Shown here: one piece after another, positions 1-41,222 of the stretch | Layout of the letters: each line of letters opens with the position of its first letter | Position numbering within the stretch: position 1 is the stretch's first letter | Assembly: GCA_002478275.1 (NCBI GenBank) | Contig: DLMY01000016.1 | Coordinates: 62,001-103,222, forward strand | Direction: 5' to 3' | Length of the DNA: 41,222 nucleotides | Origin: Actinobacteria bacterium UBA7524 | GTDB lineage: Bacteria; Actinomycetota; Coriobacteriia; Anaerosomatales; UBA912 | The notes under the pieces: model-generated | Seen by the model: only the letters and a program-made list of their open reading frames with translations | Databases searched by the model: none | Told to the model about the DNA's origin: nothing | Position numbers and translations under genes: made by a program

Positions 1-423
1 CAGATACCTCATGACCGTGGTCTCGCAGGACACTCCGATGCGGATGTCCTGACCCATGCACTCATGGACGCGATCCTCGGTGCGATGAGGGCGGGCGACA
101 TCGGGCAGCACTTCCCAGACACCGACCCGTCGCTCGCCGGGGTATCCAGCATGCTTCTTCTGGGCCGCACGTGCGACCTGATGCACGAGGCTGGCTGGGA
201 ACTCGTCGACGCCGACTGTGTGCTTGCGCTTGAGACACCCAAGATCGGTCCATACCGTGATCGTATGCGGCACGAGATCGCAGGAAAGCTCCAGGTGCAG
301 GTCGAGCACGTCGGCCTCAAGGCCACTACCACCGAAGGACTGGGCTTCGCAGGCCGTGGAGAAGGAGTCCAAGCGCAGGCGGTCGTCTTGTTACGGAGAA
401 GGTCGACACAGGCTGGTGCTTGA
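1..423 (+). CDS. ispF: 2-C-methyl-D-erythritol 2,4-cyclodiphosphate synthase (5'-truncated by window)
   Basis: Frame 1 from base 1 reads QIPHDRGLAGHSDADVLTHALMDAILGA...GDIGQHFPDTD...KATTTEGLGFAGRGEG, which are IspF motifs. Confidence 0.95.
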   Translation, partial: QIPHDRGLAGHSDADVLTHALMDAILGAMRAGDIGQHFPDTDPSLAGVSSMLLLGRTCDLMHEAGWELVDADCVLALETPKIGPYRDRMRHEIAGKLQVQVEHVGLKATTTEGLGFAGRGEGVQAQAVVLLRRRSTQAGA

Positions 424-510
424 GCCGAAGGCCCTCTGTCGGCGAAGATGGACGTTATACGTGCACGACTGATTGCCGGGCCCCTACAGATACCCGCCGA
501 GGAACCCTCT

Positions 511-1242
511 ATGCTCCATCGGATCCAGGATGACATCAGAGCCGTCAAGGACCGCGATCCCGCGGCTACCTCGACGTTGTCCGTGCTGTTGAATTACCCG
601 GGTCTACACGCCCTGTGGTGGCACCGCATCAATCATTGGCTGTGGAAGCACGGCAGGCGCGGCCTGGCCAGGTGGCAGTCTCAGCAGATTCGCTTCTTCA
701 CAGGTATCGAGATCCATCCGGGGGCTACCATCGGCGAGAGGTTCTTCATCGATCACGGCATGGGCGTCGTCATCGGTGAAACCACGATCATCGGCGACGA
801 TGTCACGCTCTACCAAGGAGTCACCCTCGGCGGCACAGGGAACGAGACCGGTAAGCGGCACCCGACCCTGCAGGACTGCGTCGTCGTGGGAGTGGGAGCG
901 GCGGTACTGGGAGACATCACCATCGGACGCGGCAGCCGTGTGGGTGGCGGCGCGGTCGTCGTCAACGATGTTCCGCCCAATTGCACGGTGGTGGGTATCC
1001 CTGGCCGCGTCGTCGTCCGGGAGGGGAGCAGGATCGACGCCATCGACCTGCATCACGAGGACCTGCCCGATCCTGTGGTCGAGATGTTCCGCTGTCTGCA
1101 GCGCCGTCTGGACAGATTGGAGCAGGTTGTCTCGGATGAAGCGGCTGAGGCGGATGAGGCGGCCGAGACGAAGCACCCGGATGGCGGCCTGGCACCACAC
1201 GCACCTGTATCAGACATACATACCGAATCGTGCGACCTGTGA
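511..1242 (+). CDS. cysE: Serine O-acetyltransferase
   Basis: [41 protein letters not shown] motifs; ATG 511 follows GAGGA; the ORF track start at 448 is probably too long. Confidence 0.93.
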
Positions 1243-1282
1243 TAGAGCCGGTCGCGTTCTCGGGGAATCGAGGGCATCAGGC

Positions 1283-2788
1283 ATGACGCTTCGGGTCTAC
1301 AACACGCTCACCCGCTCGAAAGAGGAGTTCGTACCGCGTGAGGCAGGTAAGGTCTCGATGTATGTGTGCGGACCTACCGTGTACAACCATATCCATATCG
1401 GCAACGCCAGGACGTTCCTTTCCTTTGACGTCATCCGCAGATATCTCGAGTTCCGCGGTTTCGAGGTGACGTTCGTCCAGAACATCACCGACGTCGATGA
1501 CAAGATCATCGCGCGCGCGAACGAGGAAGGCCGGTCAGCGTCCGAGGTCGCTCTCGAATACACTACGGCATTCCAGGATGCGATGCGCGACCTGGGAGTC
1601 CGGCCCCCTACGGTCGCCCCAAAGGCTACCGAGACGATTCCCGAGATGATAGGGATGGTCGAACGACTCATCGAGTCTGGCCACGCCTACGAGGTAGATG
1701 GTGACGTCTACTTCGCAGTTCGTTCGTTTCCTGGGTACGGTCGTCTGTCTGGCCGCGACATCGAGGAAATGAATGCAGGCTCAAGGGTTGACGTCGACGA
1801 GCGCAAGAGGGACCCTCTGGACTTCGCTCTGTGGAAGTCGGCCAAGCCGGGGGAGCCTCACTGGACGTCGCCCTGGGGGGAGGGACGACCGGGCTGGCAC
1901 CTCGAGTGCTCGGTGATGTCCGAGAAGGAACTCGGGACATCCTTCGACATCCATGGTGGTGCCAGCGACCTCATCTTTCCTCATCACGAGAACGAGATCG
2001 CGCAGTCTGAGGCCGCGACAGGCTCGCAGTTCACCCGGTACTGGCTTCACGGAGGGCTGCTTCAGGTCAACGCCGAGAAGATGAGCAAGTCACTCGGCAA
2101 CTTCATGCTGCTCAAGGAGGTTCTGCAAGACTACCCCTCGTCGGTCGTCAGGCTGATGATGCTCCAAACCCACTATCGCAGTCCGCTCGACTTCTCGACC
2201 GAACGTCTGGATGAGGCCAGGGTCGCATACGACCGGCTGATGACCCCTATACGCGACATCACTGATCTGTCGACCGGCGACAAGACCTGGGAACCGATGA
2301 AGGCCACGTCGAGTGACAGAACGGCACTGGTCGACGCGGTTGAAGCGGCAAACGATTCATTCGTGACCGAGATGGACGATGACTTCAACACCGCCGGTGC
2401 TCTGGGTGCGGTGTTCGAGCTGGTACGCACGACGAACCGCTTCCTGAACGATTTCGGCACGGGTGTCAACGGCGAGAACGTGCCTGTGCTGCATCAAGCC
2501 CGGGATTCCGTCACTGAGCTTCTGGCGGTGCTCGGCATAGAGGTCGTATCCCGAACGACGGACGAGTATCCCACGGATGTGGTGCCTCTTGCCCGCAGGC
2601 TGGCGGCCTATGAGGGTGACAGCCCGATGGAAGCGGTAAACGCTTTGTTGGCTGCGAGGTCGGCCGCGCGCACCGAACGCAATTGGGCCGCCGCCGATGC
2701 GGTTCGAGACGGTCTTGCGTCCCTTGGCTTCACCGTTGAGGACACACCGCAAGGGGCGCGGGTACTGCTCGGGCGACCGGGCGGCTGA
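1283..2788 (+). CDS. cysS: Cysteine--tRNA ligase
   Basis: [42 protein letters not shown] motifs; start [11 protein letters not shown] at 1283. Confidence 0.97.
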
Positions 2789-2792
2789 GGGC

Positions 2793-3533
2793 GTGTCAGC
2801 CTTCATCGAAGGACGCAATCCCGTTATCGAGGCACTTCGTTCGGGCATGCCCGGGCAGGCCGTCTTGCTGGCTGAATCCCTTCGTGATGCCGGAGTCGTC
2901 GACGAGATCGAGCGCCTGGCCAAGCGACGCGGGATCCCGGTCAAGCGGGTGTCCCGACAATCGCTTGACGCGCGGAGCGTCCGCGGCGCGCACCAGGGCG
3001 TGGCATTCGAAGCCGAGGAGTACCGTTTCGCTCGCCTCGGCGACGTTCTCGCGAGCGTCGCTTCTCGGGACAGGTGTCTCCTGATAGCACTGGATCATGT
3101 GACCGACCCGGGAAACCTGGGGGCGGTCGTCCGCTCAGCCGAGGTGGCGGGGGCCTCGGCGGTCGTTGTCCCGAAGCGCAGGACCGCGGCGGTGGGTCCG
3201 GCCGCATATAAGACGTCGGCCGGTGCGTTGTCCTGGCTTCCAGTCGTGCAGGACAACCTCGCCCAGGCGATCGAGATGTGCAAACAGGCGGGCTTCTGGG
3301 TGGCCGGTGCCGATGGATCCGCTCCGGACACGCTGTGGGAAGCCCCGCTGGACGGGCGCCTGATGCTTGTTCTCGGTTCGGAAGGTGAGGGCTTGTCCAG
3401 ACTCGTTCGGGAGCGCTGTGACTACCTTGTCCGTCTACCGGTAGCTGGTAGGGTAGACTCCCTCAACGTGGCCCAGGCAGCTACGGTTCTGGCCTATGAA
3501 TGGATTCGACGGGGAGAGGCGGACCGGGCATGA
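2793..3533 (+). CDS. rlmB: 23S rRNA (Gm2251) 2'-O-methyltransferase, SPOUT/TrmH family
   Basis: IEGRNPVIEAL, HQGV, LDHVTDPGNLGAVVRSA, GSEGEGLSRLV, SLNV motifs; GTG start 4 nt after cysS stop. Confidence 0.92.
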   Translation: MSAFIEGRNPVIEALRSGMPGQAVLLAESLRDAGVVDEIERLAKRRGIPVKRVSRQSLDARSVRGAHQGVAFEAEEYRFARLGDVLASVASRDRCLLIALDHVTDPGNLGAVVRSAEVAGASAVVVPKRRTAAVGPAAYKTSAGALSWLPVVQDNLAQAIEMCKQAGFWVAGADGSAPDTLWEAPLDGRLMLVLGSEGEGLSRLVRERCDYLVRLPVAGRVDSLNVAQAATVLAYEWIRRGEADRA

Positions 3534-4036
3534 GGTACTTCGTCATCGACGGATACAACGTGCTTCGCTCCTCGGCTCGTTATCGCGATCTCTCTGCCGC
3601 AGATATCGACTCCGCGCGAGCTAAGCTGGTGGCGGATGCATCCAGCCTTTTGAGCGATGCTGACGGAGTGACTATCGTGTTCGATGGCGGAGGAAACCCC
3701 TCGTCTGACGGTTCCGCACACGAGATCGCGGGACTGGGTGTCGTGTTCTCGAGGTTCGGTATCGATGCCGATACCGTCATCGAGGAGATGGTGGCGCAGT
3801 ACAGGTCCTCTGGTCATAAGGTGGTCGTGGTCACCTCAGACGAGCAGACACAGTGGGTCACCATGGGACCCGGAGTGGTGCGCATGTCGGCATCGGAGTT
3901 CGGTCGCCAGATCGACGATGAGCAGGCGGGTTGGCCGCAGGAATCTCGGTCAGGCCCCCTTGGCTCCACTATCGACGAGCGTATCGACCCTAAGACCCGA
4001 GACACGCTGGCACGGTGGGCACGGTCGGGATCATAG
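3530..4036 (+). CDS. NYN-domain (YacP/Rae1-like) ribonuclease
   Basis: VIDGYNV, IVFDG, ADTVIE, VVTSD acidic motifs; ATGA overlap with rlmB; rlmB-yacP-sigH synteny. Confidence 0.88.
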   Translation: MRYFVIDGYNVLRSSARYRDLSAADIDSARAKLVADASSLLSDADGVTIVFDGGGNPSSDGSAHEIAGLGVVFSRFGIDADTVIEEMVAQYRSSGHKVVVVTSDEQTQWVTMGPGVVRMSASEFGRQIDDEQAGWPQESRSGPLGSTIDERIDPKTRDTLARWARSGS

Positions 4037-4089
4037 GGTCAAGGTTCGTGCAGTGTGCTATCAGGCTTCTTCAGGCTTAGGGAGATTCG

Positions 4090-4119
4090 TTGACACTCTC
4101 CGAATCCAGCCCGTATGGT
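4090..4119 (+). promoter_or_regulatory. Putative housekeeping-sigma promoter for sigH
   Basis: TTGACA(4090-4095)-18 bp-TATGGT(4114-4119). Confidence 0.5.
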
Positions 4120-4199
4120 CGAGAGCGTGTCAGGTACGTCTGCCCTGCCGGGGGCGCATCCTCGAGCACCTTCGCAGGTTCGTAATGGGGGGTTTGTGA

Positions 4200-4850
4200 A
4201 TGCAGGCACAAGAATGGACCGCAGAGTGGCCTGGTAACTCGCACGGTACGGAAGTCGCCCTTGTCAGGGCGGCTCAGGCAGGTGATCAGAACGCCTCAAG
4301 TCAACTCGTCCGCCGCTACAGAAGTCTCGTGCGCTGCAAGGCGCGTTCGTACTTCCTCGTCGGCGGGGATCGCGATGACGTGATCCAGGAGGGGATGATC
4401 GGCCTTTTCAAGGCGATCCGGGATTACGACCCGTCACGTCAGGCGAGCTTCCGGAGCTTCGCCGAGTTGTGCGTCACCCGCCAGATGATCACGGCCATCA
4501 AGACGGCCACGCGACGCAAGCACACCCCCCTGAACACCTACGTCTCGCTGAGTAGGCCTACTGTCACTGAGGATGAGGGAGAGAGGCTGCTTACAGATAT
4601 CCTTGCCGCCAAGGAGATCTGCGATCCTGCGGAGATCGTCGTCTCTGCGTGGGAGGGTGACAGGATACGCAAGGGTCTGTGTGACTCACTGTCCACGTTC
4701 GAGGCCCGGGTGCTCAGACTCTACGTGGACGGTTGTTCTTACCAGGAGATCGCGGAGCGCCTTGGTCGGCACGCAAAGTCCGTGGACAATGCGCTACAGC
4801 GGATCAAGCGTAAGGTCGAGATGCAGATCGATCGCTGCCGGGTCTGCTGA
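4200..4850 (+). CDS. sigH: RNA polymerase sigma factor, SigH family
   Basis: DVIQEGMIGLFKAIRDY, FAELCVTRQMITAIKTATRRKHTPLNTYVSL, KSVDNALQRIKRK match Bacillota SigH; conserved synteny. Confidence 0.9.
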   Translation: MQAQEWTAEWPGNSHGTEVALVRAAQAGDQNASSQLVRRYRSLVRCKARSYFLVGGDRDDVIQEGMIGLFKAIRDYDPSRQASFRSFAELCVTRQMITAIKTATRRKHTPLNTYVSLSRPTVTEDEGERLLTDILAAKEICDPAEIVVSAWEGDRIRKGLCDSLSTFEARVLRLYVDGCSYQEIAERLGRHAKSVDNALQRIKRKVEMQIDRCRVC

Positions 4851-4906
4851 TCTGGACAAGAGGCACTTCTCGCCGCCGCGCCGTGTGGCTACAATGGGTC
4901 GCACTG

Positions 4907-4981
4907 GCTGGCGTAGCTCAATGGCAGAGCAACGGTTTTGTAAACCGTAGGTTGCAGGTTCGACTCCTGTCGCCAGCTCCA
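4907..4981 (+). tRNA. tRNA-Thr(TGT)
   Basis: Acceptor GCTGGCG/CGCCAGC, anticodon arm ACGGT-TTTGTAA-ACCGT, GTTCGA T-loop, encoded CCA; TACAAT -10 candidate at 4890-4895. Confidence 0.96.
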
Positions 4982-4993
4982 AGTCATCACCAG

Positions 4994-5025
4994 AGAGCAC
5001 CTGGATATGAACCGGGTGCTCTTTT
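4994..5025 (+). terminator. Intrinsic terminator after tRNA-Thr (may also serve the convergent cyclase gene)
   Basis: 11-bp stem AGAGCACCTGG/CCGGGTGCTCT followed by T-tract. Confidence 0.75.
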
Positions 5026-5042
5026 CGTTCGTGTATCAGACC

Positions 5043-6581
5043 TCAGGTTCTTATCCCGGGTGCGAGTGGCGTCTGTCCGTCAGCCCAGAGTATCTCGACC
5101 ACCTCGGTCGACTCCGCGATGTTCTTGAGATCGAAGGGTCCGTGACTGAAGGTCTTGATGTCCGCGGGATCGCCCGTGTCTGCAACCAGACGGCTCGCGA
5201 AGATCTGACCGCCGTCTGCGAGGTTCATGATTCGCGCCGCTAGGTTCAGCGCCGTCCCGATGAACGGGCGACCGCCCTTGTCCAGCACGACCTCACCGTC
5301 GGCTATCCCGATGCGCACGATGATCTCGCGTTCGTCCGGGTGGATACTGTTGTGCTCCAGCAGGGTGCGCTGCATCTTCGCTGCTGCTGACACGGCCGCC
5401 GATCCCGACGGAAAGGCAGCGAGAAGTCCATCGCCACCAGTCGACTTACCGCTGCCCCCGAACTCCGTGATTATCGGAAGCAATAGGTCGCGGTGGCGCT
5501 GGATGGTCTTGGCTGAGGCGATACTGCCGTCTTCCTCGGTCATTTTCGAGAAGGACTTCATATCGGTCAGCATCACGACGGCGTGAGTCGTGTGCTTGTT
5601 CGCAAGCTGGTCTTCGGCAGTGGCAATGAGGCGCAACAACTCGTCCACGTCCGCGTCCTCCGTGGTCATGCTGCCCGGTCTGGTCGGTGCGACGGACGCC
5701 GGGACGGGTGCGAACAACGTCTCCGAAGCCGCCGCGAAGATCATGGCGACCGCCAGCGAACCCAGGGAGACCGGAACGAGAGTCGACGAGTCGATGCCGG
5801 CCTGCGGCAGGACCACCCCTGCGATCACGCCCATGACCGCCAGCGCTGCAACGCCGATGGATGTCGAGGCCAGTGCACCAGTGATCCGTCGATCGCGGCC
5901 GACCCAGAGCTTGATCGAGGCCGACACGGCCGCGGCTATCGCCCACAGTACAGGCTGGAGAACCAGGGGGATCCATGAACGAATCGAGGTGAACGTTGCG
6001 ATGAGTCTGCCCGGATCAAGGTCGGCGATGCCGGAGGCGATCCACTTGAAGGTCAGCAGATTGGCCGGTGACTCAGGAAACGAGATGAGCACCTCGTTTC
6101 CTGACGTGATGAGCGGTCCGAGGCGCTCCGCTCCCGTCAAGATGCCCGCTATCTGCAGAACGACACAGACGACGATCGCTGTGAGCGCGCCCTCCGATAG
6201 GCCCAGGAAGTAGCCGGCCAGGACCGGTACGGCCCAGAGCGGACCATAGGTCGCTCCGATGAAGGCCGCTGCGATGACAAGGAAGACGCGGGCCTTGTCT
6301 TGCGCAAGATACTGTAGGGACGCGAAGGCGATGATCAGGAACACGGCTCCCGTCAGTATGTCGGATGCGAGCAGTGGCAGCGACATGGCTATGATCGCCA
6401 GCACCACTCCCACCGCTGGAGAGAGAAACGTGGCTGCACCCACCGCCCCTGCAGCAATGTAAGCGGCGTACACGGGTCCGAAGGACATCGAGATGAGTCC
6501 CCACGCAACGAAGGCAGCCATCGCCACTGACCGGAGAGGGTCGAGTAGGCGCCCGTTCTTGCGCTGGATGCGTACGCTCAT
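5043..6581 (-). CDS. Polytopic membrane protein with C-terminal class III nucleotide (adenylate/guanylate-type) cyclase domain
   Basis: About 10 hydrophobic segments in the first ~290 aa; then VMLTDMKSFS, KSTGGDGLLAAF, VRIGIADGEV, IGTALNLAARI with both metal-binding Asp and the N...R catalytic pair. Confidence 0.88.
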   Translation of the reverse strand: MSVRIQRKNGRLLDPLRSVAMAAFVAWGLISMSFGPVYAAYIAAGAVGAATFLSPAVGVVLAIIAMSLPLLASDILTGAVFLIIAFASLQYLAQDKARVFLVIAAAFIGATYGPLWAVPVLAGYFLGLSEGALTAIVVCVVLQIAGILTGAERLGPLITSGNEVLISFPESPANLLTFKWIASGIADLDPGRLIATFTSIRSWIPLVLQPVLWAIAAAVSASIKLWVGRDRRITGALASTSIGVAALAVMGVIAGVVLPQAGIDSSTLVPVSLGSLAVAMIFAAASETLFAPVPASVAPTRPGSMTTEDADVDELLRLIATAEDQLANKHTTHAVVMLTDMKSFSKMTEEDGSIASAKTIQRHRDLLLPIITEFGGSGKSTGGDGLLAAFPSGSAAVSAAAKMQRTLLEHNSIHPDEREIIVRIGIADGEVVLDKGGRPFIGTALNLAARIMNLADGGQIFASRLVADTGDPADIKTFSHGPFDLKNIAESTEVVEILWADGQTPLAPGIRT

Positions 6582-6597
6582 GTTGATCTCCCTGCGC

Positions 6598-7323
6598 TCA
6601 TAGGTTGTTCGCCATTATCACGACGATGATCGATGCCCATCCGAGGCTGCAGATGACAAGGCCGGTCAGCGCCGCAAGCATGTGGCAGGCTCTCTCGTCG
6701 CCTTCACGCCAGAATGCATATGCGATACGAGGTAGGAATGGTACGGCCAGCCAAGCGGGATTCGCTGCAACGACCAGGACAAGCGCTGCTCCCCGTTCGA
6801 TCATTCCCGCCACACGCCACGAGTCAAAGGGCAGGATCTCGCGGCGGCAGGAGGTCGGCCCGAAGGCGTTTCCGACTTCGTGGACGATGATGGCGCCCAT
6901 GAGCGTGACGACCGCCAGTGCGCACAATGACAGTAGGTGCCAGGCAGTCAACTGCGGCAGGCCGAAAGGCACTAGCTCGACCGGAGGCAGCAGATTCTCG
7001 GCGATCCACACGATTCCGACCAGGGACAAGACGTGGAGGCCCTGGTCGATCGCCAACACGGAGATGCCACTCAGGGCGGTGATCCGGCTGCGGAGCCGGA
7101 TCGTCACCATCTCGATGACCAGATGGGCCGCCATCGACAGAATGACCACACCCCACAGGTACTGGATCTGAGCGATGACGATGATGACGGTACACAGTCC
7201 GATGATGGTCACGTGGGCCGCGAGCCCGCGCCACCCATTCCTCTTGGCTGTTACAAGCCATCCTGGCTGGAGTGCGAAGTCGCCGACCAGATGCCCGAGA
7301 TACAGAGCCAGCAAGAGCTCCAA
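6598..7323 (-). CDS. DUF3307-like integral membrane protein
   Basis: LGHLVGDFALQPGWLVTAK, LAAH, AAHLVIE, IDQGLH, GMIER pattern; TTG start at 7323 behind GGGGAGG. Confidence 0.75.
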   Translation of the reverse strand: MELLLALYLGHLVGDFALQPGWLVTAKRNGWRGLAAHVTIIGLCTVIIVIAQIQYLWGVVILSMAAHLVIEMVTIRLRSRITALSGISVLAIDQGLHVLSLVGIVWIAENLLPPVELVPFGLPQLTAWHLLSLCALAVVTLMGAIIVHEVGNAFGPTSCRREILPFDSWRVAGMIERGAALVLVVAANPAWLAVPFLPRIAYAFWREGDERACHMLAALTGLVICSLGWASIIVVIMANNL

Positions 7324-7476
7324 GTCCGCCTCCCCGTGAGGTCTTCTGCCGTCACTATTCTCGCATGAAGACATCGGACGCGTCTGCTATGCCGCGTGAT
7401 CGAGGGGATATAGAATGGAAAGGTCCGGTACCGTTTGACCTTGCTCACCTATGATTCGGAAGTGCGGGAGGCCCCA

Positions 7477-7890
7477 ATGGCACACGAGGAGTTCTTGGCC
7501 AGAGTACCCATCTTCTCCAATTGTACCGCCGAGGAGATCACGGCTATAGGTTCAGTGGCCCAGGAGAGCGGGTTCCAGTCGGGTCAGATCATAGTCACCC
7601 AAGGTACACCGGGGCAGGCGTTCTACTTGATTCTTGAAGGTCGAGTGGAGATAATCCGGGACGGTCAGTCACTGGGTGCGTTCGGCCCTGGGGATTTCTT
7701 CGGAGAGATGTCGCTCCTGGACCAGGCGCCGAGATCAGCTACGATCCGAGCACTGGAGCCTACCACGTGCCTGATGCTGTCGAGTTGGGATTTCAAGGCG
7801 CTACTCGAACGCATGCCGTCGATAGCGATCAAGCTGTTGGAGGTTCTCAGTCGCAGACTTCGCGTCGCGGACGAGCGCCTTGGCAGATAG
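7477..7890 (+). CDS. Stand-alone cyclic-nucleotide-binding domain protein (no HTH)
   Basis: IVTQGTPGQAFYLILEGRVEI and phosphate-binding cassette FFGEMSLLDQAPRSATIRA; ends after the C-helix (137 aa); GGAGG RBS. Confidence 0.9.
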   Translation: MAHEEFLARVPIFSNCTAEEITAIGSVAQESGFQSGQIIVTQGTPGQAFYLILEGRVEIIRDGQSLGAFGPGDFFGEMSLLDQAPRSATIRALEPTTCLMLSSWDFKALLERMPSIAIKLLEVLSRRLRVADERLGR

Positions 7891-7920
7891 TAGACGAGCT
7901 CCCGGAGGGGGACGCGTATC

Positions 7921-8541
7921 ATGACGACAGCTGCGGGAGCGGTCCTGCTACAGGCGGTTGCTGAACGGATCATCGTCCAGTTGTTGCGCAAGTCCGGTCA
8001 CACGGATGCGCGACCGGTGGCCTCACGTCCCGCAGGTGGGGCAGGGGTCGACCTCGTATACACGTCGTCCGGTCAGCGGACCAGGATAAAAGTGAAGCCC
8101 GATGCGTACTTCGGTGTGGACCCGGCCAAGGTCGGTGATCGCGCGCTCACGTTCTATCGGCCGGATGCCGGCCACTACGCGTTCGAGTCCATCTCCAACA
8201 ACGTCACCCGGGAACCGGGCTGGATATTCAACTCAGAGGCCGACTATCTCTATTACTACTACATCGCACTTTCGCAGAGCGAGAGTGAGGTCGCGGCTCT
8301 TCTGAGCGAGCCGGACGCGGTGTTCTTCGGCGAACTGAAGGTCGAGCGAGACCAGTTGCACGTGATTCTGATGAAGAACATCAGACGCTGGTTCGAGCAA
8401 CACTATGAGGAATACACACCCCGGCCGGTTACCATAGGAGATCATTCAGCATGGTACCGGCTGATTCCGCGTCCCGACATAGAGAAAGAGGTACAAGGCA
8501 TCAACATCGTGGCCTCCGTCTTTGCGGGGCTTGGGGACTGA
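7921..8541 (+). CDS. Hypothetical protein, probable PD-(D/E)xK (restriction-endonuclease-like) fold
   Basis: GGAGG RBS; helix-Glu (AERII), GVD, IKVKPD, YAFESIS...PGWIFNSEADYLYYY pattern; fold is inferred by eye. Confidence 0.55.
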   Translation: MTTAAGAVLLQAVAERIIVQLLRKSGHTDARPVASRPAGGAGVDLVYTSSGQRTRIKVKPDAYFGVDPAKVGDRALTFYRPDAGHYAFESISNNVTREPGWIFNSEADYLYYYYIALSQSESEVAALLSEPDAVFFGELKVERDQLHVILMKNIRRWFEQHYEEYTPRPVTIGDHSAWYRLIPRPDIEKEVQGINIVASVFAGLGD

Positions 8542-8639
8542 ATGTAGTCACCAGTAGACTGTCGGGGACCTGTCCCCGAAGTGCTGGGGCGCCATTTGGG
8601 TGTGAGTTCAGATAGGCACGCCCGGCACCGTTGTCGTCG

Positions 8640-8669
8640 TTGACACTCGCGAAAGCGATGCAGTACTAT
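8640..8669 (+). promoter_or_regulatory. Promoter for the tRNA-tuf transcript
   Basis: TTGACA(8640-8645)-18 bp-TACTAT(8664-8669), about 60 nt upstream of tRNA-Tyr. Confidence 0.65.
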
Positions 8670-8731
8670 CCGTATGCCTTTCGGCAGGTCTACAGCAACT
8701 TGAAAAGAGTACACAGCGGTCTTTTTTTTGT

Positions 8732-8816
8732 GGGGGTGTGCCCGAGTGGCTAAAGGGGACGGGCTGTAAACCCGTTGGCTACGCCTACCCAGGTTCGAAT
8801 CCTGGCGCCCCCACCA
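8732..8816 (+). tRNA. tRNA-Tyr(GTA)
   Basis: Acceptor GGGGGTG/CGCCCCC, anticodon arm ACGGG-CTGTAAA-CCCGT, long variable arm, CCA. Confidence 0.96.
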
Positions 8817-8856
8817 CACAGACATCGCTCGGAATGTCGGCGATTCAACGTCGAAT

Positions 8857-8932
<76 letters not shown>

Positions 8933-8968
8933 CCGATCACAGCCGCTGGCCGAGAGCTGGCGACAGAT

Positions 8969-9045
8969 GGCGGTGTAGCTCAGTTGGTCAGAGCACACGG
9001 TTCATACCCGTGGCGTCGCTGGTTCGAGTCCAGCCACCGCTACCA
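8969..9045 (+). tRNA. tRNA-Met(CAT), elongator type
   Basis: Acceptor GGCGGTG/CACCGCT, anticodon arm CACGG-TTCATAC-CCGTG, CCA; lacks the initiator C1:A72 mismatch and the 3 GC pairs. Confidence 0.9.
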
Positions 9046-9178
9046 TGACAATTCACGCGGGAACGTCTGCGTATGTTTGTTCGTCGGACGGTTTCGGTAA
9101 GAGAGGTTCAAGAGAGACGGGAGTGGGCCGGTCGTTGACGGGCCGGCCCGTCCGGAGTCTCGTGAGGAGGAGACTTAT

Positions 9179-10532
<1,354 letters not shown>

Positions 10533-10572
10533 CCGAGGCGACTCGTTTCGTTTCAAGACGGAGGGTAGAGAG

Positions 10573-10881
10573 TTGGCGAATCAGAAGATCAGGATCCGGC
10601 TGAAGGGCTATGACCACGAGATCGTGGATCAGTCGACCAAGATGATCGTGGATACGGCCCACAAGACCGGGGCGAAGGTATCGGGACCCATCCCGCTACC
10701 TACGGAGCGCAACCTGTACTGCGTCATCCGTTCGCCGCATGTCAACAAGGACAGCCGCGAGCACTTCGAGATGAAGACGCACAAGCGTCTCATCGACATA
10801 CTCGAGCCCACGCCCAAGACGGTCGACTCGCTGATGCGTCTCGATCTTCCGGCCGGAGTGGATATCGAGATCAAGCTGTAG
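10573..10881 (+). CDS. rpsJ: 30S ribosomal protein S10
   Basis: [29 protein letters not shown]. Confidence 0.98.
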
Positions 10882-11004
10882 GGAAGCGGTATCCGTCGAG
10901 GCGAGCATTCCTCGGCGTTGTAGGAATGAGCGGTCCGCTGGGAATCGCTGCGCAAGGGGCGCGGTGTCACAGGCCCAAGACCGCATGACGAACGGAGCAA
11001 GCGG

Positions 11005-11625
11005 ATGGTAACGACGATACTGGGACGGAAGCTGGGGATGACCCAGCTCTGGAGTGAGGACGACAACCTCATTCCGGTGACCGTCATCGAAGCAGGGCCT
11101 TGCGTTGTCAGTCAGGTGAAGACGGACAAGCGGGACGGCTACAGCGCTGCCCAGATAGCCTTCGGTGAGATCAAGGAACAGCGGGTCAACAAGCCGATGC
11201 GCGGGCATTTCGCGAAGGCGGGTGTAGAGCCGAAGCGTCATCTCGCCGAGGTGCGCCTGGTCGAAGGTGATTCGGTGAAGCTTGGCGAGACATGGACGGT
11301 CGAGATGTTCGAGGCAGGTCAGATGGTCCACGTCACAGGAGTCAGTAAGGGTAAGGGCTTCGCCGGTGTCATGAAGAGGCACAACTTCCGCGGTGGACCT
11401 GGTGGGCACGGTTCGCACTTCCATAGGCAGCCTGGCTCGATCGGCATGTGCGCCACTCCGGCACGCGTGCTGAAGGGCACGAAGATGGCAGGTCACATGG
11501 GTGACGAGACCGTAACGGTCCGCAACCTCGAGGTCGTCAAGGTCGACGTCGAGCAGAACCTGATCATCGTGAAAGGCGCTGTCCCGGGTGGCAAGGGCGC
11601 GCTTCTGACCATCCGCGCGGCGTAA
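11005..11625 (+). CDS. rplC: 50S ribosomal protein L3
   Basis: [29 protein letters not shown]. Confidence 0.98.
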
Positions 11626-11673
11626 GTCACGGTCGTTGACGGACGCTTGTCATACATGAGGAGTACGAGAAAG

Positions 11674-12297
11674 ATGGCAACGATAGAGATCAAAGACACC
11701 GCCGGCAAGAAGGTGGGCGTGGCGGAGGTTGCGGACGGCGTGTTCGGTATAGAGCCGCATACGTTCGCCATGCATCAAGTCGTGCGCAGCCAGCAAGCTG
11801 CTCGACGGGCCGGCACCCACAGCACCAAAGGACGCAGCGACGTGTCCGGCGGTGGAGCGAAGCCGTGGCGCCAGAAGGGCACGGGTCGTGCACGGCAGGG
11901 CACCATCCGCGCTCCTCAGTGGCGGGGTGGTGGTATCGTGTTCGGTCCTAACCCGCGGAGCTACGCGTTCAAAGTGCCGAACAAGGTCGTCAAGCTGGCG
12001 ATGCGCAGTGCGTTGTCCGCCAAGAACTCCGAGGGTGTTCTGCACGTCGTTGACGAGTTCGCTCTCGATGCACCGTCGACCAAGCGCGCTGCCGAGATAC
12101 TGAAGAACCTCGGTATCGCGGGTCGCGTCACTGTGGTCGTTGACAACGACGACCGCAACGCGCTCCTTTCATTCCGCAACATACCGAAGGTCTGCGTCAT
12201 CACGGCCTCCGAGGCCAACACGTACGACCTCGTGAACAACAATGCCGTGCTGATCACGAAGCCGGCTCTGAGTTGGCTTGAGGGGGTGCTGGTGTGA
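11674..12297 (+). CDS. rplD: 50S ribosomal protein L4
   Basis: [21 protein letters not shown] 11674 behind GAGGAG. Confidence 0.97.
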
Positions 12298-12584
12298 TGA
12301 CCGATGCCCGAGATATCATTATCCGCCCCGTCGTGTCGGAGAAGTCCTTCGACATGATCGAGCAGAACCGCTATACGTTCGAGGTTGCGAAGACCGCCTC
12401 TAAGCCACAGATCGCGGATGCTGTCACCGAGATATTCGGCGTGACGGTGACGGACGTGAACACGATGAACGTCGCGGGTAAGCCTCGCCGATTGCGCTAT
12501 CGCAAGGGGCTGACCCGCACGTGGAAGAAGGCGATCGTGACCCTGAAACAGGGTGACTCGATCGAGTTCTTCGAAGCAAGGTAG
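12294..12584 (+). CDS. rplW: 50S ribosomal protein L23
   Basis: IIIRPVVSEKS, WKKAIVTL; operon position. Confidence 0.97.
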   Translation: MMTDARDIIIRPVVSEKSFDMIEQNRYTFEVAKTASKPQIADAVTEIFGVTVTDVNTMNVAGKPRRLRYRKGLTRTWKKAIVTLKQGDSIEFFEAR

Positions 12585-12731
12585 GTACGGACGCAGGGCG
12601 CGTTCGGGTGTTGCGGGCGAAAGATGGAGCCGCCCGGCACCGTGGTAGTCCGGCGTCGACGCCGCCTAGTGGGTCACGATGATCCGCTTGTCCCGGGCAG
12701 CGACGGCCATCGGACAGAATAGGAGCCAGGA

Positions 12732-13562
12732 ATGGGACTTAAGAAGTACAAGCCGACCTCACCGGGTCGACGCTTCCAGACGGTCTCGGATTTCTCCGAG
12801 ATCACTCGGAGCGAGCCCGAGAAGTCTCTGCTCGAGCCGCTGCACAGGACCGGTGGCCGCAACAACCGTGGACGTATCACCACCCGGCATCAGGGTGGCG
12901 GACACAAGCGGCGTTACCGGCGTATCGATTTCAAGCGCAACAAGGACGGTATCCCCGCCAAGGTCGCTTCGATCGAGTACGACCCGAATCGTTCGGCTCG
13001 TATAGCGCTGTTGCACTATGTCGACGGCGAGAAGCGCTACATTCTCGCGCCGAAGGGTCTGTCGGTCGGCGCAGAGGTCATGAGCGGTGCGGATGCTGAC
13101 ATCAAGCCGGGCAACAGCCTGCAGATCAAGGACATCCCGACCGGTACCGTCGTTCATGCGGTCGAGCTTCAGCCCGGCAAAGGTGCCGCGATGGCTCGCT
13201 CTGCCGGAACTTCGATCCAGCTGATGGGCAAAGAGGGCGACTACGCGATCCTGCGTATGCCCTCCAGCGAGATGAGGCGGGTTCTTGTGACCTGTCGCGC
13301 GACGATCGGTGAGGTCGGGAACTCGGACCACGCGAACATCACGCTGGGCAAAGCGGGGCGGGCGCGCTGGAAGGGCGTGCGTCCGACCGTTCGTGGTACC
13401 GCGATGAACCCGGTCGACCACCCGCACGGTGGTGGAGAGGGCAAGAACAAGACCGCTGGCCGTCATCCTGTGACTCCGTGGGGTGTTCCGACCAAGGGGC
13501 ATCGTACGCGCAAGAAGGGCAAGGCCTCGGACCGTCTGATCATCCGGCGTCGCAAGAAGTAG
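12732..13562 (+). CDS. rplB: 50S ribosomal protein L2
   Basis: [30 protein letters not shown]. Confidence 0.98.
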
Positions 13563-13592
13563 CGGCGAGGGCAAGGGAGCTGATTGCAGATC

Positions 13593-13868
13593 ATGAGCAG
13601 GAGTTTGAAGAAAGGGCCGTTCGTTCAGCCGAGACTGCTTGCGCGGATCCAGCAGATGAACGAGGCGGGAGAGAAGAAGGTCGTCAAGACCTGGTCTCGC
13701 GCGTCGACCATCTTCCCGGAGATGGTGGGCCATACGATAGCCGTTCATGACGGGCGCAAGCACGTGCCGGTGTATGTCACGGAGTCGATGGTCGGTCACA
13801 AGCTCGGAGAGTTCTCGCCGACGCGCACATTCCGCGGGCACGCGGCTGACAAGAAGGGCAAGAGGTAG
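13593..13868 (+). CDS. rpsS: 30S ribosomal protein S19
   Basis: [24 protein letters not shown]. Confidence 0.98.
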
Positions 13869-13873
13869 GGACG

Positions 13874-14215
13874 ATGGAAGCAAGAGCAGTAGCACGCTAC
13901 GTGCGGGTCAGTCCTCGCAAGGCCCGCCTTGTGGTCGACCTCATCCGTGGTAAGTCCGTGGACGAGGCTTCGGCGATCTTGAAGTTCACGCCGCGCGCGG
14001 CCGCCGAGATCGTGGAGAAGGTTCTCATGAGCGCAGTGGCCAATGCGGAGAAGAACCTGAAGATCAAGTCGGACGACCTCATAGTGGCGACGACGTATGT
14101 CGATGAGGGTCCCACCCTCAAGCGTATCCGCCCCCGTGCGCAGGGTCGTGCGTTCAGGATCGGGAAGCGCACCAGCCACATCACAGTCGTTCTCAAGCAG
14201 CGAGAGGAGGCGTAG
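13874..14215 (+). CDS. rplV: 50S ribosomal protein L22
   Basis: [30 protein letters not shown]. Confidence 0.98.
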
Positions 14216-14218
14216 AGC

Positions 14219-14923
14219 ATGGGCCAGAAGGTCTATCCTGTCGGGTTCAGACTCGGCATCACTGAGAACTGGCGTTCTCGCTGGTATCAGGGCAAGGGCT
14301 ACAGCGAGACGCTTGCTCAGGACCTGAAGATCAGAGAGTACCTGCTCAAGCGCTTGCGCCGCGCGGCCGTCTCGCGCGTCGATATCGAGCGCAAGGGTGA
14401 CAAGACGATCGTCGCGCTTTGGACCGCTCGTCCGGGCATCGTCATCGGCAAGAAGGGCGCCGAGGTCGATGTGCTTCGCAAGGATCTCGAGAAGATGACC
14501 GGTGGTCAGGTGACGGTCAACATCGTCGAGATCAAGCGTCCCGAGCTCGACGCGACCCTCGTCGCACAGGGCGTAGCCGAGCAGCTCGTGGGACGCGTGG
14601 CTTTCCGCCGGGCGATGCGCAAGGCGGTGGCATCGGCCATGAAGAGCGGTGCCCTCGGCATCCGGATCCAGTGCTCCGGTCGTCTCGGCGGCGCTGAGAT
14701 GGGTCGGCGCGAGTGGTACCGCGAGGGCAGGGTCCCCCTGCACACCCTGCGCGCCGTGATCGACTACGGTACGGCGGAAGCACGGACGACGATGGGCGCC
14801 ATCGGCGTGAAGGTGTGGATCTACCGCGGTGAGCTTCTGCCCGGCCAGTCCATCCCGAGTCCGTCGGACGAGCGCGAGCGTCCTCAAAGGCCGCGACGCA
14901 ACGAAGGTGGAGGGAGACGCTAG
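14219..14923 (+). CDS. rpsC: 30S ribosomal protein S3
   Basis: [31 protein letters not shown]. Confidence 0.98.
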
Positions 14924-15349
14924 ATGCTTCTGCCTAAGAGAGTGAAACACCGCAAGGTCCAGCGCGGTTCGATGAAAGGGCAGGCCAAGGGCGGAACCGA
15001 GGTCAACTATGGTGACTACGGTATCAAGGCGCTCGAGGCTGGCTGGATCACGAACCGGCAGATCGAAGCCGCGCGTATCGCGATGACGCGTTACATCAAG
15101 CGTGGCGGTAAGGTCTGGATCACCATATTCCCGGACAAGCCGATCACCCAGAAGCCCGCAGAGACGCGGATGGGTTCAGGTAAGGGCAATCCGGAGAAGT
15201 GGGTCGCGGTCGTCAAGCCCGGACGCATCATGTTCGAGCTTGCCGGCGTGCCCGAGGATGTAGCCAAAGAAGCGATACGGTTGGCGCGTCATAAGTTGCC
15301 GATCAAGACGAAGTTCGTTACCCGGGGCGATTCCGGTGGTGAGGGATAG
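14924..15349 (+). CDS. rplP: 50S ribosomal protein L16
   Basis: [26 protein letters not shown]. Confidence 0.98.
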
Positions 15350-15565
15350 ATGAAGACAAGTGAGATAGTCGGTCTGGCCGACGCTGAAGTGATCGAGAAG
15401 ATCAAGGACGCGCGCGCCGAGCTGTTCAACCTGAGGTTCCAGCTCGCTACGGGTCAGCTTGACAACCCTGCGCGCATCAAGACCGTCAAGAAGACGATAG
15501 CGCGTCTGCACACGGAGATCAGGTCCCGCGAGCTGCGGGCAGAGCGTGACGCGGCTGCGTCGTAG
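15350..15565 (+). CDS. rpmC: 50S ribosomal protein L29
   Basis: [14 protein letters not shown]; operon position. Confidence 0.96.
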
Positions 15566-15587
15566 ACGGATGGTGGAGGAACACACA

Positions 15588-15848
15588 GTGAGCGAACAGC
15601 GCAACAGCCGAAAGATCCGTCAGGGAACGGTGGTTTCCGCATCGGCGGACAAGACGTGTGTGGTGAAAGTCGAGGCCCGCAAACAGCATCCGCTGTACGG
15701 GAAGATGATCACCCAGAGCACGAAGTACCACGCACACGACGAGAACAACGAGTGCGGTGTAGGTGACACCGTCACGATCATGGAGACGAGGCCTCTGTCC
15801 AAGCTCAAGAGGTGGCGTCTTGTGGAGATAGTCGAGAAGGCCAAGTAG
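15588..15848 (+). CDS. rpsQ: 30S ribosomal protein S17
   Basis: [27 protein letters not shown] start behind GGAGG. Confidence 0.96.
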
Positions 15849-15864
15849 ACAGCGGTTCGTGCAC

Positions 15865-15895
15865 GTGCTCTCGCGCGATGCGAGAGCACCTCTCT
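15865..15895 (+). terminator. Strong hairpin between the S10 and spc blocks (terminator or processing site)
   Basis: Perfect 10-bp stem GTGCTCTCGC/GCGAGAGCAC followed by pyrimidines CTCTCT. Confidence 0.45.
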
Positions 15896-15922
15896 CGCTC
15901 CGCTCCGGTAACGGAGGAAGCA

Positions 15923-16291
15923 ATGATCCAGGCAGAGACCCGGCTCAAGGTCGCCGACAACTCGGGTGCACGCAAGGTCGCGTGTATCAAGGTGCTCGGC
16001 GGCTCCAAACGTCGATACGCGTACGCCGGTGACGTCATCGTCTGTTCCGTGAAGGAAGCGATTCCGAACGGTACCGTGAAGAAGGGCGATGTGGTGCGTG
16101 CCGTGGTGGTGCGCACGAAGAAGGAAGTCCGACGCAAGGACGGTAGCTACATCAAGTTCGACGAGAACGCCGCTGTAATCATCGATCAGCAGGGTAACCC
16201 GAGGGGTACGCGCATCTTCGGCCCTGTCGCGCGTGAGTTGCGTGATAGGCGCTACATGAAGATCGTCTCGCTCGCCCCCGAAGTGCTGTAG
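15923..16291 (+). CDS. rplN: 50S ribosomal protein L14
   Basis: [35 protein letters not shown]. Confidence 0.98.
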
Positions 16292-16304
16292 GAGGCTAGC
16301 GAGG

Positions 16305-16628
16305 ATGTCGAGATCCATGACTGTGCGCAAGGGTGACAAGGTGAAGGTCATCGCGGGCAAGGACCGTGGCAAGGAGAGCCGTGTTCTTCGGGTGTACCCG
16401 GAGAAGCAGAGGCTCGTGGTCGAGCACGTGAACATGATCAAGAAGCATAAGCGAGCCACCAGTAAGCAACCGCAGGGAGGCATCCTCGAGGTGGAGGGCA
16501 CGATCCATGTCAGCAACGTGATGCTGCTGTGCCCGAGTTGCTCGCAGGCGACCCGTGTGGGTCGACGCCGGGAAGAGGGTACCCGGATCCGCGTGTGCAA
16601 GAAGTGCGGCAGTGACATAGACAAGTAG
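16305..16628 (+). CDS. rplX: 50S ribosomal protein L24
   Basis: KGDKVKVIAGKDRGK KOW motif, IHVSNV. Confidence 0.97.
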   Translation: MSRSMTVRKGDKVKVIAGKDRGKESRVLRVYPEKQRLVVEHVNMIKKHKRATSKQPQGGILEVEGTIHVSNVMLLCPSCSQATRVGRRREEGTRIRVCKKCGSDIDK

Positions 16629-16700
16629 GTCCTGGACCTACTTCAAGACGTGCCGGGTCGGAAATCCGGTACGCGCGAACGGACACGGAGGTAATGCCAG

Positions 16701-17243
16701 ATGGCCCCAAGGTTCAAAGAGAAGTATCGCGCAGAGGTCGTCCCGAAGCTGATGGAGCAGTTCGGTTACTCGAACGTCAATCAGGTTCCCCGCCTGGAGA
16801 AGATAGTCGTGAACATGGGGGTTGGCGAAGCCGCTCAGGACTCAAAGGCCCTGGATTCGGCGATGGCCGACCTTGCGATCATCACCGGCCAGAAGGCGAT
16901 GGTAGCGCGGGCCCGTAAGTCGATCGCGGGTTTCAAGATCAGGGAAGGTATGCCGATCGGCGCGAAGGTCACTCTTCGTGGCGACCGTATGTGGGAGTTC
17001 TTCGACCGGCTCGTGACGACGGCGATACCGCGAGTCCGTGACTTCCGGGGGTTGAACCCGAAGTCGTTCGACGGCAGAGGCAATTACTCGATGGGCGTCA
17101 CCGAGCAACTGGTGTTCCCGGAGATCGACTACGACAAGATCGATCGCGTCCGTGGGATGGACATCACGTTCGTTTCGACAGCGAAAACAGACGAGGAAGC
17201 GCGCGCCTTGCTTGACGGCTTCGCCTTCCCGTTCAAGCGATAG
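16701..17243 (+). CDS. rplE: 50S ribosomal protein L5
   Basis: [28 protein letters not shown]. Confidence 0.98.
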
Positions 17244-17285
17244 AGAGTTCTCGGAGACAACACGTCTCGTGAAGGAGGTTCACAG

Positions 17286-17471
17286 GTGGCCAAGAAGTCG
17301 ATGATCGCCAAGGCGAAGCGTACACCCAAGTTCGGGGTACGTGCGGTCAACCGCTGCAATCGCTGCGGCAGGCCGCGGAGCTACTACAGGCAGTTCGGCC
17401 TGTGCCGCATCTGCGTGCGTGAGCTCGCGAGTCGCGGCGAGCTTCCCGGTGTCCGTAAGGCGAGCTGGTAG
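17286..17471 (+). CDS. rpsN: 30S ribosomal protein S14, short Zn-binding type
   Basis: 61 aa, CNRC...[15 protein letters not shown]. Confidence 0.97.
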
Positions 17472-17571
17472 CCAGGACCCCGGAGAAGCCCTCGCGTGTA
17501 GGCGTGTCGGCCACGGGCGGACACGAACCGTACGCGAAGGATCGATCCAGGACTATAGGAGGTAGTAAGAC

Positions 17572-17970
17572 ATGAGCATGACAGACCCGATCGCCGATAT
17601 GCTGACCAGGGTGCGCAACGCCAACTCTGCGTTCAAGCCTTCGGCGAGCATCCCTGCTTCCAAGAAGCTGGTGGAGATCGCGCGCATCATGAAACAGGAG
17701 GGTTATATCGAGGACTACGCCCTCGAGCCGGGCACTCCTCAGGACACCCTGCAGGTCGTCCTTAAGTACGGACCCAAGAAGCAGCGCACGATCACAGGCA
17801 TACGCCGCATATCCAAGCCCGGCCTTCGCGTGTACGCCAAGAAGGACGAGCTCCCTCGCGTCTTGGGAGGGCTGGGTATCGCGGTCATATCCACATCGAG
17901 TGGCGTGATGACCGACCGGGATGCTCGCAAGGCGGGCGTCGGCGGCGAAGTCATCGCGTACATCTGGTAA
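17572..17970 (+). CDS. rpsH: 30S ribosomal protein S8
   Basis: [29 protein letters not shown]. Confidence 0.98.
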
Positions 17971-18002
17971 CCGGACAGGACTGAAGGAAAGGAGCGTACG
18001 CC

Positions 18003-18539
18003 GTGTCTCGCATCGGCAAGCAGCCCATCCCGGTCCCTTCCGGGGTGGAGATCAAGATAGACGGCTCTTCCGTCACGGTAAAAGGACCCAAGGGTGAACT
18101 GTCGCAGCAGTTCAACGAAGACATGATCATCGAGATGGACGAAGGAGTAGTCGCGGTGCGGCGCCCCAGCGAATCACGCCAGCATCGCTCGCTCCACGGA
18201 CTGACCAGGACCCTGCTGGCCAACATGGTCACCGGCGTCTCGGAAGGCTTCTTCAAGAACCTCGAGATCGTCGGCGTGGGGTACCGGGCCGCTCTCAAGG
18301 GTTCCGACTTGGAGATGCAGCTCGGTTTCTCTCATCCCGTTCTCGTCAAGGCGGAGCCAGGCATCACATTTGAAGTGCCGGCCCCCACGAAGGTCACGGT
18401 GAAAGGCATAGACAAGCAAAGGGTCGGTCAGGTCGCAGCTGAGATTCGCGGATGGCGGCCTCCGGAGCCCTACAAGGGCAAAGGCGTTCGCTATGAAGGT
18501 GAGTACGTAAGGCGCAAGCTCGGTAAGACGGCCAAGTAG
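18003..18539 (+). CDS. rplF: 50S ribosomal protein L6
   Basis: [19 protein letters not shown]. Confidence 0.98.
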
Positions 18540-18591
18540 GACCCGAATCCGGTCCGAGTCGGGCCGGGGATCTCAAGGAGTGTTGTGGATC

Positions 18592-18960
18592 ATGGATAGG
18601 CTCAAGACCAAGAGGGCGGGTCTCGCACGGCGGAAGACTCGTGTCCGGGGCAAGGTGTTCGGCACAGCCGATCGCCCACGTCTGTGTGTGACCCGGAGTA
18701 ACATGCAGATCTACGCGCAGTTGGTCGACGACGTCGCAGGAGTGACACTCGCCTCTGCTTCCAGTGTCGACCCGGAGCTGCGTAGTGTTCTGAAGTCCGG
18801 CGGCAATGCTGACGCGGCCAAGGCTGTCGGTGAGTCGATTGGGCGCAAGGCGTCGGAGCGAGGCATCACCGAGGTCGTATTCGACCGGAGTGGCCGTCTC
18901 TATCACGGCCGCGTGAAAGCACTCGCCGATGGCGCACGCAGCGCCGGACTCACGTTCTAG
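18592..18960 (+). CDS. rplR: 50S ribosomal protein L18
   Basis: [26 protein letters not shown]. Confidence 0.97.
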
Positions 18961-18971
18961 GGAGGACATGC

Positions 18972-19481
18972 ATGGCGCGCAGAGAAGCCCCGGTATCGGA
19001 GCTGCAGGAGAAGGTCGTATACATCAATCGAGTTTCCAAGGTCGTGAAGGGCGGTCGTCGCTTCGCCTTGACGGCTTTGGTCGTCGTCGGTGACGGCGCC
19101 GGGAACGTCGGTGTCGGTATGGGCAAGTCCCAGGAGGTGCCCATCGCCATCAAGAAGGGCATCGAGGACGCCAAGAAGAACATGTTCCGGGTTCCGTTGC
19201 AGGACGGCACCATTCCCCACACGGTGACGGGTGTCTTCGGTGCGGGTCGCGTGTTGCTCAAACCGGCCAGCCCGGGTACCGGCGTGATCGCCGGAGGACC
19301 GGTTCGGGCGCTGCTCGAGCTCGCCGGCGTACAGAACGTCCTGTCCAAGTCCCTCGGGACGGACAACGCACTCAACATCGTCAAGGCCGCAGCGGAAGGG
19401 CTGAAGTCCCTGTCGTCTCCGGAGGATGTGGCGCGCAAGCGCGGCAAGTCCGTGGCACAGATCTATGGTTGGGAGGAGTGA
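18972..19481 (+). CDS. rpsE: 30S ribosomal protein S5
   Basis: [26 protein letters not shown]. Confidence 0.98.
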
Positions 19482-19485
19482 CGAC

Positions 19486-19668
19486 GTGGCCAAGAAGTTG
19501 AAGATCACTCAGGTCAGAAGCGCTATCGGCCTGGCGAAAGACCAGAAGGCCACCGTGCGCGCACTGGGACTGAAGCGCATCAATCACAGCGTTGAGCAGG
19601 AAGACAACCCGGTCATACGGGGGATGGTGTTCAAGGTCAAGCACCTCGTGGAAGTCGAGGAGATCTAG
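19486..19668 (+). CDS. rpmD: 50S ribosomal protein L30
   Basis: [30 protein letters not shown] start. Confidence 0.96.
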
Positions 19669-19785
19669 ACCGGATCGACACAGTCACGGCTGCAGGAGTC
19701 GTCCTGGCGGCCACATGAAGTCAGTCGGCGGCGAGCGGCCGACAGCGCCGGAGTCCGGCGGCAAGCGAATACGAAGGAGAACAAG

Positions 19786-20232
19786 ATGCAGATTCACGAC
19801 CTGTTCCCGGCGCCAGGATCCCGCAAGGGTCCGAAGCGTGTGGGCCGCGGCCACGGAAGCGGTCACGGTGGGCGTTCGGGACGCGGCGACAAGGGCCAGC
19901 TTTCCAGGTCCGGCGGCGGAAAAGGCCCCGGATTCGAGGGCGGGCAGAATCCCCTGCACATGCGGCTACCGAAGCTTCCCGGATTCAAGAATCGCTTCCG
20001 TACCGAGTACGCTGTGGTCAACGTGTCTCGCCTTGAGGAGAAGTTCGCTGCGGGCGACGTCATCGACGTTGACTCACTGTTCGCGGCTGGCATCATCAAG
20101 TCGAAGCAGGTACCGGTCAAGGTCCTTGGTGACGGCGACGTGACCAAGTCTTTCACCGTCAAGGTCGATAAGATATCCGGCCAGGCGCGCGAGAAGGTCG
20201 AGAAGGCCGGAGGGACGGTAGAGGCCCTGTGA
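19786..20232 (+). CDS. rplO: 50S ribosomal protein L15
   Basis: KRVGRGHGSG, GFEGGQNPL..RLPK. Confidence 0.98.
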   Translation: MQIHDLFPAPGSRKGPKRVGRGHGSGHGGRSGRGDKGQLSRSGGGKGPGFEGGQNPLHMRLPKLPGFKNRFRTEYAVVNVSRLEEKFAAGDVIDVDSLFAAGIIKSKQVPVKVLGDGDVTKSFTVKVDKISGQAREKVEKAGGTVEAL

Positions 20233-21482
20233 TCACCGCACTGGCGAACGCATTTCGCGTACCGGAGCTGCGTAAGAAGATCGTTTTCACGCTCATCATC
20301 ATAGGTGTCTACCGGATCGGCGCGCACATACCCGTCCCGGGCATCAACATCGAGGCCGTCAAGCAGTTGGTCGAGGGTCAGGCGACACTGGGATTACTCA
20401 ACCTCTTCTCGGGTGGAGCGCTCGAGACGTTCGCCGTGTTCTCTCTGGGTATCATGCCCTACATCACGGCATCGATCATCATGCAGCTGCTCCAGGGCGT
20501 CATCCCCAAGCTCGAGCGTTGGGCCAAGGAAGGCGAGACCGGACAACGCAAGATCACTCAATGGACCAGGTATCTCACCCTGGCGATCGCGTTTCTGAAC
20601 TCGGTCGGGCTTCTCACGGTGTTTCGCGACGCCTTGCGCGGCACGGGCATCGGTTTCGACTGGGTCACCAGCGCGGTCATCGTGATCTCGCTCATCGCGG
20701 GTACTGCCCTGATCATGTGGATGGGCGAACTCATCACCCAGCGAGGCGTCGGTAACGGGATGTCGCTGATGATCTTCGTCAGCATCGTGGCCAGATTCCC
20801 GGCCGCCTTGTGGCAGGCGCTCCAGCTCGGTCATGTGCTCATGTTCGTGATCACGATCGTGATCTTCCTTGCGGTCGTCGCGTTCATCGTCACCATGGAG
20901 CGCGGTCAGCGGCGCATACCCGTCCAGTACGCCAAGCGGGTCATCGGCCGTAAGGTCTACGGAGGTGCCGGCACCTACATTCCGCTGAAGATCAACGGTG
21001 CTGGCGTTATCCCGATCATCTTCGCTTCGGCGGTGCTCTTCTTCCCGGCCCAGCTAGCCGTGTTGACAGGCAATCCTACACTCACCCGCATCGGCAACGC
21101 TCTTTCCGAGGGCTGGCCCTACTACATGCTGTTCGCCGGGCTGGTCATCTTCTTCGCCTACTTCTACACCGCACTGGTGTTCAACCCGATCGACCTGGCC
21201 GACAACCTGCGCAAGAACGGTGGTTTCATCCCCGGCGTGCGTCCCGGCAAGGCGACGGTCAACTACATCGAGAACGTCATGAACAGGATCACTCTGCCCG
21301 GCGCGGTATTCCTCGCAGGCATCGCTATCCTGCCTACCATGCTTTTCCGGGCGACCGACGTCACCGTTCTGGAGCAGTTCGGAGGTACTTCGATCCTCAT
21401 CATGGTGAGCGTCGCCCTCGATACGATGACGCAGCTTGAGAGCCAGCTGAAGATGCGTCACTACGACGGCTTCTTCAAGTAG
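20229..21482 (+). CDS. secY: Preprotein translocase subunit SecY
   Basis: LGIMPYITASII, GVGNGMSL, GVIPIIFAS, FIPGVRPG, FGGTSILI. Confidence 0.98.
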   Translation: MITALANAFRVPELRKKIVFTLIIIGVYRIGAHIPVPGINIEAVKQLVEGQATLGLLNLFSGGALETFAVFSLGIMPYITASIIMQLLQGVIPKLERWAKEGETGQRKITQWTRYLTLAIAFLNSVGLLTVFRDALRGTGIGFDWVTSAVIVISLIAGTALIMWMGELITQRGVGNGMSLMIFVSIVARFPAALWQALQLGHVLMFVITIVIFLAVVAFIVTMERGQRRIPVQYAKRVIGRKVYGGAGTYIPLKINGAGVIPIIFASAVLFFPAQLAVLTGNPTLTRIGNALSEGWPYYMLFAGLVIFFAYFYTALVFNPIDLADNLRKNGGFIPGVRPGKATVNYIENVMNRITLPGAVFLAGIAILPTMLFRATDVTVLEQFGGTSILIMVSVALDTMTQLESQLKMRHYDGFFK

Positions 21483-21508
21483 TACGTTCCGGTGGAGGAG
21501 GGAACACG

Positions 21509-22138
21509 ATGAATGTCGTTCTGTTGGGTGCTCCGGGCGCAGGTAAGGGTACGCAGGCAGCGAAGATGATCGAGGAGTGGGGACTGCCCCACATCTCGAC
21601 CGGGGACATCTTGCGCAAGGCTGTCGCCGATGAGACCCCGCTCGGGCTGCAGGCGAAAGGGTATATGGACGCCGGCGAGCTGGTCCCCGATTTCGTAGTG
21701 GTGGGCCTGGTCAAGGACCGTCTGGCCGAGCCGGACGCCGAGAAAGGCTTCATCCTCGATGGGTTTCCCCGCACTGATGGGCAGGCAGTCGCGCTGGACG
21801 ATGCCTTGGCGGAGTCCGGCATGGTATTGGATGCCGTGCTCAGCATCGATGTGGACAGGGACGTCATAGTCGAGAGGCTTACGTCGCGGCGCACGTGCCG
21901 TCAGTGCGGCCGCATCACGAATGTGGCCGAGGGTGACACGTGTGTCACGTGCGGAGGCGAGTTGTTCCAGAGAGATGACGATACCGTCGAGACTGTCACG
22001 AACAGGCTTGCTGTCTACGACCGTTCCACGGCGCCGCTCATCCAGTACTACCGCGATAAGGGATTGCTGCACGAGATCGATGGCGGCCGCCCAGTCGATG
22101 ACGTATTCGCTGACGTCCGATCCGCGCTGCAGGGATAG
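21509..22138 (+). CDS. adk: Adenylate kinase
   Basis: GAPGAGKGT, HISTGD, FILDGFPRT, Cys4 LID. Confidence 0.97.
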   Translation: MNVVLLGAPGAGKGTQAAKMIEEWGLPHISTGDILRKAVADETPLGLQAKGYMDAGELVPDFVVVGLVKDRLAEPDAEKGFILDGFPRTDGQAVALDDALAESGMVLDAVLSIDVDRDVIVERLTSRRTCRQCGRITNVAEGDTCVTCGGELFQRDDDTVETVTNRLAVYDRSTAPLIQYYRDKGLLHEIDGGRPVDDVFADVRSALQG

Positions 22139-22147
22139 AGCTACTTC

Positions 22148-22894
22148 GTGATCATCCGCAAGTCCCCTTCCGAGCTGGAGATAATGCGTGAGGCCGGGCG
22201 GATCACCGCCATGGCCTTGCGTCTTGTAGGGGAGCTTGTGCGGCCTGGCATATCCACCGCTGAACTCGATGAGGCGGCGGAGGCGGCCATCCGTGATGCG
22301 GATGCCCTTCCGGCGTTCAAGGGCTACCATGGCTTCCCGAGTACCATCTGTGCCTCGATAAACCACGAGGTCGTTCACGGGATACCCTCGAAACGCCCGC
22401 TGACCGAGGGTGACATCCTGTCGGTTGACGTGGGTGCTGTCGTGCAGGGCTACTATGGTGATTCTGCCCGGACGTTCGCTGTAGGCAGGGTAAGTGATGA
22501 AGCGCGGAGGCTGATGGATGTGACCCTGGCTGCACTTGAGGCCGGCATCGCCAGAGTGCGAGAGGATATGCGTCTTTACGACATCTCCAACGCCGTGCAG
22601 ACGGTTGCCGAGTCCGCAGGGTTCAGCGTCGTTCGAGAGTACGTGGGGCATGGCATAGGACGCTCGATGCATGAGGAGCCACAGGTTCCCAACTACGGCC
22701 CGGCTGGAAAAGGGCCGACCCTCAAGCAGGGGATGGTGTTCGCTATCGAGCCGATGGTCAACGCCGGAGCTGCGGATGTGGAGTCTCTTGAGGACGGTTG
22801 GACCGTGGTCACCAGGGACCGTTCGCTCTCGGCGCATTTCGAGCACACGGTGGCGGTCGGTGATGAAGGACCCGTGATTCTGACCATGGAGTGA
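22148..22894 (+). CDS. map: Methionine aminopeptidase type I
   Basis: CASINHEVVHGIP, GHGIG..MHEEP, IEPMV, SAHFEHT. Confidence 0.97.
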   Translation: MIIRKSPSELEIMREAGRITAMALRLVGELVRPGISTAELDEAAEAAIRDADALPAFKGYHGFPSTICASINHEVVHGIPSKRPLTEGDILSVDVGAVVQGYYGDSARTFAVGRVSDEARRLMDVTLAALEAGIARVREDMRLYDISNAVQTVAESAGFSVVREYVGHGIGRSMHEEPQVPNYGPAGKGPTLKQGMVFAIEPMVNAGAADVESLEDGWTVVTRDRSLSAHFEHTVAVGDEGPVILTME

Positions 22895-22923
22895 GACTGC
22901 TCATAGGACGCGAATGTTTTTTA

Positions 22924-22952
22924 TGGACGATGGCCAGGACGAACGGTATACT
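22924..22952 (+). promoter_or_regulatory. Putative internal promoter for infA/alpha block
   Basis: TGGACG-17 bp-TATACT, preceded by a T-rich tract. Confidence 0.5.
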
Positions 22953-22993
22953 ACTCATTTGCGGCTCGTAGCCAGGTAAGGAGAACGCAGCTG

Positions 22994-23215
22994 GTGGCAA
23001 AGCGTGAGGACGCCATAGAGATGGAAGGCACGGTGGTCGAGCCGTTGCCGAACGCCATGTTTCGCGTCGAGCTGGACAACGGTCATAAGGTCCTCGCTCA
23101 CATCTCCGGTAAGATGCGAATGCACTACATCCGGATACTGCCGGGTGACAAGGTGGTCGTAGAGCTTTCTCCATACGACCTGACGCGCGGACGGATCACC
23201 TACCGGTACAAGTAG
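22994..23215 (+). CDS. infA: Translation initiation factor IF-1
   Basis: [35 protein letters not shown]. Confidence 0.98.
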
Positions 23216-23326
23216 GTCCTGTGTGCGGGTGCGTTGGACACGCCCGGCGGCGTGTGCCATCCAAGACGACAGAACACGCCTGCGGCTGGGTGTGAAGATA
23301 GATGTGCAAGTCCGAAAGGGAGAACG

Positions 23327-23440
23327 ATGAAGGTAAGACCTTCGGTCAAGAAGATGTGCGACAAGTGTAAGATCATTCGCCGCCACGGCAAGGTTCTCGT
23401 GATCTGTGAGAATCCTCGCCATAAGCAGCGGCAAGGTTAG
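23327..23440 (+). CDS. rpmJ: 50S ribosomal protein L36 (Zn-binding)
   Basis: [19 protein letters not shown]...[12 protein letters not shown], 37 aa. Confidence 0.98.
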
Positions 23441-23454
23441 AGGAGGTACGGCGA

Positions 23455-23829
23455 GTGGCCCGAATCTCAGGTGTAGACCTGCCACGCGAGAAGCGTGTCG
23501 AGATAGGTCTGACCTACATCTACGGCATCGGCCTGACGACGAGCCAGCAGATACTGCGTGAGACGGGTATCGATCCCGGCACGCGGGTCCGTAACCTCAC
23601 CGAAGAAGAGGTCGTCCGGTTGCGTGAGTATATCGATCGCAGCCTGCGCGTCGAGGGCGACCTCCGCAGGGAGGTCAGTCAGAACATCAAGCGCCTTATG
23701 GAGATCGGCTGTTACCGTGGTTTGCGCCACCGTCGCGGCCTCCCCGTGCGTGGACAGCGTACGCACACCAACGCGCGCACCCGTAAGGGTCCACGCCGCC
23801 AGATCGGCGCGAAGAAGAAGGGCAAGTAG
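23455..23829 (+). CDS. rpsM: 30S ribosomal protein S13
   Basis: [26 protein letters not shown]. Confidence 0.98.
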
Positions 23830-23832
23830 GGC

Positions 23833-24234
23833 ATGGTAGCCAAGAAGAAGACCGCCAAAACGCGGGTACGCCGCTCCGAACGCAAGAACATCGCGGTGGG
23901 GCAGGCGCACATCAAGAGTACGTTCAACAACACCGTTGTGACGATCACGGACCCGCAGGGCAACGTGATCACCTGGCAGTCGGCCGGTACCGTGGGCTTC
24001 AAGGGTTCGCGTAAGTCGACCCCGTTCGCGGCACAGATGGCCGCTGAGGCGTGCGCGAAGGCCGCCATGGAGCACGGGATGCGCAAAGTCTCCGTGTTCG
24101 TGAAGGGTCCCGGTTCGGGACGCGAGACCGCGATCCGCTCGCTCCAGGCCGCCGGCCTGGAGATAGCAAGCATCCAGGATTGCACCCCTGTCCCCCACAA
24201 CGGTTGTCGGCCGCGCAAGCGCCGCCGCGTGTAA
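23833..24234 (+). CDS. rpsK: 30S ribosomal protein S11
   Basis: [26 protein letters not shown]. Confidence 0.98.
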
Positions 24235-24253
24235 CAACAGGAGGAACCAGACG

Positions 24254-24880
24254 ATGGCACGTTATACCGGGGCGGACTGCAGACTCTGCCGCCGCGAAGG
24301 TGTGAAGCTGTTCCTCAAGGGCGATCGGTGCTATAGCGACAAGTGCGGCGTTGAGCGCCGCCCGTACGCGCCGGGTATGGCGGGCAAGCGACGCCCGCGT
24401 GACTCGGAGTACCGTATCCAGCTCCGCGAGAAGCAGAAGACCAAGAGGATCTACGGTTTGCTCGAGAAGCAGTTCCGTGGCTACTACGAACTGGCGAACC
24501 GCCAGCAGGGCATCACGGGCCAGAACCTTCTGCGCCTGCTCGAGAGCCGTCTCGACAACGTGGTGTACCGGCTCGGATTCGCGAAGTCACGTGATGAGGC
24601 CCGGCAGGTAGTCACGCATGGCCACATCACGGTGAACGGACGCCGCGTCAACATCCCGTCATACCGGGTACGCACCGGTGACACGGTTGCCGTGGCACAG
24701 AAGTCGAAGGACCTGCTGGTCATCAAGACCTCACTGATCTCCTCGGAGAAGGTCGAGGTCCCCGGCTGGCTCGAGGTGGACATCGAGAAGCTTTCCGGCA
24801 AGGTACTGTCCCTGCCCGAGCGCGACCAGATCGATGCCCCCGTCCGCGAGCAGCTCATCGTCGAGCTGTACTCGAAGTAG
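24254..24880 (+). CDS. rpsD: 30S ribosomal protein S4
   Basis: [34 protein letters not shown]. Confidence 0.98.
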
Positions 24881-24911
24881 GACGCTCGGAAAAGCCAAGG
24901 AGGCTCCAGAA

Positions 24912-25850
24912 GTGACAGAGTTCATGAGACCGCAGGTGACCGTCGAGCCGGTGGACGACCGCGTTGCAAGGTACATCGTCGAGCCTCTCGAAAGAGGTTT
25001 CGGCTACACCTTGGGCAACTGCATGCGCAGGGTGCTGCTGTCCTCGCTTGAGGGCGCTGCTCCCACCTCGATACGCGTCGAGGGCATCCAGCATGAGTTC
25101 AGCTCCATCGACGGTGTCCGCGAAGACGTCACCGATATCGTGCTCAACATCAAGTCCCTGGTGTTCAGCGAGACCGGCATCGGAGCTGCGGACGCGGTGG
25201 CGACCCTGTCCGCCAGCGGCCCGGGTGTCGTGACCGGCGCGGACCTGAAGGTTCCCTCGGAGTTCGAGTTGGTGAACCCCGATCAGCCGATAGCCACTTT
25301 GAACAAGGGCGCCAAGCTCGAGATGAGTGTGCGGGTCGGCGTGGGTCGCGGGTATGTCTCAGCGGACCGGAACAAGAGGGTCGAGGACCCCATCGGTGTC
25401 ATCACCGTCGATTCACTCTTCTCTCCGGTGGTCCGCTGCACGTATGTCGTGGAGAACACCCGTGTCGGCCAGCGCACCGACTACGACAAGCTCACGCTCG
25501 AGCTTGAGACCAACGGCTCACTCGATCCGGGCGATGCCGTGGCCCGTGCGGGCCAGATCATCAACGAGCACATGATGGTCTTCACGGAGCAGGCGGTAAA
25601 CGGACTCTCCGAGGATGGCATCTTCGCCGCTGCGGTCGACGAGGCCGACAGCGTGCTGGATACGCCGATCGAAGAGCTCGATCTGTCGGTGCGCTCCTAC
25701 AACTGCCTGAAGCGCCAGGGTGTCAACACCATCGGGCAGCTTGCCGAGTGCACAGAAGGTGATCTGCTCAACATCCGCAACTTCGGGGCGAAGTCCATCG
25801 AAGAGGTCAAGGACAAGCTCCAGCAAATGGGCTTGGGTCTGAAGCAGTAG
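24912..25850 (+). CDS. rpoA: RNA polymerase subunit alpha
   Basis: [45 protein letters not shown] behind AAGGAGG. Confidence 0.98.
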
Positions 25851-25863
25851 GAGAACATTCACC

Positions 25864-26217
25864 ATGAGACATCTCAAGAAGGGCCGCAAGCTCGGCACCG
25901 ATGCCAGCCATACGAAGGCGATGCTTCGCAGCCTCGCGATAGCGCTGTTCACCAACGAGAGGATCAAGACGACCGAGGCACGCGCCAAGGAAGTCCGTTC
26001 GCTGGTAGACAAGATCATCACGTGGGGCAAGAAGGGCGATGTGCATTCGCGCAGGTTGGCGATGGGCGAGCTCGGTGACAAGGAGCTTGTACACAAGGTA
26101 TTCGCGGACATCGCACCGCGCTTCGAGGGTCGTGACGGAGGCTACACCCGTATCCTCAAGCTCGGCCCGCGCAAGGGCGATGCCGCACCGATGGTCATCC
26201 TGGAACTGGTCGAGTAG
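25864..26217 (+). CDS. rplQ: 50S ribosomal protein L17
   Basis: [29 protein letters not shown]. Confidence 0.98.
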
Positions 26218-26261
26218 GGCCGCTCCGGTACCGGTGTGAACGCACCGGAACACACGACCGA

Positions 26262-26302
26262 CACAGAGGGCCTCGCAGGAAGTTGCGAGGTCCTTGTGCT
26301 TC
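26262..26302 (+). terminator. Probable terminator after rplQ
   Basis: Stem AGGGCCTCGCA/TGCGAGGTCCT extended by CACA/TGTG; a second hairpin CCGGTG/CACCGG lies at 26231-26248. Confidence 0.6.
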
Positions 26303-26338
26303 GGTGAGTATGTTCATTGAGGTAGAGAAGGGGGCGTT

Positions 26339-27151
26339 TTGATCAGGTTCGATGACGTCGTCTTTCGCTATCCCGCAGTCGAGGGCCCAGCCGTCGCAGG
26401 CTTGAGCTTCGAGCTGGCTTCGGGACAGCTGCTCGCCGTGTTGGGCTCGAACGGTTCTGGGAAGTCCACGCTGGCGAAGCTGGCCAACGGGTTGCTGCTG
26501 CCCGTGTCCGGATCGGTCACGGTAGATGGACTTAGCACGGGTGACGGGCAAAGCGGGTGGGACATCAGGCGACGCGTCGGGGTCGTGTTCCAGAATCCCG
26601 ACAATCAGATCGTTGCGACCGTCGTCGAAGAGGATGCTGCATTCGCCCTGGAGAACCTGGGGGTCGCGCCAGAAGAGATACGTCGCCGGGTCGACCACGC
26701 GCTGGCCCTTGTCGGACTGACGGGGCTTGAGCGACGCGAGCCTCATCTGTTGTCAGGTGGACAGAAACAGCGTCTTGCGATCGCGGGGGCGATCGCCATG
26801 GACCCGGAGTACCTCGTCTTGGACGAGCCGACGGCGATGTTGGACCCTGTGGGCCGGCGGGATGTGCTCCGTATCGTGTCCTCGCTTCGGGACCAAGGTC
26901 GCGGCGTCATCCACGTGACTCATCATCTCGCAGACATCGCATCCGCAGACCGGGTGCTCGTTCTGCGCGATGGCATGCAGGCCTTCCTCGGCAGACCCGA
27001 GGAGCTTCTCGTATCCCCCGGGCTGGTAGAGCAACTCGGGCTCGCGATGCCGCCGATCGCTCGCTTGTCGCAGTCTCTGCGCATGCGAGGTGTCAGTCTC
27101 CCGGTGACAGCGTTGTCGCCAGAGCGTGTCGCAGGTGCGTTGTGTCTCTGA
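26339..27151 (+). CDS. ecfA1: ECF transporter ATPase EcfA
   Basis: GSNGSGKST, VFQNPDNQIV, LSGGQKQR, LDEPT; rplQ-ecfAA'T-truA synteny. Confidence 0.9.
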   Translation: MIRFDDVVFRYPAVEGPAVAGLSFELASGQLLAVLGSNGSGKSTLAKLANGLLLPVSGSVTVDGLSTGDGQSGWDIRRRVGVVFQNPDNQIVATVVEEDAAFALENLGVAPEEIRRRVDHALALVGLTGLERREPHLLSGGQKQRLAIAGAIAMDPEYLVLDEPTAMLDPVGRRDVLRIVSSLRDQGRGVIHVTHHLADIASADRVLVLRDGMQAFLGRPEELLVSPGLVEQLGLAMPPIARLSQSLRMRGVSLPVTALSPERVAGALCL

Positions 27152-27978
27152 GGCTCGACACGGTTACCTACACCTACGGTGCGGGGACGGGGTTCGCTCA
27201 CCGTGCCCTCGAAGACGTCTCGCTGCAAGTAGAACCGGGAACGCTGACATTGGTCCTGGGTCCGACCGGATCCGGGAAGTCGACCCTGCTTCGCCTTGCC
27301 GCAGGCTTGTTGTCGCCCACCGCAGGTTCCGTGGCTCTTGACGGGGCCGCGGTACAGACGAGTGGCGTCGGAGGCGCTGGGCTGGTGTTCCAGAGCCCCG
27401 AGACGCAGCTGTTCGCCGAGACCGTAGCCGAAGACGTCGCTTTCGGTCCGCGTAACCAGGGCATCACCGGCGATGAGCTCCAACGCGTTACCCGCCAAGC
27501 GCTCGACGCGGTAGGGCTGGCCTTCGAGCACTTCGCGCGGCGCTCTCCCTTCACGCTGTCCGGAGGGGAGGCCAGACGCGTTGCGCTGGCCGGCGTACTT
27601 GCGATGAATCCCGCGTACCTGCTTCTTGACGAGCCGACTGCGGGTCTCGATCAGGCGGGCAGGGAAGCTCTGCGAGCGACTCTCGACGGACTGCGCCAGC
27701 GGACCGGGATCGTGGTCGTCACGCACGATGCCGAGGAGTTCATCGACGATGCGGATACCGTGGTAGTTCTGACCGCTGGGCGGATCGGCTTCTGCGGCAC
27801 ACCCGAAGAGCTGCTTGAGGATCCTGCGCCCCTTCGACAGGGTGGCCTGATCGCACCGGATGTACTCGAGTTGCAGCTATTACTGCGTGATAAGGGAGTC
27901 TTCGAAGGCCCGTTCGCGCTTGACCCCGATGTGGCCGCCGCGCGCATCGCCGACTCGCTGCAGGGGGACCGCACATGA
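27142..27978 (+). CDS. ecfA2: ECF transporter ATPase EcfA'
   Basis: GPTGSGKST, FQSPETQLFAETV, SPFTLSGGEARR, DEPTAGLD. Confidence 0.9.
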   Translation: MSLRLDTVTYTYGAGTGFAHRALEDVSLQVEPGTLTLVLGPTGSGKSTLLRLAAGLLSPTAGSVALDGAAVQTSGVGGAGLVFQSPETQLFAETVAEDVAFGPRNQGITGDELQRVTRQALDAVGLAFEHFARRSPFTLSGGEARRVALAGVLAMNPAYLLLDEPTAGLDQAGREALRATLDGLRQRTGIVVVTHDAEEFIDDADTVVVLTAGRIGFCGTPEELLEDPAPLRQGGLIAPDVLELQLLLRDKGVFEGPFALDPDVAAARIADSLQGDRT

Positions 27979-28772
27979 GGACGCCGGTTCCTTTCGGGCA
28001 GTACGTACCACTGGACTCCCCGGTCCACTCGCTTGAAGCGCGGGCGAAGATGGGGTTGACCGCCTCGTTCACCGTGCTTGTGTTCGCGGTGGAGGGTTTC
28101 CCGGGACTGTTCGCGGCCGCACTTCTGGTCACCGTTGCGATCCTGTCGTCGCGTGTGCCACCCCGGCTGGTGGCTCGAGGCTTGAAGGCGATCACGCTCC
28201 TCTTGGTGTTCACGCTGCTGGCGCATGCTCTCAGATGGCAGCCTGCCACGGTGGCACTCGTGCGCCTGGGTCCGCTTGCGATAGATCAGGGCGGTCTGGT
28301 GACCGGACTGTTCTTCTCGTTCAGGATCGTTCTGCTTGTGGTCGGGACGTCGCTGCTCACCCTCACGACCTCCCCGGTGGAACTCACAGACGGGCTTGAG
28401 CGTGTCATGCGCCCCCTCAGACTCCTACGTGTGCCTGTGGCGGAGCTGTCGATGATGCTCACCATATCGCTCAGGTTCATACCGACGACCGCTGAGGAAG
28501 CGGAGAAGATCATCGTCGCCCAGACCGCGCGAGGTGCGAGGTTCGACAAAGGAGGGCCGGTGGCGAGGGCCAAGGCGTATGTGCCGGTCCTCGTCCCTCT
28601 GTTCGTCAATCTTTTCCGTAGAGCCGATGAACTGGCTACGGCGATGGAGTCTCGGTGCTATCGTGGCGGTGAGGGACGCACGCGGTTGCGGGAAACGAGG
28701 CTCATCTTCAGGGACTGGATCGTACTGGGTCTGGGACTCGGGGTTGTCGCAGCCCTCGCCATGATGCTGTGA
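27975..28772 (+). CDS. ecfT: ECF transporter transmembrane component T
   Basis: GQYVP.DSPVH.L, ISLRFIPT, AQTARG, AMESRCY. Confidence 0.92.
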   Translation: MRTPVPFGQYVPLDSPVHSLEARAKMGLTASFTVLVFAVEGFPGLFAAALLVTVAILSSRVPPRLVARGLKAITLLLVFTLLAHALRWQPATVALVRLGPLAIDQGGLVTGLFFSFRIVLLVVGTSLLTLTTSPVELTDGLERVMRPLRLLRVPVAELSMMLTISLRFIPTTAEEAEKIIVAQTARGARFDKGGPVARAKAYVPVLVPLFVNLFRRADELATAMESRCYRGGEGRTRLRETRLIFRDWIVLGLGLGVVAALAMML

Positions 28773-29605
28773 GTGCTGAGACGGCGAAGTCAGCAGATGG
28801 GTACCGGGTCCATGGATGTAAGGCGGGAAAGATGAGCCACACGATCGCGATGGTCGTCTCGTACAACGGAGCCGGCCTGTCTGGCTTCGCCAGACAACCG
28901 GACCTTGAAACCGTACAGGGACGACTCGAGCAAGCTCTCGGAACGGTGTTGCGCCGCGACGTCGAGATCACGGGGGCGGGACGCACGGATGCCGGGGTCC
29001 ATGCGCTCGGGCAGGTCGTGAGCTTCGAGGCGTCGGGTGACGAGCCGTCCCCCGATGCGCTTATCCGTTCAGTCAATGCGCTCGCGGGTCCCGGCATCGT
29101 GGTGACCGGTATTCAGCGAGCCCCGGCCGGATTCTCGGCGCGCTTCGACGCCGTTGCCCGGGAGTACCGCTACCGGTTCGTGCCTGGGCCGGTGCCACCG
29201 GTCTTCCTCTCTCCGTATGCGTGGTGGATCAAGCATAAGCTCGACCTGCACATGATGCGCGAGGCGTGCGCTGCCTTGGTCGGGGAGCACGATTTCGCAT
29301 CGTTCTGCGTCAGCGAATCGGCCCGTGAAGGAAGTACCGTTCGTGCTCTGGAACTCGTTTCCATCGAGCCTGACATGGTGCTGGGAGAACACAGCGTGGT
29401 GCTGAGAGTGGTCGGCAACGCGTTCTTGCACTCCATGGTGCGCGTCATAGCTGGCACGTTGGCGGAGGTCGGCGTGGGTCGCAGGGAGCCGGGGTGGGTC
29501 GCCGACGTCCTTGAGGCCCGCTCGCGCGCGGCAGCAGGCCCGACGGCACCCCCGAACGGCCTGACGCTCTGGCACGTCAGCTACCCGGAAGAGTGCTGGT
29601 TGTAG
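28769..29605 (+). CDS. truA: tRNA pseudouridine(38-40) synthase (alternative start ATG 28832)
   Basis: GAGRTDAGVHALGQV, ARFDA..REYRY, AFLHSMVR, TAPPNGL. Confidence 0.95.
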   Translation: MSAETAKSADGYRVHGCKAGKMSHTIAMVVSYNGAGLSGFARQPDLETVQGRLEQALGTVLRRDVEITGAGRTDAGVHALGQVVSFEASGDEPSPDALIRSVNALAGPGIVVTGIQRAPAGFSARFDAVAREYRYRFVPGPVPPVFLSPYAWWIKHKLDLHMMREACAALVGEHDFASFCVSESAREGSTVRALELVSIEPDMVLGEHSVVLRVVGNAFLHSMVRVIAGTLAEVGVGRREPGWVADVLEARSRAAAGPTAPPNGLTLWHVSYPEECWL

Positions 29606-29654
29606 CGTCGGTAAGGGGTTCCTCGGCATGGATACGCCCGGACGCGTGTAGTTA

Positions 29655-29683
29655 TTGACTCGGCAGGGGTCGATGGCTATAGT
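29655..29683 (+). promoter_or_regulatory. Promoter of rplM-rpsI
   Basis: TTGACT-17 bp-TATAGT. Confidence 0.75.
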
Positions 29684-29689
29684 CAAAGG

Positions 29690-29722
29690 GTTCGTTTGAG
29701 CCCCGTGAAATCTCAATCGAAC
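29690..29722 (+). promoter_or_regulatory. Putative L13 leader hairpin
   Basis: GTTCG-T-TTGAG/CTCAA-T-CGAAC stem with CCCCG-containing loop at the start of the predicted rplM 5' UTR. Confidence 0.55.
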
Positions 29723-29751
29723 ACGTTGGAACAGATACCGTTGGAGGGCCA

Positions 29752-30186
29752 GTGAAGACCTACCACGCCAAGCCAGGCGAAGTCGAGCGCGAGTGGCTGC
29801 TCGTCGATGCCGAGGATATGGTGCTGGGTCGTCTTGCCAGCAGGATCGCGCAGATCCTCAAGGGCAAGAACAAGCCGCAGTACACACCGCACGTGGATAC
29901 AGGCGACTTCGTTGTGGTCGTCAACGCCGAGAAGATCCGTCTGACCGGCAACAAGATGGCGACGAAGTCCGCGTTCCGTCACAGCGGGCATCCGGGCGGC
30001 CTCAAGGAGATGCCGATCGCCCGTATGCTCGAGCGTCATCCCGACCGAGTCATCCGCAGGGCGGTCAAGGGCATGTTGCCTAAGAACTCCCTGGGACGGG
30101 CGATGCTCAAGAAGCTCAAGGTCTACGCGGGGCCGGAGCACCCGCACGAGGCTCAGAAACCGCGTCAGATCACGCTGGAGGGTTAA
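29752..30186 (+). CDS. rplM: 50S ribosomal protein L13
   Basis: [30 protein letters not shown]. Confidence 0.98.
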
Positions 30187-30190
30187 GCAC

Positions 30191-30589
30191 ATGGCTGAGG
30201 ACAAAGCAGTCTACTGGGGAACCGGCCGCCGCAAGACCTCGGTCGCGCGCGTGCGTCTGATCCCGGGCACGGGCGCCATCACCGTCAACGGTCGTCCCGC
30301 TGCCGACTACTTCGGTCGCCAGGCGCTCGTGACGTTCGCCGAGACGCCGTTCAAGGCTACCGAGACCGCCGGACGTTTCGATGTCATCGCCAAGATCCAC
30401 GGCGGCGGCATCTCGGGCCAGGCGGGAGCGTTGCGTCATGGGATCGCCCGGGCGCTACTTGAGGCCGGCGACGAGTACCGCGGCGAGCTCAAGCGCGCCG
30501 GCTACCTGCGCCGCGACCCGAGAATGGTCGAGCGCAAGAAGTACGGCCTGAAGAAGGCCCGCAAGCGTCCGCAGTTCTCCAAGCGCTAG
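30191..30589 (+). CDS. rpsI: 30S ribosomal protein S9
   Basis: [41 protein letters not shown]. Confidence 0.98.
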
Positions 30590-30613
30590 GACGACGCGGG
30601 GTACGCGAATCCT

Positions 30614-30648
30614 GCAAGGCCCGCCTGTGTGGCGGGCCTTGTGCTTTC
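30614..30648 (+). terminator. Intrinsic terminator after rpsI
   Basis: 12-bp stem GCAAGGCCCGCC/GGCGGGCCTTGT then GCTTTC. Confidence 0.7.
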
Positions 30649-30669
30649 AGAGTGAAGGAGTTGCGCGAC

Positions 30670-32004
30670 ATGACACGGCTGTTCGGGACGGACGGGGTCC
30701 GAGGCATCGCCAACGTCGAGTTGACGCCGGAGCTGGCGTTTCGGCTCGGGGAGGCGGCCGGACATTTCCTCGGCGACAAGGGCCGCGGCAAGATCGTGGT
30801 GGGCAAGGACACTCGTCGCAGTGGCGACATGCTTGAGGCCGCCCTCGTCGCCGGGATCTGCTCCGGTGGTGCGGACGCCTTGGTCTGCGGTGTGGTACCC
30901 ACACCTGCGGTCGCGCTGCTCACGCGTTCGCTTCAGGCCGATGGCGGTGTGGTGATCAGTGCCTCGCACAACGCGCCTCTGTACAACGGAATCAAGTTCT
31001 TCAGCCGCGAGGGCTTCAAGTTGCCCGACGAGCTCGAGGACGAGATCGAGGAGTATACGCACGGTGAGCGCGACTGGGAGCGTCCGACCGGTGCGGAGAT
31101 CGGTCGCACGGACTACGTGGACAATGCGGCGACACGATACGTGAACCACGCTATCGACAGCATCGACACCGCCCTCGAAGGACTCACGATAGCCGTCGAC
31201 TGCGGTCACGGGGCGGCCTCGGTCGCCACACCGGCGGCGTTGCGTGAACTCGGCGCGAAGGTGGTCGCGCTCAACTGCGACTACAACGGCATGGACATCA
31301 ACGTCGGGTGCGGGTCGACCGATCTGTCGGTGCTTTCAGAACTCGTCGTGAGTCACGACGTCGACTTCGGGATCGCACACGACGGTGACGCCGATCGGGT
31401 GCTCGCGGTCGACGAGGCCGGTTGTGAGGTCGACGGCGACATGATCATGGCGATCTGCGCCGCGCACATGCACGACCGCGGGAAGCTCAAGGGCGACACG
31501 GTCGTCGGCACCGTGATGAGCAACATGGGCTTCGAGGTCGCGATGCGTGAGCGAGGCATCAACGTCATCAAGACGAAGGTCGGTGACCGTTACGTGCTCG
31601 AGCAGATGCAGTCGAGCGGTGCGGTGCTCGGCGGTGAGCAGTCGGGCCACATCATCTTCATGGAGCACAACACCACCGGCGACGGGCTTGTTACCGCACT
31701 GCAGCTCGCCCAGGTGATGAAACAGACCGACTCACCGCTCTCGGAGCTGCGCCAGGTGATGCGGCGTTATCCGCAGGTGCTGCGTAACGTGACCGTTCGC
31801 GACAAGGCGCTGCTGGCCACCAGCGCCGCTGTGGCCGATGCCGTGCGTGAGGCCGAGCGCGAGCTCGGCGAGCAGGGGCGCGTGCTCGTGCGGGCGTCCG
31901 GGACCGAGCCGCTCGTGCGCGTGATGGTCGAGGCCGCCGAGGAGAGCGTGGCCGGCGACACCGTCGCTAAGCTGAGCGAGGTCGTTGAGCGCGAGCTGGG
32001 GTAG
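30670..32004 (+). CDS. glmM: Phosphoglucosamine mutase
   Basis: LFGTDGVRG, VISASHN, DGDADR, GGEQSGH, RASGTEPLVRVMVE. Confidence 0.96.
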   Translation: MTRLFGTDGVRGIANVELTPELAFRLGEAAGHFLGDKGRGKIVVGKDTRRSGDMLEAALVAGICSGGADALVCGVVPTPAVALLTRSLQADGGVVISASHNAPLYNGIKFFSREGFKLPDELEDEIEEYTHGERDWERPTGAEIGRTDYVDNAATRYVNHAIDSIDTALEGLTIAVDCGHGAASVATPAALRELGAKVVALNCDYNGMDINVGCGSTDLSVLSELVVSHDVDFGIAHDGDADRVLAVDEAGCEVDGDMIMAICAAHMHDRGKLKGDTVVGTVMSNMGFEVAMRERGINVIKTKVGDRYVLEQMQSSGAVLGGEQSGHIIFMEHNTTGDGLVTALQLAQVMKQTDSPLSELRQVMRRYPQVLRNVTVRDKALLATSAAVADAVREAERELGEQGRVLVRASGTEPLVRVMVEAAEESVAGDTVAKLSEVVERELG

Positions 32005-32067
32005 AGACCTGGCTGGTCGCTTCTTCACCCCCTCAGCGCCTTTCGCCTGAGCCATCACGGATACTGC

Positions 32068-32232
32068 ACCGCTTCGATCCGGCACGGTCGCCCAAGACCT
32101 GCTTGAGGTCGAACCCTTCGTCGAATGGATGTAATCGATATCGTGCCGGAGTCGGCACGATATCGAACCGCACAGGCTGTGAGCCTGGACACGGGCACGA
32201 TGCTCGTAGGGTGGCCACTTCAGCGAAGCGGT
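32068..32232 (+). ncRNA. Candidate structured RNA (unassigned)
   Basis: Closing helices 32068-76/32224-32 and 32086-93/32209-16 enclose four hairpins, one a perfect 14-bp stem; G-U pairs favour the + strand. Confidence 0.35.
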
Positions 32233-32281
32233 CGGACTCCCAGACGGGTGCCTTCACCACTCTCGCAACCTTCGCCACACG

Positions 32282-32313
32282 CGAAGGGCGGCCCCTTGCG
32301 GGACCGCCCTTCG
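32282..32313 (-). terminator. Terminator hairpin downstream of csp
   Basis: Minus strand CGAAGGGCGGTCCC-GCAA-GGGGCCGCCCTTCG, GNRA loop, no U-tract. Confidence 0.7.
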
Positions 32314-32334
32314 GCTACGCGTCTATGTCAGGTT

Positions 32335-32538
32335 CTAGCGAGGGTAGACGTTGGTGGCCTGGGGCTTGCCGTTCTGGCCGACAGCCTCCTCGAACGTCAC
32401 GGCCTGACCCTCTTCGAGGGTCTTGAAGCCCTCGGCCTGGATCTCCGAGAAGTGGACGAACAGGTCGTCGCCACCCTCACGCTCGATGAACCCGTAACCC
32501 TTTTCCGCGCTGAACCACTTGACTGTGCCTTCTGCCAT
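32335..32538 (-). CDS. Cold-shock protein (CspA family)
   Basis: [35 protein letters not shown]; 67 aa. Confidence 0.96.
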
Positions 32539-32651
32539 GCAAATCCATCCTCTCGCCCCGTGGGGCACAAACAATGCGACGCGACCACCCGCAACTAGAG
32601 CGGATACTCACGTCGCGATCCTTCCGAGCCTCCTATGGCCCGGCCGCCGTG

Positions 32652-32660
32652 ATTCTAGCA
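32652..32660 (-). promoter_or_regulatory. Extended -10 promoter for csp (about 105-nt 5' UTR)
   Basis: Minus strand TGcTAGAAT. Confidence 0.5.
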
Positions 32661-32678
32661 TAGGTCGCAGCTGCTGTC

Positions 32679-33092
32679 CTAGTGGTCATCGAGCTCACAT
32701 GCGTTCGATTGTTTGAGCAGCCACCAGGCGAGTCCTACGGACACCAGTAGGGCAGACATGCCCAGAGCGCTTTCCAGATAGTCACCCTTCGGTTCGAAGA
32801 CCACGAACTTGCGGGCTACGGCGACGAGCGCGGCCTCAAGCACCGTTGGCACTACGTTGCGGTGCGTCATGTAGGCGATCGCTATCCGGAACAGCTCGAT
32901 GACGATGAAGACCTCGATCGCGGTGGAGATCACGCTTGTGAACTCATCGCGGCCGAACACCAGGCCACCTGCGACGATCGCGTAGATCTCGTTACCTAAT
33001 GCGATGACCAGCAGCGCAGCGATGAGTACCAGCGCTATGGACACGGCAATCTCGAGCCAGGCGACAAACTGATTGAGCGGTTTCTCGAACAT
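32679..33092 (-). CDS. PsiE-like 4-TM membrane protein
   Basis: 137 aa, four hydrophobic helices, FIVIELFR...ALVAVARKFVV pattern; AAGGAG RBS. Confidence 0.7.
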   Translation of the reverse strand: MFEKPLNQFVAWLEIAVSIALVLIAALLVIALGNEIYAIVAGGLVFGRDEFTSVISTAIEVFIVIELFRIAIAYMTHRNVVPTVLEAALVAVARKFVVFEPKGDYLESALGMSALLVSVGLAWWLLKQSNACELDDH

Positions 33093-33244
33093 GTGTCTCC
33101 TTGTGTCGTTGACTTCTGATCCCGGCGGGGAGTGCCCGGACGATCGGCCACGGAGTATGAGGACCCTACTGAAGGAATGACAGGTCCGGCGACGTACGGG
33201 CATCTCTTTGAGTTGGTTCCCGAAATCGCGTGCGGTTGTCGGTG

Positions 33245-33862
33245 TCACTCGGGCCGGGAACGCCAGAATGCGAACAGCGCCATCAGCGCGGCCGCTGCAG
33301 AGAGCCACAGGAGACGGATGTCGCGAGGAGAGACCTTCTCCGTGATGATCTTGCCTGGTGCAACGATCTGAAGCGCGTCTGCCTGGATCAGCATGTCCCC
33401 CCCGTGTGCGGGGTCTGCGGCGCGGAAGACGCCGCTGACGGTCACCAGGTCGCCCCGAACCCGGTACGAGCCGTACGCACCGATTCGCTCCGCGAGATGC
33501 GCCGGTACCACGATCGCGAGTCCGGCGTTGTAGCCTTCGGTGTCCGAGCCTTCAGGAATCGTCCGGTAGGCGTAAGGGTCGTCATTCAGATGCAGCCAGG
33601 CGATGTCTCCCCGGATCATCGCCTCGCCGATAGCCTCTCCTGTGAACGTGATGTCCTTGCCGTCCCAGAACCCGGGTGTTTCAATCAGCCGTGCGCTGGA
33701 GACGGTTGGTGGCGTTGCGCTCCCCGGAGCGGCGAGAGCCACCCCGGGCACGAGAAGCAGGCCGAGGAGAGCCATGGCGCATAAGTACACGCCGGTGCGC
33801 GCAGGGAGACGTGCGCTCTCGGCTCGTAAGCGGAAGTGGGCTATGGATGCCGTGAGCCTCAT
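33245..33862 (-). CDS. Exported or membrane-anchored hypothetical protein, possible OB-fold
   Basis: ATGA overlap with trkH stop; signal-like LLGLLLVPGVALA-A; beta-rich core WDGKDITFTGEAIG...GDLVTVSGVF; C-terminal TM plus basic tail. Confidence 0.7.
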   Translation of the reverse strand: MRLTASIAHFRLRAESARLPARTGVYLCAMALLGLLLVPGVALAAPGSATPPTVSSARLIETPGFWDGKDITFTGEAIGEAMIRGDIAWLHLNDDPYAYRTIPEGSDTEGYNAGLAIVVPAHLAERIGAYGSYRVRGDLVTVSGVFRAADPAHGGDMLIQADALQIVAPGKIITEKVSPRDIRLLWLSAAAALMALFAFWRSRPE

Positions 33863-35361
33863 CTTCCGATGATCACCGACCAGATCCACCCGACGAATGC
33901 GAAGGCCGCGAAGAACTCGAAACGGCCGAGCCACATCGCGCCGGTCAGGATGAGCTTCATCACCCACGGCATCGCGGGGGAGATGACGCCACATGAGAGC
34001 CCTGTGTTCGAAGCGGCGGAGACTCCTTCGAACATCGCCTCCAACAACGGGTAGCCGTTGAGTACGCCGACGAAGGTCACAAGCGCGTGCATCGTCAAGA
34101 AGGTGACAGTCACCATGAGAGCCAGTCGTGCGGTGTCGTCGTCGATCAGTCGGTCGCGGCCGTGGTGGTAGCGCATCGTCAAGGCGGCCGATTCCGGTCC
34201 GAGCAGACCCTTGATGTTGAGAAGGAACGCTTTCGTGATCACACCCATCCTGAAACCCTTGATGCCTCCGGCGGTGGAACAGGAGGATGCTCCGATGATC
34301 ATCGCGCCGATGATCGCGAGCATGGCTACCGGACCCCATTGCGTCACCAGTGCGCGTGATGCCACGGTGCCGAAACCGGTTGTGGTGTGGCCGGAGATGA
34401 GCTGGTAGAACACCTTGCGGAAGAGGGAGATCTGGTCGGGATAGACACCACTGCGGGCGAGCCCGAACGATGCTACCGTCACAAGTACGGTGAGAGTGAG
34501 CGCGAAGCTTCGGGTCTCGATGTTGCGAAGGATCTCCCTCCGATCGCCCCTCCAGATCAACCAGTGGAGAGCGAAGTTGAGCGAGCCTGCGAAGAAGATC
34601 ATCACACACACGATTTCGAACAGCAGTGAGTGGTACCAGAAGGTGTTGTAGGACTGAGGTGCGAAGCCTCCGGTGCTGAACGCCCCCATGAACACCCATA
34701 GACCGTGCAGTATCGCCCGGACCGGCTCCTGACCCAATGCGAGCGCACAGGCGACCAGTATCGTCGTGCCGATCACCAGCCAGACCAATGAGACCAGCCA
34801 GATGATGCGCGCCGTGTTGACGACGTTGGGCAACAGACGTTCCTCTTTACCCTCTCCGGCGTACAGGTGGAACGTGCCGCTCGTGCCGCGGAACAGGAAG
34901 GTGAGCGCCAGGACGACGATGCCCTGTCCTCCCACGAAGGTCAGTACGAAGCGCCACATGTTCAGGCTGTTGGGTATATGGTCCAAGTCCTGGAGCAGGT
35001 ATAGACCGGTCGTGGTCAGTCCGCTCATCACATCGAAGATGCAGTCGAGGAAGCTGCCGAAGTGACCGGACAGCCAGAAGGGGATCGCTCCCAGCGCCGT
35101 TGCCAGAAGCCAGGAGACCGAGACCACAATGAGTGCGTGCCGTTTTCGCAGGCCTCCGGACCTGCCTCCCGCGGCCTGAAGTCCGAGCCCGACCGCCAGA
35201 CAGACAAGAAGGCCGATGGCGAAGCGCACCAGGTGGGCCCATTCCGAGAAGACCGCGGCGGTCAGGATGGGAATCGCCATGAGCAGTCCGAAACCGGCGA
35301 TGATGCGACCACTGTAGGTGGCAACGATCCGGTGATCTTGAAGCGAGGGACGTACGATCAC
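33859..35361 (-). CDS. trkH: TrkH-family potassium uptake membrane protein
   Basis: Four pore loops SGLTTTG, AFSTGGF, GHTTTGF, AASNTGLS; STAGGIK; MWLGRFE; GTG start overlaps upstream stop. Confidence 0.92.
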   Translation of the reverse strand: MIVRPSLQDHRIVATYSGRIIAGFGLLMAIPILTAAVFSEWAHLVRFAIGLLVCLAVGLGLQAAGGRSGGLRKRHALIVVSVSWLLATALGAIPFWLSGHFGSFLDCIFDVMSGLTTTGLYLLQDLDHIPNSLNMWRFVLTFVGGQGIVVLALTFLFRGTSGTFHLYAGEGKEERLLPNVVNTARIIWLVSLVWLVIGTTILVACALALGQEPVRAILHGLWVFMGAFSTGGFAPQSYNTFWYHSLLFEIVCVMIFFAGSLNFALHWLIWRGDRREILRNIETRSFALTLTVLVTVASFGLARSGVYPDQISLFRKVFYQLISGHTTTGFGTVASRALVTQWGPVAMLAIIGAMIIGASSCSTAGGIKGFRMGVITKAFLLNIKGLLGPESAALTMRYHHGRDRLIDDDTARLALMVTVTFLTMHALVTFVGVLNGYPLLEAMFEGVSAASNTGLSCGVISPAMPWVMKLILTGAMWLGRFEFFAAFAFVGWIWSVIIGR

Positions 35362-35552
35362 TGCGCGAGCCACCTGGCCATCATGCACGACACGCCGCCA
35401 ACACAGATGAGGAGGGCGGCGAAGCCCACCTCTGCGGCCATTCCCTGGATCAGCATGACACCCCGGTCTGAGATGCTCTCGGTGATGCGCGTTGCCGGCC
35501 CGAGGTGCGTCAAGTCGTCCCGCTCGCGAGGAGAGCGGATCCGTGTGCTCAT
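35358..35552 (-). CDS. Small (64 aa) protein with one C-terminal TM helix
   Basis: ATGA overlap with the RCK gene stop and GTGA overlap with trkH start; hydrophobic C-terminus. Confidence 0.6.
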   Translation of the reverse strand: MSTRIRSPRERDDLTHLGPATRITESISDRGVMLIQGMAAEVGFAALLICVGGVSCMMARWLAQ

Positions 35553-35965
35553 CGCCGTGCCGTCTCGCGCTCCGCGAGCGCATGTAGCTCGCGTGCCAGT
35601 CTTTCTGGCCCGCACAGACATTCGATACCCAGTGCGTGATAGGCGTCGTCGGCACAGGAGCGCACAGAGAGAGCCAACTGCCGCCTGACTCCGAACATGT
35701 TTCTGGCCAGCAGGCATGCGGCGATATTGACGGCGTCTTCGTTCGCGAGCGCGTACACCACATCTGCTTCCCTTGCGCCGGCGGCCGAGAGGCTCTCCGC
35801 ATCCGCACCTGGTCCCTGGACCACCATGGCGGCCGGGAAGCGCATCGAGAGCTCCTCGGCCCGATGGGGGTTGGAGACGATTATGTATACATGCTCGTGA
35901 GAGGTGAGAAGCAGGGCCGCGAGCCGGGCGGCCACCTCGTCCTCACCGATGATGATGGCATGCAT
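35549..35965 (-). CDS. TrkA-like single RCK_N domain protein with degenerate nucleotide-binding motif
   Basis: MHAIIIGEDEVA, VVQG.GAD..SL..AGAREADVVYALANEDAVNIAACLLA, LGIE; GGAGG RBS; no RCK_C. Confidence 0.8.
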   Translation of the reverse strand: MHAIIIGEDEVAARLAALLLTSHEHVYIIVSNPHRAEELSMRFPAAMVVQGPGADAESLSAAGAREADVVYALANEDAVNIAACLLARNMFGVRRQLALSVRSCADDAYHALGIECLCGPERLARELHALAERETARR

Positions 35966-35996
35966 GGCGCGTGACCTCCGATCGTCGGTTCATATG

Positions 35997-36062
35997 AGTC
36001 TAGGACCGTCGATGTTCAGTTCGCGCAAAGAAAGGACGCCTGTGCGTAAAGATTGCGCAAAG
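35997..36062 (-). promoter_or_regulatory. Trk-operon promoter with three direct repeats (probable KdpE boxes)
   Basis: Minus strand CTTTGCGC(36062-55), CTTTACGC(36051-44), CTTTGCGC(36030-23); -10 TAGACT at 36002-35997. Confidence 0.65.
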
Positions 36063-36131
36063 CCGAGCCCTGGTTGTTCGAAACGTGGCATGCCGCCGGG
36101 CAGGCGAGCCGCCAGATGGCTTCCGGTGGCT

Positions 36132-36833
36132 CTAGCGGGTGTTCAGCCTGAGTCCCACGCCTGGTTCGGTGAGTACATAGCGAGGCACCGAAGGATGCGG
36201 TTCTATCTTGCGTCGGAGGTTGCTCACATGCACGCGGATCGTCCTGATGTCGACCATCGCATCGTGACCCCATACAGTCTCGCTTACCTGGGACCAGGTA
36301 ACAAGCCGGTCGGGACTGCGCGCCAGTAGAATCAGTATGTCGAATTCGATCGGGGTCAGGGAGGCGGGCTCGCCCGCTCTTGTCACCTGATGTGCGGCCG
36401 CGTCGATGACGAGATCTCCAATGGAGAGGACTGGTTGCGGGGCCGCTGCTCCTGATGCCCGGCGCAGCAGGGCCCGAACTCGCGCGACGAGCTCTCCGGC
36501 CGAGAAAGGCTTGGTCAGATAGTCGTCTGCCCCCGTCTCCAGTGCCGCGATCTTGTCCGCTTCATCGGCCCTGACCGACAGCACGAGAATGGGGCTCTCA
36601 AGCCAGGTCCGCATCTGCCGGGCCAGCTCGATCCCGTCGATGTCGGGAAGCGAGAGGTCGAGGACGACGAAGTCGGGCGTACGCTTCATCAGTGCGTCCA
36701 GCGCCTCGGCCCCTGTTGCTGCTGTGAGTACGTCGAAGCCCCGGCTACCGAGGATCGTCTGCAGCGCTTGACGTATGTGGGGCTCGTCGTCGATCACCAG
36801 CCCCGTGTATCGGCGTGAGTGCTCTTGGGTCAT
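36132..36833 (-). CDS. kdpE: KdpE-like OmpR-family response regulator
   Basis: VIDDE, LDLSLPDIDG, PILVLSVR..E.DKI.AL..GADDYLTKPF, LRRKIE..PS.PRYVLTEPGVG. Confidence 0.9.
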   Translation of the reverse strand: MTQEHSRRYTGLVIDDEPHIRQALQTILGSRGFDVLTAATGAEALDALMKRTPDFVVLDLSLPDIDGIELARQMRTWLESPILVLSVRADEADKIAALETGADDYLTKPFSAGELVARVRALLRRASGAAAPQPVLSIGDLVIDAAAHQVTRAGEPASLTPIEFDILILLARSPDRLVTWSQVSETVWGHDAMVDIRTIRVHVSNLRRKIEPHPSVPRYVLTEPGVGLRLNTR

Positions 36834-38275
36834 AGCTTCTCCCCATCAGCCCTGGATGCTCCGTTCCGGGCAGGCAATTCCAGTAGCAGTGTGACTCCGC
36901 GCGGGACGACGTCTTGTATGTGGACGGACCCGGCGTTGGCTTCGATCAGCTCCCTGGCCAAGGTCAGCCCGAGACCCGTGCTTGAGGTCGAGGCCTTTCC
37001 CGACGAGCCCCTGTAGAACTTCTCGAACACCAGCTGTCGTTCGCGTTCGGGTATACCCGGCCCGAAGTCCGTGACCGCTATCCCCAAGACGCCGTCAGTG
37101 GGTTCTCGGGCCGAGATGAGGACTCTCCCTGCAGTGTAGATCAGCGCGTTGTCTATCACATGTCTCAGCGCCCGCGCCACCTGCCTGAAGTCCGCGTAGA
37201 TGCATTGAGTATCCGACGGGATGTCGAAGTCGATGCGTTCTCGCGAGTTCACCGGAAGGTCGCTCAGAACCATCCCGACGACCTCACCAACGTCGAATTC
37301 CTCCGGTTGCGGCCTCCATGCACGGGCCTCCAGGCGGGACGTGTCGAGGAGGTCGCCGATCGAACGGTCGAGTCGCTTCAGGTCGCGAGTCGCTCCACCG
37401 AGTACCTCCCTGATCTCGGCCGCGCCTGGTGCCGGGTCTCTGTCGAGTATGTCCGTGATCGAGGCCGTCAACGAGGCGAGTGGGGTCTTCAGTTCGTGCG
37501 AAACAGACGACACGAGAGCGTTGCGCAGGCGTTCGGTTTCCCGCTCGGCAGCGGCGCGCATCGCTGTGTCAGTCATGTGGCGGTTGTCAAGGAACGCCGT
37601 CACGAGATGGGCCACGGATGTGATGAACTCGCGTTCTGCAGGCTCGACCGGCCCATCGTATCTGACCGTGAGACGGGCGGGATTCTTGCCCGTGGTCGGC
37701 AGATCCATGGTGACCGTTTGGTCTTCGTGTCCTGTGCAGGTATTCGCCGCCCCGGGTAAGTGCCCCACATCGAGCGATACGCTTCGGATACCTGATGCCG
37801 AGCACAGCTCGGATTCAACCATGGTTATCATCGCCTCAAGAGTGGTGTCTGCGACGAGGCTCGAACTGAGCCTGTACAGCGCAGACGTGCGCGCCTGTTC
37901 GCGAATCGCGACGGCTTCGCGCGTACGGAGACGCCCCGTCTGAAGCCCTACGGCGATCGCGACAAGGAGGAACGCAAGGATGTGCAGCAGGTCTTCGCTC
38001 TTCGCGACTACGAACGTGTGGTGCGGCGGGATGAAGAAGAAGTTCCAGCAGAGGAACGAGAGGGCAGCCGCTATCACAGCCGGGATCATGCCCGCGACGC
38101 CGGCTACTGCGCCAACCACGAGAAGGTACGGCCAACCCCATTGCTCGTAGGCCATGTCGTATCTGAACGGGAGGAAGGCCGCCGTAGCCAACGTCACGGC
38201 CAAGATCGCAGTCGTCTTGCCGAAGCGCGCGGCTAGGTCACGAACCTGTTCGTACGCCGATTGCAGAGAGCCCAT
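36830..38275 (-). CDS. Short KdpD-like sensor histidine kinase (TM bundle, HisKA, HATPase)
   Basis: WNFFFIPP.HTF.V TM signature, ERLRNALVSSVSHELKTPL, N/G boxes, FEKFYRG, GLGL; no N-terminal KdpD/Usp region. Confidence 0.88.
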   Translation of the reverse strand: MGSLQSAYEQVRDLAARFGKTTAILAVTLATAAFLPFRYDMAYEQWGWPYLLVVGAVAGVAGMIPAVIAAALSFLCWNFFFIPPHHTFVVAKSEDLLHILAFLLVAIAVGLQTGRLRTREAVAIREQARTSALYRLSSSLVADTTLEAMITMVESELCSASGIRSVSLDVGHLPGAANTCTGHEDQTVTMDLPTTGKNPARLTVRYDGPVEPAEREFITSVAHLVTAFLDNRHMTDTAMRAAAERETERLRNALVSSVSHELKTPLASLTASITDILDRDPAPGAAEIREVLGGATRDLKRLDRSIGDLLDTSRLEARAWRPQPEEFDVGEVVGMVLSDLPVNSRERIDFDIPSDTQCIYADFRQVARALRHVIDNALIYTAGRVLISAREPTDGVLGIAVTDFGPGIPERERQLVFEKFYRGSSGKASTSSTGLGLTLARELIEANAGSVHIQDVVPRGVTLLLELPARNGASRADGEKL

Positions 38276-38422
38276 CGTCGGCTCCTCGTCCTTCGGTGAT
38301 CGGAGCTGGCCGCTGCATATGATACTCGCGTAGCGCTCAGGTGTCGCACGCTCAACGTGGGGCTGAGTGGCGGTTGGGGAATCTTCTCACTGGGCCGTGT
38401 GTGCGAATCCAGGAGTGTGAGT

Positions 38423-38800
38423 ATGAGCGACTACGTGGAACTGATGGGCGTTGACGAGCTGCCCGACGGGGAGATGACCTCGTTCCAGGTCGATGGGTCG
38501 CGTCTTCTTGTCGCACGCGTGGGAGAACAGCATTTCGTCGCCGATGCACTATGCCCACATCTGCGCGGCCGGCTCGACAAGGGGACGCTCGACGGCACCG
38601 TTGTGACCTGCCCGAGGCACGGCTCCCGGTTCGACCTGGCCGACGGGCGGTGTCTGAGGTGGACCAAGTTCACCGGCGCAGTCAAAGGGGCGGTGGAGTT
38701 GGTGCGGCACGAACGCCCACTGACGGTCTATGAAACGCTCGTCGAGGACGGGAAGCTCTTCGTCGGGCCTGCGAAGCCGGTGGCTTCCGAATCACCGTAA
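38423..38800 (+). CDS. Rieske [2Fe-2S] ferredoxin-like protein
   Basis: CPH...CPRHGSRFDL motifs; AGGAG RBS. Confidence 0.9.
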   Translation: MSDYVELMGVDELPDGEMTSFQVDGSRLLVARVGEQHFVADALCPHLRGRLDKGTLDGTVVTCPRHGSRFDLADGRCLRWTKFTGAVKGAVELVRHERPLTVYETLVEDGKLFVGPAKPVASESP

Positions 38801-38831
38801 CCGTGCCGTCACCCCGCAGGCACTCCTCGGC

Positions 38832-38840
38832 TGGTATAAT
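38832..38840 (+). promoter_or_regulatory. Extended -10 promoter of the glmS leader
   Basis: TGgTATAAT about 60 nt upstream of the ribozyme. Confidence 0.7.
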
Positions 38841-38896
38841 CGCGCGCAGGACATCCAGTAGCGAGAGGAGTGCCCGGCAAGAACAGAGACTGCACC

Positions 38897-39042
38897 ACAA
38901 AGCGCCCGAACTGGTCTGCATCCCATGGCCAGTCGACGAGGAGAGAGCTTATCGAAGCGTTCGGCGGATGGCTCTCCGGCTCGACCGGAGTCGAAAAGGT
39001 ACCGACAAATCCCGAGGGTGACCGCGGGGACAAAACGGTGCC
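38897..39042 (+). ncRNA. glmS glucosamine-6-phosphate-activated ribozyme
   Basis: AGCGCCCGAACT...AGTCGACGAGGAGAGAGCTTATCGAAGCGTTCGGCGGATGGCTCTCCGG core, P4 with ACAAA...ACAAAA, upstream of glmS. Confidence 0.93.
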
Positions 39043-39184
39043 GGACCGGTATCCAGACTCACTCCCAGGGACTCACGGTCCCGCACCTCGGCATGTGTCA
39101 TCGACGGGGTCATCGGTAGTCGTACTGTATCTCGTAGCGCGCTGACATCGTCATGTGCTGCGTTCGTGGAAGGTTGGTGCACGC

Positions 39185-41008
39185 ATGTGTGGAATCGTGG
39201 GATACGCGGGACCCAGGAAGGCCAGCGACGTTCTGATGGGTGGCCTGGCGAGACTCGAATACAGAGGGTATGACTCGGCCGGTGTCGCAGTCATCGACGA
39301 AGACGGTCTGCAGGTCGTACGCCGCGTGGGCAAGCTCGTGAACCTCTCGAACGTCTTGGAGGAACACCCGGTGACGGGCCAGGTCGGCATCGGGCACACG
39401 CGCTGGGCGACGCATGGGCGCCCGAGTCAGGACAACGCGCACCCGCATGTTGACTGCACGGGCAAGATCGCTGTGGTACACAACGGCATCATCGAGAACT
39501 ACATGGAGCTGCGCTCCGAGCTGGCGCGTAACGGCCACATACTGCGCAGTGAGACCGACACCGAGGTGGTCGCTCATCTCGTCGAGGCGTACTTCGACGG
39601 CGATCTGGCGGAAGCGGTGCGCAAGACCATCGGTCGCCTGGAGGGTGCCTACGCCCTGGGTGTGGTGCACGTCGATCATCCGTCGACCATCATAGCCGCA
39701 CGCAAGGACTCGCCGCTGATCATCGGCATCGGCCAAGGTGAGAACATCGTTGCCAGCGATATCCCGGCTGTACTCGAGTACACACGCGAGGTCCTCGCGC
39801 TGGCCGACGGACAGATCGCGACGGTGACCGCGTCGGCGGTGTCGGTGACCGACACGAGCGGCGAGCCTGTCGAGCCCGAGATGCTCCACATCGAGTGGGA
39901 CCTCGCCGCAGCTGAGAAGGGCGGCTTCGAGGATTTCATGTTGAAAGAGATCCACGAACAGCCGCGGGCGATCCGCGAGACGCTGCGCGGCCGCATGTGC
40001 GACGGCGAGATCCAACTTTCCGAGCTCGACATGACCCCTGAGCAGGTGGCGGCGATCGACAGGGTCTTCATCCTGGCGTGCGGTACCAGCTATCACGCGG
40101 GCATCGTGGCCAAGACGCTCATCGAGCAGTGGGCTCGTGTGCCCGTCGAGGTCCAGGTCTCCAGCGAGTTCCGCTACTCCGACCCCATCGTCGACGACGA
40201 AACGCTGGTGGTCGCCATCACGCAATCCGGCGAGACCGCCGACACGCTGGCCGGAGTGCGCGAGGCCCGGGAGCGCGGCGCCAAGGTCGTCGCCATCACC
40301 AATGTGGTCGGCTCACGAGTGACCCGCGAGTCCGACGGCGTGATCTACACGCACGCGGGTCCCGAGATCGGAGTCGCGGCGACAAAGACCTTCACTGCTC
40401 AGATCGCGGCACTCAACGTCCTTGCGCTCAAGCTCGCACAGACGAAGGGTGCGCTGCCGCAGGAGCGTATCGAATCGCTGTGGGCCGACCTGAGCAACAT
40501 CCCCGACATCGTAGAGGCGATCTTGCAGGATTCCGAGGAGACCGATGAGTGCGCGGCAGCCTACACCGACGTCTACTCGACGCTCTTCCTCGGCAGAGGT
40601 GTCGGTGTACCGGTGGCGATGGAGGGCGCACTCAAGCTCAAGGAGATCAGCTACATACACGCCGAAGCATATCCGGCAGGCGAGATGAAGCACGGTCCGA
40701 TCGCGCTGATCAGCGAAGACGTACCGGTGGTCGTCGTCGCCACACAGGGGCACACGTACGAGAAGGTGGTCAGTAACATACAGGAGGTTCGCGCACGCGG
40801 CGCCGAGGTCATCGTCGTGGCCACGCACGGAGATGAGGACATCCGCCAGCACGCGGAGCACGTCCTGGCGGTGCCTGCGACACCCGAGGAGCTTTCCGCG
40901 ATCCCGGCGGTCGTGCCCCTGCAGCTGCTGTCGTACCGCATCGCGAAGCTGCGTGGCTGCAACGTCGACCAGCCGCGCAACCTCGCCAAGTCAGTGACGG
41001 TGGAGTGA
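39185..41008 (+). CDS. glmS: Glutamine--fructose-6-phosphate aminotransferase
   Basis: MCGIVG, LEYRGYDSAG, GHTRWATHG, SQSGET-like TQSGETADT, PRNLAKSVTVE. Confidence 0.98.
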   Translation: MCGIVGYAGPRKASDVLMGGLARLEYRGYDSAGVAVIDEDGLQVVRRVGKLVNLSNVLEEHPVTGQVGIGHTRWATHGRPSQDNAHPHVDCTGKIAVVHNGIIENYMELRSELARNGHILRSETDTEVVAHLVEAYFDGDLAEAVRKTIGRLEGAYALGVVHVDHPSTIIAARKDSPLIIGIGQGENIVASDIPAVLEYTREVLALADGQIATVTASAVSVTDTSGEPVEPEMLHIEWDLAAAEKGGFEDFMLKEIHEQPRAIRETLRGRMCDGEIQLSELDMTPEQVAAIDRVFILACGTSYHAGIVAKTLIEQWARVPVEVQVSSEFRYSDPIVDDETLVVAITQSGETADTLAGVREARERGAKVVAITNVVGSRVTRESDGVIYTHAGPEIGVAATKTFTAQIAALNVLALKLAQTKGALPQERIESLWADLSNIPDIVEAILQDSEETDECAAAYTDVYSTLFLGRGVGVPVAMEGALKLKEISYIHAEAYPAGEMKHGPIALISEDVPVVVVATQGHTYEKVVSNIQEVRARGAEVIVVATHGDEDIRQHAEHVLAVPATPEELSAIPAVVPLQLLSYRIAKLRGCNVDQPRNLAKSVTVE

Positions 41009-41013
41009 GCGCG

Positions 41014-41222
41014 ATGACCGGGGAACACCGCTACGAGACGCCCGCCGACCCTGTGGTCGCGGGCATCCGGGGCCTTGGCGTCGATATCGTCGAGATCGAC
41101 CGCATGCGCGTGGCGCTCAGGCGGCATCCCAACTTGCGGGAGCGTCTGTTCTCCGAAACGGAGCGCGAGTACTGCGACGGTCGAAACAAGCCGGAGATCC
41201 ACTACGCGATGCGCTTCGCGGC
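41014..41222 (+). CDS. acpS: Holo-[acyl-carrier-protein] synthase (3'-truncated by window)
   Basis: Reads MTGEHRYETPADPVVAGIRGLGVDIVEIDR...RLFSETEREYC...HYAMRFA. Confidence 0.88.
   Translation, partial: MTGEHRYETPADPVVAGIRGLGVDIVEIDRMRVALRRHPNLRERLFSETEREYCDGRNKPEIHYAMRFA

What the first reader, a model, noticed from the sequence alone, without database searches (positions are those of the whole stretch)
5043..8541. Four-gene cyclase / cNMP-sensor / nuclease-like cassette inside the tRNA cluster: candidate cyclic-nucleotide signalling or defence system
Seen: a divergent cassette, [membrane class III cyclase + DUF3307-like TM protein] versus [stand-alone cNMP-binding protein + PD-(D/E)xK-like protein], sits between tRNA-Thr(TGT) and tRNA-Tyr(GTA) in otherwise pure housekeeping DNA. 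Known: these two tRNAs are adjacent in the thrU-tyrU-...-tuf cluster of many bacteria; tRNA loci collect accessory genes; Pycsar pairs a class III cyclase with a cNMP-binding domain fused to a TM or TIR effector. Inference: this is a split version with signal maker, free sensor and two candidate effectors (membrane protein, nuclease) as separate proteins, and a membrane-embedded trigger. I do not recognise this architecture from a described system.
Basis: partly seen in the sequence, partly recalled or inferred. Interest (0 to 1): 0.8.

Follow-up and report, generated by a model that had tools for sequence, protein, structure and literature searches.

The report
Lineage-conserved cyclic-nucleotide signalling gene cluster
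The four genes are real, but they are an old, vertically inherited cyclic-nucleotide signalling locus of one order of uncultured Coriobacteriia, not a mobile anti-phage system. Only the cyclase and the small nucleotide-binding protein are evolutionarily tied to each other.

Summary
All four ORFs and their domain calls hold. They are an 8-TM class III cyclase, a DUF3307 membrane protein, a 137-aa single-domain cNMP-binding protein (CNB) and a 206-aa protein (P206) with a PD-(D/E)xK nuclease-like fold. They lie between tRNA-Thr(TGT) and tRNA-Tyr(GTA).

The defence-island reading is not supported. The cassette sits at the same site, between the same core genes, in every related locus examined. 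The cyclase was found in 85 of 117 sampled genomes of the same order. It was found in 0 of 133 from other orders of the class, and its membrane domain in 0 of 396 elsewhere in the phylum. The cyclase tree shares 9 of 19 splits with the tree of the flanking core genes. GC content is flat, and P206 has no phage or plasmid match.

The four genes are not an obligate set. An intact CNB never occurs without the cyclase, but DUF3307 and P206 are lost, or kept alone, independently and repeatedly.

This is the only class III cyclase found in the genome. A CRP-type regulator elsewhere stays 62-89% identical in 29 of 30 cyclase-bearing relatives that have it. It drops to 44-59% in the same-family relatives that lack the cyclase.

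Best reading: a physiological cNMP module whose receptors are a CRP-type factor and a CRP-like protein lacking the DNA-binding domain. The partner of that protein and the role of P206 remain unknown.

The parts
4907..4981 (+). tRNA-Thr(TGT), left boundary of the conserved site
   Evidence: ARAGORN and Rfam at 73.4 bits. The same tRNA flanks the cassette in the related loci.
5043..6581 (-). Membrane class III nucleotidyl cyclase, 512 aa. About 8 TM helices (residues 19-293) with a loop of about 55 aa (150-203), then the catalytic domain (about 330-490).
   Evidence: PF00211 above its cut-off. It aligns to the solved cyclases 3mr7, Ma1120 and Rv1900c. D340, K379, D384, R423, D434, N446 and R450 are invariant in 25 of 25 orthologues covering that region. 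It is the only PF00211 match in the 83%-complete genome.
6598..7323 (-). DUF3307 polytopic membrane protein, 241 aa from TTG 7323 (ORF list gives 7374). It lies 17 nt upstream of the cyclase on the same strand.
   Evidence: PF11750, E 2.7e-12. SD and start are; an identical 241-aa entry is. Invariant D15, Q19, K27, H37, H67, D93, Q94, H97, R170, E176, R177 and R199. The AF2 model has pLDDT 94.3 and nine helices.
7358..7386 (+). Window's variant (TTCTCG-N17-CGTCTG) of a conserved, directional two-part element upstream of CNB. It is a candidate promoter of the CNB(-P206) transcript.
   Evidence: TTGTGN-N15-18-CG[TC]CT[GTA] occurs in 28 of 69 unique CNB upstream regions on the forward strand and 0 of 69 on the reverse. 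Shuffles give a mean of 0.03. The window copy does not match the strict pattern.
7477..7890 (+). Stand-alone cNMP-binding protein (CNB), 137 aa: one CNB domain plus a C-terminal helix and no other domain.
   Evidence: PF00027, E 6.5e-24. The cassette FFGEMSLLD..PRSAT is invariant or nearly so, with mean column identity 82% over 25 sequences. It is 34% identical to the genome's CRP-type regulator across the domain and C-helix.
7921..8541 (+). P206, 206 aa, with a PD-(D/E)xK nuclease-like fold. Its family is restricted to this lineage at the sequence level. It starts 30 nt after the CNB stop and has its own SD.
   Evidence: No Pfam, NCBIfam, PADLOC or PHROG match. Over 70 unique sequences, D44 is kept in 69, K57 in 68, K59 in 68, D61 in 70 and E89 in 69.
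8640..8669 (+). Promoter-like site (TTGACA-18-TACTAT) in front of the tRNA-Tyr/Thr/Met-tuf cluster. It marks the right-hand end of the cassette.
   Evidence: Consensus scan, 10 of 12 matches. This is a pattern match only.
8732..8816 (+). tRNA-Tyr(GTA), right boundary of the conserved site
   Evidence: ARAGORN and Rfam.

Best explanation
This is a chromosomal, vertically inherited second-messenger module of one order of mostly uncultured Coriobacteriia.

Inferred mechanism:
- An 8-TM receptor-type class III cyclase, the only one found in this genome, makes a 3',5'-cyclic nucleotide, most likely cAMP.
- It does so in response to a membrane or extracytoplasmic cue sensed by its lineage-specific TM domain. 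The co-transcribed DUF3307 membrane protein may assist where it is present.
- The nucleotide is read by at least two receptors: a CRP-type transcription factor encoded elsewhere, and the divergently transcribed 137-aa CNB protein.
- CNB looks like a CRP protein without its DNA-binding domain, so it must act through protein contacts or as a nucleotide buffer.
- P206, a PD-(D/E)xK-fold protein just downstream of CNB, and DUF3307 are long-standing neighbours but not obligate parts of the module.

Shown here: the domains, the invariant catalytic and ligand-binding residues, the fixed site, congruence with core genes, the pattern of co-loss, and the tracking of the CRP-type factor with the cyclase.

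Inferred only: the identity of the nucleotide, the input signal, the operon structure, CNB's partner, and any activity of P206 or DUF3307.
For: 1. Fixed site. In the 28 loci fetched around relatives, the order is rlmB-like, YacP, sigma factor, tRNA-Thr(tgt), [cassette], tRNA-Tyr, Thr, Met, tuf. The 68 named-record loci found with P206 show the same order wherever the contig reaches.

2. Range. The cyclase is in 34 of 41 relatives. In a sample of the class it is in 85 of 117 genomes of families f1-f25 and 0 of 133 of families f26-f32. Its TM domain is in 4 of 401 genomes of the phylum, all from the own order.

3. Vertical descent. For 22 non-redundant loci, the cyclase tree and the flank tree (sigma + rlmB-like + YacP) share 9 of 19 bipartitions. 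Five hundred label permutations gave a mean of 0.16 and a maximum of 3. GC is 0.59-0.64 across the cassette, like its flanks.

4. Purifying selection. Median identity to the window is 81.9% for CNB, against 73.5% for the sigma factor, 56.5% for rlmB-like, 55.0% for P206, 46.1% for the cyclase and 41.0% for DUF3307. Catalytic residues are invariant in 25 of 25. The CNB phosphate-binding cassette is invariant or nearly so.

5. Coupling of cyclase and CNB. All 32 of 32 genomes with CNB (E<=1e-20) also have the cyclase. Where the cyclase is gone, CNB is absent or in fragments (L012, L026, L040, L089).

6. General role. The genome has one PF00211 match and three PF00027 proteins, two of them CNB+HTH_Crp_2 regulators. 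One of these keeps the FGEMSL..PRSA cassette. It is 62-89% identical in 29 of 30 cyclase-bearing relatives that have it (G030 is 54%). It is only 44, 45 and 59% identical in the same-family genomes G001, G004 and G002, which lack the cyclase. It was not found in the cyclase-less G011 and G038.

7. No defence context. PADLOC matches only the generic domains, and the flanks are core genes.
Against: - No expression or biochemical data exist. No RNA run holds the locus.
- The nucleotide cannot be assigned. The candidate specificity Lys379 sits one position off the canonical register, and the Asp position falls in a 2-residue insertion relative to 3mr7.
- PADLOC's PycC profiles score the catalytic domain slightly higher than Pfam's general model does (32.5 against 23.9 bits).
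- The cyclase persists without CNB in L077, L080, L098/L099 and L101, so CNB is dispensable for it.
- The CRP-type factor was not found in G009, which has the cyclase. G030, which also has the cyclase, has a factor only 54% identical. The tracking is therefore imperfect.
- CNB is far more conserved than a simple ligand binder needs to be, and its partner is unidentified.
- P206 has fold relatives among tailed-phage proteins, so a phage origin, and a defence-like role for that gene, is not excluded.
- Vertical inheritance does not in itself exclude an immune function.
- Genome samples are incomplete MAGs. The 68-locus set is anchored on P206 and over-represents it.
Confidence: 0.62

Rival explanations
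1. One reading: a split Pycsar-like defence system. The membrane cyclase is triggered by infection, free CNB senses the nucleotide, and CNB then switches on P206 (nuclease) and/or DUF3307 (membrane effector), leading to abortive infection.
For: PADLOC PycC profiles match the catalytic domain (best E 1.3e-8), and PycTIR/effector profiles match CNB (E 3.3e-20). P206 has a nuclease-like fold with fold relatives in tailed phages. CNB and P206 are 30 nt apart on one strand. The N-half of DUF3307 matches a phage membrane-protein family, phrog_2470, E 2.4e-16.
Against: - The PADLOC matches cover only the generic domains: PycTIR profile positions 32-140 of 288. There is nothing for P206 or DUF3307.
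- The cassette has a fixed core site and a phylogeny congruent with its flanks.
- CNB at 82% median identity is the opposite of the fast evolution reported for immune cNMP systems (preprint 10.64898/2026.08.12.744502, section 5 read).
- P206 stands intact without cyclase and CNB in G001, G002, G004, G039, L054, L107 and L113. Cyclase plus CNB stand without P206 in G006, G016, G025, G030 and G035.
- The canonical acid of the (D/E)xK motif is an invariant Lys.
- P206 has no match in phages or plasmids.
Confidence: 0.07
2. CNB is a regulatory subunit or product buffer of the cyclase itself. It binds the catalytic domain, or sequesters the nucleotide, to give feedback control. The pair is then a self-contained signal generator, and the real outputs lie elsewhere.
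For: Cyclase and CNB are the only strictly co-occurring pair and are divergently transcribed from one short intergenic region. A PADLOC profile of a cyclase with an N-terminal CNB domain (PDLC00734) matches both proteins, so fused forms of the two domains exist. The catalytic half of the cyclase is much better conserved than the TM half: 59-74% identity on C-terminal fragments against 30-47% on N-terminal ones.
Against: No interaction test between CNB and the cyclase was run. The cyclase persists without CNB in several lineages. A buffer would not need 82% identity across its whole surface, including the C-helix.
Confidence: 0.13
3. CNB is a 'headless CRP'. It pairs through its C-helix with the full-length CRP-type regulator, or competes with it for nucleotide, and so tunes CRP-dependent transcription.
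For: CNB aligns with the genome's CRP-type factor over the whole CNB domain and C-helix, including SRRLR (34% identity, E 2e-23). It also aligns with the N-domain and C-helix of the solved CRP-family protein 4ev0 (query residues 10-135). Both proteins are highly conserved where the cyclase is present.
Against: This rests on sequence resemblance only. The best PDB scores are to PKG/PKA-type CNB domains. No heterodimer test was run. The factor is kept in lineages that have lost CNB.
Confidence: 0.1

Closest known systems
Membrane-anchored class III adenylyl cyclases feeding CRP-family regulators, as in actinobacterial cAMP signalling. The comparison to that physiology is from general knowledge. 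The solved relatives matched here are 3mr7, Ma1120 (4wp3) and Rv1900c/LipJ (1ybt).
   Same: It has a C-terminal PF00211 domain with two metal-binding Asp and the Asn/Arg pair, on a polytopic membrane anchor. A CRP-type CNB+HTH regulator is in the same genome.
   Different: The 8-TM N-terminal domain has no Pfam family and was found only in this order. The register of the specificity residues is atypical. The gene is paired with a single-domain CNB protein and often with a DUF3307 gene.
Pycsar / Pucsar anti-phage systems: a cNMP cyclase plus a CNB-TIR or 3TM effector
   Same: A class III-type cyclase gene lies next to a gene for a CNB-domain protein. The PADLOC PycC and PycTIR profiles match at domain level.
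   Different: The CNB protein has no effector domain. The cyclase is a membrane receptor type. The genes are divergent, fixed at a core site, slowly evolving and vertically inherited. The preprint describes immune cyclases as fast-evolving and linked to CNBD-TIR or pJV1-spdB3 3TM effectors (abstract and section 5 read).
CRP/FNR family regulators
   Same: The CNB domain plus C-helix is 34% identical to the genome's own CRP-type factor, and the phosphate-binding cassette is canonical.
   Different: It has no helix-turn-helix domain. The protein ends after the C-helix at 137 aa.
Small PD-(D/E)xK nucleases: BisI-family NhoI/Eco15I, I-Ssp6803I, Hjc and RecU. Also uncharacterised tailed-phage proteins such as Phormidium phage Pf-WMP3 gp05.
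   Same: P206 shares the core fold (Z 8.8-6.9; BFVD Foldseek E down to 1.4e-6). NhoI and Eco15I_Ntd are catalytic PD-(D/E)XK domains (PMC11347163, passages read).
   Different: No sequence family matches. The motif reads D44...K57-x-K59, with Lys where the acid is expected, and E89 and D61 are invariant nearby in sequence. The C-terminal half has extra strands. The family is confined to this lineage at the sequence level.

Membership tests
Pycsar/Pucsar defence system | The effector protein carries a CNB domain fused to a TIR or TM effector domain | tested here: not met
   CNB is 137 aa with PF00027 only. PADLOC PycTIR matches only profile positions 32-140 of 288.
Pycsar/Pucsar defence system | Patchy, mobile distribution and fast evolution typical of immune cNMP cyclases | tested here: not met
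   Same core site in all loci examined. The cyclase and flank trees share 9 of 19 splits against a permutation maximum of 3. CNB median identity is 82%. The criterion is taken from section 5 of the preprint.
Pycsar/Pucsar defence system | The cyclase makes cCMP/cUMP (Pycsar) or cGMP (Pucsar) on infection | not testable with these tools
   The specificity residues cannot be aligned with confidence.
Class III nucleotidyl cyclase (PF00211) | The domain scores above the curated cut-off | tested here: met
   23.9 bits and 26.8 bits, against a cut-off of 21.9.
Class III nucleotidyl cyclase (PF00211) | Two metal-binding Asp and the transition-state Asn/Arg | tested here: met
   D340 and D384 align with the Asp of the solved cyclases. 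N446 and R450 lie in the G-x-x-x-N-x-x-x-R stretch. All are invariant in 25 of 25. The role names are from general knowledge of the family.
Class III nucleotidyl cyclase (PF00211) | Lys/Asp pair that specifies adenine | tested here: inconclusive
   K379 is invariant but one position off the aligned Lys of 3mr7 and Ma1120. The Asp position falls in a 2-residue insertion. D434 is an invariant candidate.
cNMP-binding domain (PF00027) | Domain match plus the phosphate-binding cassette (G-E ... R-S/T-A) | tested here: met
   E 6.5e-24. G76, R86, S87 and T89 are invariant, and E77 and A88 are kept in at least 90% of 25 sequences.
CRP/FNR transcription factor | C-terminal helix-turn-helix DNA-binding domain | tested here: not met
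   No HTH family matches. The protein ends after the C-helix. The genome's two true members carry HTH_Crp_2.
PD-(D/E)xK nuclease superfamily | Restriction-endonuclease-like core fold | tested here: met
   The 17 hits with Z>=5 are PD-(D/E)xK-type nucleases or resolvases. BFVD hits include NOV_C and PD(D/E)XK-labelled proteins. Caveat: Z 8-9 is only just above the tool's stated background of 7-8.
PD-(D/E)xK nuclease superfamily | Catalytic D ... (D/E)-x-K signature | tested here: inconclusive
   D44 starts one strand, and K57-V-K59 lies in the next strand of the hairpin. Lys is invariant where the acid is expected. E89 on the following strand could substitute for it. The assignment is by secondary-structure register, not by a residue-level structural alignment.
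DUF3307 (PF11750) | Domain above the curated cut-off | tested here: met
   47.2 bits against a cut-off of 23. The nearest ESM Atlas clusters are 95-99% PF11750.

The most novel reading that the evidence does not exclude
The stand-alone CNB protein, a CRP-like protein lacking its DNA-binding domain, is a new kind of bacterial cNMP output. On binding the nucleotide it controls a partner protein by direct contact. The partner could be the neighbouring phage-type PD-(D/E)xK protein P206, which would make the locus a domesticated, chromosomally fixed nucleotide-gated nuclease. It could instead be the CRP-type regulator or another core protein. Its 82% identity across an entire order would then reflect a conserved interaction surface.
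Probability: 0.12. Interest if true: 0.7.

Novelty: new variant of a known kind. Interest (0 to 1): 0.36.

Why it matters
It shows that a cyclase next to a CNB protein and a nuclease-like gene beside tRNAs need not be a defence island. Site conservation and co-loss patterns separate the two readings. What remains of real interest:
- An order-specific 8-TM sensor domain on the only cyclase found in these small subsurface genomes.
- A single-domain cNMP receptor better conserved than the neighbouring sigma factor, with no known partner.
- An orphan phage-type PD-(D/E)xK protein fixed upstream of the tRNA-tuf cluster.

Cultured members of the OPB41/Anaerosomatales lineage exist (PMC9686372, abstract and passages seen). 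One related locus record is titled Anaerosomatales. I did not confirm the name of this window's order, but if it is that lineage the questions can be tested at the bench.

Tried and rejected
- **Complex prediction, P206 (A1) with CNB (A2) as partner:** verdict 'no answer', scores 0.01 and 0.00, controls not run. This is evidence neither for nor against binding. The job was accepted only, after many queue-full answers.
- **RNA evidence:** no RNA holder listed. One DNA run holds the stretch and may be its source.
- **DUF3307 fold:** the model is confident, but VIA-align gives a best Z of 8.2 among helical bundles and Foldseek a best E of 0.11. No fold assignment follows.
- **Word-based searches:** searches for the cyclase TM domain and for DUF3307 returned only 6 and 3 proteins. 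They are uninformative about range.
- **Identity-to-window rank correlations** between cassette and flank genes: uninformative, because even two flank genes do not correlate (rho 0.12). Replaced by the tree comparison.
- **Strict upstream motif in the own genome:** 3 matches against 3 in the control, so no sign of a regulon.
- **CRP-type palindrome in the divergent intergenic region:** none seen by eye. Not tested formally.
- **P0148, an apparent CNB-P206 fusion**: on reading it, a frameshifted low-quality sequence. Rejected as a fusion.
- **Rfam scan of 4800-9200:** only the four tRNAs.
- **Earlier-findings look-ups:** nothing returned.
- **Literature:** 'DUF3307' gives 1 paper, on a jumbo phage (listing only). 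'cyclic nucleotide-binding domain' + 'stand-alone' + 'adenylate cyclase' + 'bacteria' gives 1 unrelated plant paper. The Anaerosomatales description paper has 0 occurrences of cyclase, cAMP or CRP. I found nothing in print on this cassette in those searches. Supplements of the Pucsar preprint (Table S1, tree tips) could not be seen and might include relatives of this cyclase.

Full report
**What is there**

The region holds four ORFs. They lie between tRNA-Thr(tgt) 4907-4981 and tRNA-Tyr(gta) 8732-8816.

- On the minus strand is a 512-aa protein, 5043-6581. It has about eight hydrophobic segments in residues 19-293 and a C-terminal PF00211 domain (23.9 bits, cut-off 21.9; 26.8 bits).
- Seventeen bases upstream on the same strand is a DUF3307 protein (PF11750, E 2.7e-12).
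- On the plus strand is a protein with one PF00027 domain (E 6.5e-24) and nothing else.
- Thirty bases after its stop is a 206-aa protein (P206) with no Pfam, NCBIfam, PADLOC or PHROG match.

Two starts should be moved. CNB most likely begins at ATG 7477, giving 137 aa; GGGAGG lies upstream and conservation starts there. DUF3307 most likely begins at TTG 7323, giving 241 aa; GGGGAGG lies upstream, and the public collection holds an identical 241-aa protein.

The surroundings are core genes: cysS, an rlmB-like methyltransferase, a YacP NYN protein, a sigma factor, tuf, the ribosomal protein operons, secY, adk, map and rpoA. GC is 0.59-0.64 through the cassette, like its flanks.

**The proteins**

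*Cyclase.* The catalytic domain aligns with solved class III cyclases: 3mr7 (E 1.1e-14), Ma1120 and Rv1900c. D340, K379, D384, R423, D434, N446 and R450 are invariant in 25 of 25 orthologues that cover the region. The two Asp and the Asn/Arg sit where the family's metal and transition-state residues align.

The Lys is one position off, and the Asp that would specify adenine falls in a two-residue insertion. I therefore cannot name the nucleotide. Calling it cAMP is an inference from what such cyclases usually make.

*CNB.* It keeps the phosphate-binding cassette FFGEMSLLD..PRSAT, invariant or nearly so in 25 sequences, with a mean column identity of 82%. It is 34% identical to a CRP-type regulator of the same genome across the whole domain and the C-helix. 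It ends where that regulator's DNA-binding domain would begin.

*P206.* It folds with confidence (pLDDT 92.5). The 17 VIA-align hits with Z of 5 or more are PD-(D/E)xK nucleases and resolvases: NhoI 8.8, I-Ssp6803I 8.6, Eco15I N-domain 8.2, Hjc 7.4 and 7.1, RecU 6.9.
- NhoI and Eco15I_Ntd are catalytic domains of BisI-family enzymes (PMC11347163, passages read).
- Foldseek against the PDB gives the same kinds of protein at weaker scores (best E 4.8e-3).
- Against predicted viral structures there are 18 hits at E<=1e-3, mostly uncharacterised tailed-phage proteins.
- The language-model atlas gives unnamed clusters with phage members, and NOV_C, PDDEXK_14, DpnI and PDDEXK_16 as the nearest named families. 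This is a lead only.

The motif is unusual. D44 is followed by K57-V-K59, with Lys where the acid is expected. D61 and E89 are also nearly invariant (70 unique sequences). I cannot say from this whether it cuts nucleic acid.

*DUF3307.* It has a cluster of invariant polar residues (D15, Q19, K27, H37, H67, D93, Q94, H97, R170, E176, R177, R199) and a confident nine-helix model. It has no convincing fold match. Its first 108 residues match a phage membrane-protein family (phrog_2470).

**Distribution**

This is the decisive part.

*Forty-one relatives* (own genome included, about 25 families of one order):
- P206 is found in 31.
- CNB is found in 32 at E<=1e-20.
- The cyclase is found in 34.

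*Gene order.* I fetched the DNA around these matches and annotated it with tblastn and ARAGORN. Everywhere the order is rlmB-like, YacP, sigma factor, tRNA-Thr(tgt), cassette, tRNA-Tyr, tRNA-Thr(ggt), tRNA-Met, tuf.

A scan of one genome per species with the P206 alignment gave 68 loci. Most records are titled as uncultured Coriobacteriia, Actinomycetota or Actinomycetes MAGs, a few carry other taxon labels, one is titled 'Anaerosomatales bacterium' and one 'Coriobacteriaceae bacterium EMTCatB1'. All 68 show P206 beside these same neighbours.

*Range.*
- In a sample of 251 genomes of the class, the cyclase is in 85 of 117 genomes of families f1-f25 and in 0 of 133 of families f26-f32.
- In 401 genomes of the phylum, its TM domain is found in 4, all of the own order.
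- P206 has 187 relatives in 5.8 billion proteins. Those that carry a name are called hypothetical, and those that carry a taxon label come from this lineage. It has 52 representative clusters in 1.84 billion.
- P206 has no match in 50,697 phage or 72,556 plasmid records.

*Vertical descent.* For 22 non-redundant loci, the cyclase tree and the tree of the three flanking core genes share 9 of 19 bipartitions. Five hundred label permutations gave a mean of 0.16 and at most 3. The cassette is therefore old and inherited with the chromosome.

**The four genes are not one obligate unit**

I took the 35 non-redundant loci that show both tRNAs and all three flank genes. This is a mixed sample, partly anchored on P206. 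Presence means at least 60% of the query is covered. The counts are:

| Architecture | Loci |
|---|---|
| All four genes | 11 |
| Cyclase + CNB + P206 | 9 |
| P206 alone | 5 |
| Cyclase + CNB | 3 |
| Cyclase + DUF3307 + P206 | 3 |
| Cyclase + DUF3307 + CNB | 2 |
| 'CNB + P206' (L070) | 1 |
| Empty site (L116) | 1 |

L070 in fact keeps the catalytic half of the cyclase. In L116 the two tRNAs lie 164 bp apart.

On the flank tree the minimum number of gains or losses is 5 for the cyclase, 7 for DUF3307, 4 for CNB and 4 for P206 (midpoint root, Fitch count). The L070 call inflates the cyclase figure by at most one.

In the 68-locus set, DUF3307 accompanies the cyclase in 40 of the 63 rows that show the cyclase.

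An intact CNB never occurs without the cyclase: 32 of 32. Where the cyclase is gone, CNB is gone too (L012, L026, L040, L054, L107, L113) or survives as fragments (L089).

The reverse does not hold. L077, L080 and L101 have the cyclase but no CNB, and L098/L099 keep only a remnant.

P206 is intact and conserved in genomes that lack both the cyclase and CNB. This includes three of the four same-family relatives (G001, G002, G004). It is missing from five genomes that keep cyclase and CNB (G006, G016, G025, G030, G035). So CNB depends on the cyclase, and P206 depends on neither.

**What the cyclase feeds**

The own genome is 83% complete. It has one PF00211 match and three PF00027 proteins: CNB and two CNB+HTH_Crp_2 regulators. 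One of the regulators keeps the FGEMSL..PRSA cassette.

That regulator is found in 38 of 41 relatives (own genome included):
- It is 62-89% identical in 29 of 30 cyclase-bearing relatives that have it (G030 is 54%).
- It is only 44, 45 and 59% identical in G001, G004 and G002. These belong to the window's own family but lack the cyclase.
- It was not found in the cyclase-less G011 and G038.
- The exceptions are G009 (cyclase present, factor not found) and G030 (cyclase present, 54%).

This tracking suggests the CRP-type factor is a main receiver of the cyclase's product.

**Mechanism proposed**

The locus is a physiological second-messenger module: a membrane sensor cyclase whose product is read by a CRP-type factor and by the small CNB protein.

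CNB's conservation is striking: median 81.9% against 73.5% for the sigma factor next door. That argues it touches a conserved partner, which I could not identify.

Three sub-hypotheses remain open: feedback on the cyclase, pairing with the CRP-type factor, or control of P206. The only interaction test I could run (CNB with P206) gave no answer. It counts neither way.

**Comparison with known systems**

Pycsar and the recently described Pucsar pair a cyclase with a CNB-TIR or 3TM effector, and their cyclases evolve fast (preprint 10.64898/2026.08.12.744502, abstract and section 5 read). Here the CNB protein has no effector domain. PADLOC matches stop at the generic domains. The genes are slow-evolving and fixed at a core site. 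It is not a member of those systems.

It works like ordinary cAMP-CRP signalling with an added single-domain receptor. In the searches I ran I found nothing in print on this cassette.

**Verdict**

The finding is real and correctly described. What remains is a new variant of a known kind, of moderate interest because of:
- the order-specific sensor domain;
- the very conserved single-domain cNMP receptor without a known partner;
- the orphan phage-type PD-(D/E)xK protein that persists at the site even when the signalling genes are lost.

Noticed in passing
window 7358-7386; L011-L114 upstream of CNB: A directional two-part element, aTTGTGc-N16-CGTCTGC, lies 44-112 nt upstream of the CNB start. 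It occurs in 28 of 69 unique upstream regions and 0 of 69 on the other strand; shuffles give 0.03. The CGTC-type second half recalls ECF-type -10 boxes; that resemblance is recalled, not tested. The strict pattern is not enriched in the own genome, 3 matches against 3 in the control.
   Followed up: partly
L033:1387-2082 (G000 contig 45) and relatives: A CRP-type regulator is 62-89% identical in 29 of 30 cyclase-bearing relatives that have it (G030 is 54%). It is only 44-59% identical in same-family genomes that have lost the cyclase, and it was not found in two cyclase-less genomes. This looks like relaxed or changed selection after loss of the signal.
   Followed up: partly
L117:5869-7335 (G020): At the same site between the two tRNAs, one relative has a 488-aa ORF. 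Its N-terminal part is 30% identical to the cyclase's TM domain. It has no Pfam cyclase domain and no CNB or P206 beside it. The sensor domain may have been reused with a different C-terminus.
   Followed up: partly
L116:2746-3069 (G038): An empty site: tRNA-Thr(tgt) is followed by tRNA-Tyr after 164 bp, with none of the four genes.
   Followed up: yes
window 9800-10060: Part of tuf reads as X/N (withheld bases), which splits the ORF in the listing. The low GC of 0.438 in the 9501-10000 bin is an effect of this.
   Followed up: no
window 10532-11005 versus L011-L042: In relatives tuf is followed by tRNA-Trp(cca). In the window ARAGORN finds no tRNA-Trp, and the ribosomal L3/L4/L2 genes follow tuf. 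The gene order downstream of tuf therefore differs.
   Followed up: no
L024 (G040:C6): All four cassette genes, and tuf and the sigma factor too, appear as several shifted pieces. This looks like assembly frameshifts rather than real pseudogenes.
   Followed up: no
window 7921-8541: P206's fold has significant matches among uncharacterised proteins of tailed phages: Phormidium phage Pf-WMP3 gp05, Anabaena phage A-4L and Pectobacterium phage Wc4, with E 1e-6 to 1e-4. There is no sequence match in phage records. An old phage origin is possible.
   Followed up: partly
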